NCBI RefSeq assembly: GCF_964204645.1 | Contig: NC_134031.1 | Location: 2,046,001-2,110,000 of the forward strand | Length of the DNA: 64,000 nucleotides | Origin: Tubulanus polymorphus | Taxonomy: Eukaryota > Animalia > Nemertea | Direction: 5' to 3' | Shown here: positions 1 through 64,000 of the stretch, piece after piece | Numbering within the stretch: the stretch's first letter is position 1 | Layout of the letters: each line of letters begins with the position of its first letter | Position numbers and translations under genes: made by a program | The notes under the pieces: generated by a model | Told to the model about the DNA's origin: nothing | Seen by the model: the letters and a program-made list of their open reading frames with translations, nothing else | Database searches by the model: none

Positions 1-1299
1 ACACGTAAAACAAGAGGATTTCGCTATGTTTCAGTACAGGCCGATGTATTAACTAAATACTATATCACACGTATATGCAGCCATATACGCGATGAAATAT
101 CGAGTTTTTTTTTCTATGTGAATTTCTATCTTTCGATTGCGCCGATAAATGCACGCGAGTCTGTAAATCCCACGCCGAGTCTCGAAACACGATTAGACCA
201 AATGAAACCTGTTGAAAAACCCACTATTAGGAAGAAAACCTATAAAGAGTAGTGACGTTACGAACATTTGTTTAGTTTTGAAAATGATTCGTGGAATAAA
301 GTCGCAATAGATCCTCAGTGACTCTATGACATATGTGGAAAATACGGCTGACGTTTATGCAAATCCACTTCACTAAAATATGGGATCAGTCATGTGATTC
401 GCGTCATCATATTAGAGGGCAAACATGTGTGATCCGTGCCGATGAAAATCGCAGCAAAAACCACATTGGCCGCCGGAGCTTGTAAACTGAACAAACATAT
501 AATATCAGCGTGAAACGGGGATGTAAAAACTACTGGAATCCGCCATATAAATCGCTTAATATTTCAGATCACCGACAATATACCCCGCGCATTCCTCTTC
601 GTAACAATCGCATAATATGGCGTATGTCAAGATGGCCGCTATGGCAGTCAATTGTGGGTGTATATTACATTAAGTTGGTATTATCTACGATTAACGAAAT
701 AAATCTATCAACATCCGCGACGTCAACAGATGGAATCTCGTCAGCGGTGTTTATTCCTATCCGGCGCAGTCAGACGCGACGCATGGTGGATATGTAATAT
801 TTCAATCTGGTTATTAAGGCGACGCAGTGTGCGCCGACGCCACCGCCGCCGCACACTGTGTGCCGTCGCAGTGTGTATGATGCCGATTCATTTTCGTGTG
901 TGATGGATGTGAAATAAAAACGACGATTAATATTCGTCGAGTAACACACAAATGTTAACGCATTATTACACGGTTCAGTCTGTATATGCTAAAATAGAGC
1001 CGACAACCTGATGCTGGGTATAACAGATACCGACATAATCTGAATATGATTCTTGGAATAAAGTGGAGTCGGTAAACCGACTCGACCAGTAAAGCCATTA
1101 GGATCACCCCATCCCCATACCATCTGATGAGGCATGCTGTTTAAGTAAAAGTCCATTAATCGAGAGATATTAATTTCTTTCCTGAAAATAGAGTGACATT
1201 TTATCAAGATAACCTGTTCAGCAGGTATGAATCTGCAGCCAGAACCACCCATCGATTTAGTCTGATTTCGAACTCATAATCATCAACACTTAAACGTGT

Positions 1300-1605
1300 G
1301 ATCGGGACTTCGCCTGAAACATTTTTAATTGAAAATTCAAACACCAGAAATTGGACATTTTATCAGAAAACTTTCAAAAACTGATCATCGACGCTTTGCC
1401 TGTGTTCAGCACATCACCTGAGACATTGTCAATTGTCATTGATCTACAAACACCAGACAGACGTTTTATCAGCACACTTTCAAAAAGTGATCGTATAGCT
1501 TCATCAGAACTTCACCTGAGACATTTTCCATTAAAAAAAAAGAACTACAAACACCAGATATTATCAGCACTCTTTCAAAAAGCGATCATCGATCAAGACT
1601 TCGCG
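1300..1605. repeat. Degenerate tandem repeat, about 100-bp unit x 3
   Basis: AAACACCAGA..TTATCAG..ACTTTCAAAAA..GATC and CACCTGAGACATT recur at about 100-bp spacing. Confidence 0.7.
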
Positions 1606-1695
1606 GACAACTAGTGTTGAATGTCTGGATGGAGGCTGTAGGCAACAGATTAATACTCGCGTTATACAGATTATCAATTTCAACGATGAACTTAC

Positions 1696-1894
1696 CTAAA
1701 TAGTGAATCCAGTAATTGCTGCAAATTGAAACAGTACCCAGAGCTATAGCAGTCAACGTACTAAATAGTCCGACCAATCTGAACGGTTTATACACGTGTG
1801 ATTCGCGCGTGTATTGCTGTTCTGTGAATTTCTTATCGACCGTATTGTCGTAAGTTTTAAATTTCAAAAAGTTTTTCACATTAGACATCTTCAT
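1696..1894 (-). CDS. Second N-terminus+TM1 exon of claudin/PMP22-like type (alternative first exon or paralog start); gene continues off-window
   Basis: MKMSNVKNF...FRLVGLFSTLTAIALGTVSICSNYWIHYL then G|GTAAGT (phase 1). It aligns with the end of the 18520 exon, with the intron at an identical position after W-I-x-Y-x. Confidence 0.72.
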
Positions 1895-2274
1895 TTCTGA
1901 CGTCTTTTTTTTTATTACACGTAAATCATGCGTCGCTGGAATTCTTTGGTATCTACCGATCCTGTATTTCGTGTTGTTTTTGCTGTGCTTTCTACGACGC
2001 GCGAAACCATATTCCCTGTTTCGTTATCTGTATCTAATCCGCGCCGGAACATTCTGAAGCGGTCGTTTGACCATAGTCGTTCAGAAAAACGATTTCACCG
2101 CCAAGCAATTATCTCGTGGTTCAGATATCCTCGCCGTTATCGGGTTCGATATATATTGCCTCATACGACGGAGACTGAGACGCGCAGTTTTCTTAGCGAT
2201 GGATTTTGTCTGCTAGTATATATTTCACGCGACGGTCTCATCCAGTAATTTTCCGTTCGTTCGTTAGGTCCGCA

Positions 2275-2317
2275 CTCTCTCTCTCTCCTCTCTCTCTCTC
2301 ACTCGTTCTCTCTCTCT
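2275..2317. repeat. Imperfect (CT)n tract, about 380 bp upstream of the minus-strand 1894 ATG
   Basis: Direct reading. Confidence 0.85.
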
Positions 2318-5300
2318 CCCGACGATTGTCAGAATACGACACAGCAGCGATTCGGCGAAAAAGAAGTTATCGCTATCCCCTGCCCTCTCCAACGCGACGA
2401 CGATCGCCTTATTTATATCTGGTCTATCAAACGAATCGCCTGTTGTGTTTCGTGTGCGTCGATGGATATTCTACACGGAGTGTATGACCGAATTGCGCGC
2501 GAGCGTTCCGACAGGAAATTACCGTTTTATATCATACGTCGTCTGGTTGGGCACCGGATGGAGATCCCGATACATTTCCAACTCGGTATCTTCTAGTCGC
2601 TTTAGCTTACGACAATATCAATTAGAATTAATTACATACTAATAATTGAAGTAATAATTACGACGTTGATAATATATCTAGACTTCAGTCGGAGAATGAC
2701 GGGTCGAAATCGCCGAAACTCGCTATAGATATAGACAGTACACGTAAATCCTGTTTTCGTTCAGACCACGTTCACACGAATGAAACAGCGCTTCGTATTT
2801 GAGCAAAGAATCAATATTTCAGGGGCTTTTCACAAAACATCGCTTGTTTTCACTTGACTGTCGCGTTCCCTAGTTTCCGAGCGCGTTTCGCATTTCGGTT
2901 TTCCTATTCTTGTTGTTATTTTTTTTTCTACATTCTAATTGCCGCTAATGACGGTTGTTCGTCGTTGGCGAATCGTCTGTCTGCGTTCAACGTACAAGAA
3001 CGTAGAGATTCGTTGCGATGACTTCGTTGTTTTTCTCTGAGCGCCGACGTTCCATTAGCGAGAGCGAATCAGAAAGCTAATACCGTTGCTATAATTGAGC
3101 ATCGGGTAGCTGCTCGTGTCTTTTTTTTTGCGAAAGAAATCTTCTCGGTGAATCTTACCGTAAATCCGTCGATCTCTGTGTCAGTCAGCACTTGTCGGTA
3201 TAAAGCGCTTTCGCTACTAAAAGCTGTTTTTCGATTCTTCGATTTGTCGAGCTTTACTTTCAACGGTCAGTTACGCCTTTTGGAAAATCGAATCCTACTT
3301 ACATCCTGACGCTGCTACGACCTGTCCAGCGATACGTGGAATTCCAGCAGAAAAACGTCATTAAACGGCAAGCTGTTGATTAATATTTGCTATAGATCAA
3401 TTCGAAATCGAAAGTGCCGTGGTTGCGGTACACGGGATTCTGAGCAGAATATCGCAATACATATGTCGCATACGCGTAATAGGACGCTCGCTGAATCTAG
3501 AAATCGGTCTCTTCAGTCAGCGGAATGACCCGATACTGGTTGGATTACAGCTCGGCGACACATTGTACCTGAAACAGGTGAAATAATTCAAAATTCCACA
3601 CCACGCACACTAGAACAACAAGTCTTTATCGCTATCTGTTTGACGTTTAAATCGCGCTTGAATTTACATTCATAATCACATGTAAATGATATGCATATAT
3701 AGGGATGAATATTTTGCCATCTCCTATTACATTCAAAGAACGATCAATGATGCTAATAGCGAATCGCATTTCGTTATCGTTGCATTTTAATCGGGAAAAT
3801 CAGCATAAATTTCAAGGTTTAGACTTCGTGTTTAACCCATAAGCAAAATTGTGAAGAGTTCACTCAAAATTAGTTCATATGCAAATAACTAATTCTAGAT
3901 TCGAAGTCAAACTGCGGAAACGGCTTTTGGATTGTGTTGAAGTCTAGTAATCGACTATATATACGACTCTAAATCTTTAAGGCAGGTCAGAATAAACGAA
4001 TGGCATTAACATCGTTTTTCTATAGGCTTTGGCTTACTATGTTTCATTATCACTAAAATATATCTAATTGTCAATTGAAACGCGTTATCCATGTAAACAG
4101 TTCAATTTAAGTACACATCATTTTCTCTTGCTATATATCAATTGATATGCGGCTGGCCATGCATTATACACGGGGTCCAGCGACTTGACGATTAAGTACA
4201 GCTACTGACTTGCACCTGGCCCCCTCAATCGATCTTAATCCAACATAAAATTCTATTATGACTTATAAATATTGTACGCAATGTACAATTACTTAGAATA
4301 AATTATAACGATTACTGAAATATATAAATTGTTACCTGTTTTTAATGCAGTCGTGTGGTAGGTAAAAACCTCCTTCCGCTGGCAGTGTGTTCGTAATTAA
4401 ACGACGGCACCTCGAGCGCGCGCTCGCTTCGCTACCGCTAACGTTCACAGGTAAAGTACTGTATCTCCAGAGTCTACTCGCCGTTATCGTTCTCTGCTCG
4501 TCCCTTGCCGTCGCCGTTTATTTATGATATTGTTGGCCAGGTTACAAATCCAATTTTGCCCGATTAATTATTGAATCCGTACAGGAGGCATAGAACAGCC
4601 GATAGAGTGCACGAAATCAACAACCGTGCTGCGACCGCGCTACTATACCGTTTACAACTCGCACGTAACAGCCACATTCACATGACGATAAGACAAAGCG
4701 TTCGCTTCGTCGGTTATAAGTTAGAATATAGGTATAATTATATTAGCACTATTCGTCCTGCACAAAGCGCATATGGTCGTCTCGATATTGCTGTTTACAA
4801 CGGAGACAGCTGCGACCAGGATTTCTCAGCAGAACGCACCGCAACCGACGGTGTTATCAGTACGTAGTTAGCGACATCGAGAGACGCAGCCGCCGCAGCC
4901 GCGCTTTCGTCAGTCGTGACGTTTTCTGTTTATTTCGCGCCGGTTAAAGATGACAGATGACAGACCGAGAAAATAGCCGTGAGCGGCGAGAAATGCGCCG
5001 ATAAAAATCGCTGAAAATGTCAGCGCTCCGACACAACACCGTCAGTTTGACAAATAAATAATCGAACTGTTTGAAATCAGGGGCAGTTGCGCAGTCATAG
5101 CTTGGCTCTCTAGCAAATCTGACAACTTAAGACCAATCTTAGGATTTAACACTATTTTCAGACTTACGTCAGTCATGACTTCGTAAATGGCCCCTTCGGA
5201 AACTCGCATAATCTAAATTTTTCAGAAATTTTTCGAAATTCATTTCGGGACATTTAAAGTGACTTTACATGGCTACCTTTTGGCATCCGCGCTTATCGCT

Positions 5301-7531
5301 AGCCAATCAAATACCTCGTATCATCAAAGTGCGGTCTGTTGTTTTAAAATAGTAATGCTTCGGCGCCTCCAATTGGCAGAATAAACACACAGCCAGGGAA
5401 TATATTCGTTACCCTAAAACCTAGCCGTGGTCTAAATAAGAATGATTAGTTTTTTCCAGTATCGAGGGTATGTCGTATATTTCACCGTTGTCTCGACACC
5501 CGATTTTTTAGTGTGGATGAAGGTGAGCTGCAACCTCTGGCAGGCGAGTATCGTATTAATAGCTACCAGTTCGAGAAGACTTACAAAACTCTCAACGTCG
5601 CGATTCTTGAACAATTCACTATACGGTATCGTCTTCACTTTCGTCTGCGGCGAGATGAGACAGAACGGCTGCGCGCGCACGTCGATAGCCGTCTGATCCT
5701 GATCGTCGTCACGTAAACAACCAGTTAAATAGATCCATCCGAATAGACATTCATACGCGCCGAGTCCGTGATCTGGCAACTTGACGTCATTAGCGCCGAC
5801 ATCGGTCAATTCATTTTACATTTCAACCGTCGTTCTGGAAACCTTTTTAGGAATTACACGAACTCAGAGCGCTTACGGGGAAGCGTATAATGTGTATACA
5901 TTTAGTTGGTTTTAACCTAACTGCCCGACGAGGCTTTTAGCTCTAGTAAACTAATAAAGGCTTGTCAGATGTAATTTTGGTAGTGCCGCACCTCCGAGTT
6001 AAAAAAAGACTCTACGACATAATGCAAACAGGTATTTGCAAATGAACTTCAGCTACAGAGTCGAATTGAACTAGAAGAAAGCGCGGAATTGGATGGTCTG
6101 GGTTCAGTTTCACGAAAAAGTTTAAGCTTACATCAATAAAGTTCTAATTGTTGTCCTCATCGAAAACATGAAGTAACTAATCCTGTAACTGGGCCCCGTG
6201 ACCTAGTTTCTTAAGACATAACACCCATAACGGATTTCTCAATCCTTTAAGATCTATTTAACAGAGAAATTCATTTTTGGGATGAATTTGGTTTTACTTG
6301 ATAGAAATAGTGACCTGATGTGTGGAGATGTAAGCCTCGACACACACGTGGTGCCGTTTTCGAACTTCGTCGTAGATATCGCTGGAATGGCCTTGTCCCG
6401 TCCTTGCCATATTAAGTGTTTCATTTACCTAGTTGCATGCTCCAGTACCAGTCGCTAGGGCATCCGTTGGCATAATTTATCTTCTGTAGACAGTCGCGCC
6501 GTCGGAATACTTACTCATACGCCATCTGACGGCGGAATGACAAAGCGCACATTAAATACGATTATCAATATCATTTGAAAACAAACCCTCGATTCAGTCT
6601 TACAGTCGTCGAAATTCAGTGAATGGCGGCAACAAGTAGCTTGAAAACCAAGTTCAGATTCAATTACAAAATACTCTTTTTGGCACAAAATGCAGACATA
6701 ATGCGTGAATTGAGTTATCATCAATCATTGATAAAACATTAATGTCTTTTGTTTCGTAAAAGTAAAGTGAACTTTTCTGACACGGTAAAAGATTATCCCA
6801 TGGCAGGGCAAAACGCTATTAATTTTTGATCGAAATCATTTCAGGAAGCTATCAGCTTCGAATCCCGAGGAGATTTTTTAAGGGTACCATACTTACGGCC
6901 CAACCAACTAAAGTCGTATATACAAAACTCTCTGTTCGGCGACGTTAGAATAGTCGTATTAAACCCTCCGCATAGTGTGTACAAACCACGTTGAGCAGCT
7001 GTTTCGTTTATTCCTAAAAATATATCAATTAAAAATCACGTGTTATGATAGATAGATATCATTAGAGGTATATTTACATGTATACACGTACGTTATATTT
7101 GCAGTATGAAAACATATGTTATCGGACCATCATTTGGCAGAACCTCAGTGTAATATAACATACGGCTGTACTAATCTGGCAAACAGTTTACAAATACGGT
7201 GTGACCGATTTTTGTAAATTTTGTTATACAAAAACGACGAGGCTTTTTAAATGGGGGAACCTATGACCTCCTGTGGCAATCGAGGATTCCGCTTATGGCA
7301 GTCGAGGATCCGCCAGGGTCGCTAGTAGTTACTCGGTCTTCCGCGTTCGATTTCTTTTACATTTCAATTAAAAGTGAATGAACTTTTACTTGAATTAATC
7401 AATTATTTATGAAAAATATACCGATATCCGAGTAGCGTGATTAATTTATTGTATATCTGGTAAGTCCTGCAGTGTGATGATATATGGATACGGGAGCCTA
7501 AAAATCAGTTACGTTAGACTGAGTGCTCGTC

Positions 7532-7545
7532 ACGCCATCTAGTGG
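7532..7545 (-). promoter_or_regulatory. CTCF-like motif
   Basis: Reverse complement CCACTAGATGGCGT matches the CCACYAGRKGGCR consensus; motif match only. Confidence 0.45.
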
Positions 7546-8582
7546 GATAGCCGGTGTTGCGGTTGCTCATTGCTAGCTTATTTGGTTGCATACCACGTGA
7601 TAAGTAGTTATTCCGCTATCCTAGTTTTTGTTTGTTTCGATAATTCAACTCGCTCCACAGTTTATCAGAGGGCTGTGTATTTGCGCAGTCGAATATTTAA
7701 CAGAAAATTGTAAAACAATGTAGAAAAAATCCTGTTTCGAACCAAGTACCGGGTGCACTTCGTGTGGAGTGCGATTTGCATATCGCTTGTATATGGTAAT
7801 TATGACACATATGTTTTTGATTGCAAATCAAATAATATTTCGGTATTTACACAAGAAACGACGCCAGTCGATAGAAGACCTGAGTTAGACGAGAGCTGGG
7901 TAAATTCTGTAAAACCTGAACACATGATATACAACGTATTGGTTGCCATAGACAAGCGACTATCTATGTCGTTCCGAAACAGATATATCGGCCATTTTTA
8001 AAAGTTAAAGAGTGTGACGTCTAGACTCAATTCTACGAGACATTTTCGCAACTAAGAGAGTAGTGACGTCAAGACTCAATTCTTTCCGCCACTTTCAAAC
8101 TGTTATGTAAATTAAAACGTCAACTTTCCTATATTTTTTCCTCCATATTGTGATTTTTTTCTCAACCACATATGCAGTGCAATTCTCAACTCTTATGGAG
8201 TGCGATGTAAATTTTCTGATGAATTTTACGTCAAATAAACATAAACTTATATACAAATACCTAATGGAATATATTAACAAAGATGAATGATGAAAATTCT
8301 GAATTATAACCCCGTCTAATGAACGAAATTCGACTTGATTTGTTCCGAGCAAACGAACAGAAAATTCTTGTCGATAAACTTTCAATTGTAGCAATTACAT
8401 CTCCATTTCATTCGCGCGCGAAAAGGAAAAAAGTAGAACATCGTATCATCAAAGCGATAAGAAATCGTTCCTGCTACTGATGTTCGATTGTTGACTGTTT
8501 TCGATGTCGTCAAGGATTTAATCGCTTGATCGCAGTTTGAATGTTTTTTTCACAGTTGAGCAGGCTCGATTGTCACCGAACG

Positions 8583-9150
8583 CGAGATAGATACATCTCA
8601 GTAGAGAGTGAGACAGATAGATAGATAGAGAGTAGAGGATTGGGAGAGGAAGTGAGGCGAGGGTAGTGAGTAAAAGAGGGACGAAAAAAAAGAACCGAAA
8701 ACCGAGAACGTGTGGGAGAGAGTGGCGGCGAGGAGAGGTAGACAGGTGACTTAAGAGTGGGGATAAGGCGAGGGAAGAAAGTGATGAAGAAAAAAGATTG
8801 AATGCCTCGGAAGATGGGGGAGAAAAGAGAGGGAGGACGTGACAGATGGCGAGGTGAAGGGAGGGACCCCGAGCAAAATGAAGAGTATCGAAGAGGATGT
8901 ATTGGAGAGGGCGTATGGGGAAAGGGAGCAACGAGGGAGCTGTGAAGGGGAGAGGGCGTCGGGTATAGGAGCGATGAGGGAGCTGAGGAGCGACGAAGAG
9001 GGATGAGTATGTCATAGGGGAGACTAGGGAGTTAGGGAGCAACGTGCGAGGGAGAGGGAGCGACAGATAAAGAATGATGTACGCGAGAGGAGGGAGTTTA
9101 GAGAGCAGGAGGAAGCGGGAGAAGTGACACTGAGAGATATGAAGAGACAA
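8583..9150. repeat. Long degenerate polypurine (A/G-rich) low-complexity tract
   Basis: About 570 bp strongly purine-biased on the + strand. Confidence 0.85.
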
Positions 9151-12100
9151 TATGACGATGCACGAACGGTAAATATTTCGATTGCGGGTTTTTTGCGAAA
9201 TGTCACAAACACCGCACGCACACCATGCATACAATTATACACTACATAGACGCGTAGAGGCGCCGAACTGTTACACGGTATAGAGACTCGTATAGAGGCG
9301 CCGAACACTTTAAACATCGAAATTTAGTCGGTAATGAAGTATTCTACCAATATTTGTAGACTCTTCAAAAACGACGGAACGACAAACAGAAATGTCGCCG
9401 ACTATTTTCAACGCGATGATTGAAAAAGCAACTATCGCCATCAACGCCACGGTTACTTACTCAATTACTCAAACACACGTAAATAGTCTATCTATAACAT
9501 GTATTCATGTATGCGAGAGTGATGGAATGAATGCCTAGAAAACCCGATAGTCAGATACTAGCCGAACGTTTATGTAAATAATGTTCTTAAATTCTTAGTC
9601 GTTTCATATACATGGCTTGTACTTGTGGTGGTTTTAGAGTTAATTCGCCTATAAACACTGCATTTAGCAAATCTTTGTTACCCCATTAGTGCTGTTAGGA
9701 GGAACACGTCAGGATTTTTGCAGTCAAGGGCTCAACTTTGACCCTCGATCCAATTCGATCTCTCCGGATCCAGCACTTGGTGCTGGAGTCACGTCAATTA
9801 AATAACACGTATCATTCGTCCAACAGCTCCTGAGCTCTTTGGATCCAGTAGTTGAAAGTTTGAAATTTGATTAGAGTTGGACGTAATGTTTCTCGACGTT
9901 ACTGAGATAGCGCACTGTAGATGTGTCTGCTAAACTTCAACCAGTCCTGGCAGTGGTTCTCCGTCGCTCTACGATCCAAGTGTAACCCCAATGTGGTACA
10001 TCAGACACTAAGGTTCTTTTGGTGTTAGCTAAACGTGCCATGCAACGAACAATCGACCAACCAAACAGGCCGAATCGATCGCGGCCGCTAACTCGTGTTA
10101 GGGCGATTTTGGGTTACTGTGTTCGGCGGCAGTCTGCGCGAGCGCGAACCCTCGGGACTTCATGTTTAATACTTTATTACTTGAGCGATTATTGCGTCTC
10201 TAGAGTAACGAGTAACGAGCCAGCGACCGACAACAGCAAAACGAGTAATTATTGCAAATAACATTCCACTAAACCTCACTAACACAATCCAGTTGCCAAC
10301 ACCGTCATTTTGATGCTTAGTTATTCGAGCGCTTAGCACTATATCACACTCCTGTTTGTCCGCGTCAGAAAAAAACCCGCACAAACTCAAAAACCATTTT
10401 CAGCCGGATGCGCGCATCAATCGAAAAACACGTTTCAAATGGAAAAAGATAAACAGTCACATCGTATTGTGTGTTTTGGTGATAACGAACAATCCCATAA
10501 TTGATGATAGGTTGATTCTAACTGATTATTGTCGACGTATTCATTTACCGTATCTGTGATGATGATGATGAGATTCAGATTAATCTCGAAAATGTTAGAA
10601 TTATAAATGTAAGATATCATTAATTGCGGTATCGTTTATTATACTCAACGCGCAGAGAATAAATCAGTCTATCCGTCGCAAAAGTGATGTTTTTTTTTTG
10701 TTTCAGCTCTCAGGCCTGGGCAACAGCAAAACGCGTATAAATAAACCATTTTACAGTTGCTCGCCGCCATTTTGTCAGGGTAATTATGTCCCATATTGTT
10801 CGGTCATTTTTTCTTCCTTTTTAAAAACTCATGCGTGTTTTATCATATTATCAATTTGTACATAGATGGATTTTTACATTTCTAGCAACATTTAAACCAA
10901 CCGTATGAATCTCTAGTTTTCCAATATGCAAAAATTATTTTTCAAAATGTGTCGTTTGTGCACTCCGCCTGCGTAAGGCGTCAGGCTTTTCATTTTGTTC
11001 GTGTAAATACTTCTAATGAAAAAAATCCAAAAACTAATTTTCAGAAAGTGAACATCGAAATGAAGATTATTTAGATCGGTATCGATCGAGGACCAAACTG
11101 AATTATGAAATAGGTGCATGTGGGCCGAGTTTTACAGTAGTGACTGCAAAGTCGAAAATTGGTCATAAACCATAAGGCAGTGGTCTTAACTTCGTAGATT
11201 GACCATACAACTATAAGATAGTCTTAGGCGGATCTTAAATCTAAGTTGCTGCTGAATATGACGACCGTGATCTTGTAATTGATTCTGGGACCGGTCCGTT
11301 GCAAACTGCATAGTTTATATAGATTTAACTTCGTCGGATGAAAATTATTTCATTTCATAACACAGCACACATTGTAATCCGTAACACCGAGCTGTATACC
11401 GCGGTCCCTAGAGAACTCCGATATTACACTGAATTGTAATGAGTTCAGAATGAATGTTCAATCGGTATAGATATTCCGAATGGTTTTTACACGGTTTAAT
11501 TAGCGCTATGAAATATACGCTCATTCATATTCATTCGGCGATCAAAATACTGTATACAATGTATAGGTGATTTAATTATTTATTGGTTAACAGATGGTTA
11601 AGATGAAGCCCGTGTCTTTTTTCTATGATATTTTGTGTGTACGACTAACCGTTTTGAACGCTGTAGTCGATGCTATAGTTTAAAATCAATTCGGTATGCG
11701 CGAAATATACCTAGATTATGTAGGCATTCCTATAACGGCTGATTCGGGCCGAATGAAAAAATCAAATGTCGCATTCTCATGTAACGTCGACTCGATGTAA
11801 ACAGATTTGCCAACTTTGACTTAGATCGTAAAATGAGAAGCTTTGTTCATTGAATAAGAAAGGCCAACTTTGAACTTACAATAGTTTCAAAATGGATCTT
11901 CATTCATTGTGATTGTTTTTATATAGCCCTGTTGCTATTTTATGTTATGTAACCAGTTCGCCATTATAAGTACAATCAGTGAATTACTCAAAACAATATT
12001 TCCCAGTTCACTGCAGCTTTGTATGATTCTAGATTTGTCTAGAGAAGGGATATATATCTTTGTAAACCCGGAAACGTTTGACGGATTATGAAATACATCA

Positions 12101-12991
12101 CGATATAGAAATAAAACTATTTGTTCTTAATTAACTATTTGAACTCCATACCGAGAATTTATTACGTCAATTTGGTCAAGATTGAGTCTCTTGTGTTTTT
12201 TTTTTCATTCTCGCCCGAATCAGCAATGTTTATTTGCGGGCGATGCATTAATTATCACGCGCTATTTGCTTGCGACTGGATTAGATCGTATATCGTTGTT
12301 CCACATAATCGTTTGTCGATTGGCGCCGTCTATCGGGCGTATCTATGACGGAGGCGGCGACGCGCTATTCCCGGCGTAAATTGATGATGTATTGTAGAAG
12401 TTCAGACATTCCCGGCGGACTCGAATTTATGCATTCATCAACGTTAGAACATGTTCGTTCCGAAAACGACATATGCTGCCATTTTAGAATCGCACGTCGT
12501 AACGAGTTTTCAATGAAAATGCTTAATTGAATTGCGGTGAAATTGCCTCAGTGACCATTATGCTATACCACTACTATAATACCAATCTATACATTGTCAA
12601 CAGAGTCCCAATTCCACTGTTTGTGAGTTAGATTTGAATAATTGAAAATGAACTAATGAACTAATTTAACTCGAATTCATTTCCAATCCGGAGCTCTGGT
12701 ATATCATATACATGATCATAAATTATAAGCAAAACGTTCTTTATTCAAAAAGGAAATTTTCACAAAAAGGCAAATGTTAGGAGATGACCACTAGACCACC
12801 GTGCCGTACTAAGGTTTAGAATTTTGTCTCGAGCTTAACAGTCTGTGGGGATCGTGTTGTGTTGGTAATTCTAAGAAAAGCAACTTGTATGGATTTAAAG
12901 AAATAAATACGCGCCGAATTTCGAGGAGAAAGTGATAACTCGTTGGATGTGTTTAACTAACACGACGAGGCGGCTTTCAGTAATAATGGAT

Positions 12992-13106
12992 AGAGAGGAG
13001 AGAGAGGGAGAGAGAGAGAGAGATGAGAGGAGAGAGAGAGATAAGAGGAGAAGAGAGAGGAGAGATAGAGCGATAGAGAGAGAGGGAGAGAGAGAGAGGG
13101 AGAGGG
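12992..13106. repeat. Imperfect (GA)n tract
   Basis: Direct reading. Confidence 0.9.
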
Positions 13107-13714
13107 ATCTCTGGTGCCGCGAGTAGCCGTCAAAATTGATACATCAACTCGTACTGTCGCATCGGATAATTTAACGATGTCTGTTCAGGGGCCTTATATC
13201 GCATTGATCGCTACTTGAAGCCAACGCATAACGGAAGTTTTTTATTAGTATCAATATCGGTTTCCTTTGCTCTGCCACGAGTCCTGTCCTTCTATTCGTT
13301 TCGTATTCGCTATTTGCATCTCGGCTGCTTTCAGATTGTTTAGCTGTATCGCTGCGGGGGGTTAGTTGTTTCTTCATCGCTCAGTCTTTACCGTCTAAAT
13401 ACTCGATCAATTCCAATTGTCATTCCGACCGTTGTTGTCCGTTTCGGCTCCGATTTCGCCGTCCGGCGTTTAGTTGCCAATTCGGTTAGAATAGATAAAT
13501 CGACGCTTTAACGTCTCGGACGCAAAACGGGTCACCCCGATAAATCCCAGAATGACGTCACTGATTGTAACGACGTCATTCGTTAGATTCGCACGTTTTC
13601 TGCATATCTAACATCCAATAGATGAACCGCAAATCACTAGGGTGCTTTTAGATGAAGTTATTATCAGGAAGGCTCCATACAATTCACTAATCATCCAGTC
13701 TTGATATTTCCCTG

Positions 13715-13933
13715 TGACCAGTTGCAAAGTCATGGCTTAGTATCAAGACTGGTATAAGACCAACTTAATTAGTCAATCTAACAACTTAAGACTGGATCTA
13801 TGACCACATTTGGGCTAAAGTCACGACCGTGAAACCGGGCCCTGGACCCAGTCCTATGGGTCTCATGTGTTAAGACTCGACTAAGGGTTAATCTTTGAAG
13901 ATAAACTAACTCCAACACAAACTGTAGAACTGG
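13715..13933. mobile_element. Abutting MITE A + MITE B pair
   Basis: CTG-[A 13715-13841]-CTG-[B 13845-13933]; degenerate but alignable to 49397-49645. Confidence 0.7.
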
Positions 13934-16900
13934 ATTGTGGTTCAACGTGCCATTTCAACTCACATACCGCAGTAAGCTACTGATCTTCTCGACACAGCGT
14001 TTATATGATAACGCAAAGATAATTCGTTTCAATTACAGCTTTCAGCCTGTGTATTTTTTCTTCGTGATGCCGATAACTTGGTTACTTATAAACTTCTAAT
14101 GAGTCTTTGTGATAAACGTCAACCGCGTTTCGTGTTTCGAAGCAGCGACGCGTTCAGTCACGAAACAAGCCAGAGAAGTGTTGATGTTTCTTCAACTAGA
14201 ATCAGACATTTTTTTCGAGTGAAAAATTCAGACTACAGACCTTGAAGAGATAAACTTGAACAAACTCGTCCTAAATTGAGGAGAAATACTTGAGTGGATT
14301 TAACTGAAATTTTCATAAGTTTCGTCGTTAGAACCTTGTGAAATATTTGAAGACGTAGGCTGCGGAACGTTTTCTAACGTCGAGTGGTTCAACTCTCGAA
14401 CACGCGGTTGATGGGGCCTAGAACCGCTCGAAATGTGGATCACCGATGGGTAACTTTGCAAAATACTTCAGCACATCTGTGGGGATTAGATGTCAGACCC
14501 GATCGATCTATCCGTCAGAGGAAGTGCGGAGCACGCCGGTTTAAAAAGGTTGAATCAGCATCGTTTCTATTCACCTCGTTGAGACCTTCTCGTTAACTGT
14601 GTCTAATCTGAATTCTGACGTCTATAAACTTCGCTCATTTATTTACATAGATTCCTATAGATTTACGTGTATTATCTACAAACTTCATATCGATGCCTGT
14701 CGAAACAAAAAATGTCAAAACAATGGAAAAAACCAAAACAAATCGAAAAAACTTTGAAAACGTTTTGCATTCGAATGACTCAATTCCTAAAAGAAGCTTT
14801 CGAACATGGACAGCGTAAATCGCTATTGCGTATTGCGACCAGATTAAAAAGATTCGTGATGTTTCAGAAAGGGTCGTAAATAGTTATTGAGAGTTTTTCG
14901 GAGATGTTTTATCAATTCTACACGGGGTATCCACCTAGATCTTTCACAACTTTATAGAGAACTAAGTACATTTTACGGGACGCAAAGTTGAAAATTAAAT
15001 GGTTTATTGGTATTTTTGAGATATTCGGCTGCCCACTTGTACTAGGTTCGTATATTTTATTCTGGTTCTGCACCTGACAACACCGTCCGCATAGCCACAA
15101 TTCCGCGTCTATATCGGTATATTTTATACCCCGATGCGCGATACGTTGACTGCTGTTCGCGTTCTGTACTCATGTCTCGTTTGTTCCTAAACACACACGA
15201 CATTAAGATCTAATTAATGGCGTGGATGAAGCACTAGGGGATAAATCGTCTCCCCTGCGACCGACCGACCGACCGAACGCGCCCGCGTCCAAACGCATAA
15301 AAACCGACACATTAACAAGACAATGTCTCACCGCGATAAGAACCACGCATTTCAGCCCGGTTTATTTTCACACTCGGCGGCAACGGTATCATCCGCTGTG
15401 TGTTAGTTTGAGTAGCTCGTAAAAAATATACTGTTCGTCGAAACGAAGAAGTCGTTTTTGGAATGACTTTTTGGCGAAAGAGAAAGAGTGCTCTCACTTA
15501 CAAAAAAAGAAAGATAAAAATACCTTTTTCTTAAAAATGTAGAATCTCCAGCTAGAGCATTTTTTTTGAATTTTTTTTTTGAGAATATTTACTTTTTTTG
15601 GGGGGTACCGCACAAAAACGAATGATAAAAGACAAATCTTTAGGGTATAGAATGTAGCTCCAAAGCATTTTTTTATTTCTTTTTTTAAATTTGAGAACTT
15701 CACGTTTCGATGTTATCATTATTCAAATCGCGGGGCATTCATGTAGAAGTGAAAAATATAAAAATATAAGTTTTTGGAGAATTATTAGTAGGAGATGTTT
15801 TCGTGATATTCGTGTTCACCAAGAACGCATTGAATATTCGTATAATCGATACCGGTTGATACGAGAATGTCATCGAATTTTGCAATCAATGACAACTCAA
15901 AGATCGAAATCATCGCATCGACCTTCGTGTCATTTTGTTTCGATGAACAAAATGCTAGGAAGCGGCGATGAAGCTAACGCCGGCACGCGAGGTTAACATT
16001 GAAGTCTGATAATTAGCGAGCGAGTAACGTCTATTGACTCAGTGGTTGGCGTGTGTGATGTAAAGTGCTCAGTGTTCGAGCCCTCGTTGCTATGATGTTT
16101 TGATGGGACGTATATCATTTTTTTTCTGATGTAAATTCTTGGTTGTTTCATCTCGCTTGCCGATACTACCACTATCACGACGCCCCCGGTGACATCGTCG
16201 AGTGTTGAAGTATTGCCAGCATCGCGAATCGTCATCGGTAAAGAGTTCGGTACAGAGGCAGAGAGCGAACTGTAAATATTTCATTCTGAAAACAGTCATC
16301 GTCGTGACTGTAGTTGCCTTTAATTATGCATTATTAATGTTATGTGAATATGGAAGCCGAAATAGTCGGACGTAAAACTTGACAGTTCTCTAGATGTCGA
16401 CCGATAAAAAGCCTGCAGTCATTTGTACATATTCCTGTCATTTATGAAGGAAGATTTATAAGCAGTCGATATAAAGTGCGACGGGAGTTAGAGGCCAATA
16501 TCCACCAGCACAGCGGCTGCGGTCAGTTCGAGCTCATTTTGATTCCATAGCTAACCTTACTTCTTAAGTACAGTCTAAGCCCATTCTGGTTTTATAGCCA
16601 ATCCAACAACCTATGACCAGTCTAAGCTCACGTTGGTTTTATAGCAAATCTAACAACTTAAGACCAAAGTGTAAACTCATGATTCTGTAGTCAATCTGTC
16701 AACTTAAGCTCTCTTCCAATTTAACAATTCAGCCCAATTTTAGACCATTTTGAACTTCTAAACTCACGATTGTGCAACTGCACCTAGAAGTATTCTTGAA
16801 TGAAATGTGTTCGAAAATTGACACCAGGTTAATTTTTCTATTCGTCATAAGGATTCGATGTACCTTGTGAGGAGGGTGTAACTGAGCCTTCGACATCTTT

Positions 16901-18519
16901 GGTTCTCTTATCATAGAATTTGGCAAAAGCTAATAGACAAAAACGCGTTTTGTAATTAACGGATAAAGCTTGCCCGCGTTCACTCTTGTGTTGTTTGATT
17001 GCTGTCAAAATTTAACAGTTTGCTGTGTGCACGAATTACCACTCTGTGTAAAAAAGAAGACAGGCACAATTTGTTTTCTAATATCGCAACCGCTACTTAA
17101 CGTTTCGCATGTCAGCCTAATATGCCAGCGATCAATCCAATTACGTCTATTAGGGGAAACTAGATTACTTACTCGCTGGTAATTATGAGTGTATTATTTC
17201 CTCGCGGTTCATACGCACAAAAATTACCGCTAATACGTCCGCGTATATAAGATATATATGATCTTTAGGCAATTTGCATGGCTATCACGGACTCGCGACC
17301 GGCTACATATTCCGGTCCGACGATGCGTGAGCGTCCGACCTAACATACGTCCGTTCCCAGCGGAATGATGGGATTGTCCGGTTAAGACGAGTACCTAATG
17401 TCGCGTGTTGCAGTATTTTTGAGGATTGTCTTCCACGCGCGCGTTGCTACTAGTAATTTGTCGGCGTTCATAATTGAGTACGTACGATTATTTTTGTGAA
17501 CGACGGGCGCCGAGTTACGATGTTACTAGACCGTTTAACTATTTAGTAAAGCCTCGGTGAATATTGTTTAACATTGCGGATAATTTCCGCTTCCAGACAA
17601 AATGATCGACGTGCGATGAGATGAAAGCACGCCCTGGCAAACGGGGATGAATAAAAAAAAAATTTTCATTCAGACGATTAATTTCTTCTTACGATTTCGA
17701 ATCGGATGAAATTTGAATAAATTCGCTAACAGTCGTATCTCAGAAATTTGATATTTTTGGATATGACATTTCAAATTCGGTAGTTTCGGTGTTTGGTAGC
17801 TCAATATTGTCATATATATTTCAACTATATGTTCGGCCAAAATGAAAAAGCATGACTGAAATCATAATCCAGTTCCACAGTTGCGAGTTAAGATTTGAAC
17901 TAATTTTAACTCAGAGTTAATTCTTACTCATGACTGTGGAACTGGATCCACAAGCTGTAAGTATCTGTAGAATACACCAGATAGTGAAAAATAAAACCAC
18001 CCGTTTCTCTCTACAGAACATAAACCCATTGCAATAAGCTCAAATGTTTACCAAATAAGCACTGTTGTTGCACGTTTGCTAATTTAAGCGGTTTGCCCGC
18101 GGATCACTAGTCAACATCTGTTTCATTGAAACAGATTTAGCACCCATAACGCGTGGTGACAAAGGCTAGGGTCCTAAACTCTGTTCGACAGATGTGGGTC
18201 GGCATTTCGGTTTTAATTACTTGAATATTCATTCATTTGAAAATCTACTCTGAACTCAGTTCCTGGCAGAATTTTGAATTTCGGATCGAATTCTAATTTC
18301 AAATCGTAGATAATGAACTAATGTTAAAGTCGAAATAATAGACGGGCACCAGAGAGTACGAAAAGTCATCTGGAAATGAATTTCAGTTCAACAGAGATTC
18401 TGTATGGACTGATTTTCAAATGTATATTCAAGTCGAATTGAACAGAAAACAATGTGGAACTGGAATTTTATCGATCATATCGGTTGAAGGAAAAATACTT
18501 GAAATAAATGTGAACTTAC

Positions 18520-19474
18520 GGTGGTATTTTATCCATACTGTACTTGTTAGATTGACGACTCCGATGACGAAAGCGACGAAACCACAAATTATCCCGAAAA
18601 TCCGGAGTCGCACGAAGTTTTTATGTAGCCAGTATTGATATATAATCCGGTACTGGGCTTCCGTGATTTTTACTTTCTTTTTCGGTGGTTCTTGGTGCTT
18701 TTTCTTTTTCTTCGACTTGGCCGGGGGCCTGTGAGCGACCTCGTCATCGTCGTCCGATTCGTCGAGACCGTGCGTATACTGGAACGGTTTACACTCCTTT
18801 CGCGCCTTTTTGATCGGTGTCGGAACGCGGTTCTTCTCGGCGTCCTTCTCTTTCTGCTCCATGGCCTCTAAACGGCGCCGGAACGAAGCCCTCCGCTGCT
18901 GCGACCACTGCACCCATTGAGACGCAGTCCGCACACCGAGAAACAGACTCGACCGAACTGACGATCTCGCCGAGTCCTGCCTGTCGCCTAGTTCTCCCGG
19001 TGACGGAGAACGGCTACCCCGACGCTGGTACTTATCCCATTCAGGATCTAATTCCATTCGTTTCGCTGGCTTATCCAACTGTGTTACCGAATTACGTTGC
19101 GCGAAAAGATCATCGAAATTTGGCTGGTTATTGGAACGCTCCTCCTCATCGGCGGCATACGCAGCGTGTACAGTTGCATCGGCAGCATCACTTTTGTATC
19201 GTTCAACCGAGTCGCTTCGCTCGATGCTCGGTCGACCGTTCGACTGTCTGGGGCTGCTATCTACACCGCTAGTGCCGGGCCGAGGCTCGTCGTAGTCGAA
19301 CGAAGACACGCCTGAAGGCGGCAGAGTTCCGATGCCGCTGCTTTCCCCGCTGCTCTGGTGCAACAACTGAAGCTCTTTCGGTCCGGGACGCAGTCGTTCG
19401 GGTGCCGGCACGATCTCGTTTTGTCGATCCCGCAGTGAAGGCGTCCTGCCGCGATCCATATCGTTATCGCCCGC
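18520..19474 (-). CDS. Large coding exon of a claudin/PMP22-like (tetraspan) membrane protein: long disordered cytoplasmic N-terminus + TM1
   Basis: Lies within ORF 18428-19480. Acceptor TCTTTTGCAG|GCG (phase 0), donor CAC C|GTAAGT (phase 1). An S/R/E/K-rich region is followed by LRIFGIICGFVAFVIGVVNLTSTVWIKYH, i.e. a TM followed by the S/T-x-x-W typical of claudin-superfamily TM1. The family call rests on this motif only; downstream exons were not found in the window. Confidence 0.8.
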
Positions 19475-19906
19475 CTGCAAAAGATTACATATCGTTCATA
19501 TTTATATCGAGTTTATTTAAGCAATCAAAAACCCGACGCGTCTCCAGTTCTCTGCCAATCTATTTCACTGGAGCCGTCGGCGCAAACTGCAAACCGTTAT
19601 TAATCACTATAAAATAATACTCTCGATTATTTGAATAATTCAACGGTTACGAACATTAACGCTCTATTATCTATTGTTTCAGCGCTTTTGGAAGCCGCGG
19701 TTCACTGCAGCGAGCCGCGCTCTTTCCATACACAGCGAAAAACGCCGCATGCAACAGATGCATGTAATATATGTAAAACCGGCGTCTCGCTCAGCGCGTA
19801 CGCATTTCAAGGGTATCAATCGAAATCCAAACCGTACACGTCACATTACGATTCATTTGAATGAGGGAATGTAAAAAAATCATGTTTCGTATCGGAGACA
19901 AAAACA

Positions 19907-20182
<276 letters not shown>

Positions 20183-21027
20183 TCGAGAGCCATTGACGAA
20201 ATACTGTTCGTGTAATGCAATACGATAGCATAGGAAAAATCGCACAATAAGGAAGAAAAAGAGTCTGAAAAGCTTTCCTTTCAGTTAATGATTTATTCAT
20301 CTATTTCACTAGTCCGATCATCTTCTTTCTTAGATTTGGATTTGTCTATATCATGGAGATTTTATAAAAAGGTACAATATTGACTTTGTAAGAACGGTTG
20401 ATATTTCTATCGAAAGTATCAAGAGTTTTTAGCGTGATGAATCTGACTAATGATGCAGTTTCTACAGTGATATTCGCGCCGAAAACTGCGTCTCTTTTTT
20501 AACATAACTGAAACCCCCTGCTGAAATATGTCAGGAATCGAAACTGAAATTACCTTTTTCGTCGGTCGTCTTACGATTACTATTGAAGACAATATTTACG
20601 AAGCTAGAATTCGCGTGCGAATTTTTTACATATTCTTATATAATCCCGCGTGTCCAAATCCTGCCTAATCCAGTTTCGACTCTGCACCAAATATTTTCGA
20701 TGCTATATCCACGAATACTGTAGCATGTAAACGCTGGTTGTTGTAGCGATCTACCCCAGGACGCGCCAGGTGCTTGCCGAATGAAATCAGGTGAGCTTAT
20801 GCAAATTTAGGCCATTTAACAGTAAATATTGCGGCTCGTTATTCAGACATATTGAAACAATAGATGATTTTTGTATCACGATATGAATTGTATGATGGTT
20901 CCACGGAGGAGTCCCACATTTGACTCGCTCTATACTTTTCATCTGTTTATATTTGAGAGTGCACAGTGAATGTGGCGTGGATGCTTCAGGACCCACAGAT
21001 TCTCAAACGATTTCAACTCTCTGAAGT

Positions 21028-21028
<1 letters not shown>

Positions 21029-21080
<52 letters not shown>
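21029..21080. repeat. (GATT)13 microsatellite
   Basis: Direct reading. Confidence 0.95.
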
Positions 21081-21082
<2 letters not shown>

Positions 21083-24000
21083 CTTCGTCAATTCCTTTTA
21101 TCCCTAATCGATAGACTGACCCATGGTCACTTAGTGCAGCCTCATTATTTTGTTACATTTCTCCAAAGTGTAGTAATAAATTATCATTATAATCATTATT
21201 ACAAAAATGATATAACTTTCACTCTTAAAACAAACTAACAGATTATCGCGCATATAAAATGCCCTCGGGCAAAACTTCAATTAAGTCCTTTTACATTAGG
21301 ATCGGACGACAGCTTGGCGCCGATTCTATTGAAAATACCGGCGGTTCGAGTCCCACTTAATTTTATGACGTGAAAAACAGTCCGGGCCCTATTCCCGTTC
21401 AGATGACGTACATTTCTATTGGACCCGATCAACAGGCGCGTGTGACGTCACGATATTCGATATTTTACTCGTGTATGTCGTTGTGACGTTACTGGGTGTT
21501 GATGTTAGTCGGAGTTTGTTCGCCATCTATTGGTTCGCGATGCAATTAAACTCACAGCCACGATTCAAACATCGTTCCCGCAACTAAAACGCAACGATTT
21601 CCAGAAATCGCTAGGTGATAGGAAACTCAAAGTCGAAGTTCGGACAAACTTGATGTTGATAAAATTTCAAAACGACGACAGACACTTAATATTAACATCT
21701 AGTTAATTGGAAAAACATTGGGACTCGAGAATAGTAACGACTGAAGCAATTTAACGACTCATCTGATGATGGTTTAAGCTAGCTTGATTGAACCTGTATT
21801 CCTATGAAATCATTAATTTTGAAATTCACAATTTTCTGGCGGATATTGATGATTAACAAGAACATATATTATCAAAACATTGATTTTTGATATTCTCGAT
21901 TTTTGATACAAATTGATTTATAAGTACATTTTCCTTCGATATGATAAAGGCAATATCGAGCACAACATAATTTTGTCGAACTTGAGGAGACAAAATATTT
22001 AATTCTAAACTAGAATTCCCAGATATAAATTTACAAATACACATGACGTATTTCCAATGAATTACCAATTTCGTAGAAAAAAATCAGATTGTTATAGAAA
22101 TAATTATTTATGTGGCCTGGTTCATTTCAAAAATCGAATAAAGAACGAGGAATTTAGCCATAACTCATGCTTCACGCTAGAAAACTTCATTCACATCTGG
22201 CCATTTTCGCCTTACAAAAATAAACGTGCTGCCTACAAATTTCAACCGTTGCGCGATCATCGAAACAACCGTTCGTTATTAGATATAATACAATGATATC
22301 GTTAACATATTTCGAGAGGGAACACGTGTTGTTTTTTTCGGGGCGAGTTTTAATATCGGGTTTTATGTCTGTATATATGAGTTATGAATACGGTTGACTG
22401 GCGGCTTGGTCGCCTCCACCGCTCGTTAACGTTTTTTTTTTAATTGCTCGCAGATGCGAAACCGAATGTCAACATTTGTTCTTTCAATTTCGCATTTGCG
22501 CCCGCTTCGAGAGTGTCGTTTGTCGTTAATGGCATTGGCCTGACGCCGCAGCAAATGCAAAAAGTGCCATCCTTATATCAATCCAAGAATATATTTGGCG
22601 GGGAGCCGCACACCAGATGGCGTAGCAATACACTCAGTAAAGTAGCGAAGAGTAGATCATTTCATATTATGAACTTTGAACTGGAATTTAGGGCTCCCAA
22701 ATAGAAATGTTGTCATCACATTAGATATAAGATTTTCCAATGAGAATATGGTACAGTTTTACTGGAAATTGATTTACTAATGAAAAATATTGATTCGAAT
22801 TTGAAAGAAATTTTAAGCGCGGTAACCGAGTAACCACTAGCGAACCTGGCGGATCCTCGCCTGCCATACGTGGAATCCTCGATTGCCACAGTAGCGGTGC
22901 CGGCACTCCATATACGGAATTTCTTTCCCTTCATATGTGATCTTTTCCAGCTCAGAGAAAATGACCTAGAGGAAAAGCGATCTATGATAATGCGAGCGTA
23001 TGCGTGAATATCATTGTGGAAGCGACCTCACTGATTAACATCTCAAGGGAATATCGGCTGTTTGCTGTTTGTTGTTGTTATGTTTGAATATACCGCTACG
23101 ATGCCGTCCTCGTAATCGGGCCATTTCTTCCCGAATCTGGAAACTCATTTTCTTTTCTAATGAGCTCTGGGTAGTTATGGTAATTCCGTTGATCCCCAGG
23201 GCCGATACAAATTGCTTTAATTATTTCCTACACGGGGATTAGTTCCGATTTCTTCGTATAAACAGGAAGAAAAAGAGTCGAAGATGATGACACTATAAAC
23301 GAATTATAACAGGAACCATACGGAGAATGTTCAAAACAAAAAAATGCATTTAAAGTAAACAAATATCGAGCAAGGACCCCCTCCCCTTCTTAGATTCGAC
23401 CTTCACATTCAACATTCACTACATATTTGAATCAACACGAATATGTGTATCTAATATTTTGTCAACGCTTAGATTCAAGACCAGTTATGGTTCCATAGAC
23501 AATCTAACAATCTTAAGACCACTTTATTTTAGTCAAGCAAAAGCTCATTTTAGTTCTATGACCGATCCCCGCGCCAATCGAACAACTTGTGACCACTTGA
23601 AGTTCATTTTAGTTAACCAATTTGGTACTTAAGACCAGTTTGAGCTAATTTCGGTTCTTAATAACCAAATATTATATCTTCGAAATTCAAGACACAGCTT
23701 TGGACTTTTACAGCCCTTTAATTAAGTGTGGTCAACTCATGTCGATAACCGTCAATCTTCCATGGACTATGATGTATGTAACTGCCTGTCGGGCTCTCTC
23801 GAGTAACGTGACTGTAAATCGGCTTTCTTGCGCAGATTCTGCAATGCACGACACAATTAAAACACTCCGTAAATAAAGGTAAATATCGAGAAGTGGAAAC
23901 CGGTTACACAAGCACCGTCCTGAACGAGAGAACTGCAACGGAGATTCGGGGCCGGGTCTCTCTTAAAAACAGCTTCCACGGTAGCCACTAACGACCATAG

Positions 24001-25408
24001 TGTTTCCACCTGTTTTGTTTGACGAAGGGTCTAAATACCCAAACTTTTTTCACCAAAAAGACGTGTTCATTGTCTCCTATCTGGAATCTGTGGTCCACAT
24101 TGTGGTCTGCGTTCACAGATTGTTGTCGTGGAAAATTGCAAGGGACAGCTGGTTTCGGCATCGATATTACAACAGCAATATAAACCACATAGCGAAAAAC
24201 AAATGACAATCACTGCAGCGCTGTTCGGACGTTCATCATGTCAAGCAGAAAATTCATGTCGACAGCGAAAAGAGAATCGTTGCATATACACGACTGAGCG
24301 CTGAGCCAGAGACTAATATTCGACCTCAACATCAGCGAGCAAGTGCTACAGTATTCATGAGACATGACTGTAAGTGTGTCGACAAAAAAACCGGTTAAAG
24401 CAAATATACGACGCGTAATATAATAGCGCGCGAAACGTCAAGGCGATGTGGAGAACAAGTTTGAGAATATTTCGCTATTAACCGCATTATGGTCGTTGTA
24501 TCGTTACATGAAATCATTATGGAATAGAGCGTCGTCAGTGAATATCGAAATCATTAGATTTACATGTATACTTTTCGCGCTGATAGATAAATTCTGACCC
24601 AAATATCTGAATTCATTAGTCAAGGTTTCTGCCGATTCAATTCGTTTTTCTAAGGAAATCATTCGTACAAACAAAAAAACAGAATTAGTTCAGTCGAAAC
24701 ATCTTCGTTGTTCGTAGTTCTCTTTGAACAGTTTTTAATACTCTCAAAAAGATGAATTAGTAGATTTAAACCACATCTAAAAAAACCATCTTACCGACTT
24801 ACCGTAAATGTATCTAGCTCATGACTGTCCTGTCGACAGGAGTGAGTTGGATTCGGTGAGACACTTAGTTGTTCGCATTAGTCAGAATTCCATCCTGATA
24901 CGTGAATTTATGACGATACAAACCGGCTTATTGTTCGGCATTACCGACACCGATCGCGGTGTTGCTTCCTCGTGTCAGTTTATTCACCGCGGTTCACGCG
25001 TTCTTACCGGTGAAACGATGACAAATACATACGAAATATTCAACATATTCGGTAACGGTTAATTTGCCAACGCTGCCGAGTTAAAGAGCGCGGCTGTCGG
25101 GAGGAGCACAGGCTATTGCGCGGTATTAAGGCGAATGCGTTGATGCGCAGTCATACCTATGTGTTTCCCTAGACAGTAACGAGGATTTGCTTTATAGCTG
25201 AGCGGCCATAAATTCTCGCGACGAATCAGAATTTTTGCTTGCCGGCACACACGAGAGATTGAATAAATATAATAAACATTACATATATTTATGTAGGCAC
25301 ATGCATAATTTTAAGGCGATGCAAATTGGTCCCGCATGAAATCTATATATACCCTATACTAGTTTAAAGTATATTGTTCTATATGAGATTAAAAATGAAA
25401 CGACTTAC

Positions 25409-25426
25409 ATCTGATTGAAGCGTAGG
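25409..25426 (-). CDS. Candidate 18-nt in-frame microexon (PTLQSD)
   Basis: TTGCTAAAATCTACAG|CCTACGCTTCAATCAGAT|GTAAGTCG; phase 0-0 inside a phase-0 intron. Confidence 0.45.
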
Positions 25427-25845
25427 CTGTAGATTTTAGCAATTTCAATCTTCGCCCACGCAAGCAATAAATGGATTTTTTTATTTTCTAATAATCCCGC
25501 GGCCTAGCTGTTATCGTGCAGCCGGGGCTTAGTTTTGAAACCGCAGGAATCCATTGCAAGGAAAGACTTGAAGTTCCATAAGTCGTGGTAATTAATGAAG
25601 TTTTAACGGCATATCGGCCGTGTTCTGCGAAACGGGTCCCGCTTAGAAACAGACTAGGATCATTTTTGTTTTTGCAAGCAATCTAACATCACACTAAGTC
25701 AACGTTCGTTCCCATTCCAATCCTAGATCTATATACGACCATTTCAGAAAAAGCAACAATCTTTGAACATGAAGGTTTGCTTATAAGATTAACGACAATT
25801 TAAAAAAACAATCTTTGAACGTGAAGGATTGCTTATATAACTTAC

Positions 25846-25950
25846 ATCATTTACCGGAAGTGTCCCATCCGCCATATTGTCATCTTTAGCCTGGTTTGGT
25901 TCTTCCGGTGGCTCGTCGTCGCCAGTTAGTTTATCGAGTACGGCGCCCAT
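25846..25950 (-). CDS. First coding exon of the long claudin-like isoform (MGAVLDKLTGDDEPPEEPNQAKDDNMADGTLPVND); not in ORF track
   Basis: Exon 26023-25846 is bounded by the strong acceptor TTTTCATTTCTCTTCAG and donor GAT|GTAAGT. ATG is in Kozak-like ATCATGG. 35 codons, phase 0, joining in frame to the 19474 exon. Confidence 0.72.
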
Positions 25951-28900
25951 GATGCAGTTTTATCTAGTATATATGTATATATGTTTATGACACGAATTCA
26001 ATCAATTCTGTTCAGCTGAGAATCTGAAGAGAAATGAAAATATAGAAACAACTCAATTAAGGCATCAAACGTAAGATCAATAAAGGCGCACAAACCACCA
26101 AAGACGAGTTTGCCTTTTATGTCGAGAAAAATCATAAACCTTTGAAACTTGTTCATATACAAAAGATGGTCACATCCTTAAACCCCCAATGACATCACTG
26201 ATACCACAATGGTATGAAACTTTTTTTCAACTGGGTAATGGATGTTCGATATCAAAATCCTCGTCCATGGAAAGGTTTTTAAGCCTAAAACGGTTAAGTT
26301 TGAATTGTTGTCCTCATCGAAAATGTGAAGTAAAGAATACATGAATTAACATTTGAATTAAACTCCGTGAAACTGGACTATGGGTAGTTCTGTGACGTCA
26401 AAGGTGGATTTATGGAGACGCTGGCCATATTTGGCCATATTTGGGCCAAAGTGTTAATGTAGGCTACATGTACGTAGGCGCATTCCTATCGACGTTAAAT
26501 AGCAGGGGACGACGCGATAATAAATCTTATGTCGCCATATTTACCAGTCATCAGTAACGTGAGAAGAGTAGCAATTTATTCTTTCTGTTTCATGTGGATT
26601 TTCTACGCGTTGAGCCGGACACAACGCAGACGACACTCGCGCGCGCACGCATATAATAATAACACCCATTTACCCCAATCTATTCCAACATCGTCGCCGC
26701 TGCTGCTTCCCGGAGATTAGTCTAACGCGATAATCAGATAGATATAAAGACGTTTCCAATTATTCGCGCGTTTGTTGAAGTGTTTTCTGAAACTAATGGC
26801 AATTGATTTCTCCCCAAGGTCACCAGTCGATATGAACGCGTGCATACTCTGATGAGATTTCTGTGTTACTCTTTAAGATAAACTCTTCTCTACGTGCATT
26901 ATTCCTATCAACATTCAAATAGCTCTTTGATAAGCTTCAGTAATTGCTGTATCGTTAATGATTTGCCATTTCGCCTCTCTTACTTTTTGGTGGATATCGG
27001 AGGCTTATTGTCGGTTTTAAGAAAGTGGTTACAACTAACAGAGTAAAATTGCCACCATTTATAATAAACTTTCTTTATGTTTCGAAATATGTTTTTTAGG
27101 GTGTTTCTTTTATTTCTTAGGGTAAATCGCTAGTCGGACGGGAAAGGAAGTTTTGAGAGCGAATCTTAGCTCGGCTCTTTCAACAACTGAAAAGTTTTCT
27201 ATTTCATATATCGTAATAATGTACAAAGCATTTTGTGATCATATAGAAAGGTCGAACCAGCACCGAGAAGGGATGATGAGAAAGATAAAGTAGATTTTGA
27301 ATTCAGCATCCACATGACTCACCGCACCAAACATCCTTTACGAAAATCGGTTTCGTTGTATGAGTTCTGTGTATCGGTGCACACAGAGCCTATCCTCGTC
27401 ACCCGGAAGCTTTACACGCCGCACCACAAGCGCGTCGATGTCATTATAAGGACAAATGTGCATACGTCTCTATATACATATATCGCCAAACTATGTTTTC
27501 GCAAACGAAAAACGAACGCGTCACTGACGCAATTAGCGCATGTATATATGCATTTATTTCACTGCGTAATTTTCGTCAACAGCTGATAATTACAATTCGC
27601 TGCGAACCGCTACCGTTATAGTTATAAATACGGCGTAGTGTCGCGTTCTATGCACCATCCAATCCATCCGTCGGATCATCTGACCCGGCTCGATTTACTA
27701 ATAGAAATTATAAATGACAGTTCATATTTCGCATATAGTAAGCGTATAGGGATGCATACACACACCCACTGATATCCATGATGATCGACGACCATCGCGC
27801 ACTTGTTTGTCGTTACGGATTCAGAGTATGTCCCGGCACCGACAGATCCATTATGATAATCGACGCATTCATATATCTTCAAGCTTTTAATATCGGTATC
27901 CGGGTGGGAAAAACAGCGCTGCTCTCCGTCGCTAGGCCGAAGTGGTGTGCGCGACAAGTCGACAAAAGTCATCTAAATGCCGTAAATAGAACGAGAATGC
28001 GGCAGCCAGTTTTTGCTAAGTGAAAATGGATTTGTAGTGGTCCTTGTGCCGCGTACCGAATCGCATATCGGGAACAAGACGTAAATACTAGATTGCTGGA
28101 AGACGCTGAGATGGAAACAGTCATTTTGTTCGCGAGATCGGCCCAAACAAATGCAAAAATATCCCTTTGTCGTTAAATGAAATTCTTATTTTCAGATCGC
28201 TTGCGCTGAGGAAATAGGCAAGATTCGATCCATTCCGTAAATAAGCAAATCTCTACTGATTTTAATAATTCATCTGTGATAATATAAGAGCGCTTACGTG
28301 TACGCCGTGACCCGCGCAACCGGTTACCGAAAGTGTTCCCGGGTTCATATCTTACTCAACAAAATATACTTATATATGATATCTCCGAAAAGACACTTAT
28401 CGAAATAGCCGCGATGATTTTATATAGAATATTATAGAGCATATTGCAACGCGACGAGCGCCACGCAAAATTGTGCAGAATAAAATCTCATTAGATAGAC
28501 CAGTCAGGCGCCCGTCTTATTTACATATGGTTATTAAGCAAAAGGCAAATATATGACACTTGGGGACAATTTCTGATCTGATATGCGAACAGTTTTCCAA
28601 CGACTGCTATACTAGTGTTCATTAGTGGCGATGTAGGTTTCAAATACAACCCACACATATTCTTCTGATTCTTACCAATCATTAATTGTATATACATCAT
28701 GAGTTGTCCATCCCTAACTGTTGAACCGATCTCACGTACCCGGCCACCCCTAACTGTGTTTACTATACAGCGGCCGTTTTAGATTAGGCGAATTTCGTCG
28801 GCGAATTCGGTGAAAAAAATACATGTTATCGTTTATCAGCGACGAATTTGTGGGGCGAACTTATCTACGCCGAATTCGTCTAATAGTGTCAACCTTGGTC

Positions 28901-30225
28901 TCCTGAATTCTGAATCGCAGGCGAATTATAGGCCAACTGCGAATCATTTGCCGAAAAAATTCGCCTAGTGTCACAAACCTAGCCATAAATAGGCAACGAT
29001 TCCTTCTTTCTCCACTGCTCATCGTCATATTTTGCAAATACGACATAAAGCTGAATAAGCACTGCTCAAACTAGTATTTGTCTACGGGTTCACTATCATT
29101 TCATGTCGTCATCGGTTTTAATTACTTTTTCTTTTCGGTTGCTTTATGATAACGTATACTGCTCATGGCTACCAACCCTGAAAATGTAGAGTATTCCTGG
29201 AGATGACTACAATGTATAAGGATATAGTCGAAATGTTGAGTAAACTACGAACTCAAGGAAACATTTTTGTACTTTGAATTATTTGTTCGTTATTATCATG
29301 GGATTCTCATCACAACACGGATATAGTGTTTCATGGTTAACATAGTCGAAACGTAATAATGAACTGCCTTTATTAATGGGGAGCCTCATGTTTATCATAT
29401 GTTTTCATTCGGATTGTCATAATTTTATTGCAAATATTTGTTACGTAAAATCGATAGAGTCCCGTGTGTAAAACATTCTGGTGAAACATTCATTCGGGCT
29501 TGTTAATATCTCGTTCCATGACGCGTAGTTCGTGCAATTCACCACGGGAAGCGCAAACGGCCGCGCGTCGACATATTTTCTGCTCACATGGCGCACATTT
29601 CGCTCGACGTCTCAATCTAATTCTCCTCGCGTCTCGGAAAAAGTATCACGAAAAACTAAATTTCAAAGCGGCGCCTCTCATTCAGAAACACATTACGGAA
29701 ATAATCTTTTTATTCATTTATTATTCATTTCCACGAAATCAAGAACACACTATAGTCATTATTATGCGCATAGTCGTGAATCTAATTACCAGCGGGTTCG
29801 AATCCCTAAATTACATAACATTGATATATAGAATCTATTATAATATTTATGTTAATGTATAACGTATGACTTGCTTTAAAAAAACTAACAATATATCTTG
29901 TTGAGTGTAAACATTGACTTAATGAAACGTTAGCCGTATATACTGTGAAACGGACCTCTGCGGTTTCGAATATGACTGTACAATAACATAGGTTCCTTAT
30001 CGTCGCAATACTAACGATTAACAATATATAACAACAATATTAAACAATGAAATGGCGTTATATGCATTTTACTAAAACGTTGCTTCGCAAATCATGAACC
30101 GCACGTTAATCATTATATGCACCGCGCAAAATACCGAATAAGAAATTCGCGTTCGTTTTTGACGCTATGAGATTTTGACCCTTCATGTCGCGTTGTTTAT
30201 ATCACTGGTAGCCGCCGCGTGATCT

Positions 30226-30320
30226 TCACACGTCTTCATCCACATTTTGTTCGGGTAGAGACTCTCCCGCTGCATCCAGAGCTTCACCGCTTTCCGTGTG
30301 GTTGAAAAGTGATTTGTACG
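30226..30320 (-). CDS. NIT-GC paralog A putative terminal exon 8 (acidic tail)
   Basis: Strong acceptor CTCTTTTCTTTGCAG. The phase-1 join gives [31 protein letters not shown]. Confidence 0.7.
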
Positions 30321-33300
30321 CTGCAAAGAAAAGAGCGTGACTATAATCTTTGCATAAATCTAATTTTTCAAAGTCGGTCCCGAATGGTTGGAAATCGTCG
30401 TATAGGAGCCTCCCCAGGCAGTGATCGCGATGCCAGACACCCACAATCAGCAACCGATATTGTTCTGCCTATGCCCGGTATACAAATAGCCTAGTCTTCT
30501 GGGCCCAGAAACACAGTCGTGACCTCAGTGAAAAAGTGGTCTAAATCATGAGGCCGGTTGTTAGATTAGCTCTAGTTGGTAAAAGAATGGTCTTCAATCT
30601 AATTCACGAATGTACAGCTGGACCCTGAATAGCAAGATTGCAAGTAAATTCATATTCTACCCGAAATTAAGCCTCGGTTCGAACAGACGCAGCGATATAA
30701 ACAGGAGTTAGCGAATTGAACAGCCGCGTTTAGTTCTTAGTGAACCGTCTCGGCACCGTGCCGGTCGCGTGGGTTATTACGTATGATACCAACAGAGCGA
30801 TAGAGGTAGCAGTGAATCTTTTCCATACTTACCCGGTTCAGGTGTTGGATCGTTCGAGCGGTGGTAACCTCCAGCCGCCTCAGCCACACAGCCGGGCATA
30901 CACGCCAACGACTCTACAAAACCTTCTTTATCCGTCAACCAGTACGTTTTAAGCATCCCCTTACCCTAACGAACGATAAAGAACCTTACGAGGATAAGAT
31001 ATGGAGATTTTCTCACGTAATGTCGTCAAAAAGTCGGAAGATTCTGGCCTACCTTGAGTTCCATTTCGCCTCGAAATTCAAACTTGAATACCGGATCCAG
31101 AGCCAGGCCACCGTAGGTCACGTGACTGCAATGGATCCGACCGGCTGGATTGAAAAAAAGTTTACAAATACAGAGAGGTCCAGTGATAAGGTTAGTAGCA
31201 AACATTGCCTAGAGATCGGTGGGACGCACGAAAAACACCTATAATGAAGTATGCCTTTTACTTGCATCCAAAGTGGAAAATGAAGCCCCGATATCTGTTG
31301 TTCTTAAGATCTGTAACAAAATGATTTAAAAATAATTTTCACATGACTTTGTACTTACGTTGGCCGGAGGCTTCCATACGCGAGGCCGTATTCACCGTGT
31401 CTCCGAACAGACAGTATCGCGGCATCTTTGAACCGACCACACCGGCAACCAGAGCACCTACAAACAGTCAGCGAAAACGTAATTCGATCAGTTAATTTCA
31501 TTAGCGATCAGCGAGAGACGAACGAACGGAAAAATTCGCGGCGGATTCTATATTTTTGTTGTCAATACGCGGTGAAGGTTATTTGATTATTTCAGCTCAA
31601 GGCGATGTCTTTAAATGCTAAGGACGACGTTCTGTGGGCATTCTGTAATCACAAATACCACCCTGGACCCAGTTCTACAGTTGTGAGTTATGATTTGACT
31701 CTGGGTTAAATCATTGAGAATGAATTGATTTTAACTCAGAGTTAACCCTAAGTCACGACTGTAGAAATGGGTCCTAGACGTTATATGCATCGGATATCCG
31801 ACCAAAACCCGCAGAATCAGGTATACTGGCACATCCTCAAGTTCGGGGCCACATACTATAAAAGATCTATCTTGATCTGATTTGATTTATTTGACGATTA
31901 TCAAATTGAAACCCATACCTGTGTGTATTCCGGATCGAAGCTGCATCTTTGTACCGATCATGTGCGGGATTTCCACGTGTGACACGTGATGCAGTAAATC
32001 TAGAGCCATCGATGCTATTTCTGTCAGATGTTTCCTTGCGTTACGTTTCGGCACGCCTGTAAGAATCAAGGAGACGAGTGTATGACCACAATAACAATAT
32101 TCCTGAATATAACCGGATATAGTTGATATGTTAAATGAACAACTAATAGCTCAAAGAATACTGTATTCCTGAAAATGACTATAAGAATATAATTGAAACG
32201 TTGAACTACTAGCTCAAGGAATACAGTATACCTGAAGATGACAATCAGAGTCGAAATGTTGAATGAACTACACTAGCTCAAGAAATACGGTATTCCAGAA
32301 GATGACACTCAGGATATAGTCGATATGTTGAATGAACTACACTAGCTCAAGAAATACGGTATTCCAGAAGATGACACTCAGGATATAGTCGAAATGTTGA
32401 ATGAACTACACTAGCTCAAGGAATACAGTATTCCTGAAGATGACTATTAGGATATAGTCGAAAAGGAATACAGTATTCCTGAAGATGACTATTAGAATAT
32501 AGTTGAAACGTTGAACTACACTAGCTCAAGGAATACAGTATTCCTAAAGAAGACTACAGTAAGGTATTACAGTCGAAAAGATGAATAAACTTCAAGCTCA
32601 CGGAATCTTTTCAGACTCGTCGGACATGTCGAAAAAGCACAAGGCCGCTATATCTACGTGTTCCAACATTAACGCTACATGTTCCGCTACAGACTGACCT
32701 GATACGATCATATACGCGTCGCCGATTGTTTCTACTTTGTATACGTCATAAATACCGATCCGAGCGTCGAAACACATGTACAATCCGTTCAGCATCTGAA
32801 TCACCTGAAACATTGACAACGACGACGTTAGTTAGATCGAAATCGCCTTGGACTGTCTTCAATCCAAGCTATTATTGTGTAATGACCTGAGATGATGTTA
32901 TAACAAATACCTGTATAGGCGTACAGTTCGCTGATATCTTCGTGAAGCCGACGATATCGGAGAAATAGACGGTCGCGTCGTTGTAGGCTTCAGGTATGAC
33001 GTGTCGACCCTCTTTCAGTTCTTCGGCGACGATTTTCGGCAACATTTGAAACAGCATCGAATTAGTGCGGTGTCGCTCCTGATTGAAAACCTTCGTCTGG
33101 TCGGATAATGTATTCGCGTAGCGCTGTATGTCCGACATGATGGCTTTAACGAACGTGATCACCAACGGGCAGATAACGATAACCAGGATAAACACGCTTA
33201 AACTAACCGTCAAGTTTTTGACGTCGCGTTTCAACGAATTGTTCAGTTTAACTAGAATCACGTTAGCCACGTGACGCTGCACCTCATTCAATATATCGAT

Positions 33301-35138
33301 ATAGATAGTCATATTGTCGAACCAGTACGTGCTCATTTGCCAAGACGGCTGGTGATTGGTCAGATTGTTTCGGCTGATTTCGTTGCGCATGTTTGAAATG
33401 TGATAGGTGAAGTTGTTCGTCGTGATGTACTTCTTTTTTTCGCCGTCGAAAATACTTTGAATTTCGGGTATGAACTTCTTGGCGTTTTGCCAGTTACCGG
33501 AGCCGACGTTGTGCTTCTCTAAATACCACAGATAATGGCTGTCTATTTCGAACGACCCGCGCGAGTAGAAAACGCCCCCTAGCGTCCTTTCGATACCCAT
33601 ATCTTCTTTACTCATAACTAACAGCTGATAGGCGACCAGCGACCGCCAGACCTCGCCGTCTTTCGATTTTTGTATGGACATGTACATCCAATCGATGAAG
33701 ATCTTTATCGCGTTCGAATAGAACAGAATTTCGCGATAGGCGTCCGTAGTATCAGGCTCCAGGTAGGCGCGGTGGTTGCGGATGTACTGCAGGAAATCGT
33801 CGCGCGTGTTAAACTGCGCTAATCCGACGGATTTATCTTCGCTTTTCGGCCATTGCGTCAGACTTTCGAACGCCGAGTCGGTGTCCGGGTAGCGTTCACG
33901 TAGAAACATACGCGTTTCGGCTCCCAGTGTGCTCAGATACAGCGCAGTCATGTCCCGTTCTCTCTGTAGGTTGTGGATGACGACCGCGGTCTCCATGCTG
34001 AATTTGATCGTATCGCGTACGATCGTTTTCGCGTCGTTGTCTTTAGAAATCGTCGACAAGTCGATGACGCACATGACGCAAAGCGCCATGATCGGTATCA
34101 ATGTGAGGATCATCATTTTGGTCATCTGAATTTGTTTACCTGGCGATGACGAAACGCTGACATTCATTTTTACAGGATTTAGGGAGTTTGTAACAAGGTT
34201 GAAACTACTAGCATTTCAATTGGCACGTTTTTAGTTAAGAACTTTATCAAATAAACCAACGTTTTTGGTCTTATACATAAATTATGGAACTGTAGAACCA
34301 GAGTCCAGTTCAATGCAGTATATAAAATATATTTCTAAATCCAAAACGGTATCCACCTTCATTGTGCAACTGGCATCAGGAGTTTATCTATAAACTCGAC
34401 ATAATATTTGGGAATTCATGTTGGCATGAAACATAAGCCTTTTAGAATGCAAAGAAAATGAGCTCCGAGTCGCTTGCACGGATTTAAGACCAGTGTAAGA
34501 GCGACCTAGTTCTATACTAAATCTAACAACGTAATAATCTTAACAATTGAGACTGAAACAAGGCCTTGAAGAATGAGAAATTGCGACATGTGATTTCGGC
34601 TACGCGGTTTTGGAATTCTATCCATGCATCAAAACATACAGAAAATACTTGTATTTATGGTATTTGATGGATTTCCATATAAATTAGCCAATTGTTTCAC
34701 TTCCCATCATTAATTACGTGAAATTATGTTCCGCTGTTGTGCGTAATGCATTGACTTGGCGAACGACCTATATCTGTGAAACTGTAGAACCCAGGGATGC
34801 AGCATAGGGCAACGTGTACCATGGCTTAGATTTAAGACCGGGATAAGACCATCTTAGTTCTATAGCAAATACAACAACTTTAGAACAGTTTTCCTTTGGA
34901 CTTAAGAAGTCGTCACGACTGCGCAAAAAGGGCCAGGGAGCCACAGACCACAACATACAGAAGTACCTGCTTTTGTGAGCGGGCTAACACCGCATATTCG
35001 AGTCTTATCTTCCGCGTCGTCAAGAGCATCGGTAAAACTATCATCTTGATTCGTTCGTTTCGTCCAGAAAACCAACTGTTTCTCATTGCTATCGAGACTA
35101 CCGTCGGTGTGAAAACTTTCAGCGTTAATCAGAGACAT
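30226..35138 (-). CDS. NIT-domain (nitrate/nitrite-sensing domain) two-TM guanylyl cyclase, paralog A (NIT-GC family); 8 coding exons, 687 aa
   Basis: Hand-spliced GT-AG exons 35138-34967, 34139-32911, 32804-32699, 32056-31919, 31457-31359, 31144-31053, 30965-30833, 30320-30226 total 2064 nt with all phases consistent. TM1 [20 protein letters not shown]; NIT-like motifs HNLQRERD and DMGIERTLG; TM2 [22 protein letters not shown]; helix [14 protein letters not shown]; cyclase motifs [42 protein letters not shown]. The last exon is less certain: unspliced read-through would stop at 30777. Confidence 0.93.
30833..30965 (-). CDS. NIT-GC paralog A exon 7; not in ORF track
   Basis: TTCGTTAG|GGT ... 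G|GTAAGT; [44 protein letters not shown]. Confidence 0.9.
31053..31144 (-). CDS. NIT-GC paralog A exon 6; not in ORF track
   Basis: TTTTCAATCCAG|CC ... AAG|GTAGGC; [31 protein letters not shown]; 92 nt, as in paralog B. Confidence 0.92.
31359..31457 (-). CDS. NIT-GC paralog A exon 5 ([16 protein letters not shown]); not in ORF track
   Basis: TTTGTAG|GT ... C|GTAAGT; [33 protein letters not shown]; 99 nt. Confidence 0.95.
31666..31773. mobile_element. MITE family B copy in a NIT-GC A intron
   Basis: GACCCAGTTCTACAGT ... ACTGTAGAAATGGGTC. Confidence 0.75.
31919..32056 (-). CDS. NIT-GC paralog A exon 4
   Basis: CTTACAG|GC ... ACAG|GTATGG; [10 protein letters not shown]...LRSGIHT; 138 nt, same size as the paralog B exon. 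Confidence 0.95.
32096..32597. repeat. Tandem array, about 69-bp unit x 7-8, related to the MITE D arm
   Basis: Unit CACTAGCTCAAGGAATACAGTATTCCTGAAGATGACTATTAGGATATAGTCGAAATGTTGAATGAACTA; near-identical units start at 32271 and 32340. Confidence 0.85.
32699..32804 (-). CDS. NIT-GC paralog A exon 3 (cyclase, [10 protein letters not shown])
   Basis: TTTCAG|GTG ... TCAG|GTCAGT; [35 protein letters not shown]. Confidence 0.95.
32911..34139 (-). CDS. NIT-GC paralog A exon 2 (TM1, NIT, TM2, coiled helix, cyclase start)
   Basis: Lies within ORF 32872-34167. Acceptor CGCCAG|GT, donor CAG|GTATTT. Confidence 0.95.
34967..35138 (-). CDS. NIT-GC paralog A coding exon 1 (MSLINAESF...[10 protein letters not shown])
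   Basis: Acceptor TTTTGTCAG at 35149-35150 lies just 5' of the ATG. Phase-1 donor G|GTACTT. The exon end aligns with the paralog B exon 1 end ([11 protein letters not shown]). Confidence 0.85.
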
Positions 35139-36241
35139 TGTGATGATCCTGACAAAATAGAGACAAAATATTATACGAGTTCGCAACCTGATCGTACAAA
35201 TACTAATCATAATGTTAATATTAATTATTTAGAAAGGAAACAAAAAATTATGTAAACTCAACCGCCGATCACACAACTATAGCTGTACTTCGATTTCAAA
35301 ATCAAAACCCCTGTTTCGCTCCCGGCAGGTGTGGTGGGTTTGTAAGGGACACTCAAATCAAAAAAATCAAACGAAATTTACCAACCAAATAAATAACAGG
35401 GTCAATCCCTATTTCAAGATAGAAAAAACATTTTAATGATTTATTTCATCATCAATTAAATCGAACAACACTACAAAATAAAGTACACGACAGAATTAGT
35501 AGATTGATGATAGCGACCCGAACAGAGCCATCAAGGCTGTACTAACTATCAGAGATAAAATCAACGATTATTATTATACTTAGATGAATTCGAATCAATC
35601 AGGAAATCGTAAAAATCAAAATCGTCGATTAATTAAACAGGACGCAAATCTTCTTCGAACAAAGGTTGAATAGACGACTAGCTGCAGGAAACCGGTGCTA
35701 TACTCGACTACTCAATCCCAGTACGCGATTTTATATCAGAATTCAATTTCGTCAAGTGAACTTACGTACGATTTACATCGGTGATATTCCTACTTGCATC
35801 AACACATCATACACGCATCACTGGAAAAATAACTCGAGTAATGACTGGTTAGTAATTCACTAATACGGGCTAGGAGAAAAAGTCAACTAAACCTATCAGT
35901 GCGCATGTCAGAAAATAACCAGATGCCGTAGACACCCTACCGGCTAACTAATTTTCATCTAATAATAATCATCTATACTTGGCGTGTTAATTAATCAACG
36001 ATGGGAACTATCTCGTGACTAAACGACGATCCCGCTGATATTTACGAAATCGTTTTTTCGCAAATTCGAAGTCGATCGATGATTACGAGGAGTGACTTAC
36101 GCGCGATCGAAGCGCCATGTTTTACTTTTTGCGAAGTATGGATATTTCGTTTACTCTTGCGCGTAAGCTCGGCTGCACCAGTGATATCTTTTATCGAGGA
36201 ACCTTTTTTTCGTTTCGAGGGAATCACGACTGCAGTCGAAA
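35139..36241. promoter_or_regulatory. Shared divergent (bidirectional) promoter/5'UTR region of the two NIT-GC genes
   Basis: Positional inference: 1103 bp between divergent ATGs. Contains the minus-strand acceptor at 35149-35150 and candidate minus-strand GTAAGT donors at 35765 and 36100. Confidence 0.55.
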
Positions 36242-36419
36242 ATGAAGTCGAAAGAAAAAAAAGTGGCCTCGATCTTGGCCGACGATGACACGACAATGTC
36301 TACCGATTCACAGGAAAGTTCCGGAGTCGCCCTCGATCAGTCGATTCGTAATACGCTCAATGAAACGGGAGACGCCGGGTGGATGGCTCTGTGTCGCGGG
36401 AATCCGCTGACACTTCGAG
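36242..36419 (+). CDS. NIT-GC paralog B coding exon 1
   Basis: ATG in AAAATGA context; ends [11 protein letters not shown]|GTAAAT in phase 1, in frame with the next exon. Confidence 0.88.
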
Positions 36420-39400
36420 GTAAATTTCGAATCTAATATTTTCAATGATTTCAACGATTCATTGAAGAAAGAATTATGATTGGTTACTAATGACGTCTTT
36501 TTAATTCTCAATGACTCGGACGATTCAGTAAAAAGTTTATAATGACAACCTTCTCATTATCATTGACTTCATCGATTCAGTAAAATTATGATAAGTAACA
36601 ATGACGATGAACTTTTCAATCTCAATGACTTCAGTGATTGAAATTATGATTCGTTTTCAAAAAATGGTACGACCTCAACGATGATTTTGTAGAAGCTGCC
36701 ACAATGAGAGACGGTTGTCAGACATTCTCTTACCAATTTTTTCCTTTTCAGGTAAAAGAGTTCAAATGGCGAAGATGATGATATTGACGTTGGTTCCGAT
36801 TTGCGCTTTGACGGTTATTTGTATCGTCGATTTGGCGACGATTTACGCCGAAAACCGCGGACAGTACGACATCCGTGATAACATCCGGTTCAGCACCGAG
36901 ATCGGAACCGTCGTACACTACCTGCAGAAAGAGCGGGACATGACGGCGCTTCATTTGAGCACGATGGGCGCCGAGACGCGAATCTTTCTCCGCGAGCGGT
37001 ATCCGGACACCGATAAGGCTTTAGACAAACTGTCTAAATGGCCTGAGAAGACTTCCGGTACTATTTCGCAGTTCGGAAGCGCTAAGGACTTTCAAACTTT
37101 TATCAAACGCCATCGCGATAAACTGGAACCGGGCGAGACGGACACCTTTGCCGAGATCAAGTTCTATTCGGACGCTATCAAGATCTTCATCGATTGGATC
37201 TACGCCTTCATACAGGAATCCAGCGACGGTGACCAGTGGCGCAACCTAGTGGCGTATCAGTTGCTAGTTCTATCGAAAGAAGACATGGGAGTTGAACGCA
37301 CGCTAGGGGGCGTATTCTACTCGAAGGGCTCGTTCGAGAAATACAGCGATTATTTGTGGTACATGTCCAAGCATAACACGGGTATCGGCCGTTTTAAAGC
37401 GGCTCAGCGATTCACTGAAACAGTGGCGGATTTCTTCAACGAAGAAATTCCCAAACACACGAAAAACTTTACCGAATCGATTCGACGAATGAGAATGGAC
37501 ATCAGCCGTAACAATATGACCGGCCGAGAACCGTCCTGGGAAATGAGCACTTTCTGGTTCGATAACATGACCATCTACATCGACATCATGTTTCAGGTAA
37601 TTTTTCCCCTTTCTAACGATTCATAAGTTTTAATTTGGTGTCAAAAGAGGGATGGGTGACAACTAATCGCGCTAGAGGTTTTAGTTTAAAAAATGTTAAA
37701 ATCTGTCCGATTAATGCGGGACCTGTTGGACCGCCTCAAAATGGCGCCTGGAAACTTCCCTATCACTTTGATAGCTTCAGAAGTTTCTTTTTGAACAATC
37801 AAAGCACGTTGTTGGTCTATGCTATGACTCTTGGTTCGTTCCCGCGTCAGAGACATAATTCCAAAATAGATCTTAAGCCATGCCTAAACCATCCGGAACC
37901 TGAATCTGCGACCACGAATGTGGTTCAAGTCCAATCATAGGCAGGTTTCGACTGGTCTCTGCCGATTCCGGAATACTCTAATGGTGGGTTCGTTTCAACC
38001 ACGCCTTGCCAATTACGGAATAGCTTAACCTGTAACCTGATAGAAGCGGCTGGTAGAGAGTTTGGAAACCGGAGTTACATCTTAAACCGGTGTAATCGAA
38101 TCGAAACCCGTTTAGATTAGTCAATTCTAAACCCCAACCAACGGCGACAAGCATCCAAATTCGTCTTCAACTTTACTCACACTCATTCGTATTGTAGGTG
38201 CAAGTTAAAATGGCCGATGTCATCCTACAATCGCTGGAGGTGTCTCTAACCCGCGATCTAAAAGAGATGAGCGTAAGCATCAGTCTGTTCGCCTTGGTGG
38301 CGCTCATCTGCCCGGCCGTGATCACATTCGTGCGAGCCATCATGAACGACACGCAGAAATACGCGCTGAATTTGGCCGATCAGACGAAAGCGTTGGCGAA
38401 AGAGCGCAGACGCACCGACTCGCTTCTCTACCAGATGATACCGAAAATGGTCGCCAAACAACTGAAGAAAGGCCAACACGTTAGCGCCGAATCGTACAAC
38501 GAATGCACGATATATTTTTCGGATATTGTGAGCTTCACGAAGATATCGGCGGATTGTTCCCCGATGCAGGTGATATCCATGTTGAATAGTTTGTACATGT
38601 GTTTCGATGATAGAATCGATTGTTATGACGTGTATAAAGTTGAAACTATCGGCGACGCTTACATGGTTGTCTCAGGTAAACATAGATAGCATGACGAGGC
38701 AATTCAATAGAAAATGTCTTGTTTTTCAGATAATCTAAAATCAGATAATTAGAATGAAAAAATGAAGTCCGGAAAGTTTCCTTGATGTAGTAGGGCCTTT
38801 TTTTTTTCAACGTTAGTTCAGTATTTCCGAAGATGACTATTAGAATATTGTCGAAACTTTGAATAAACTACAACACTAGCGCAAGGAAACTTTCTGAACC
38901 CATTTCTCATTCTTATTGTGGTATTTTATTTATATTATCGTTATGCAGCACAGATTTAGTGTTTTTCATCAGTGTTTTTTTCAAAGGCTAATAACAGCCC
39001 CCAATAAGGCTCCAATTGAAGCATATGTAATTTCAAACTTTTGCCCATTCATATACACAAACCAATCATACGTTTTAAGATGATATGATTATGATATGAC
39101 TAAGATCACACGTTGCTTCTTTTATGGAATTGCTCCGCTAGCTAAAATTGCCTTTAGAAATAATAACAGCATTCATTATTTCAGGTGTTCCGAAACGTAA
39201 TGGCAGACGTCACGTGACAGAGATCGGCACGATGGCGTTGGATCTGATGCATCATATCGGACATTTAGAGATTCCTCACCTTCCTGGTCACAGGATGCAA
39301 CTCAGAGCCGGTTTACATTCAGGTACGGTCGATGGTCGATATCCACCTGCAGGGTCACGAGATTCTTAAGCCGGGCGTAAGCCGGCCTTGCGACCGCTTG

Positions 39401-40424
39401 CGACTCACTGCGACGCGACTCACTGCGACCGCCAGCGACGATCGCGTCGCAACGACCAACCGACCTACGCTACCTTGCGACTGCCAGCGATGGGTTGCGA
39501 CTGCCAGCGACGCCAGTCACAATGAGTCGCACATGTTCTACTTTCTGCGACGCGACGCGACCGTCGCAACCGATCTACGCGCTCTTGCGACTGGGAGCAA
39601 CTAGTCGCACAGAGTCGCTGACAATCGCGTCGCAACCGACTTGCGTCCCCACTTGTGACGCAACGCGACGATCGCGTCGCGTCGCAAGGTCGACCTACGT
39701 CCGGCTTACATTTGCGTGTTCTATATATAAATGTGCTCATTTTTCAATCGAAGGCCCTTGTGTGGCGGGAGTTGTCGGATCGAAGATGCCCAGGTACTGT
39801 CTGTTCGGAGACACGGTGAACATGGCCTCCCGAATGGAGTCGCATGGCCTTCGTAAGTAAATAACTTGTATCTCGATTTCAAACATCAAATATCTTATAA
39901 GTTCCTGTTATCAAACAGCAGATTGCGTCGAGTTATCGCTCCGACTGCCCTGGAATTCACGTCATACTTTGGAGAGAGTTTATTGGGACCGCGAGATCCG
40001 AGGCAACCGTGCAGTCTACTCATTATAGAAATATACAAATATTGGCCCTATATCTATAGAGAATGCTCTTTATAATATTTCCAGCGTCTAAAGTGCACAT
40101 AAGCGAATCTACCAGAGATTTACTTTACTCCGAATCTGAATACACGATTTCTAATCGCGGCGAAGTTGAGATCAAGGTAATGTAGTTGTTGTCGGATAGA
40201 TGGCGCGAGCGGGGAACTCGAGATTGACTCGAGAAATTAGTCATCCAGTCGTTACTAGAAATGAAGATCGATCAGTGTTCGTTTGGTTGATTTTCATCGT
40301 CTTTTTCTTACAGGGAAAAGGCAAAATGAGGACGTATTTTTTGGAATCGAAGGCTAATCTTGAAGAGTTGTTGCCGTGTCACGGGGGCTGCGTGGTGCTT
40401 CCATTGGCTGAGATGTACTCGTAA
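36242..40424 (+). CDS. NIT-domain two-TM guanylyl cyclase, paralog B (NIT-GC family); 7 coding exons, 646 aa
   Basis: Hand-spliced GT-AG exons 36242-36419, 36752-37596, 38198-38675, 39185-39322, 39754-39852, 40085-40176, 40314-40424 total 1941 nt with consistent phases. TM1 [20 protein letters not shown]; HYLQKERD and DMGVERTLG; TM2 [20 protein letters not shown]; [14 protein letters not shown]; [42 protein letters not shown]. Colinear homology with paralog A. Confidence 0.95.
36752..37596 (+). CDS. NIT-GC paralog B exon 2 (TM1 + NIT)
   Basis: TTCCTTTTCAG|GT ... TTTCAG|GTAATT. Confidence 0.95.
38198..38675 (+). CDS. NIT-GC paralog B exon 3 (TM2, coiled helix, cyclase N-half)
   Basis: ATTGTAG|GTG ... 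TCAG|GTAAAC. Confidence 0.95.
39185..39322 (+). CDS. NIT-GC paralog B exon 4
   Basis: ATTTCAG|GT ... TCAG|GTACGG; [10 protein letters not shown]...LRAGLHS. Confidence 0.95.
39367..39708. mobile_element. GC-rich MITE with about 27-bp TIRs and internal TGCGAC/GTCGCA repeats, in NIT-GC B intron 4
   Basis: TAAGCCGGGCGTAAGCCGGCCTTGCGAC ... GTCGCAAGGTCGACCTACGTCCGGCTTA. Related terminal fragments at about 47036-47063 and 47131-47151. Confidence 0.75.
39754..39852 (+). CDS. NIT-GC paralog B exon 5
   Basis: TTTTTCAATCGAAG|GC ... C|GTAAGT; [33 protein letters not shown]. Confidence 0.95.
40085..40176 (+). CDS. NIT-GC paralog B exon 6; not in ORF track
   Basis: ATTTCCAG|CG ... AAG|GTAATG; [31 protein letters not shown]. 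Confidence 0.92.
40314..40424 (+). CDS. NIT-GC paralog B terminal exon 7
   Basis: TTTTTCTTACAG|GGA; [36 protein letters not shown]. Confidence 0.93.
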   Translation, partial: GKGKMRTYFLESKANLEELLPCHGGCVVLPLAEMYS

Positions 40425-40817
40425 AAAGAGTTTCGTAATCCATTCGGGGCCGAACTTGCAAGAATGCTCGCTAAGCGTGTGGTGGTAGATCGCTTAACTG
40501 TCAACGAATAAGGGTTAGAAAGCTATTTGGGATGTGAGGTACTAATGCGAAGTCAAAAGTAGTTCATTTTCAACTACTCCGACTGTGTAACCGGGTCTAG
40601 ATATTTGAGAACAATTTCCTATTTTGGGAATGTAACGTTTTTCTGGTATTTCATAAGTAGTTTATAGAAAATCACGTTGGGTAAAATATAAGTATATCTA
40701 ATAGTGTTGAATAGTTGAAAGGTAATGATGCTGTTGAATATTGTCTATCAAAAAGTTCAAAATGTTTTAGAATATTGTATGTTTCTCGTTTTTATCGTTT
40801 ACTATGTATCCACTATA

Positions 40818-40823
40818 AATAAA
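40818..40823 (+). terminator. Candidate polyadenylation signal for NIT-GC paralog B
   Basis: AATAAA about 400 nt after the stop, followed by GT-rich CGTTGTTTGT. Confidence 0.5.
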
Positions 40824-41572
40824 CGTTGTTTGTATATGAAAACAAAACTCGTTGATATTTCATCAGATACTGGTGAAAACAATCATCTGAAGACAATCAG
40901 GTGGTTATTTCAAGCTATAATGATACAACTATGTCAGATATCCACATATATCTACAGTTGTGTGATGCTGTCGCCCCTGGAACAGGAGACAAATAAGAAA
41001 TCACGTCCTAAGTAAAAAAAATTTGATTAATTTCATACTGGATATAACGAACATATTTTCTGGTCCCTTGAAGTTCGCTGTAACGAGGTTCCACGGTAGA
41101 AACAATGACCCAACTTAATGGACTTAACATAGGTCATCTTCAATTGAGTTAGCATCTAGATTAAAGTAAACACCAGTCTTATGGAGAACTGAGCCAAGGA
41201 ATGCATGGACTTAGCGATGCTTTTATCGCGATCCTCCACCGACCACACAGGGTTTCACGGGGAAGTAAGGAAAAACCAACTCGCAATGATGATCGCGCCG
41301 TTCTGTATTAGCTAACAGCGAGGGGGGTCTTACACTTAATCTTAGACGATAATCAAGCCGTACAAGTCACATCAAGGTAATATCGTAATTATGGTTATTA
41401 GACACTGTTATCAAAGGCGTTCGTTCTTTGACGCTTCGTCTGAAATTACCGGCGTCAATTCGATGCCGGGCAATTTGTAACAGCAGCCGCTCACAGAGAG
41501 AACTAGAGAGAACTAGTCTGTCGTCTGCTAAACACACGTGTGCGACTACACGTTTAGTGTAGGTATCAATCT

Positions 41573-41793
41573 GAGGCCTGGGGTCCAGCCCACAGACACC
41601 CTGAAGCCTAAGTCAACGCCTCGGACACTCTGCAGCCTGGGTCCGACCCACAGACACTCTGCAGCCTGTGTTCAGCCCACGGACACTCTGCGGTAGCCTG
41701 GGTCCACCCCACGGACACTCTGCAGCCTGGGTCCAGCCCACGGATACTCTGCGGCAGCCTGGTCCAGCCCACAGACACTTTGCAGCCTGGACC
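41573..41793. repeat. GC-rich minisatellite, about 29-bp unit x 7
   Basis: GCAGCCTGGGTCCAGCCCACAGACACTCT variants. Confidence 0.9.
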
Positions 41794-43060
41794 CTGTGCC
41801 AATTAGACAATCGACCGCTTCATGACGACCCGCGTATGAAAACTCAAAACGGCCACTAGTCTAACTTAAGACGAAACGTTCCGTGGACAGTCGGGTGGAA
41901 GGCGAAAATATTTCTAAAAATTTGAAATATTCCTGTGCAGGTGATCGCGTTTACCTTCGAGGAAATGATACCAAAATGATACCAGAAATATCTAATGATG
42001 TATAAAGTTCTAGTTTAGTTGTAATAGTTTATCGTGGAATGCCCATCACATCCCCCCCCCCGTGTCGCTGTTTCACACTATTCGGAAAGGTCATCATACG
42101 TAATTTCGGTGTCGTAGATAGAAAATTTACTTCCATCTTTTTATTGGACTAGATGACAGACTGAACCGCCGAGCATTAGATTAGCGTTGTATATGCTACC
42201 GGCGCTGCGCACGCGGATTTTTTTCTTGCTACTGATACAAATAAAACCGACGCGTTTTGCATCTTCGACGGTGATCGTCTGTACGGACGATCCGTTAGTG
42301 GCGGTATCATCTTCAGGTAAATGCCGTCGCCGAATGGTTGTGAATTACCCCGGTATTACCCGCGTGTACGACCGTATTATGCGTCCTACTCGACACGGGG
42401 GACTCAGTACAGTCCACATTACTGCAATAATAATCCATAATTAATTAGGGTAACGTCGTATTTGAGGTTGTCGTCGAGAGTGTGAGTAAAGACAGCCAAT
42501 AACTACCAGGCGCTCGATCGCTTTTCAATGCGTACAAGACGGCGAAAAAACTGCGCGACGCATATCGTAAAAAACGTGACTTGGATGAACTTCTTATAAT
42601 GAGATTCAGATGACAGACGATATTTTTTGTTAGTTCTCTTTCAGCTCCGATCAGAATCGTGTTCTCTTTGGGTGCTGTATTTAGCGATCCAGCAATCAGT
42701 TCTTTTTCTTAAGTTGAAATGGGGAATTTTCCCTATCATCGATTAATTTGGATTTGATTTGAATACTGTATCGCTTACAGGTCGACGTCACCTGCCGGGA
42801 ACGGAACAGGTGGTTTGATTTTTAAATGGAAAGTCGAAGTAAACCGAGTCGGATGATCCGTCGAATTCATTGACATAACTTTGAAACATTCTTTTTCTTT
42901 TAAATCGAAGTACATAATTGGAGATTTCGGTTCTGGTTCTGGGCAAAAAGTCTTCCATCCAGACTGAACCGGCAAACGACTGGTCGGGGCCATGCAGTTT
43001 CACAGATGTGGCCCGGTTAGTTTGAAATCATTTTATCATGAACTATCACTTTTCACCATA

Positions 43061-43268
43061 AACGAATAAGAACCCGCAGTAGATTTGTAGAAACAGTTTA
43101 TTTCCTTACAGTTTCGAGGTGAAAACTAAACCTCATCTTCAGAGAAACAAAAAAAATATATTTGTTTGTTTTTCTTTTGTTTTGTTCCTCTAAGGTTTAG
43201 TTTTAACCTCGAAACTTAATGGAAATAAACTGTTTTTACAGATAGATCAACTGTGGGTTTTATTCGTT
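43061..43268. mobile_element. Hairpin/foldback MITE-like element (about 208 bp)
   Basis: Arms of about 70 bp: AACGAATAAGAACCCGCAGTAGAT..GTTTCGAGGTGAAAACTAAACCT versus AGGTTTAGTTTTAACCTCGAAAC..ATCAACTGTGGGTTTTATTCGTT. Confidence 0.7.
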
Positions 43269-45623
43269 AACTCTACACTGAGATTTATATCAGTTCACTT
43301 CAGCCACTTTTCACCATTCGCAGAATGAACTTATGGAAACGTCTTGAAAAGGAGTCAAACCTAGGATGGGTTTCCTCAATCGTAACCTGCTTTACTTTCT
43401 AAGAAATGGCACGTAACAAAGGATCGCGTTACTTTCGAATACGAAGAATTCTCGAATGCGTCTATTCGTCTTCGATTTCAAATCGAGTTACGGTTAACAC
43501 TATATACCGGCATACGGTTCGTCGTGTGTAAGTATTATTTCCACTGTTTTTTTTTTCTTATCGCCCGAAGAAGAACTTTCAACGCGCCAGTTCTAACCGA
43601 CTGATCGAATCGAGCCGCGCACCGATCCAAATTAAATTTGGCACCACCGTCGTAGAAAAAGCGGTATCGGTACCAATAATCACAAAATGGTGCCTGCGAC
43701 GACATCGCTGAACAGCGACAAACAGCGACGAGAATTTACGAGCGAAGAATCAGCAGCGATGAAAGAGCTCTCTGTAGTTAGTTATTACTTTATTTTTCGA
43801 CTCATTGACGAGGCGGCCGCATAGCCTGCCGTACGGTCGCGTGTGTAATCAGGAGATAACGCAGGCAAAGGGAACCTAATCACCGACCAAAAACCACGGC
43901 GCCGGCAAACTAACGCCGCGCTAACTAATCCCCTTACAGAAGAGAGGCAGGACGGTACTTGTTCGCCCGCGGCTGTCTGTATTCGCATCTATAAGCCCAC
44001 GATATACAACTCTTTCCTCCGAGTCTGACCGCGTGATGCAGATACGAAAAACTTCGTTTTTATACGGCTGCATGTTCCGGCCGAGTTTTCTGACTGTCAC
44101 CGCTGAAGGCGATTCTGCATCACTGCGCGGGGGGTCGGGAAAGAATGGCCGTCAACAACCTGACGCCACAATCGTCTAAATTATGCAACGTACGTCAAAA
44201 TGTCGCAGCAGCTAAACATGAAACGGTCTCTCAATCCGTAACGCGATCGAATCCGCCGTGAAATTGCGATCTATTTCTTTCGTTGCGATTTGAAATATTT
44301 TGTACGAACGCGGTGAATGCGCTTCGGTGAACTTATCAACGCGATAAACAATTCTTATTCGACTTAAATTATCGAAAGTCGAATACGTGTTGATCGATTA
44401 ACGAAAGTAATACGCATACAATAGTCATTAGATAATGGTTTTTAGCCGGGTTGTTTGCCAAGGGCGAAACCGTGTTTACATATAACCATTGATGAAACAC
44501 TCAGTTCGTGTTGTAACGACGATAAAACAACCCGTACTAAGAAATGAATCGGAAATGTTTCTTCGAGCTGATAGTTTATTCAATGTATCCTTTATTCCAC
44601 TCAGTCCATATCTTCAGGTTGCCCTCTTTATAGGATTAGTCGGAACGTCGAATAAATTACTAACTAAGGAATATATTTTCGACTCAGTTCTCATTCTGTT
44701 TTCTACCAGGGAAGTGCCCTCCTTATGTATTCACTCAATTTCGATTTGATTTGGTGTCCCTGTTTCGAAACACCACACCCGCCGGGAGCGAAACAGTAAC
44801 AGTATTTCATGAAACAATCGTGTTACAACAGTATTCGGAACCACCCACGTCTACGTCGCACCATGTTTTAGAAAGAGGGGCTTCACGCCTGCAGTTACGC
44901 AACAAAGTTCCTGGTCTCATCATCGTAATTATATGTGTCATGGGTGTATTTCCTGTGCGTTATTTTAATGAATTTCTGGGAAAAGGCATAAGCCAGAACT
45001 CGGTCGCTTGATCTGCAGGCAAGGTTAACAAACTCAGCAGTGCGTTAGTATAAAATGTAGCAATGCTCTAATGGCAAAAATCCACGAAAATTTTTCATTC
45101 ATGATCTGCCTTGAAAACGTCATTTATGATTAGGTCGCTAAATCGATTAATCGCAGATAAATGGGGTTCGAACCTAATTCACAACACGAGGTTGTTGCCG
45201 CGTCACCGTCCTATTTCACAAATTCATATCGCAAGATGGCCGCATCGAACTAGGAAGAGACAACCGACACACGATTAATTAACCACACGGCGTCATAATT
45301 CTAATGATTGATGATAAAATTGCGCGAAACACTGTCAGAATTCTAGTACAAACCGATTCAAATCTGTTGAAATATTCGTTCGTCTTTGAAGAGACAAAAA
45401 CCACCGTAAAAAAGTATCTCAATCGATCCGGAAACGGAAACGAGACGTCGATCCGAGCAAGAATTCTACGATATCCAGAAAATTTCGTCAAATTTCATGA
45501 AAAACATGATATACCTGTATAAAAAGGATATTGTCGTATTAATGTAGCCAACTGATTCTGCAACGTATTAACAAGAGGTTACAGATTACGGACCAGCGAT
45601 AGGGAACCATGACAGTATTTTTC

Positions 45624-45637
45624 CCACCAGATGGCGT
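45624..45637 (+). promoter_or_regulatory. CTCF-like motif
   Basis: CCACCAGATGGCGT; motif match only. Confidence 0.45.
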
Positions 45638-46230
45638 GACTAGTCGTCATTAGTTCTCAAAACAGATACTCCGTGACCAGCACCTTCAAGAAACCGTATC
45701 TGCCATAAATACTAATCCGATATACACTAACTTTAGGCAATATAAAAATGATATTAGGTTAGAGAAGTATATAATAGAACTTGGTGATGACTTAGGAACT
45801 AGTTTATTTGAATTTAGGGTCGAGTCCTATATTTTACCTGTGAACAATTTTCAAACCTTCACTAAGACAGAACCGATAGAACCGACCATTTTCTGTTTGA
45901 CTATACCTTACTTAACGAACAACGCAAAAACTTTTTGAATTTGAATACCTTTAATACCCTTGATATTCTGAAAAACCCAACGGTCAAATTAGCTAAATTC
46001 ATTAAGACCGGCTTAGATGTATATAGATCCCTCCAATAGTATATATAGTATTGTAAATAGTTGATGTATATAATAGTATATATAGTATTGTAAATAGTTG
46101 ATGTATATACATTTTGTTACGTTTTCATTCTCTAAATTTTAATCACTTCAGTGTTGTTTTGTAAATATTTGTATATACATGTGTAATAGTTTTCCTCCAT
46201 ATACCATGGAAATGGTTGGAGTGTAAATAA

Positions 46231-46266
46231 AATCGTAATCGTAATCGTAATCGTAATCGTAATCGT
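46231..46266. repeat. (AATCGT)6 microsatellite
   Basis: Direct reading. Confidence 0.9.
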
Positions 46267-49200
46267 AGTTCTCAGTAATTGATTTACTATGTAAATGCTA
46301 ATTATTTCTTCCATATACTCTGGAAATGCTTAGGAATATAAATAGATATTTTCTATTCTATTCTTAGTTCTCTGGATAGCGCGCTATTTTTCGGGCCTAT
46401 ACGAGACCCGGGGTCGATCACTGTCACTTCTTCATCGATAACCCGGGCAAACATACTCGATTCACTTTCCCGAGGTCGACGCGATCACCACAATAGCGTT
46501 CCCGAAGGTTCCCTATTAGAAAAAAAGGATCGAACTGCATCCGTATCAACCGTAATGCAATTTTCCGAAGTTCTATTTTTCAAAAATTCTATTTTTCAAA
46601 AAAATTCATCCGGTGTTTTTCAATCTAGATAATATTTATAGATATCGAAGCGAACGAGTCATTGGAACAATGATTAAATACACATACATTTTATTAAACA
46701 GAATCCTTGTGGCGTATTGGCACCGTCTTACGTCATCGTTTTTTGCCGTTCGAATATTTCTTTTAACGATCGGAATACAGAAAGTTAATCTCATTAGTGG
46801 TTAGAATTTAATTTACGAGGAAATAGGCCAACGGCAAAATCGAAACAGCGTTTAGTAAAAACGATCCTTTATTAAGTTTATCAACGTACAACCGCTTCAT
46901 TTACGAGATTGAAGTTTAATTAGTTATCCTCTCACTGATTTCCGTTTTCACAGTGTGATTGTGACCTTTTAAAGATAATATTTCGCGAGAATGTTGATTA
47001 AAATCTAAGTCGTCGACCTTTTTGTCGTATAGATATCGCAAGGCCGACCTACGCCCGGCCTTACAAATTCCAACCTATTTTGCAATCAATTTGATGATAT
47101 TCATGGAGGCAATCATAACAATCTCTTTCATAAGCCGGACTAAGGTCGGTCGGTTACCGATGCTGAGTTTTACAATAACTCATTATGATAATGATACGAA
47201 TAAAAAAAAAAACAAATCATCACGTAACATTCAGTTTATGATAGATTTTTCTGCAGGAACAACGTTTCTCGGATCTTGTCGATTGACGGTTGGTTCCGAT
47301 TTCAAACGAACGAATTAATTTCAGCGAAAGACAACAGTTAAAACAACGGCGCTGTGTGAGTGATAACGATAGCTTTGATGGCGAGCGAATGAAATATCGC
47401 TTGACGGCGAAGAAAAACCCGGCAATTACTTTACCAGTCTGCGTTTTTATTCCGAACCAGCCGAAATTGAAATCTGAATTGGAAATTGTTTTTGTTCTAT
47501 GTTCGTTAACCGCGAAATGATTGAAAGACTGACAACTATCCAACCCGAGGAACCATAAAATATATATTATTCATTTTCTTACATCAATATTTTATCGGTC
47601 AATACCGACATCAATAACTGCCCGATATATTTGTTAACGCGCGTAACGTCATCTTTCTATGGCCCGATTATCCGCATTCTGCGTCGCGACTTATTTCTAT
47701 AAATATTTCGGGTAGAAAGGACTCGGTGGTTGGTGCAGTTGTCGGTTGAGATTTTACTCCGGGGAAATCACCGAAAATGAACTCATTTTGACGCCCCCGG
47801 TTCATATTCAGTTTCGATCCGCGTCTGAGTTCAAAGTGCGTAAACCTACTCGCGTTGATCTGGCTGAATTCAAACAAACCCACACTGGATCCAGCGTCGA
47901 ATCAAACCAACACGGGCCTTGAGTCAATAATCCATACAACTGCGAACTGGGTTCAGCGGGTTCGTAATTAAATCACAAACAAAAAAAAAACAGAACAGAA
48001 AAAAACAGAAAAAAATCGTTCTTCCAATTCCCTCAAATATCAAAGAAACGTTTTTTCCCAAAACCACGGCGCAAAAAAATCAAAACTTGCGAACTGCAAA
48101 ATAATCTAGAAGCGTTGTACATTGATGGCAGGTAAACGCGCGTGCGGTGACAGCGACACATTGTCAATATCAGCGCGCGATTCCAAGGCAGCAGAGGAGA
48201 CAAGGCGGTAGCGACTCATTTTCATCCTTACAGATCGATCAAAGGTAAGACTAATTGCGCGCGCAATGTTACGCCGTTATTATAATTAATCACGCAAACG
48301 ATTGATAGCACTGGCAAGCGAGTTTATTTGAATTTCTTAGACCACATGACGAGTAATTTTGAGATACAAGCAGTAATTTCCGCTTCTCGAATTTGGTTCT
48401 GAAAATCAGTCCGGCTATACGCGACTTCGCTTCGAGGTGTCTTGTACTACTTAATGCGTTATTCTTTCAATTTTGCGATTGAATGCATTTTTAATTTGAA
48501 TTTCCTCCTGGGCGCAGATCGACCTTGCGTCGAAAAGGTATATCTTGTCACCGGTACACGGTTAACGGTGCTCATTTTAAAATCCGCCCAGAAATGATCA
48601 TGGATAGCTACAACCCTTTGTCGTTCGTTCAGAAAAATTATCGCATTATCGAACGAAACGCGATCAGAATATTTTTTTTATCATTTTCATCATCGTCATC
48701 ATCATCACTACCGCTCTGAAATTGGCTGCCGTAAGGTCTTATCTGGGGTAAACATAGCTACGACAATTGAAAAATTAACTCGCCCCGATTTTATCAGTTG
48801 GTAAAAAAAGGAGAGAAAACAGTAGACGTGTGACTGGTGGCGGTGCGTGACGGATTTGAATTATAACGGACACATTTCGTAATATTGTTGAGCTGCAGCT
48901 TTTTGTAGCAGAAGCTGTATATATCATTATTATACGTTTAATGTGTCAGGCGCATTTACGATTCAATACCACGAAACAAAACAAAAAATGAGCCCGATAA
49001 TGATCCCTTGAGCTGAAATTTATTTCAACGTTTTGACTTTATCCTAGTCATCTTCGGAAATATTGATAGTACTTAGAAGTTCATCCAGTTGTGGAAGTGG
49101 TGGTTGTATCAACAGTGGTCTCCGTCACTCTACGGTCCAGTTTACCCAAACACCCAGACACTTAGGTTCTAGTTGAACTAAGGCCCAGATCTATAAACAG

Positions 49201-49396
49201 GTACCGTACAGGCAAAATAGAGTGTCGTTGGAGTATAGTGGTTTGGACCTCCCAAGAGAATTTGAAAATTATTGATCATTTTCTGAGCATCTATAGGGCG
49301 ATTTTAGAACAAAATTACCATGCAACAATGTTTTCGTGGCAAAAAATAGAAGGCTCGGCCCAAATACGGAGGAAGCGCCTCCTTGGTTCACCGCTG

Positions 49397-49534
49397 GGGC
49401 CAGTTGTACAGTCGTGACCTACGTCCAAAAGTGGTCTTAAATCTTAAGACTGGTCTTAAGTTGTTAGATTGGCTATGGAACTAAGTTGGTCTTAGACTGG
49501 TCTTAAGTCTAAGCCATGACTATGCAACCGGCCC
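49397..49534. mobile_element. MITE family A (about 120-140 bp, GGGCCAGTTG TIR, CWG flanks; PIF/Harbinger-like)
   Basis: TIRs GGGCCAGTTGTACAGTCGTG / CATGACTATGCAACCGGCCC, flanked by CTG and CAG; internal TAAGACCAG/CTGGTCTTA repeats. Related copies at about 5081-5193, 11121-11297, 13715-13841, 30502-30624, 34470-34565, 34795-34933, 56192-56315; fragments at 16530-16790 and 23470-23700. Confidence 0.8.
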
Positions 49535-49537
49535 CAG

Positions 49538-49645
49538 GACCCAATTCCACAGTCGTGAGTTAGAGTTAACCCTGAGTTAAAGTTAGATCATTTTCAATGA
49601 CTTAACCCAGTGTCAAATCTTAACTCAGAACTGTGGAACTGGGCC
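49538..49645. mobile_element. MITE family B (about 80-110 bp, GACCCAGTTCCACAGT TIR)
   Basis: TIRs GACCCAATTCCACAGT / ACTGTGGAACTGGGCC, flanked by CAG and CTG. Related copies at about 12604-12690, 13845-13933, 17866-17948, 31666-31773, 59140-59235. Confidence 0.8.
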
Positions 49646-50111
49646 CTGTGTTTCTACATTTACTGTATACATTTTGTAAACTTGTGCGGGCATAGGTGGA
49701 TTTTTCCATTTCGTTTTTACTTTCGTTTCCTCCTGCACATAAATCTGTAATCGTAAACGTGTTATTTTGATGATTTTTCGTTTTTGTTTACGACGAAAAT
49801 CAGATAATGTTTGCTACGCGCATAACGTTGTATATTCGTGTATTCAACATTGATCATCAGACCAGACAGCGCCCGCGGGAAATTATATTACACTCACAAC
49901 CCTCTGAACGAAAACAACGATTATTGTTGTACGTTTTTTAAAACATTAGCCGAATTGATGCCGAAATTTTTTCTCAGTCAATTTATTTCCGAAATTTATG
50001 ATCTATATTAGTAGCGTGAATGCATATAAATGGTAATGGCGCTTTTAGGCGTCAACCCTAGCTCAATCGTGAATTTGTATGGATTATTAACCCTTCTTTT
50101 AGCGAGGCTTA

Positions 50112-50218
<107 letters not shown>

Positions 50219-53200
50219 TATATCGTCTAATTTCATTCGCTTATATAATCCTGAATTGAAAAACATTTATTAAAACGCAAATTCGAAAAAGTAGAAATAA
50301 TCGTGTATCGATACAAGGACAGGTAGCGTGGAATGTTGTTTTCGATGAAATAGCGATGCAAAGCGATTGCTATACAAGTGGACAGAAAATACGGGATTCG
50401 AACCCACTGATGCGTGCCGCCGGCCTCGCGAACGTTATTGAAGCGAAATAATGATTCCGATAAGAAGAAAAAGCTCGACGCCGACTTCGATTTACGTCAG
50501 TTTATCATCATAATCGTCAACATTCGTTTTTCAAAACGAGCCTGGAAACGCCAGCGATCGCGTCCTGTAGTCTGCGCGAGCGGTTAAACAGAAATCGCGG
50601 TTGATGTATGAGCGGCGAGTCCGTCGACGGGAAGCAATTAAATTTCGATTTCAGACGACAATCGAACGGTTTTAAGTGAAAGTATTAAAGCCTCTTCCCT
50701 TATTATATTATCCGGGTAAATGAATAAATATGATTGAGGGTTGACGCGATCGATGCTTCGATGAAAAAACTCCCCATTAACGGAAGAAATCGACACCTCA
50801 TATTTGACTTTATCTCGTCAAAATCGTCAATATATTCGCGTCATAAATGCGTTTTATTACTTCAATGTATGAAATCGAATTCTTCATTTCCCGCAAGGCG
50901 CGAAGGTCTATTTTTTTTCAAAATTGTCACGTCGCATGATATAAATATTCGGTGTAAAAAACCGAGCGAAAAGTGTCGATGTCTTATTTTGAATCGTATG
51001 ATTTTTGTGATGGGAATCGCTCGTGTGGGATTCGGGGATATAAGAAGTTTGAGTTGTAGGAATGAACGAGTAAGCCGCGTAGGACGAACTCGTCTCGAAC
51101 TGATCTGTTTAAATATTAAATCCAGTTCTACTAAAGGTTCTTATGAACGGTTCCGACATTCGAACACGGAACTTCTAATGGAATTGTGCTGTATACGTAA
51201 GTGTTTAGACTGTGTTTTTAAAAAGTCTACCCAGCCAATATTTTTGACATCTATACACAAACTCGCCGGCTTTCAAATTTCTCAAACGATCTGATATGAC
51301 AAGAACCGTTGAAACTGACAATACACACACGAAGCAGCAGCCGCGCATACCTCACGATGTTCGTCGATGACAACCTATACGACAACGGTTTTACGTCTTG
51401 GAGGAGCCTTCTAAAATGCTTACATCGATAAACGACAAACATTGTGAAGATGTTTAGAACAAACAATTCTCGAGGATGGAAATGTTTTTGCATGAGGCTT
51501 TTTTATATCTTACTACTAACGACCTTGGGGTTTGTCGTCGGAATCGTTATGGAGTCCGGCAAAGTTAACGTAAAGAAATCCAATTTTCAAGATTTTCAAG
51601 ATATTTATGCGATGAAATCAGGACACAATGAAATATTTGCTCAGAAAAGACTCCCTCATTGACATCTCATGACAAAGCTTTGTGAAATAATTAAAAAAGA
51701 TTCATCCGTCAAACTATAGGTTTTTAATATTTAATAAGTTGTTTGTTTGTAATGTCTGCAAATGCCTTGAAGGCAGCGATATGCGGTGTAATGATGTGAA
51801 ACAATGCTGTCTGGGCAATAAGCTCTTTTTTCAGAGCTGAGTCTCAAACAATTTTGATTAATTACTCTTATGAAGCGGTATATTGAACTATGTGCCTGAG
51901 TGTCAACATCAACCCCACATATTTAACCATTATTAATCACTATAAGAGCCGACATATACACGCTTTGTTTGTATTGTGCATATTAACAAAAATCTGTTTT
52001 GAAAAATGACGCGCAAAGATAGTCTGTGCGAGTGACTGTTCAGTTGAGTTGGTAAGATATCAAATTCATGGCTACTTCCAGTAAACCTTGCGTTAATTCG
52101 GTTGTTTTAGGATTTTCTCCGACTTTGAGTTCGTCGGATTTTGAAGCATTTGAATACAATGAATGTGGCTTGAATAAGACGCAAGAGCTCAATCTTTGAA
52201 AACGAGAACTCAATCTTTTTACACTATATCCTGCATCTCTCATAACCACTACAAGCCTATACGCGTAGCTCAAACTATAGTTATAGACTCATCGCTTATA
52301 TCAACGACTGGGTATCATAGCGTGGCTCAACCTCTAACTATGGCGAGTCTTCGACTCAGAAAATCCCACTTATCTTTCTCTGACTTGAGCGTTCATATAT
52401 ACGACTTTGTTTAGAGTTCAACAATCGGTATCCATCTATCCGAGTCATCAACAGTGGTCGGTAGCGTGGCGCCTTTAGGCCGAGCATTCACGGACCAAGC
52501 ATTCTTAATCCTACCTGACCTCAGTTAACCTCGGTTAAGGTAGAGTCTTCTCCGGGACTTTCCTTCAGATTCATAATTTACGCTAATCCGGATTTCCAAT
52601 TCTATATCTAATTCTATATCTCATTATAATTTACTAGTTCATATATAATTATATTTTCGGTCTGGTTTATATTTACCTGGTTAATATAATCAGTAAATTA
52701 AGATTCCGTTGTTTCGATTTAATTGTATTTTGTGACCCGTCAGTCATCTCTAATTCTTTACCGACTTATCGGATTTTACAATTACGGTTTACTGTAATAG
52801 GTAACTGAACCGCCGTTTTATCGCGGCCCACTGTAAGTACCTAGTATTCCATTTACTCCAACTTATACTAAATTTATGAAAGGGACGAATGTCAACGAAA
52901 CAATTTTAATCAAGTCTTCGCCAAGGAGAGCGGTAATTAATTTCATCATCGCTCATATTGCTTTAGTCGCGGAGGACATTTCGTGGCTATTACTTTTTAA
53001 TTTAACGTGAAAATCTATAAAGAATGTCAACACGTATTATTGGCACAGGAAATGATCGTCCTCGCTCGCTCGTTATACACTCCGTGCCATCTTCAGAATG
53101 AGAAGACTCGTACTACAAATCAGGTTACTCTGTACTAACTCATCATCGCGCCGCAAAAATTGGTCAATGATATTTTCTTAGCCTTTCTCATTTTGCGTCA

Positions 53201-55369
53201 CGTTGTCCTTTCTGTATTCCTATCTTCTGTTCATTTGACCGCAATCACCGCCTGTGAGTCAGTTATCAATATTTAGACGGCAATCTCTGTGTCGTCGTCG
53301 GGCGATTGCCTTTGCACCGGCTTACACCGCGGAATAGATAGTCCTCGTTTGACTACTTGTTACGTTGGAAAATCTATTCTGCGAAGTTTGCCCGATTACT
53401 GTAGGATGTCAACATCGTCATAGGGGTGGATTTAGGGGGTGGTCCCGGAGTTCCAGACCCCTGTCTTCCCACTGAGGTGGCCCTTTTCATCACGACAGAT
53501 ATCATCAAAACCTGTAAATTTGACAATCTCAACCTCTCAGAATTGGCATCTTTTAGGATTTATTACTTCATAAATATGTTAACACCGAGGATATAGCTGG
53601 TGCCCTTTGAAAATATGGCCGCTTAATGCGAGAAATACATTTTCTGTTATTCTGAAACCCGCCTTATAATTTGACACTAGAATCTTCCCTGGTCACCGCT
53701 ATTCATCCATACACATAGAGGCTAATTTCCGTGCGCATGAATACACCTATACTGGGTTTTATCATGAAAGTTCCTCATAAGGATAAGAAGATGATGACAG
53801 AAATTTCGAATCAGGGACATACGCGCGCGTACAGGTCACAAGTTCAAGGATGCTAATCCGCTGCGAGCGTTATTTATCGGGGCTCCGTGGCTTCATCGAG
53901 TTTACGGCTAAGCTAAAGCGCCTCTTGTATGTATCAATCCATTATCAATCTGAAGTTTCGATACCACCAGAAACGGCGGAAAAGTCGTCAACGACCAATA
54001 GAATGGCTCCATAATCATCATGCCAAACTTTAGCACCAACGTTTTGCAAGTCCATAGAACGCAAAGAGGATACACCTATTTACCGGTTTATATTTGTAAT
54101 TGAAATTGAAATTGAAATTTATTTTCATTACGATGTTACATTATTGAACGATATAATAAGTATGATTAGACGAAGAAAAATGTAACAGGATAATGGGGCT
54201 ACACGGAGAGACTGAAACAGTCTATCTAAGCCGTATCACCCAGAAGCATCCACACCACATTCATCACACTCACACATCATGCACACAAGTAATTAACAAG
54301 CGAAAAGAAAAAAAGGGTCAATATATTACACATTAACATAGGTTTGTATAGAATGAAAATTTACAAAGTGTCGCTGTAGATCTTCTTTGCTCTCACGGCC
54401 ATCACTGTGGTTCCTTTTATTGAATCATGTGTTATGCTTTGCCACCTTAAAACGAGAACCATATTGTATCTTGTTGGTGTTTAAACGTATTTTGCTCGGC
54501 TCAAAAAATACTTTCCGACGGTAAAAGAAAGTCCGGTAATCTAGAAAAAATGGCGGACGCGTAATTTCGTAACGCAAACTCTTCGGGCAATCAAGCGAAT
54601 GGCCACGAAAATTGTTACTGACCCAATTGTATGAATGAGATGGAGTCGCCTCACGCGGAGTGATTCAGTTCTCGTCCGACCGAATTAATTTCTGGCTTCG
54701 GGAACGACGTGACTTTGTGCGTGATTTATTCACGTTAACTCAACGCCGCCGCGTTACGGAGAGAGAATATCAAATTTACCGAGATTTTCGCTGTTGCGCG
54801 TTTGCATCGTTTTTGGCACAAATAACATTTGCGTCGAACGTCGTGGCTAGTTTATACTATTTGGAATATATCCATATGCGCGTATTCGAAGCCGACACGA
54901 TTCGCTAACAGTCCTGAAATCGTGTTAGACTGGTTTCGTCATCTTAGATTACTCGGTTTCGTCTTGCTGTAGCGACGTGTGGGTCGGTCAAGTTGTTCTT
55001 AGTACCTGAGTCTGTTATGCGACCCTGAACGAGAAACCCTCGTCTTCGTCTTACTCGAGTTTCTCTCGGTAGGAATCTAATATTCTCTCCGCTTCGTAGA
55101 CATCTCAACTTTGCTTCTGCGCTCATTTGAACCTTCTAAAAGTTTATATCTAGTTTAACCGCCATCAACAGCCGTGGTACTGAAGCCGAGCTGAACGAGT
55201 CAGGTGGGCCTGTAATTGGGCCTTGAAAAATGCCCAAAATCCACAAAACCTTCACTAAGTCACACAAATAGTTAGTACCCGAATATTAAGCACTACATTA
55301 GACGATTTACATGCACCTATATTTCGGTGCAAATTTGTATCACAATTTGCAGGTGATGTTGACTGAAAG

Positions 55370-55574
55370 GCTGCCAGTAATAGGCCCCACATAGCCTGCC
55401 AGTAATAGGCCCCACATAGCCCGCCAGTAGGCCCCACACAGCCCGCCAGTAGGCCCCACACAGCCTGCCAGTAGGCCCCACACAGCCTGCCAGTAGGCCC
55501 CACACAGCCTGCCAGTAGGCCCCACACAGCCTGCCAGTAGGCCCCACACAGCCTGCCAGTAGGCCCCACACAGC
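55370..55574. repeat. Minisatellite, 22-bp unit x about 9
   Basis: GCCTGCCAGTAGGCCCCACACA; the first two units carry a 3-nt insertion. Confidence 0.92.
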
Positions 55575-56191
55575 ATGTAAGTTATCGTACCTCACACTTT
55601 ACGGTTGGTGTTGATCTTTCTCTTGAAGAAAATTCATGCAGATTTTTTCTCCGATTCTACCGATTTTGCCTGTTTTACGATGCGGCATCGAGCGCTGGTA
55701 ATTAAAGCGGTCTTTACTGCCTTTCCTGACGCCGGAAAATCACACTTCACACATTCATGAATTATAAATGTTGCTTCAGTTCTCTATAACGGATGTTACG
55801 TAGCTTTGCCCAATTAGTCGTTTGAAATTTAAGATACCTGAATTTCTAGAAACGGCCAATTAATTAATGTTCACGATAATTTTTATTTCTCATTCTGTCG
55901 TTCGGTTTCTCGAAGAATCTTTAAGCGAATCTAAAAATATTCCTTTTTCTGGGTAGTGTTTAATCACAAAGACGATTCCCTCGGGACATGGAATTCATGT
56001 TCTCTAGTTGCAGGTTGACGGAATCTTAACCTGAATTTCTCGTACATTTTACCGTAATTTCAACCCGAAATGGATGCTGTTTCTCTGAAAATGTCTATTG
56101 AGTGACTCGTAAGATGTTGGAAATATTAAGAGGTGGCATATTTTTAGCTTTATATAGAGTACTATGCTAGCCGAAGCTTGAAAGAGCTCTG

Positions 56192-56315
56192 GGGCCAGTT
56201 CCATAGTCATAGCTTACACTTAAGACCAGTCTGAGACCAACTTAGTTTTTTAGCCAATCTAACAATTCAAGACCAGAATACTTTTAGACTCGAGTCACGA
56301 CTGTGGAACCGGCCC
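56192..56315. mobile_element. MITE family A copy
   Basis: GGGCCAGTTCCATAGTCAT ... ACGACTGTGGAACCGGCCC inverted termini. Confidence 0.75.
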
Positions 56316-58069
56316 CTAGGTGCATATTATATCTTGTTACACCGATCGTTTAATGTAGTTTCGAATACTTTAGCTATCACTGTGGACCCAGTCCCGCATT
56401 CACATGTTAGATTCCGATACCGAGCCAAGATTACTGTGTATTTCCAATATTTCAACACTAAGAAAATCTACCTCCGGAACTGGAGCCTGTTAATTCGAAC
56501 ATTCTCCGCTGACAGTTCCCAATTATTGCAAATTGTCGCGTTACTATTATCCGTTTTGAGTGGGTTCTTCATTTTTGTCGTCGCACTCGCTAAGAGCTCC
56601 GTATCGGTTTACCTCATATTATCAGCTTATTCATAACATCAGTATTAGCGAATACAATGCGACGTAATTCTCCGAAGTAAAAGCTAAAATCGAAGGCGAC
56701 TTTTTTAGCTGAAACGACTCGCGTGAATTCGAGACGGACAAATTTGGAACGGGTCGGTTTTCTGAACAAAACGCCGATAGTTAAAAGCCCCGATCTCGGT
56801 ACCAGCTTCCCGCGAGGCGAGTCGTAGACGAGGCGATCTGCATGGAATAGAAGTTTGCTGAAAGTCCAGAAACGTGAATGGTATCGCTTCGGTAAGAGTG
56901 TTGCAGTCGCCTGTAGACTCGTAACACTAAACAAAAGTTTGGGGGGGGGGGGAAATTACAGAAAAGAAAAACGTTTTAACAAATTACCAAAGATTTTTGA
57001 AATTTTACTATCAGTTCTTGAAATTACATTATCAGTTTAATTATATAAGTTTAGTTATTATAACTGCATTGTACAGTGACGGGTAAATTTACGGTAAAAT
57101 ATTGAGTGAATATGATCTTTCTAAGTAAATATTCCTAAGTAAAGTACACACGCTCTAACAAGTAAAAACAGTATTCAAACCCCTGGGGCGAACTCTGTTA
57201 TCACAGATCGGAGAATCCGTTTGCCTCCAATCGTACTCTTTTATTGGTCACGTTACTTTTTGGAGTATCCGAAACCTCTTTTCTGTCGAGGTGGTGCGAT
57301 TCGGATTTTGTGTGGAGCCAACCGGAAATTTCGGACGGAGACTTCGGAGGTCATAAAAGAGTACGCCCCTGCAGTCACAAGGATTGTCGTGACCGAGGGC
57401 TTTACCAGTCAGCCAGATCATCGCATGGAAAACATGCGGAAAAATATCCGACTAATCTTTCCAGTTCGTTCTAAGGTAAACTATATATATCGTTTGTTTG
57501 ACGTTCAAAGTTTAATACCTGATCGTGGTAGATTAAGGCGAGATGATTAACGGGCGGGATTCCAGCGGCTGACAAGTGGATCTAAACTACGGGTAATTGA
57601 TTAAATTTCATAATCCCGGAGTCTGTGTTAGCGACGACTCGCGACGATGCCGGTTAAGCTTAATGATACCGACTTGCATCCATCAGACAGTGTAAGACGT
57701 CATCGCGGATCTTAATTTAGTTCAACTTGTTTACTCCCACGTTATCCGAGAGACTAAAAGTTTATTTTCGTGAAAAAAAATGATTAATTAATTCGTGCGG
57801 TGACCGCAGCATAATACGCGCAGGGTCAGCAGGATTCGAACCTGCAGGCAGAACTATAGTTTTTCTTCGAATCTCGTGGTTGCTGATTCCCGAATCTGAA
57901 GAATCACTTCTAGCATCATTCGAACTTCTCAAATCTGTCCCCAGCTTAACCAAAGAACAACAGGAAAACAATTCCGAAAGATCACATTGAGCTAATTATA
58001 GTTTATTCGATGTTTACACAGTCGAAAATAAGTAGAGATTCCCAATATAATCACGAAAAAATGATATAG

Positions 58070-58205
58070 AGTCCGAAAATGTTTCCATGATCTAGTAGTT
58101 TATACAACGTTTCCACTATATTCTAACAGTTATCCTCAGGAATTACTGACGATGACTGAATATAGCGTTGAATAAATTATTAGCTCAAGGAAACATTTTC
58201 GGACT
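58070..58205. mobile_element. Foldback MITE family D
   Basis: Perfect 17-bp TIR AGTCCGAAAATGTTTCC / GGAAACATTTTCGGACT with further arm symmetry. Relatives at 38766-38900, about 29190-29275 and about 49005-49065. Confidence 0.7.
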
Positions 58206-59139
58206 TATATTATTGTTTCATTATTATTGCATTATCGTTACAATCACGGAATCGACGTGCTACATCGAGATTATTAATCCCTGATACTCTAATGCCGGTG
58301 TCTTAAGCCAGTATCATTAAGTTTACGATCGTGTTCATGCAAAGATGTCCAGCGGCAAACTACGCGAAAAAGAACGATCGATTCTCAAATAATAGATGTT
58401 TATAGCAAGCAGTTTGTTATTCGGTTGTTTTATCGCACGTTTCCCTGTCATCGCTGTTGATATATATATGTACCATCGATGACAGAACGAATTATGAAGT
58501 TGAAAAACAATTTTAGATTACCTGACAAGCTGCACTCGTGGCTTAGGCTGCCAAGGGAAAAGATCGGATAATGAATTGGATGCGAGTTAAAACAGATTTG
58601 TCTTTCTGTCCCCTGATCGCCTGCGATGTTGCGTACATGTACTTTGTCACTTTGACGGCGTCTTGAAACTTAAGTTACATCGTCTTTACAAGTATTATAT
58701 GGGTTACAAGCAGTGGTGCTCAGAAATTCTACTAGAGATTAGGCTGATTCGGGCACAGAAAACTGACTTGAAAGTTTGTTGACGCCTTGGGAAATAACGC
58801 ATGTATTGCTAAATATTGTTGACAATAAATAATTTGATATTAATTATATCATATCAAAATCAATTAAGTAATTTTGGATTTGAATGCTTATCCTCTCAAC
58901 AAGAGTTACGAAATATATTCAACTACAAAATAAACGCCAAAATTCACAATTTTAATTGTTATGTTGAGACGCCAATATTGATTACGACTCACGCAGTAAC
59001 CTTTAAATAACGAGGTATCAATGTAAACAAACATTTAAGTAACGGTTTTTACCGCGCTGAAAAAAAAATTCCATTCAATTATATGCCGGGGCAAAAAGAA
59101 TATATCATTTAGTTAAACAATCACAGCGCAAAAACTCAG

Positions 59140-59235
59140 GACCCAGTTCCACAGTTGCGAGTCATTGTTACTCACAGTTAAAATCAATTAGTTTTCAATG
59201 AGTCAAATCTTAACTCGGAACTGTGGAACTAGGTC
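59140..59235. mobile_element. MITE family B copy
   Basis: GACCCAGTTCCACAGTT ... AACTGTGGAACTAGGTC. Confidence 0.75.
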
Positions 59236-62200
59236 CTAGGAGTTTATTAGTTAAAATATTGAAGGCAGGGTCAAATGACTTGTCATACGGATAAAGCTCC
59301 ACGTGGCCTTATTGGTCAGTTTTTGATGACGTTTATACAAAACGAATTGTTCATTCAAACCGAATAGCAGGAAGAGTCGTAGCGTGACACGTGACGTGTG
59401 TTGTAGTCAGTCGTCTGCGTATCGGAGATCAATGCCACCTGTCGACGATCTCAGACAACGACGATAGATTTCCTCTCAATCATCTCTTCCTCTCTGAATG
59501 AAAACGAAGCGAAGATATAGTGTCGTATAGAGCAAGCGGCGAATAATCGACGAATTTCGGATGATTCGCGCGTACTCTCGTAAAGTTCGAATTACCCGAG
59601 GATGTTTATGATTATCGTTTGAAAACTACGCGAAGTCGCGTCGCTTCAGGGAGTGGCGGTCGTCATACACGATATCTACACGTCGATTTATCGGTTATGT
59701 TTTAGTCTACGCGATGATAAACGCGCGAAAAGATATCTTAGTAACTTTCCGACATAAAACAGAAGGAAAATCGTTGCCCGACTCCAGGGGCGAGGTTTAA
59801 AGGTTTTCAACCTTAACAATCCTGATAACTTCTGCGATGTTTAGATTTTATGATAACCCCCGAAGTTAAATCGGGCCACCTCAGTCAGGTGGTTCTCGAA
59901 ATGCGAATAGATTAAAATAGAACGAAATAACCTGTTTGGAGACTATTTAGGTAACATTTCAGGGCCTCTTCGGCTATATTTGTTCACAACTTTCATCTAA
60001 GAAAACCACTCAGACCATAAAGGATTCAACAAACTAACAAAAGCCGAACCCAGTTTCGGTTCCGCAGATGTTAGTAAGATTATACACCACCTCATCTTCA
60101 AATTAGAATTGAGCAAGATTATATATTCAATTCTAAGATCGGCCAATGCCCCAGTGGCAAACAGAGCTATGCAACTTGTGATTCCTAGAGTAAAGAGAAA
60201 TCTGAGATACAAGGAAGCACTTGTATCGTGGGAAAGAACAAGTCTTATATTCTTGTATTAAATTTCGGCTTTCGTTCGTCGAACACGAATATTGCATTAA
60301 AACAATATGTCGTCGTTTCGAAAATAAACCGTCGTCGTTTCGTAATCGGAACGATATTCTCGGCGCCTACTCATTCAAACCATTTGTGGATCCGCCCGGA
60401 ATTCTAGGCCGTCGGCGTCAGACTCATGAGTTCGACGAAGAAAAATATCATCAGAAGAAAATTCTATGGTTTTCAAACCGATACACACTCTCACTGAAAG
60501 ATCTTGGAGCATGGTTTGAGTCATTGACAAATATTAGTCTAAAACGGGACTAAATGCTGATTATTTGGAGCGAAAACAACCTTGGTGAACGATGTGAGGC
60601 CGAGTACCCCCTTGCTCGGTGTCTCAAATCCAGAACAACCGGTTTCTGGGTCAAGCTGTGCGTATTGCTAATAACGCGAAGTAATATGGGAAGAGAATAT
60701 CGTATATTTCGCGTCGTGAATCGTCTATTCCTTTTTCTTCCGCGAAACAAAAGAGAGCTGTCTAATTAAACACTCAACCACATCGCGTGCACACTTCACT
60801 CGCCACTGGTGACGACGCACACCTTTTAATTGTTCGCACACTTCAAGAAACCTCTCCTCAAAAATGTAGTGCGTTCAACACTACAAGACAATATTCAAAA
60901 CTGTCTCACCTGCCACTTAGATAGTGCTGAGAACTGTATATGAATGAGCTGAGGAACCAATTATCGGTAAGAATGGCGCGTATGAAGTGTTTTCTCAATA
61001 CAACTCGAAGACATATTTTTCGCGTTCGTTTCAGCATCTTGTTTGGTGACAAGTGGAGGAAATGTTTTACGAAAACTCTCCACGAAAGTTATCGTCACCT
61101 CGCCGATAGATACACGTGTAACATCAAAATACAGCAGGAGTAGAGCCGTGTAGATCGGGGTCCGTTTGAAAGAACGACTCGAATATAGCTTTATGTCAAA
61201 GTATTATAACGTTTTCATCAACGATATTAAACCTCAATTCGTTATGATGCCAAACGGGTCCTAGGACCCGAGTTATACGTTAGTTAAGAGTCAAATAAAC
61301 AAACAAAAACGATATTAGCTCATCATTTAAAGGGTCCTTGTCAATTAGCATCATATTTGATAGACATGCACTAACCTAACCCCAACCGGTAAACCAGTAT
61401 ATTCTAGTCGTTATTTTCATGGCCTCTCCGGCTATAAAGTTCCAATCTACCCCTTATAAAGTTCCAATTTACCTTTTATTTCGATCGTAAAAATCCCAAA
61501 ATAAAATTAATCAAATCCTATGCATAACAAGCAATCGATGCTATTCGTTTGTCGATGCGGTATAAATAGGTTGTATATTATACGCTGTATATTTTGCTAT
61601 TTTGAAAACCCATTAAACGACTGAAGAAGTGACAGTGAGATTAGTGCATTCACCGGGATTCGAACCCGGGTCTCGTGCATATAATGTAACCAACTAACAT
61701 ATTCGGTTGGATTATATACAAGGTTGATTCAAAATAACTATATTTCTGGTGTGATATCTAATCGAAATTGACATTTACAAATACGAAATCTGTAAATCAA
61801 AGCCATAATATAATGATGTAACCTGAGATGTAACGGTTTGAAAAATGTTTGCGAAATAATTCGAAATATCACTTTGTTTACGAGTTGCGCGAACCTTCGA
61901 TTTTCTGTTTGAAATGTCGCCTCCCAATAATGATAGTTAATACCACCAGCTTCGCGCACACGAATATTCCGCCTTTGATTGATATATAGTGAAGTGTTGT
62001 TGTTAAAAGAAAAACCAGATTTTCCTTCGACTGAAACTCGCACGCGAAATAAAATCGAATTATCGATAAACACGAATCGTGTTGTTTCCGATAGAATTAC
62101 ATTGATATCGTTGGAGATGATGAATTTACGCGGGTTGATTTCACTGTGATCACCACATTATAACACGCGTGTTTACTGGAAGCCCCTGAAGCGGTGTTTG

Positions 62201-62995
62201 CCCTTCAATATAGAAAAAATGATTTCAAATACCCGTTGTCGAACCCCCTGAAGCAATATAGGCCGATCCTGTTCGATCACAACAGGATAATCGCAAATTT
62301 TGTTTATTCTATTTCTCAATTTTAAGACATTTCGCCTGATTCCGAAAGTAACTGGAATGAATTGGGCGCAATTTCTCCAGAAATACTCCACCGCCAATAT
62401 AGCACACCATCTAGCACTGCCATCTAAATCTCCTTATGACATCATAGAGTTTGTTGACTAGTGGGCGATTTGATGATATCATAGCGAACATAGGAAGCGG
62501 CCGTCTTTTGTGAAAAGTCTCAATGCAGGGTCGGGATGTGAAATGTAATGAATTCGACGAATGGCATCATTATTATTCCCACTAACGATGACTTAGATCA
62601 GTTCGGCTTTATCAATTAGCGATCGAGCTACGCTAGTCAACTTTCAGCTTGACCGGAAATGACGTGCGCGCTCAATCGCGGACACATCATTAACTATGAT
62701 TAGCGAATTGACCGATAATTAGTTTAGCCTTTATCCGATATGTTTGAAGTTTCGTCGTTTCCTGAAGGTAAACACAGACACGCGGCAGACGACACGGCAG
62801 AGCTTCCCAATTAATCAACTGTAATCAATGATCGTATCTTTGATGGTGACATGTGCGCGATGGTCATATCTATGAATGTATGATCAATACCGACCATTTA
62901 GCTGCAGGAACTTATTATCACTATAGGATCCGTTATTTCTCAGTAAAACACCACTAATTCCTCCCACCTTCTCTAACTCCATTCCTGATCTGTGC

Positions 62996-63337
62996 CAGAG
63001 GCGGATCCAGACCGTATTAGCCGTATTGCCCAATACGGTCTAGAATTTTTAAGTGCCCTTCGAAATTTCACCGGCAATATTTTTAAAGGCATTATTTCAG
63101 CAACCGCTAATTCCGTGTCCGGGTCGTTTATTCTGAATTGCTCTGAAGCCCTCTAAAAGCCTTTAAATGGTACCATATTATCAAAATTTTCTGGGGGAGG
63201 GCCCCCATACCCCCTTCGAAGGACTTCGCGCCTTCGGCACTCGCATTGACCTGGATACTGGGTGTGCCCTAAGATCAGAAAGGTGCCCTTAAATATCCTT
63301 CCAATACTGTCTACCCATCCCCCTGGATCCGCCCCTG
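62996..63337. mobile_element. Non-autonomous DNA transposon, CAG termini, 5-bp TSD (hAT5-like)
   Basis: TIRs CAGAGGCGGATCCAG / CTGGATCCGCCCCTG (14/15 match); TGTGC duplicated exactly at 62991-62995 and 63338-63342. A degraded relative probably starts at about 53420 (AGGGGTGGATTTAG). Confidence 0.8.
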
Positions 63338-63444
63338 TGTGCATCTTCCTATTATTTTCCGTGTCCAACTCGGGTTTTTTTCCGATGGACTGAATAACTA
63401 ATAGTTTGTCGTTTTAAGAATCTCGTTCGTTACCTCTCCGATAT

Positions 63445-63620
63445 TGAGAGAGAAAGAGAGAGAGGATGAAAGAGGGGAGGAGAGAAGTGCGAGAGATGGG
63501 AAAGGGAGGGGTGCAGGGGAAGAAAGTGCGGGAGACGGAGAGAAGGTAGTAAGAGTGAAAGCGGAGTTGGAGGAAGCGAGAGGTAGGGACTGAGAGGAAG
63601 CGAGAGGTAAGGACTGATAG
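63445..63620. repeat. Polypurine low-complexity tract
   Basis: A/G-rich, with duplicated GAGGAAGCGAGAGGTA. Confidence 0.8.
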
Positions 63621-64000
63621 ACTATGACGTTCATGATAAAAAACGGAGGCTTTTTCTTTTTTCTCTGCTCAATAGAGGGCGCTGGCGTTTTATAAATTGG
63701 ACCGGGAAAGCTGTGCGTGGTTTACTCAATTGGATATTCACGCTTTACTCGTTGCGGTTATTATAGAATCGACGCCTGGACGAAAAAAATCCATAAAACA
63801 ACACGCAAACTGTTAATGACACTCTAACGATTAGACGCCAAACGCAAACGTTAGAACACTGCAGCGTTTTGTCCTCGTATCCGGTCGATCCGATGCGGTA
63901 CCCTTACGAAATTTGATATTTTCTTTTTGTTCGTAATCGCGTCGATTACGAAAGATTTCGATACGAATAAAGCTTTTAATTCAGCGCGGGATTCGTTCGT

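Follow-up and report, generated by a model that had tools for sequence, protein, structure and literature searches.

We have found that the two divergently transcribed genes at the centre of this window (the whole stretch of 64,000 nucleotides of Tubulanus polymorphus DNA that was analysed) are, judged by their domains, modelled fold and phylogeny, members of the known animal family of NIT-domain receptor guanylyl cyclases, or NIT-GCs (Moroz 2020; Jokura et al.). They are probably two functional paralogues, derived from an old inverted duplication that took place locally in the Tubulanus lineage, and their head-to-head layout would then be the footprint of that duplication and not a selected module.

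Two complete NIT-GC genes

Gene A (LOC141908442, protein P0001) lies on the minus strand at 30226-35138 and encodes a NIT-domain receptor guanylyl cyclase of 687 aa in eight exons (35138-34967, 34139-32911, 32804-32699, 32056-31919, 31457-31359, 31144-31053, 30965-30833 and 30320-30226, the last with the stop). Its exon 2 (32911-34139; residues 58-467) encodes TM1, the entire NIT domain and TM2, and continues through the signalling helix into the cyclase. Gene B (LOC141908443, protein P0002), a second receptor of the same kind, lies on the plus strand at 36242-40424 and encodes 646 aa in seven exons (36242-36419, 36752-37596, 38198-38675, 39185-39322, 39754-39852, 40085-40176 and 40314-40424, the last with the stop), of which exon 2 (36752-37596) encodes TM1 together with the greater part of the NIT domain (Pfam NIT, E = 6.9e-23). 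According to the intron table, the end of this domain is interrupted by a repeat-rich, B-specific intron of 601 nt (37597-38197), and positions 37490-38089 show high depth in the DNA runs. When spliced at GT-AG introns, both models gave translations with 0 mismatches to the RefSeq proteins (P0001 for A, P0002 for B). Exon joining served this check alone, and the similarity searches were queried with single exons or with the database proteins. Coding differences seen in DNA contigs were synonymous in five cases out of six. The open frames, canonical splice sites, RefSeq-identical translations and mostly synonymous variants all indicate that A and B are functional genes. The first-pass annotation had described two complete divergent paralogues with start codons 1.1 kb apart, and this description stands, far beyond what chance could give: the gene models are entire, the proteins align collinearly over 610 residues with 59% identity, and the start codons at 35138 and 36242 are separated by 1,103 bp, a distance measured from ATG to ATG.

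Both proteins have the order short N-terminus, TM1, NIT, TM2, signalling helix and class III cyclase. Whole-protein searches matched Pfam NIT (PF08376) with E = 4.8e-23 and 83.2 bits for A and E = 3e-24 and 87.2 bits for B, the gathering score being 24.9 bits, and the open frame of gene A exon 2 alone matched it with E = 1.4e-23. Guanylate_cyc (PF00211) was matched with E = 1.5e-63 in A and E = 4.6e-68 in B. The HNOBA match in the two proteins corresponds to its C-terminal helix only, and Pfam searches of the whole proteins and of the exons gave no match to a kinase, ANF-receptor or H-NOX domain. Hydrophobic helices with Kyte-Doolittle peaks of 2.5-2.9 flank the NIT domain on both sides (residues 67-85 and 367-385 in A, 69-87 and 367-385 in B). 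Hydropathy and Pfam therefore bear out the architecture first proposed for the pair, namely TM1-NIT-TM2, a helix and a class III cyclase with neither a kinase-homology nor an H-NOX domain. Outside the pair, 14 of the longest open frames of the window contained no Pfam domain above threshold.

As a sequence search of solved structures with the NIT region returned no match, a fold search was needed. For B residues 88-365, AlphaFold gave an all-helical model (pLDDT 84, pTM 0.83), whose top Foldseek match is the bacterial regulator NasR (4AKK), with a TM score of 0.78 over 280 columns, a probability of 1.00 and E = 2.6e-6; the next match has E = 0.03 and no other was convincing. NasR is a soluble, RNA-binding bacterial antiterminator responding to nitrate/nitrite, while the NIT domain of A and B would be extracellular and drive a cyclase. 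The model is of B only, and A is 58% identical to B over the modelled region. The two Glu-Arg motifs of the NIT domain (B 120-121 and 241-242) do not vary among A, B and 24 relatives, and both cyclase domains carry the guanylyl-cyclase specificity residues, the Glu of KVETIGD and the Cys of RYCLFGD. In the tree, A and B fall with metazoan NIT-GCs, within a clade of Lineus and other lophotrochozoan members (support 100/99) whose sister group is formed by the deuterostome NIT-GCs. The earlier assignment of the pair to the NIT-GC family is thus confirmed by two domains above threshold in each protein, by a NasR-like fold model and by the phylogeny.

Metazoan NIT-GCs, including placozoan ones, have been described as having a NIT domain between two transmembrane segments, a C-terminal cyclase and conserved arginines where the two four-helix bundles meet (Moroz 2020; PMC7400543), and all of these features are present in A and B. 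That survey, in which the nitrate/nitrite hypothesis for NIT-GCs is put forward, names molluscs, annelids, arthropods, priapulids, echinoderms and hemichordates but not nemerteans, and does not address genomic arrangement. NIT-GC1 and NIT-GC2 of Platynereis dumerilii resemble A and B in domain content (NIT, membrane anchor, conserved guanylyl cyclase, no kinase-homology domain) and belong to the same metazoan family, although they come from another phylum. Gene arrangement and dimer composition are not discussed in the Platynereis work, the text of which does not contain the words "heterodimer", "homodimer" or "tandem" (bioRxiv 10.1101/2023.08.02.551600).

Catalytic sites and the NIT-GC repertoire

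Aligned with two ANP-receptor-like proteins, both A and B have the eight canonical residues (D, E, D, R, C, N, R and K), which make up a complete catalytic set, and complementary half-sites, with the metal Asp pair in one protein and the Asn/Arg pair in the other, are absent between them. As each keeps the full set, neither would need a partner, and we predict that each can form an active homodimer. The closest solved structure to the cyclase domain and dimerisation helix is that of GC-A, or ANP receptor 1 (PDB 9bcv and relatives, E = 7e-80), a homodimeric receptor guanylyl cyclase with the same complete catalytic set. GC-A nevertheless has an ANF-receptor ectodomain and a single TM in place of the TM1-NIT-TM2 of A and B, as well as a kinase-homology domain, which they lack.

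The T. polymorphus genome contains 12 NIT-GCs, four with complete sites, four alpha/C1-like and four beta/C2-like, so that eight of them have half-sites lacking either the Asn/Arg pair or the metal Asp, which look complementary. The alpha-like paralogues include LOC141908568, and the beta-like ones include those at C10:13.097 Mb and C4:2.617 Mb. The presence of these half-site paralogues suggests that heterodimers probably exist in the family, and it makes mixed A/B dimers plausible. Co-folding is to be expected of any two guanylyl-cyclase catalytic domains, and would not distinguish A/B heteromers from homomers. Soluble guanylyl cyclase alpha/beta is an obligate heterodimer whose subunit genes adjoin in vertebrates. 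It is like the A/B pair in consisting of two adjoining paralogous cyclase genes, but its half-sites are complementary and mutually dependent, whereas A and B have a full set each; a split like that of soluble guanylyl cyclase occurs in the other NIT-GC paralogues of this genome and not in this pair.

Origin of the divergent layout

Several observations point to an inverted duplication. The inverted DNA repeats in the region consist of the A and B exons only (72-79% identity), and five introns are common to both genes in position and phase. The mixture-model tree places the two proteins as sisters (support 82/91, path length 1.13). They were joined only under that model, as the plain LG+G4 tree did not resolve the nemertean clade; the sister relation has only moderate support. 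In both trees the branch to gene A exceeds that to gene B (0.59 and 0.37 with LG+G4, 0.67 and 0.47 with the mixture model).

Any promoter of A or B is presumably located between the start codons (35139-36241), an interval whose short length would suit a bidirectional promoter. Within it there is, 100 nt ahead of the start codon of gene A, a SINE- or MITE-like interspersed repeat spanning about 195 nt (35238-35430). This repeat had 2,269 candidates in a first look at the genome, with 40 scored copies 87-92% identical, and contig depth over it reaches about 74,000, against about 32 in the flanks. No Rfam family or tRNA was found in the interval, which has no similarity to other loci except through the repeat, and its CpG observed/expected ratio does not stand out against the genome-wide value near 1.4.

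The main alternative is the one favoured in the first-pass annotation, a co-regulated two-subunit module in which the interval acts as a bidirectional promoter and A and B are made in the same cells, giving A/B heterodimers or a mixture of homo- and heterodimers that would combine two NIT sensors. The divergent orientation and the short distance between the start codons are in its favour, as are the established fact that class III cyclases act as dimers and the probable occurrence of heterodimers among the half-site paralogues. Furthermore, a second head-to-head NIT-GC pair is present in the hemichordate Glandiceps, independent of A and B. However, both A and B are catalytically complete, a high-copy repeat has been inserted in the interval, and adjoining NIT-GC genes in the T. 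polymorphus genome are always of the same catalytic class and never complementary. Nor is the arrangement conserved. The two closest homologues in Lineus longissimus (P0003 and P0059) are about 160 kb apart, have unrelated neighbours upstream (GYF and hydrolase genes) and are not accompanied by a divergent NIT-GC gene within 10 kb; the partner in the Glandiceps pair is likewise absent in Ptychodera. When the open frames of both Lineus loci were compared with the whole window they matched NIT-GC exons only, with no synteny in the flanks. Across loci, the seven adjacent NIT-GC pairs (two divergent, three tandem and two convergent) have the orientations expected at random. These latter findings argue against the module, which we now consider unlikely. 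A more specific form of it, in which A and B would be driven together from the bidirectional promoter in the same sensory cells and form mixed dimers with a combined or graded response to nitrogen oxides, the arrangement having arisen independently of the Glandiceps pair, seems to us rather improbable; if true, it would be the first genomically hard-wired heteromeric NIT receptor. With an inverted duplication as the preferred origin, regulatory DNA common to A and B is possible but not required.

Proposed function and significance

Two independent receptors would work as follows. A cytoplasmic N-terminus of about 65 residues would lead to TM1, followed by an extracellular NIT domain predicted to be a double four-helix bundle with both Glu-Arg motifs, whose arginines are thought to bind the ligand. 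TM2 and the signalling helix would connect it to a class III cyclase of predicted guanylyl-cyclase specificity, in which the metal-binding and transition-state residues are all present, and A and B would each homodimerise in the manner of GC-A and other receptor guanylyl cyclases. The NIT domain would bind a nitrogen oxide species (nitrate, nitrite or an NO derivative), and this signal would be relayed through TM2 and the helix to increase cGMP production, as proposed by analogy with Platynereis NIT-GC1, which produces cGMP upon addition of an NO donor in a manner that requires the NIT domain (bioRxiv 10.1101/2023.08.02.551600).

The receptors could also be independent and yet respond not to nitrate, nitrite or NO but to, for example, another small anion or a sea-water cue. 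No direct ligand has so far been demonstrated for an animal NIT domain, the Platynereis study did not separate NO, nitrite and nitrate as the ligand of NIT-GC1, so that NO could not be told apart from its oxidation products (Jokura et al.; bioRxiv 10.1101/2023.08.02.551600), and the sequence shares only 15-17% identity with NasR. Against this, the motifs with the two presumed ligand-binding arginines are invariant, the fold matches NasR uniquely, and the response of Platynereis NIT-GC1 to the NO donor depends on its NIT domain, so we regard a different ligand as quite improbable.

Finally, decay of one copy (a young pseudogene or a mis-annotated model, with a single receptor made) is very improbable: the longer branch of gene A, its N-terminal exon with no detectable match in Lineus and the lack of contigs over 32690-38680 in the single candidate RNA run (X4, beside three DNA-like runs), where neither gene was seen and which is not evidence of silence, are outweighed by frames that are open in all exons, canonical splice sites, common intron phases, every catalytic and NIT motif residue and mostly synonymous coding variants, and at 41% residue divergence a dead copy would carry stops.

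NIT-GCs have recently been recognised as a possible route for the sensing of NO or its oxidation products in marine invertebrates, and Platynereis NIT-GC1 is, to our knowledge, the sole member assayed so far. The pair described here opens no new question, since its divergent layout looks like duplication history, but it adds two well-defined and apparently self-sufficient nemertean NIT-GCs that are suited to heterologous assays. The census of 12 NIT-GCs is the more useful by-product of this work, and A and B may serve in its study as natural homodimer controls.

Gene models and domain architecture

Genes A (LOC141908442, minus strand) and B (LOC141908443, plus strand) are located on C7 (window 2046001-2110000) of the 268 Mb genome of Tubulanus polymorphus and are transcribed divergently, with start codons that point apart and lie 1,103 bp from each other. 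In a protein search against RefSeq, the ORF at 32872-34167 on the minus strand showed 99% identity to LOC141908442 (P0001, 687 aa) and 59% to LOC141908443 (P0002, 646 aa). RefSeq already lists the products of both genes, annotated as uncharacterised. Mapping to the window gave models with canonical GT-AG introns in which A comprises exons 35138-34967, 34139-32911, 32804-32699, 32056-31919, 31457-31359, 31144-31053, 30965-30833 and 30320-30226 (minus strand) and B comprises exons 36242-36419, 36752-37596, 38198-38675, 39185-39322, 39754-39852, 40085-40176 and 40314-40424 (plus strand). Their translations reproduce P0001 and P0002 with 0 mismatches, and the coordinates and description of two divergent genes in the first-pass annotation were therefore correct. 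Exons were joined with a local script that checked equality with these two proteins, and searches were run with single exons or database proteins.

According to Pfam, the first large exon encodes a NIT domain (E = 1.4e-23 in A and 6.9e-23 in B, exon by exon) and the exons downstream of it match Guanylate_cyc. Both domains were also found in the whole proteins (NIT, 83 bits in A and 87 bits in B against a cut-off of 24.9; Guanylate_cyc, E = 1.5e-63 and 4.6e-68), in which no kinase, ANF-receptor or H-NOX domain was detected and the HNOBA match was limited to its last ~40 positions, which correspond to the signalling/dimerisation helix. Strong hydrophobic segments lie on either side of NIT (67-85 and 367-385 in A; 69-87 and 367-385 in B), and the proposed TM1-NIT-TM2-helix-class III cyclase arrangement lacking kinase-homology and H-NOX domains is borne out. 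The NIT region had no match among solved structures by sequence search. Residues 88-365 of B, modelled with an alignment of 26 relatives, are all-helical (pLDDT 84, pTM 0.83), and the NIT domain of NasR (4AKK; TM 0.78, probability 1.00) is the sole structure that they match convincingly. The cytoplasmic part most resembles ANP receptor 1 among solved structures (E = 7e-80). Two Glu-Arg motifs of the NIT domain, whose arginines are the likely ligand site (Moroz et al. 2020, PMC7400543), are invariant across A, B and 24 relatives. Judged by sequence, A and B have all the features that define membership of the NIT-domain receptor guanylyl cyclase (NIT-GC) family, already described by Moroz et al. 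(2020) and Jokura et al.

Layout and history of the pair

The first-pass annotation read A and B as a co-regulated module of two subunits sharing the interval between them. Conservation of the head-to-head layout, the sole testable prediction of a conserved bidirectional module, was not seen for A/B. The closest homologues in Lineus longissimus, P0003 and P0059, are on one chromosome with ~160 kb between them; upstream of P0003 is a GYF-domain gene and downstream of it a distant, convergent NIT-GC, P0059 is preceded by a hydrolase gene in the same orientation, and no flanking gene common to the two Lineus loci and the window was found. The distant NIT-GC, tail-to-tail with the P0003 gene (L001, OU343003.1, 19950-24796), shares 36-39% identity with A, B and P0003; the gene caller gives just a 242-aa cyclase fragment there, and this model appears truncated. 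In the hemichordate Glandiceps talaboti (OZ203274.1, 8.04-8.08 Mb) we have found an independent head-to-head pair of sister NIT-GCs, accompanied by a third, tandem copy, and the Ptychodera orthologue has no partner in the 10 kb upstream. All the adjacent NIT-GC pairs seen (2 divergent, 3 tandem, 2 convergent) conform to the 1:2:1 expected from random orientation.

At 35238-35430, 100 nt before the A start codon, the interval contains one copy of a ~195-nt interspersed repeat, for which a first look across the genome gave at least 2,269 candidates (87-92% identity in the 40 copies scored) and which has enormous contig depth in DNA runs. This repeat is SINE- or MITE-like, with A-rich ends in loose reads. 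The other ~810 nt are unique sequence; neither an Rfam family nor a tRNA was found in the interval, and its CpG content is undistinctive against a genome-wide observed/expected ratio of ~1.4. Further high-copy repeats, with DNA-run contig depths of hundreds to thousands, occupy 34690-34889 (intron 1 of A) and 36490-36689 and 37490-38089 (introns 1 and 2 of B), and most of the intron that interrupts the NIT domain in B alone is repeat. Elsewhere in the window, the minus-strand ORFs 18428-19480 (350 aa) and 8518-9234 (238 aa) gave no Pfam hit that passed the threshold.

Aligned collinearly over 610 residues, A and B share 59% identity, and five introns agree between them in position and phase, with shared exon lengths of 138, 99 and 92 nt; two introns are private to A and one to B. 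Inverted DNA repeats around the pair are confined to the exons (72-79% identity). The nemertean clade was not resolved in an LG+G4 tree, and under a site-heterogeneous model A and B grouped as sisters, moderately supported (82/91) and separated by a path of 1.13 changes per site. The simplest reading is that an inverted duplication, by now old, took place once the Lineus lineage had split off. Intron 3 of A also holds 7-8 tandem units of ~69 nt (32122-32584), and one related unit is present in the corresponding intron of B (38811-38867). The unit is on the same genomic strand in both introns, and hence reversed relative to the divergent genes. It probably represents a dispersed element and not something left over from the duplication.

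Both copies look to be under selection: their reading frames are intact, all motifs are retained and, of six coding differences in DNA contigs, five are synonymous. One candidate RNA run contained nothing from A or B, which is no evidence of silence.

Catalytic sites and dimer type

In class III cyclases, two Asp bind the metals and the partner chain gives the base-specifying pair and the transition-state Asn and Arg, a two-group site known from adenylyl cyclase C1/C2 and soluble GC alpha/beta. Glu and Cys at the specificity positions mark GTP specificity. The alignment showed D, E, D, R, C, N, R and K at the eight canonical positions in both A and B, a pattern that, on sequence grounds, is that of homodimeric receptor GCs and not of the half-site, heterodimer-forming kind. 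The complementary half-sites predicted for obligate heterodimers are absent from A and B. With a complete catalytic set in each gene and a layout that is not conserved in Lineus, we consider a co-regulated two-subunit module quite unlikely. In the Glandiceps head-to-head pair, P0030 has a complete set; in P0034 neither metal Asp is retained and the specificity Cys and transition-state Arg are also lost, which makes it a likely pseudo-cyclase.

What is observed, then, is two intact TM1-NIT-TM2-helix-cyclase genes with a NasR-like fold, conserved putative ligand arginines and complete cyclase sites. A and B would each homodimerise through the helix and catalytic domains, and binding of a nitrogen oxide species to the extracellular NIT domain may shift TM2 and the helix and increase cGMP synthesis, by analogy with Platynereis NIT-GC1. 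The response of that protein to an NO donor requires its NIT domain, and the species bound may be NO, nitrite or nitrate (Jokura et al., bioRxiv 10.1101/2023.08.02.551600).

The genome contains 12 NIT-GC loci, which fall into three catalytic classes of four genes each. The complete set is present in A, B, LOC141915366 (C1:29.35 Mb) and a gene at C2:23.80 Mb. An alpha/C1-like class keeps the Asp pair and has lost Asn (to Ser or Thr) and Arg (to Lys or Ile); it comprises LOC141908568 (C7:6.33 Mb), two tandem genes at C2:28.81 Mb and one at C2:0.84 Mb. The beta/C2-like class (C10:13.10 Mb, C4:2.62 Mb and a convergent pair at C2:1.01 Mb) keeps Asn and Arg and has lost the first Asp, replaced by Gly in all four genes, with the second Asp also changed to Ser in two. 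Neighbouring NIT-GC genes in this genome are of the same class in every case, which is predicted by local duplication, not by subunit pairing.

The A/B finding is real but ordinary, an additional nemertean pair in a known family. The three paralogue classes suggest obligate heterodimeric NIT-GCs, which are not discussed in Jokura et al. (bioRxiv 10.1101/2023.08.02.551600) or Moroz et al. (PMC7400543). Because half-site classes exist among the 12 paralogues of this genome, heterodimers probably exist in the NIT-GC family.
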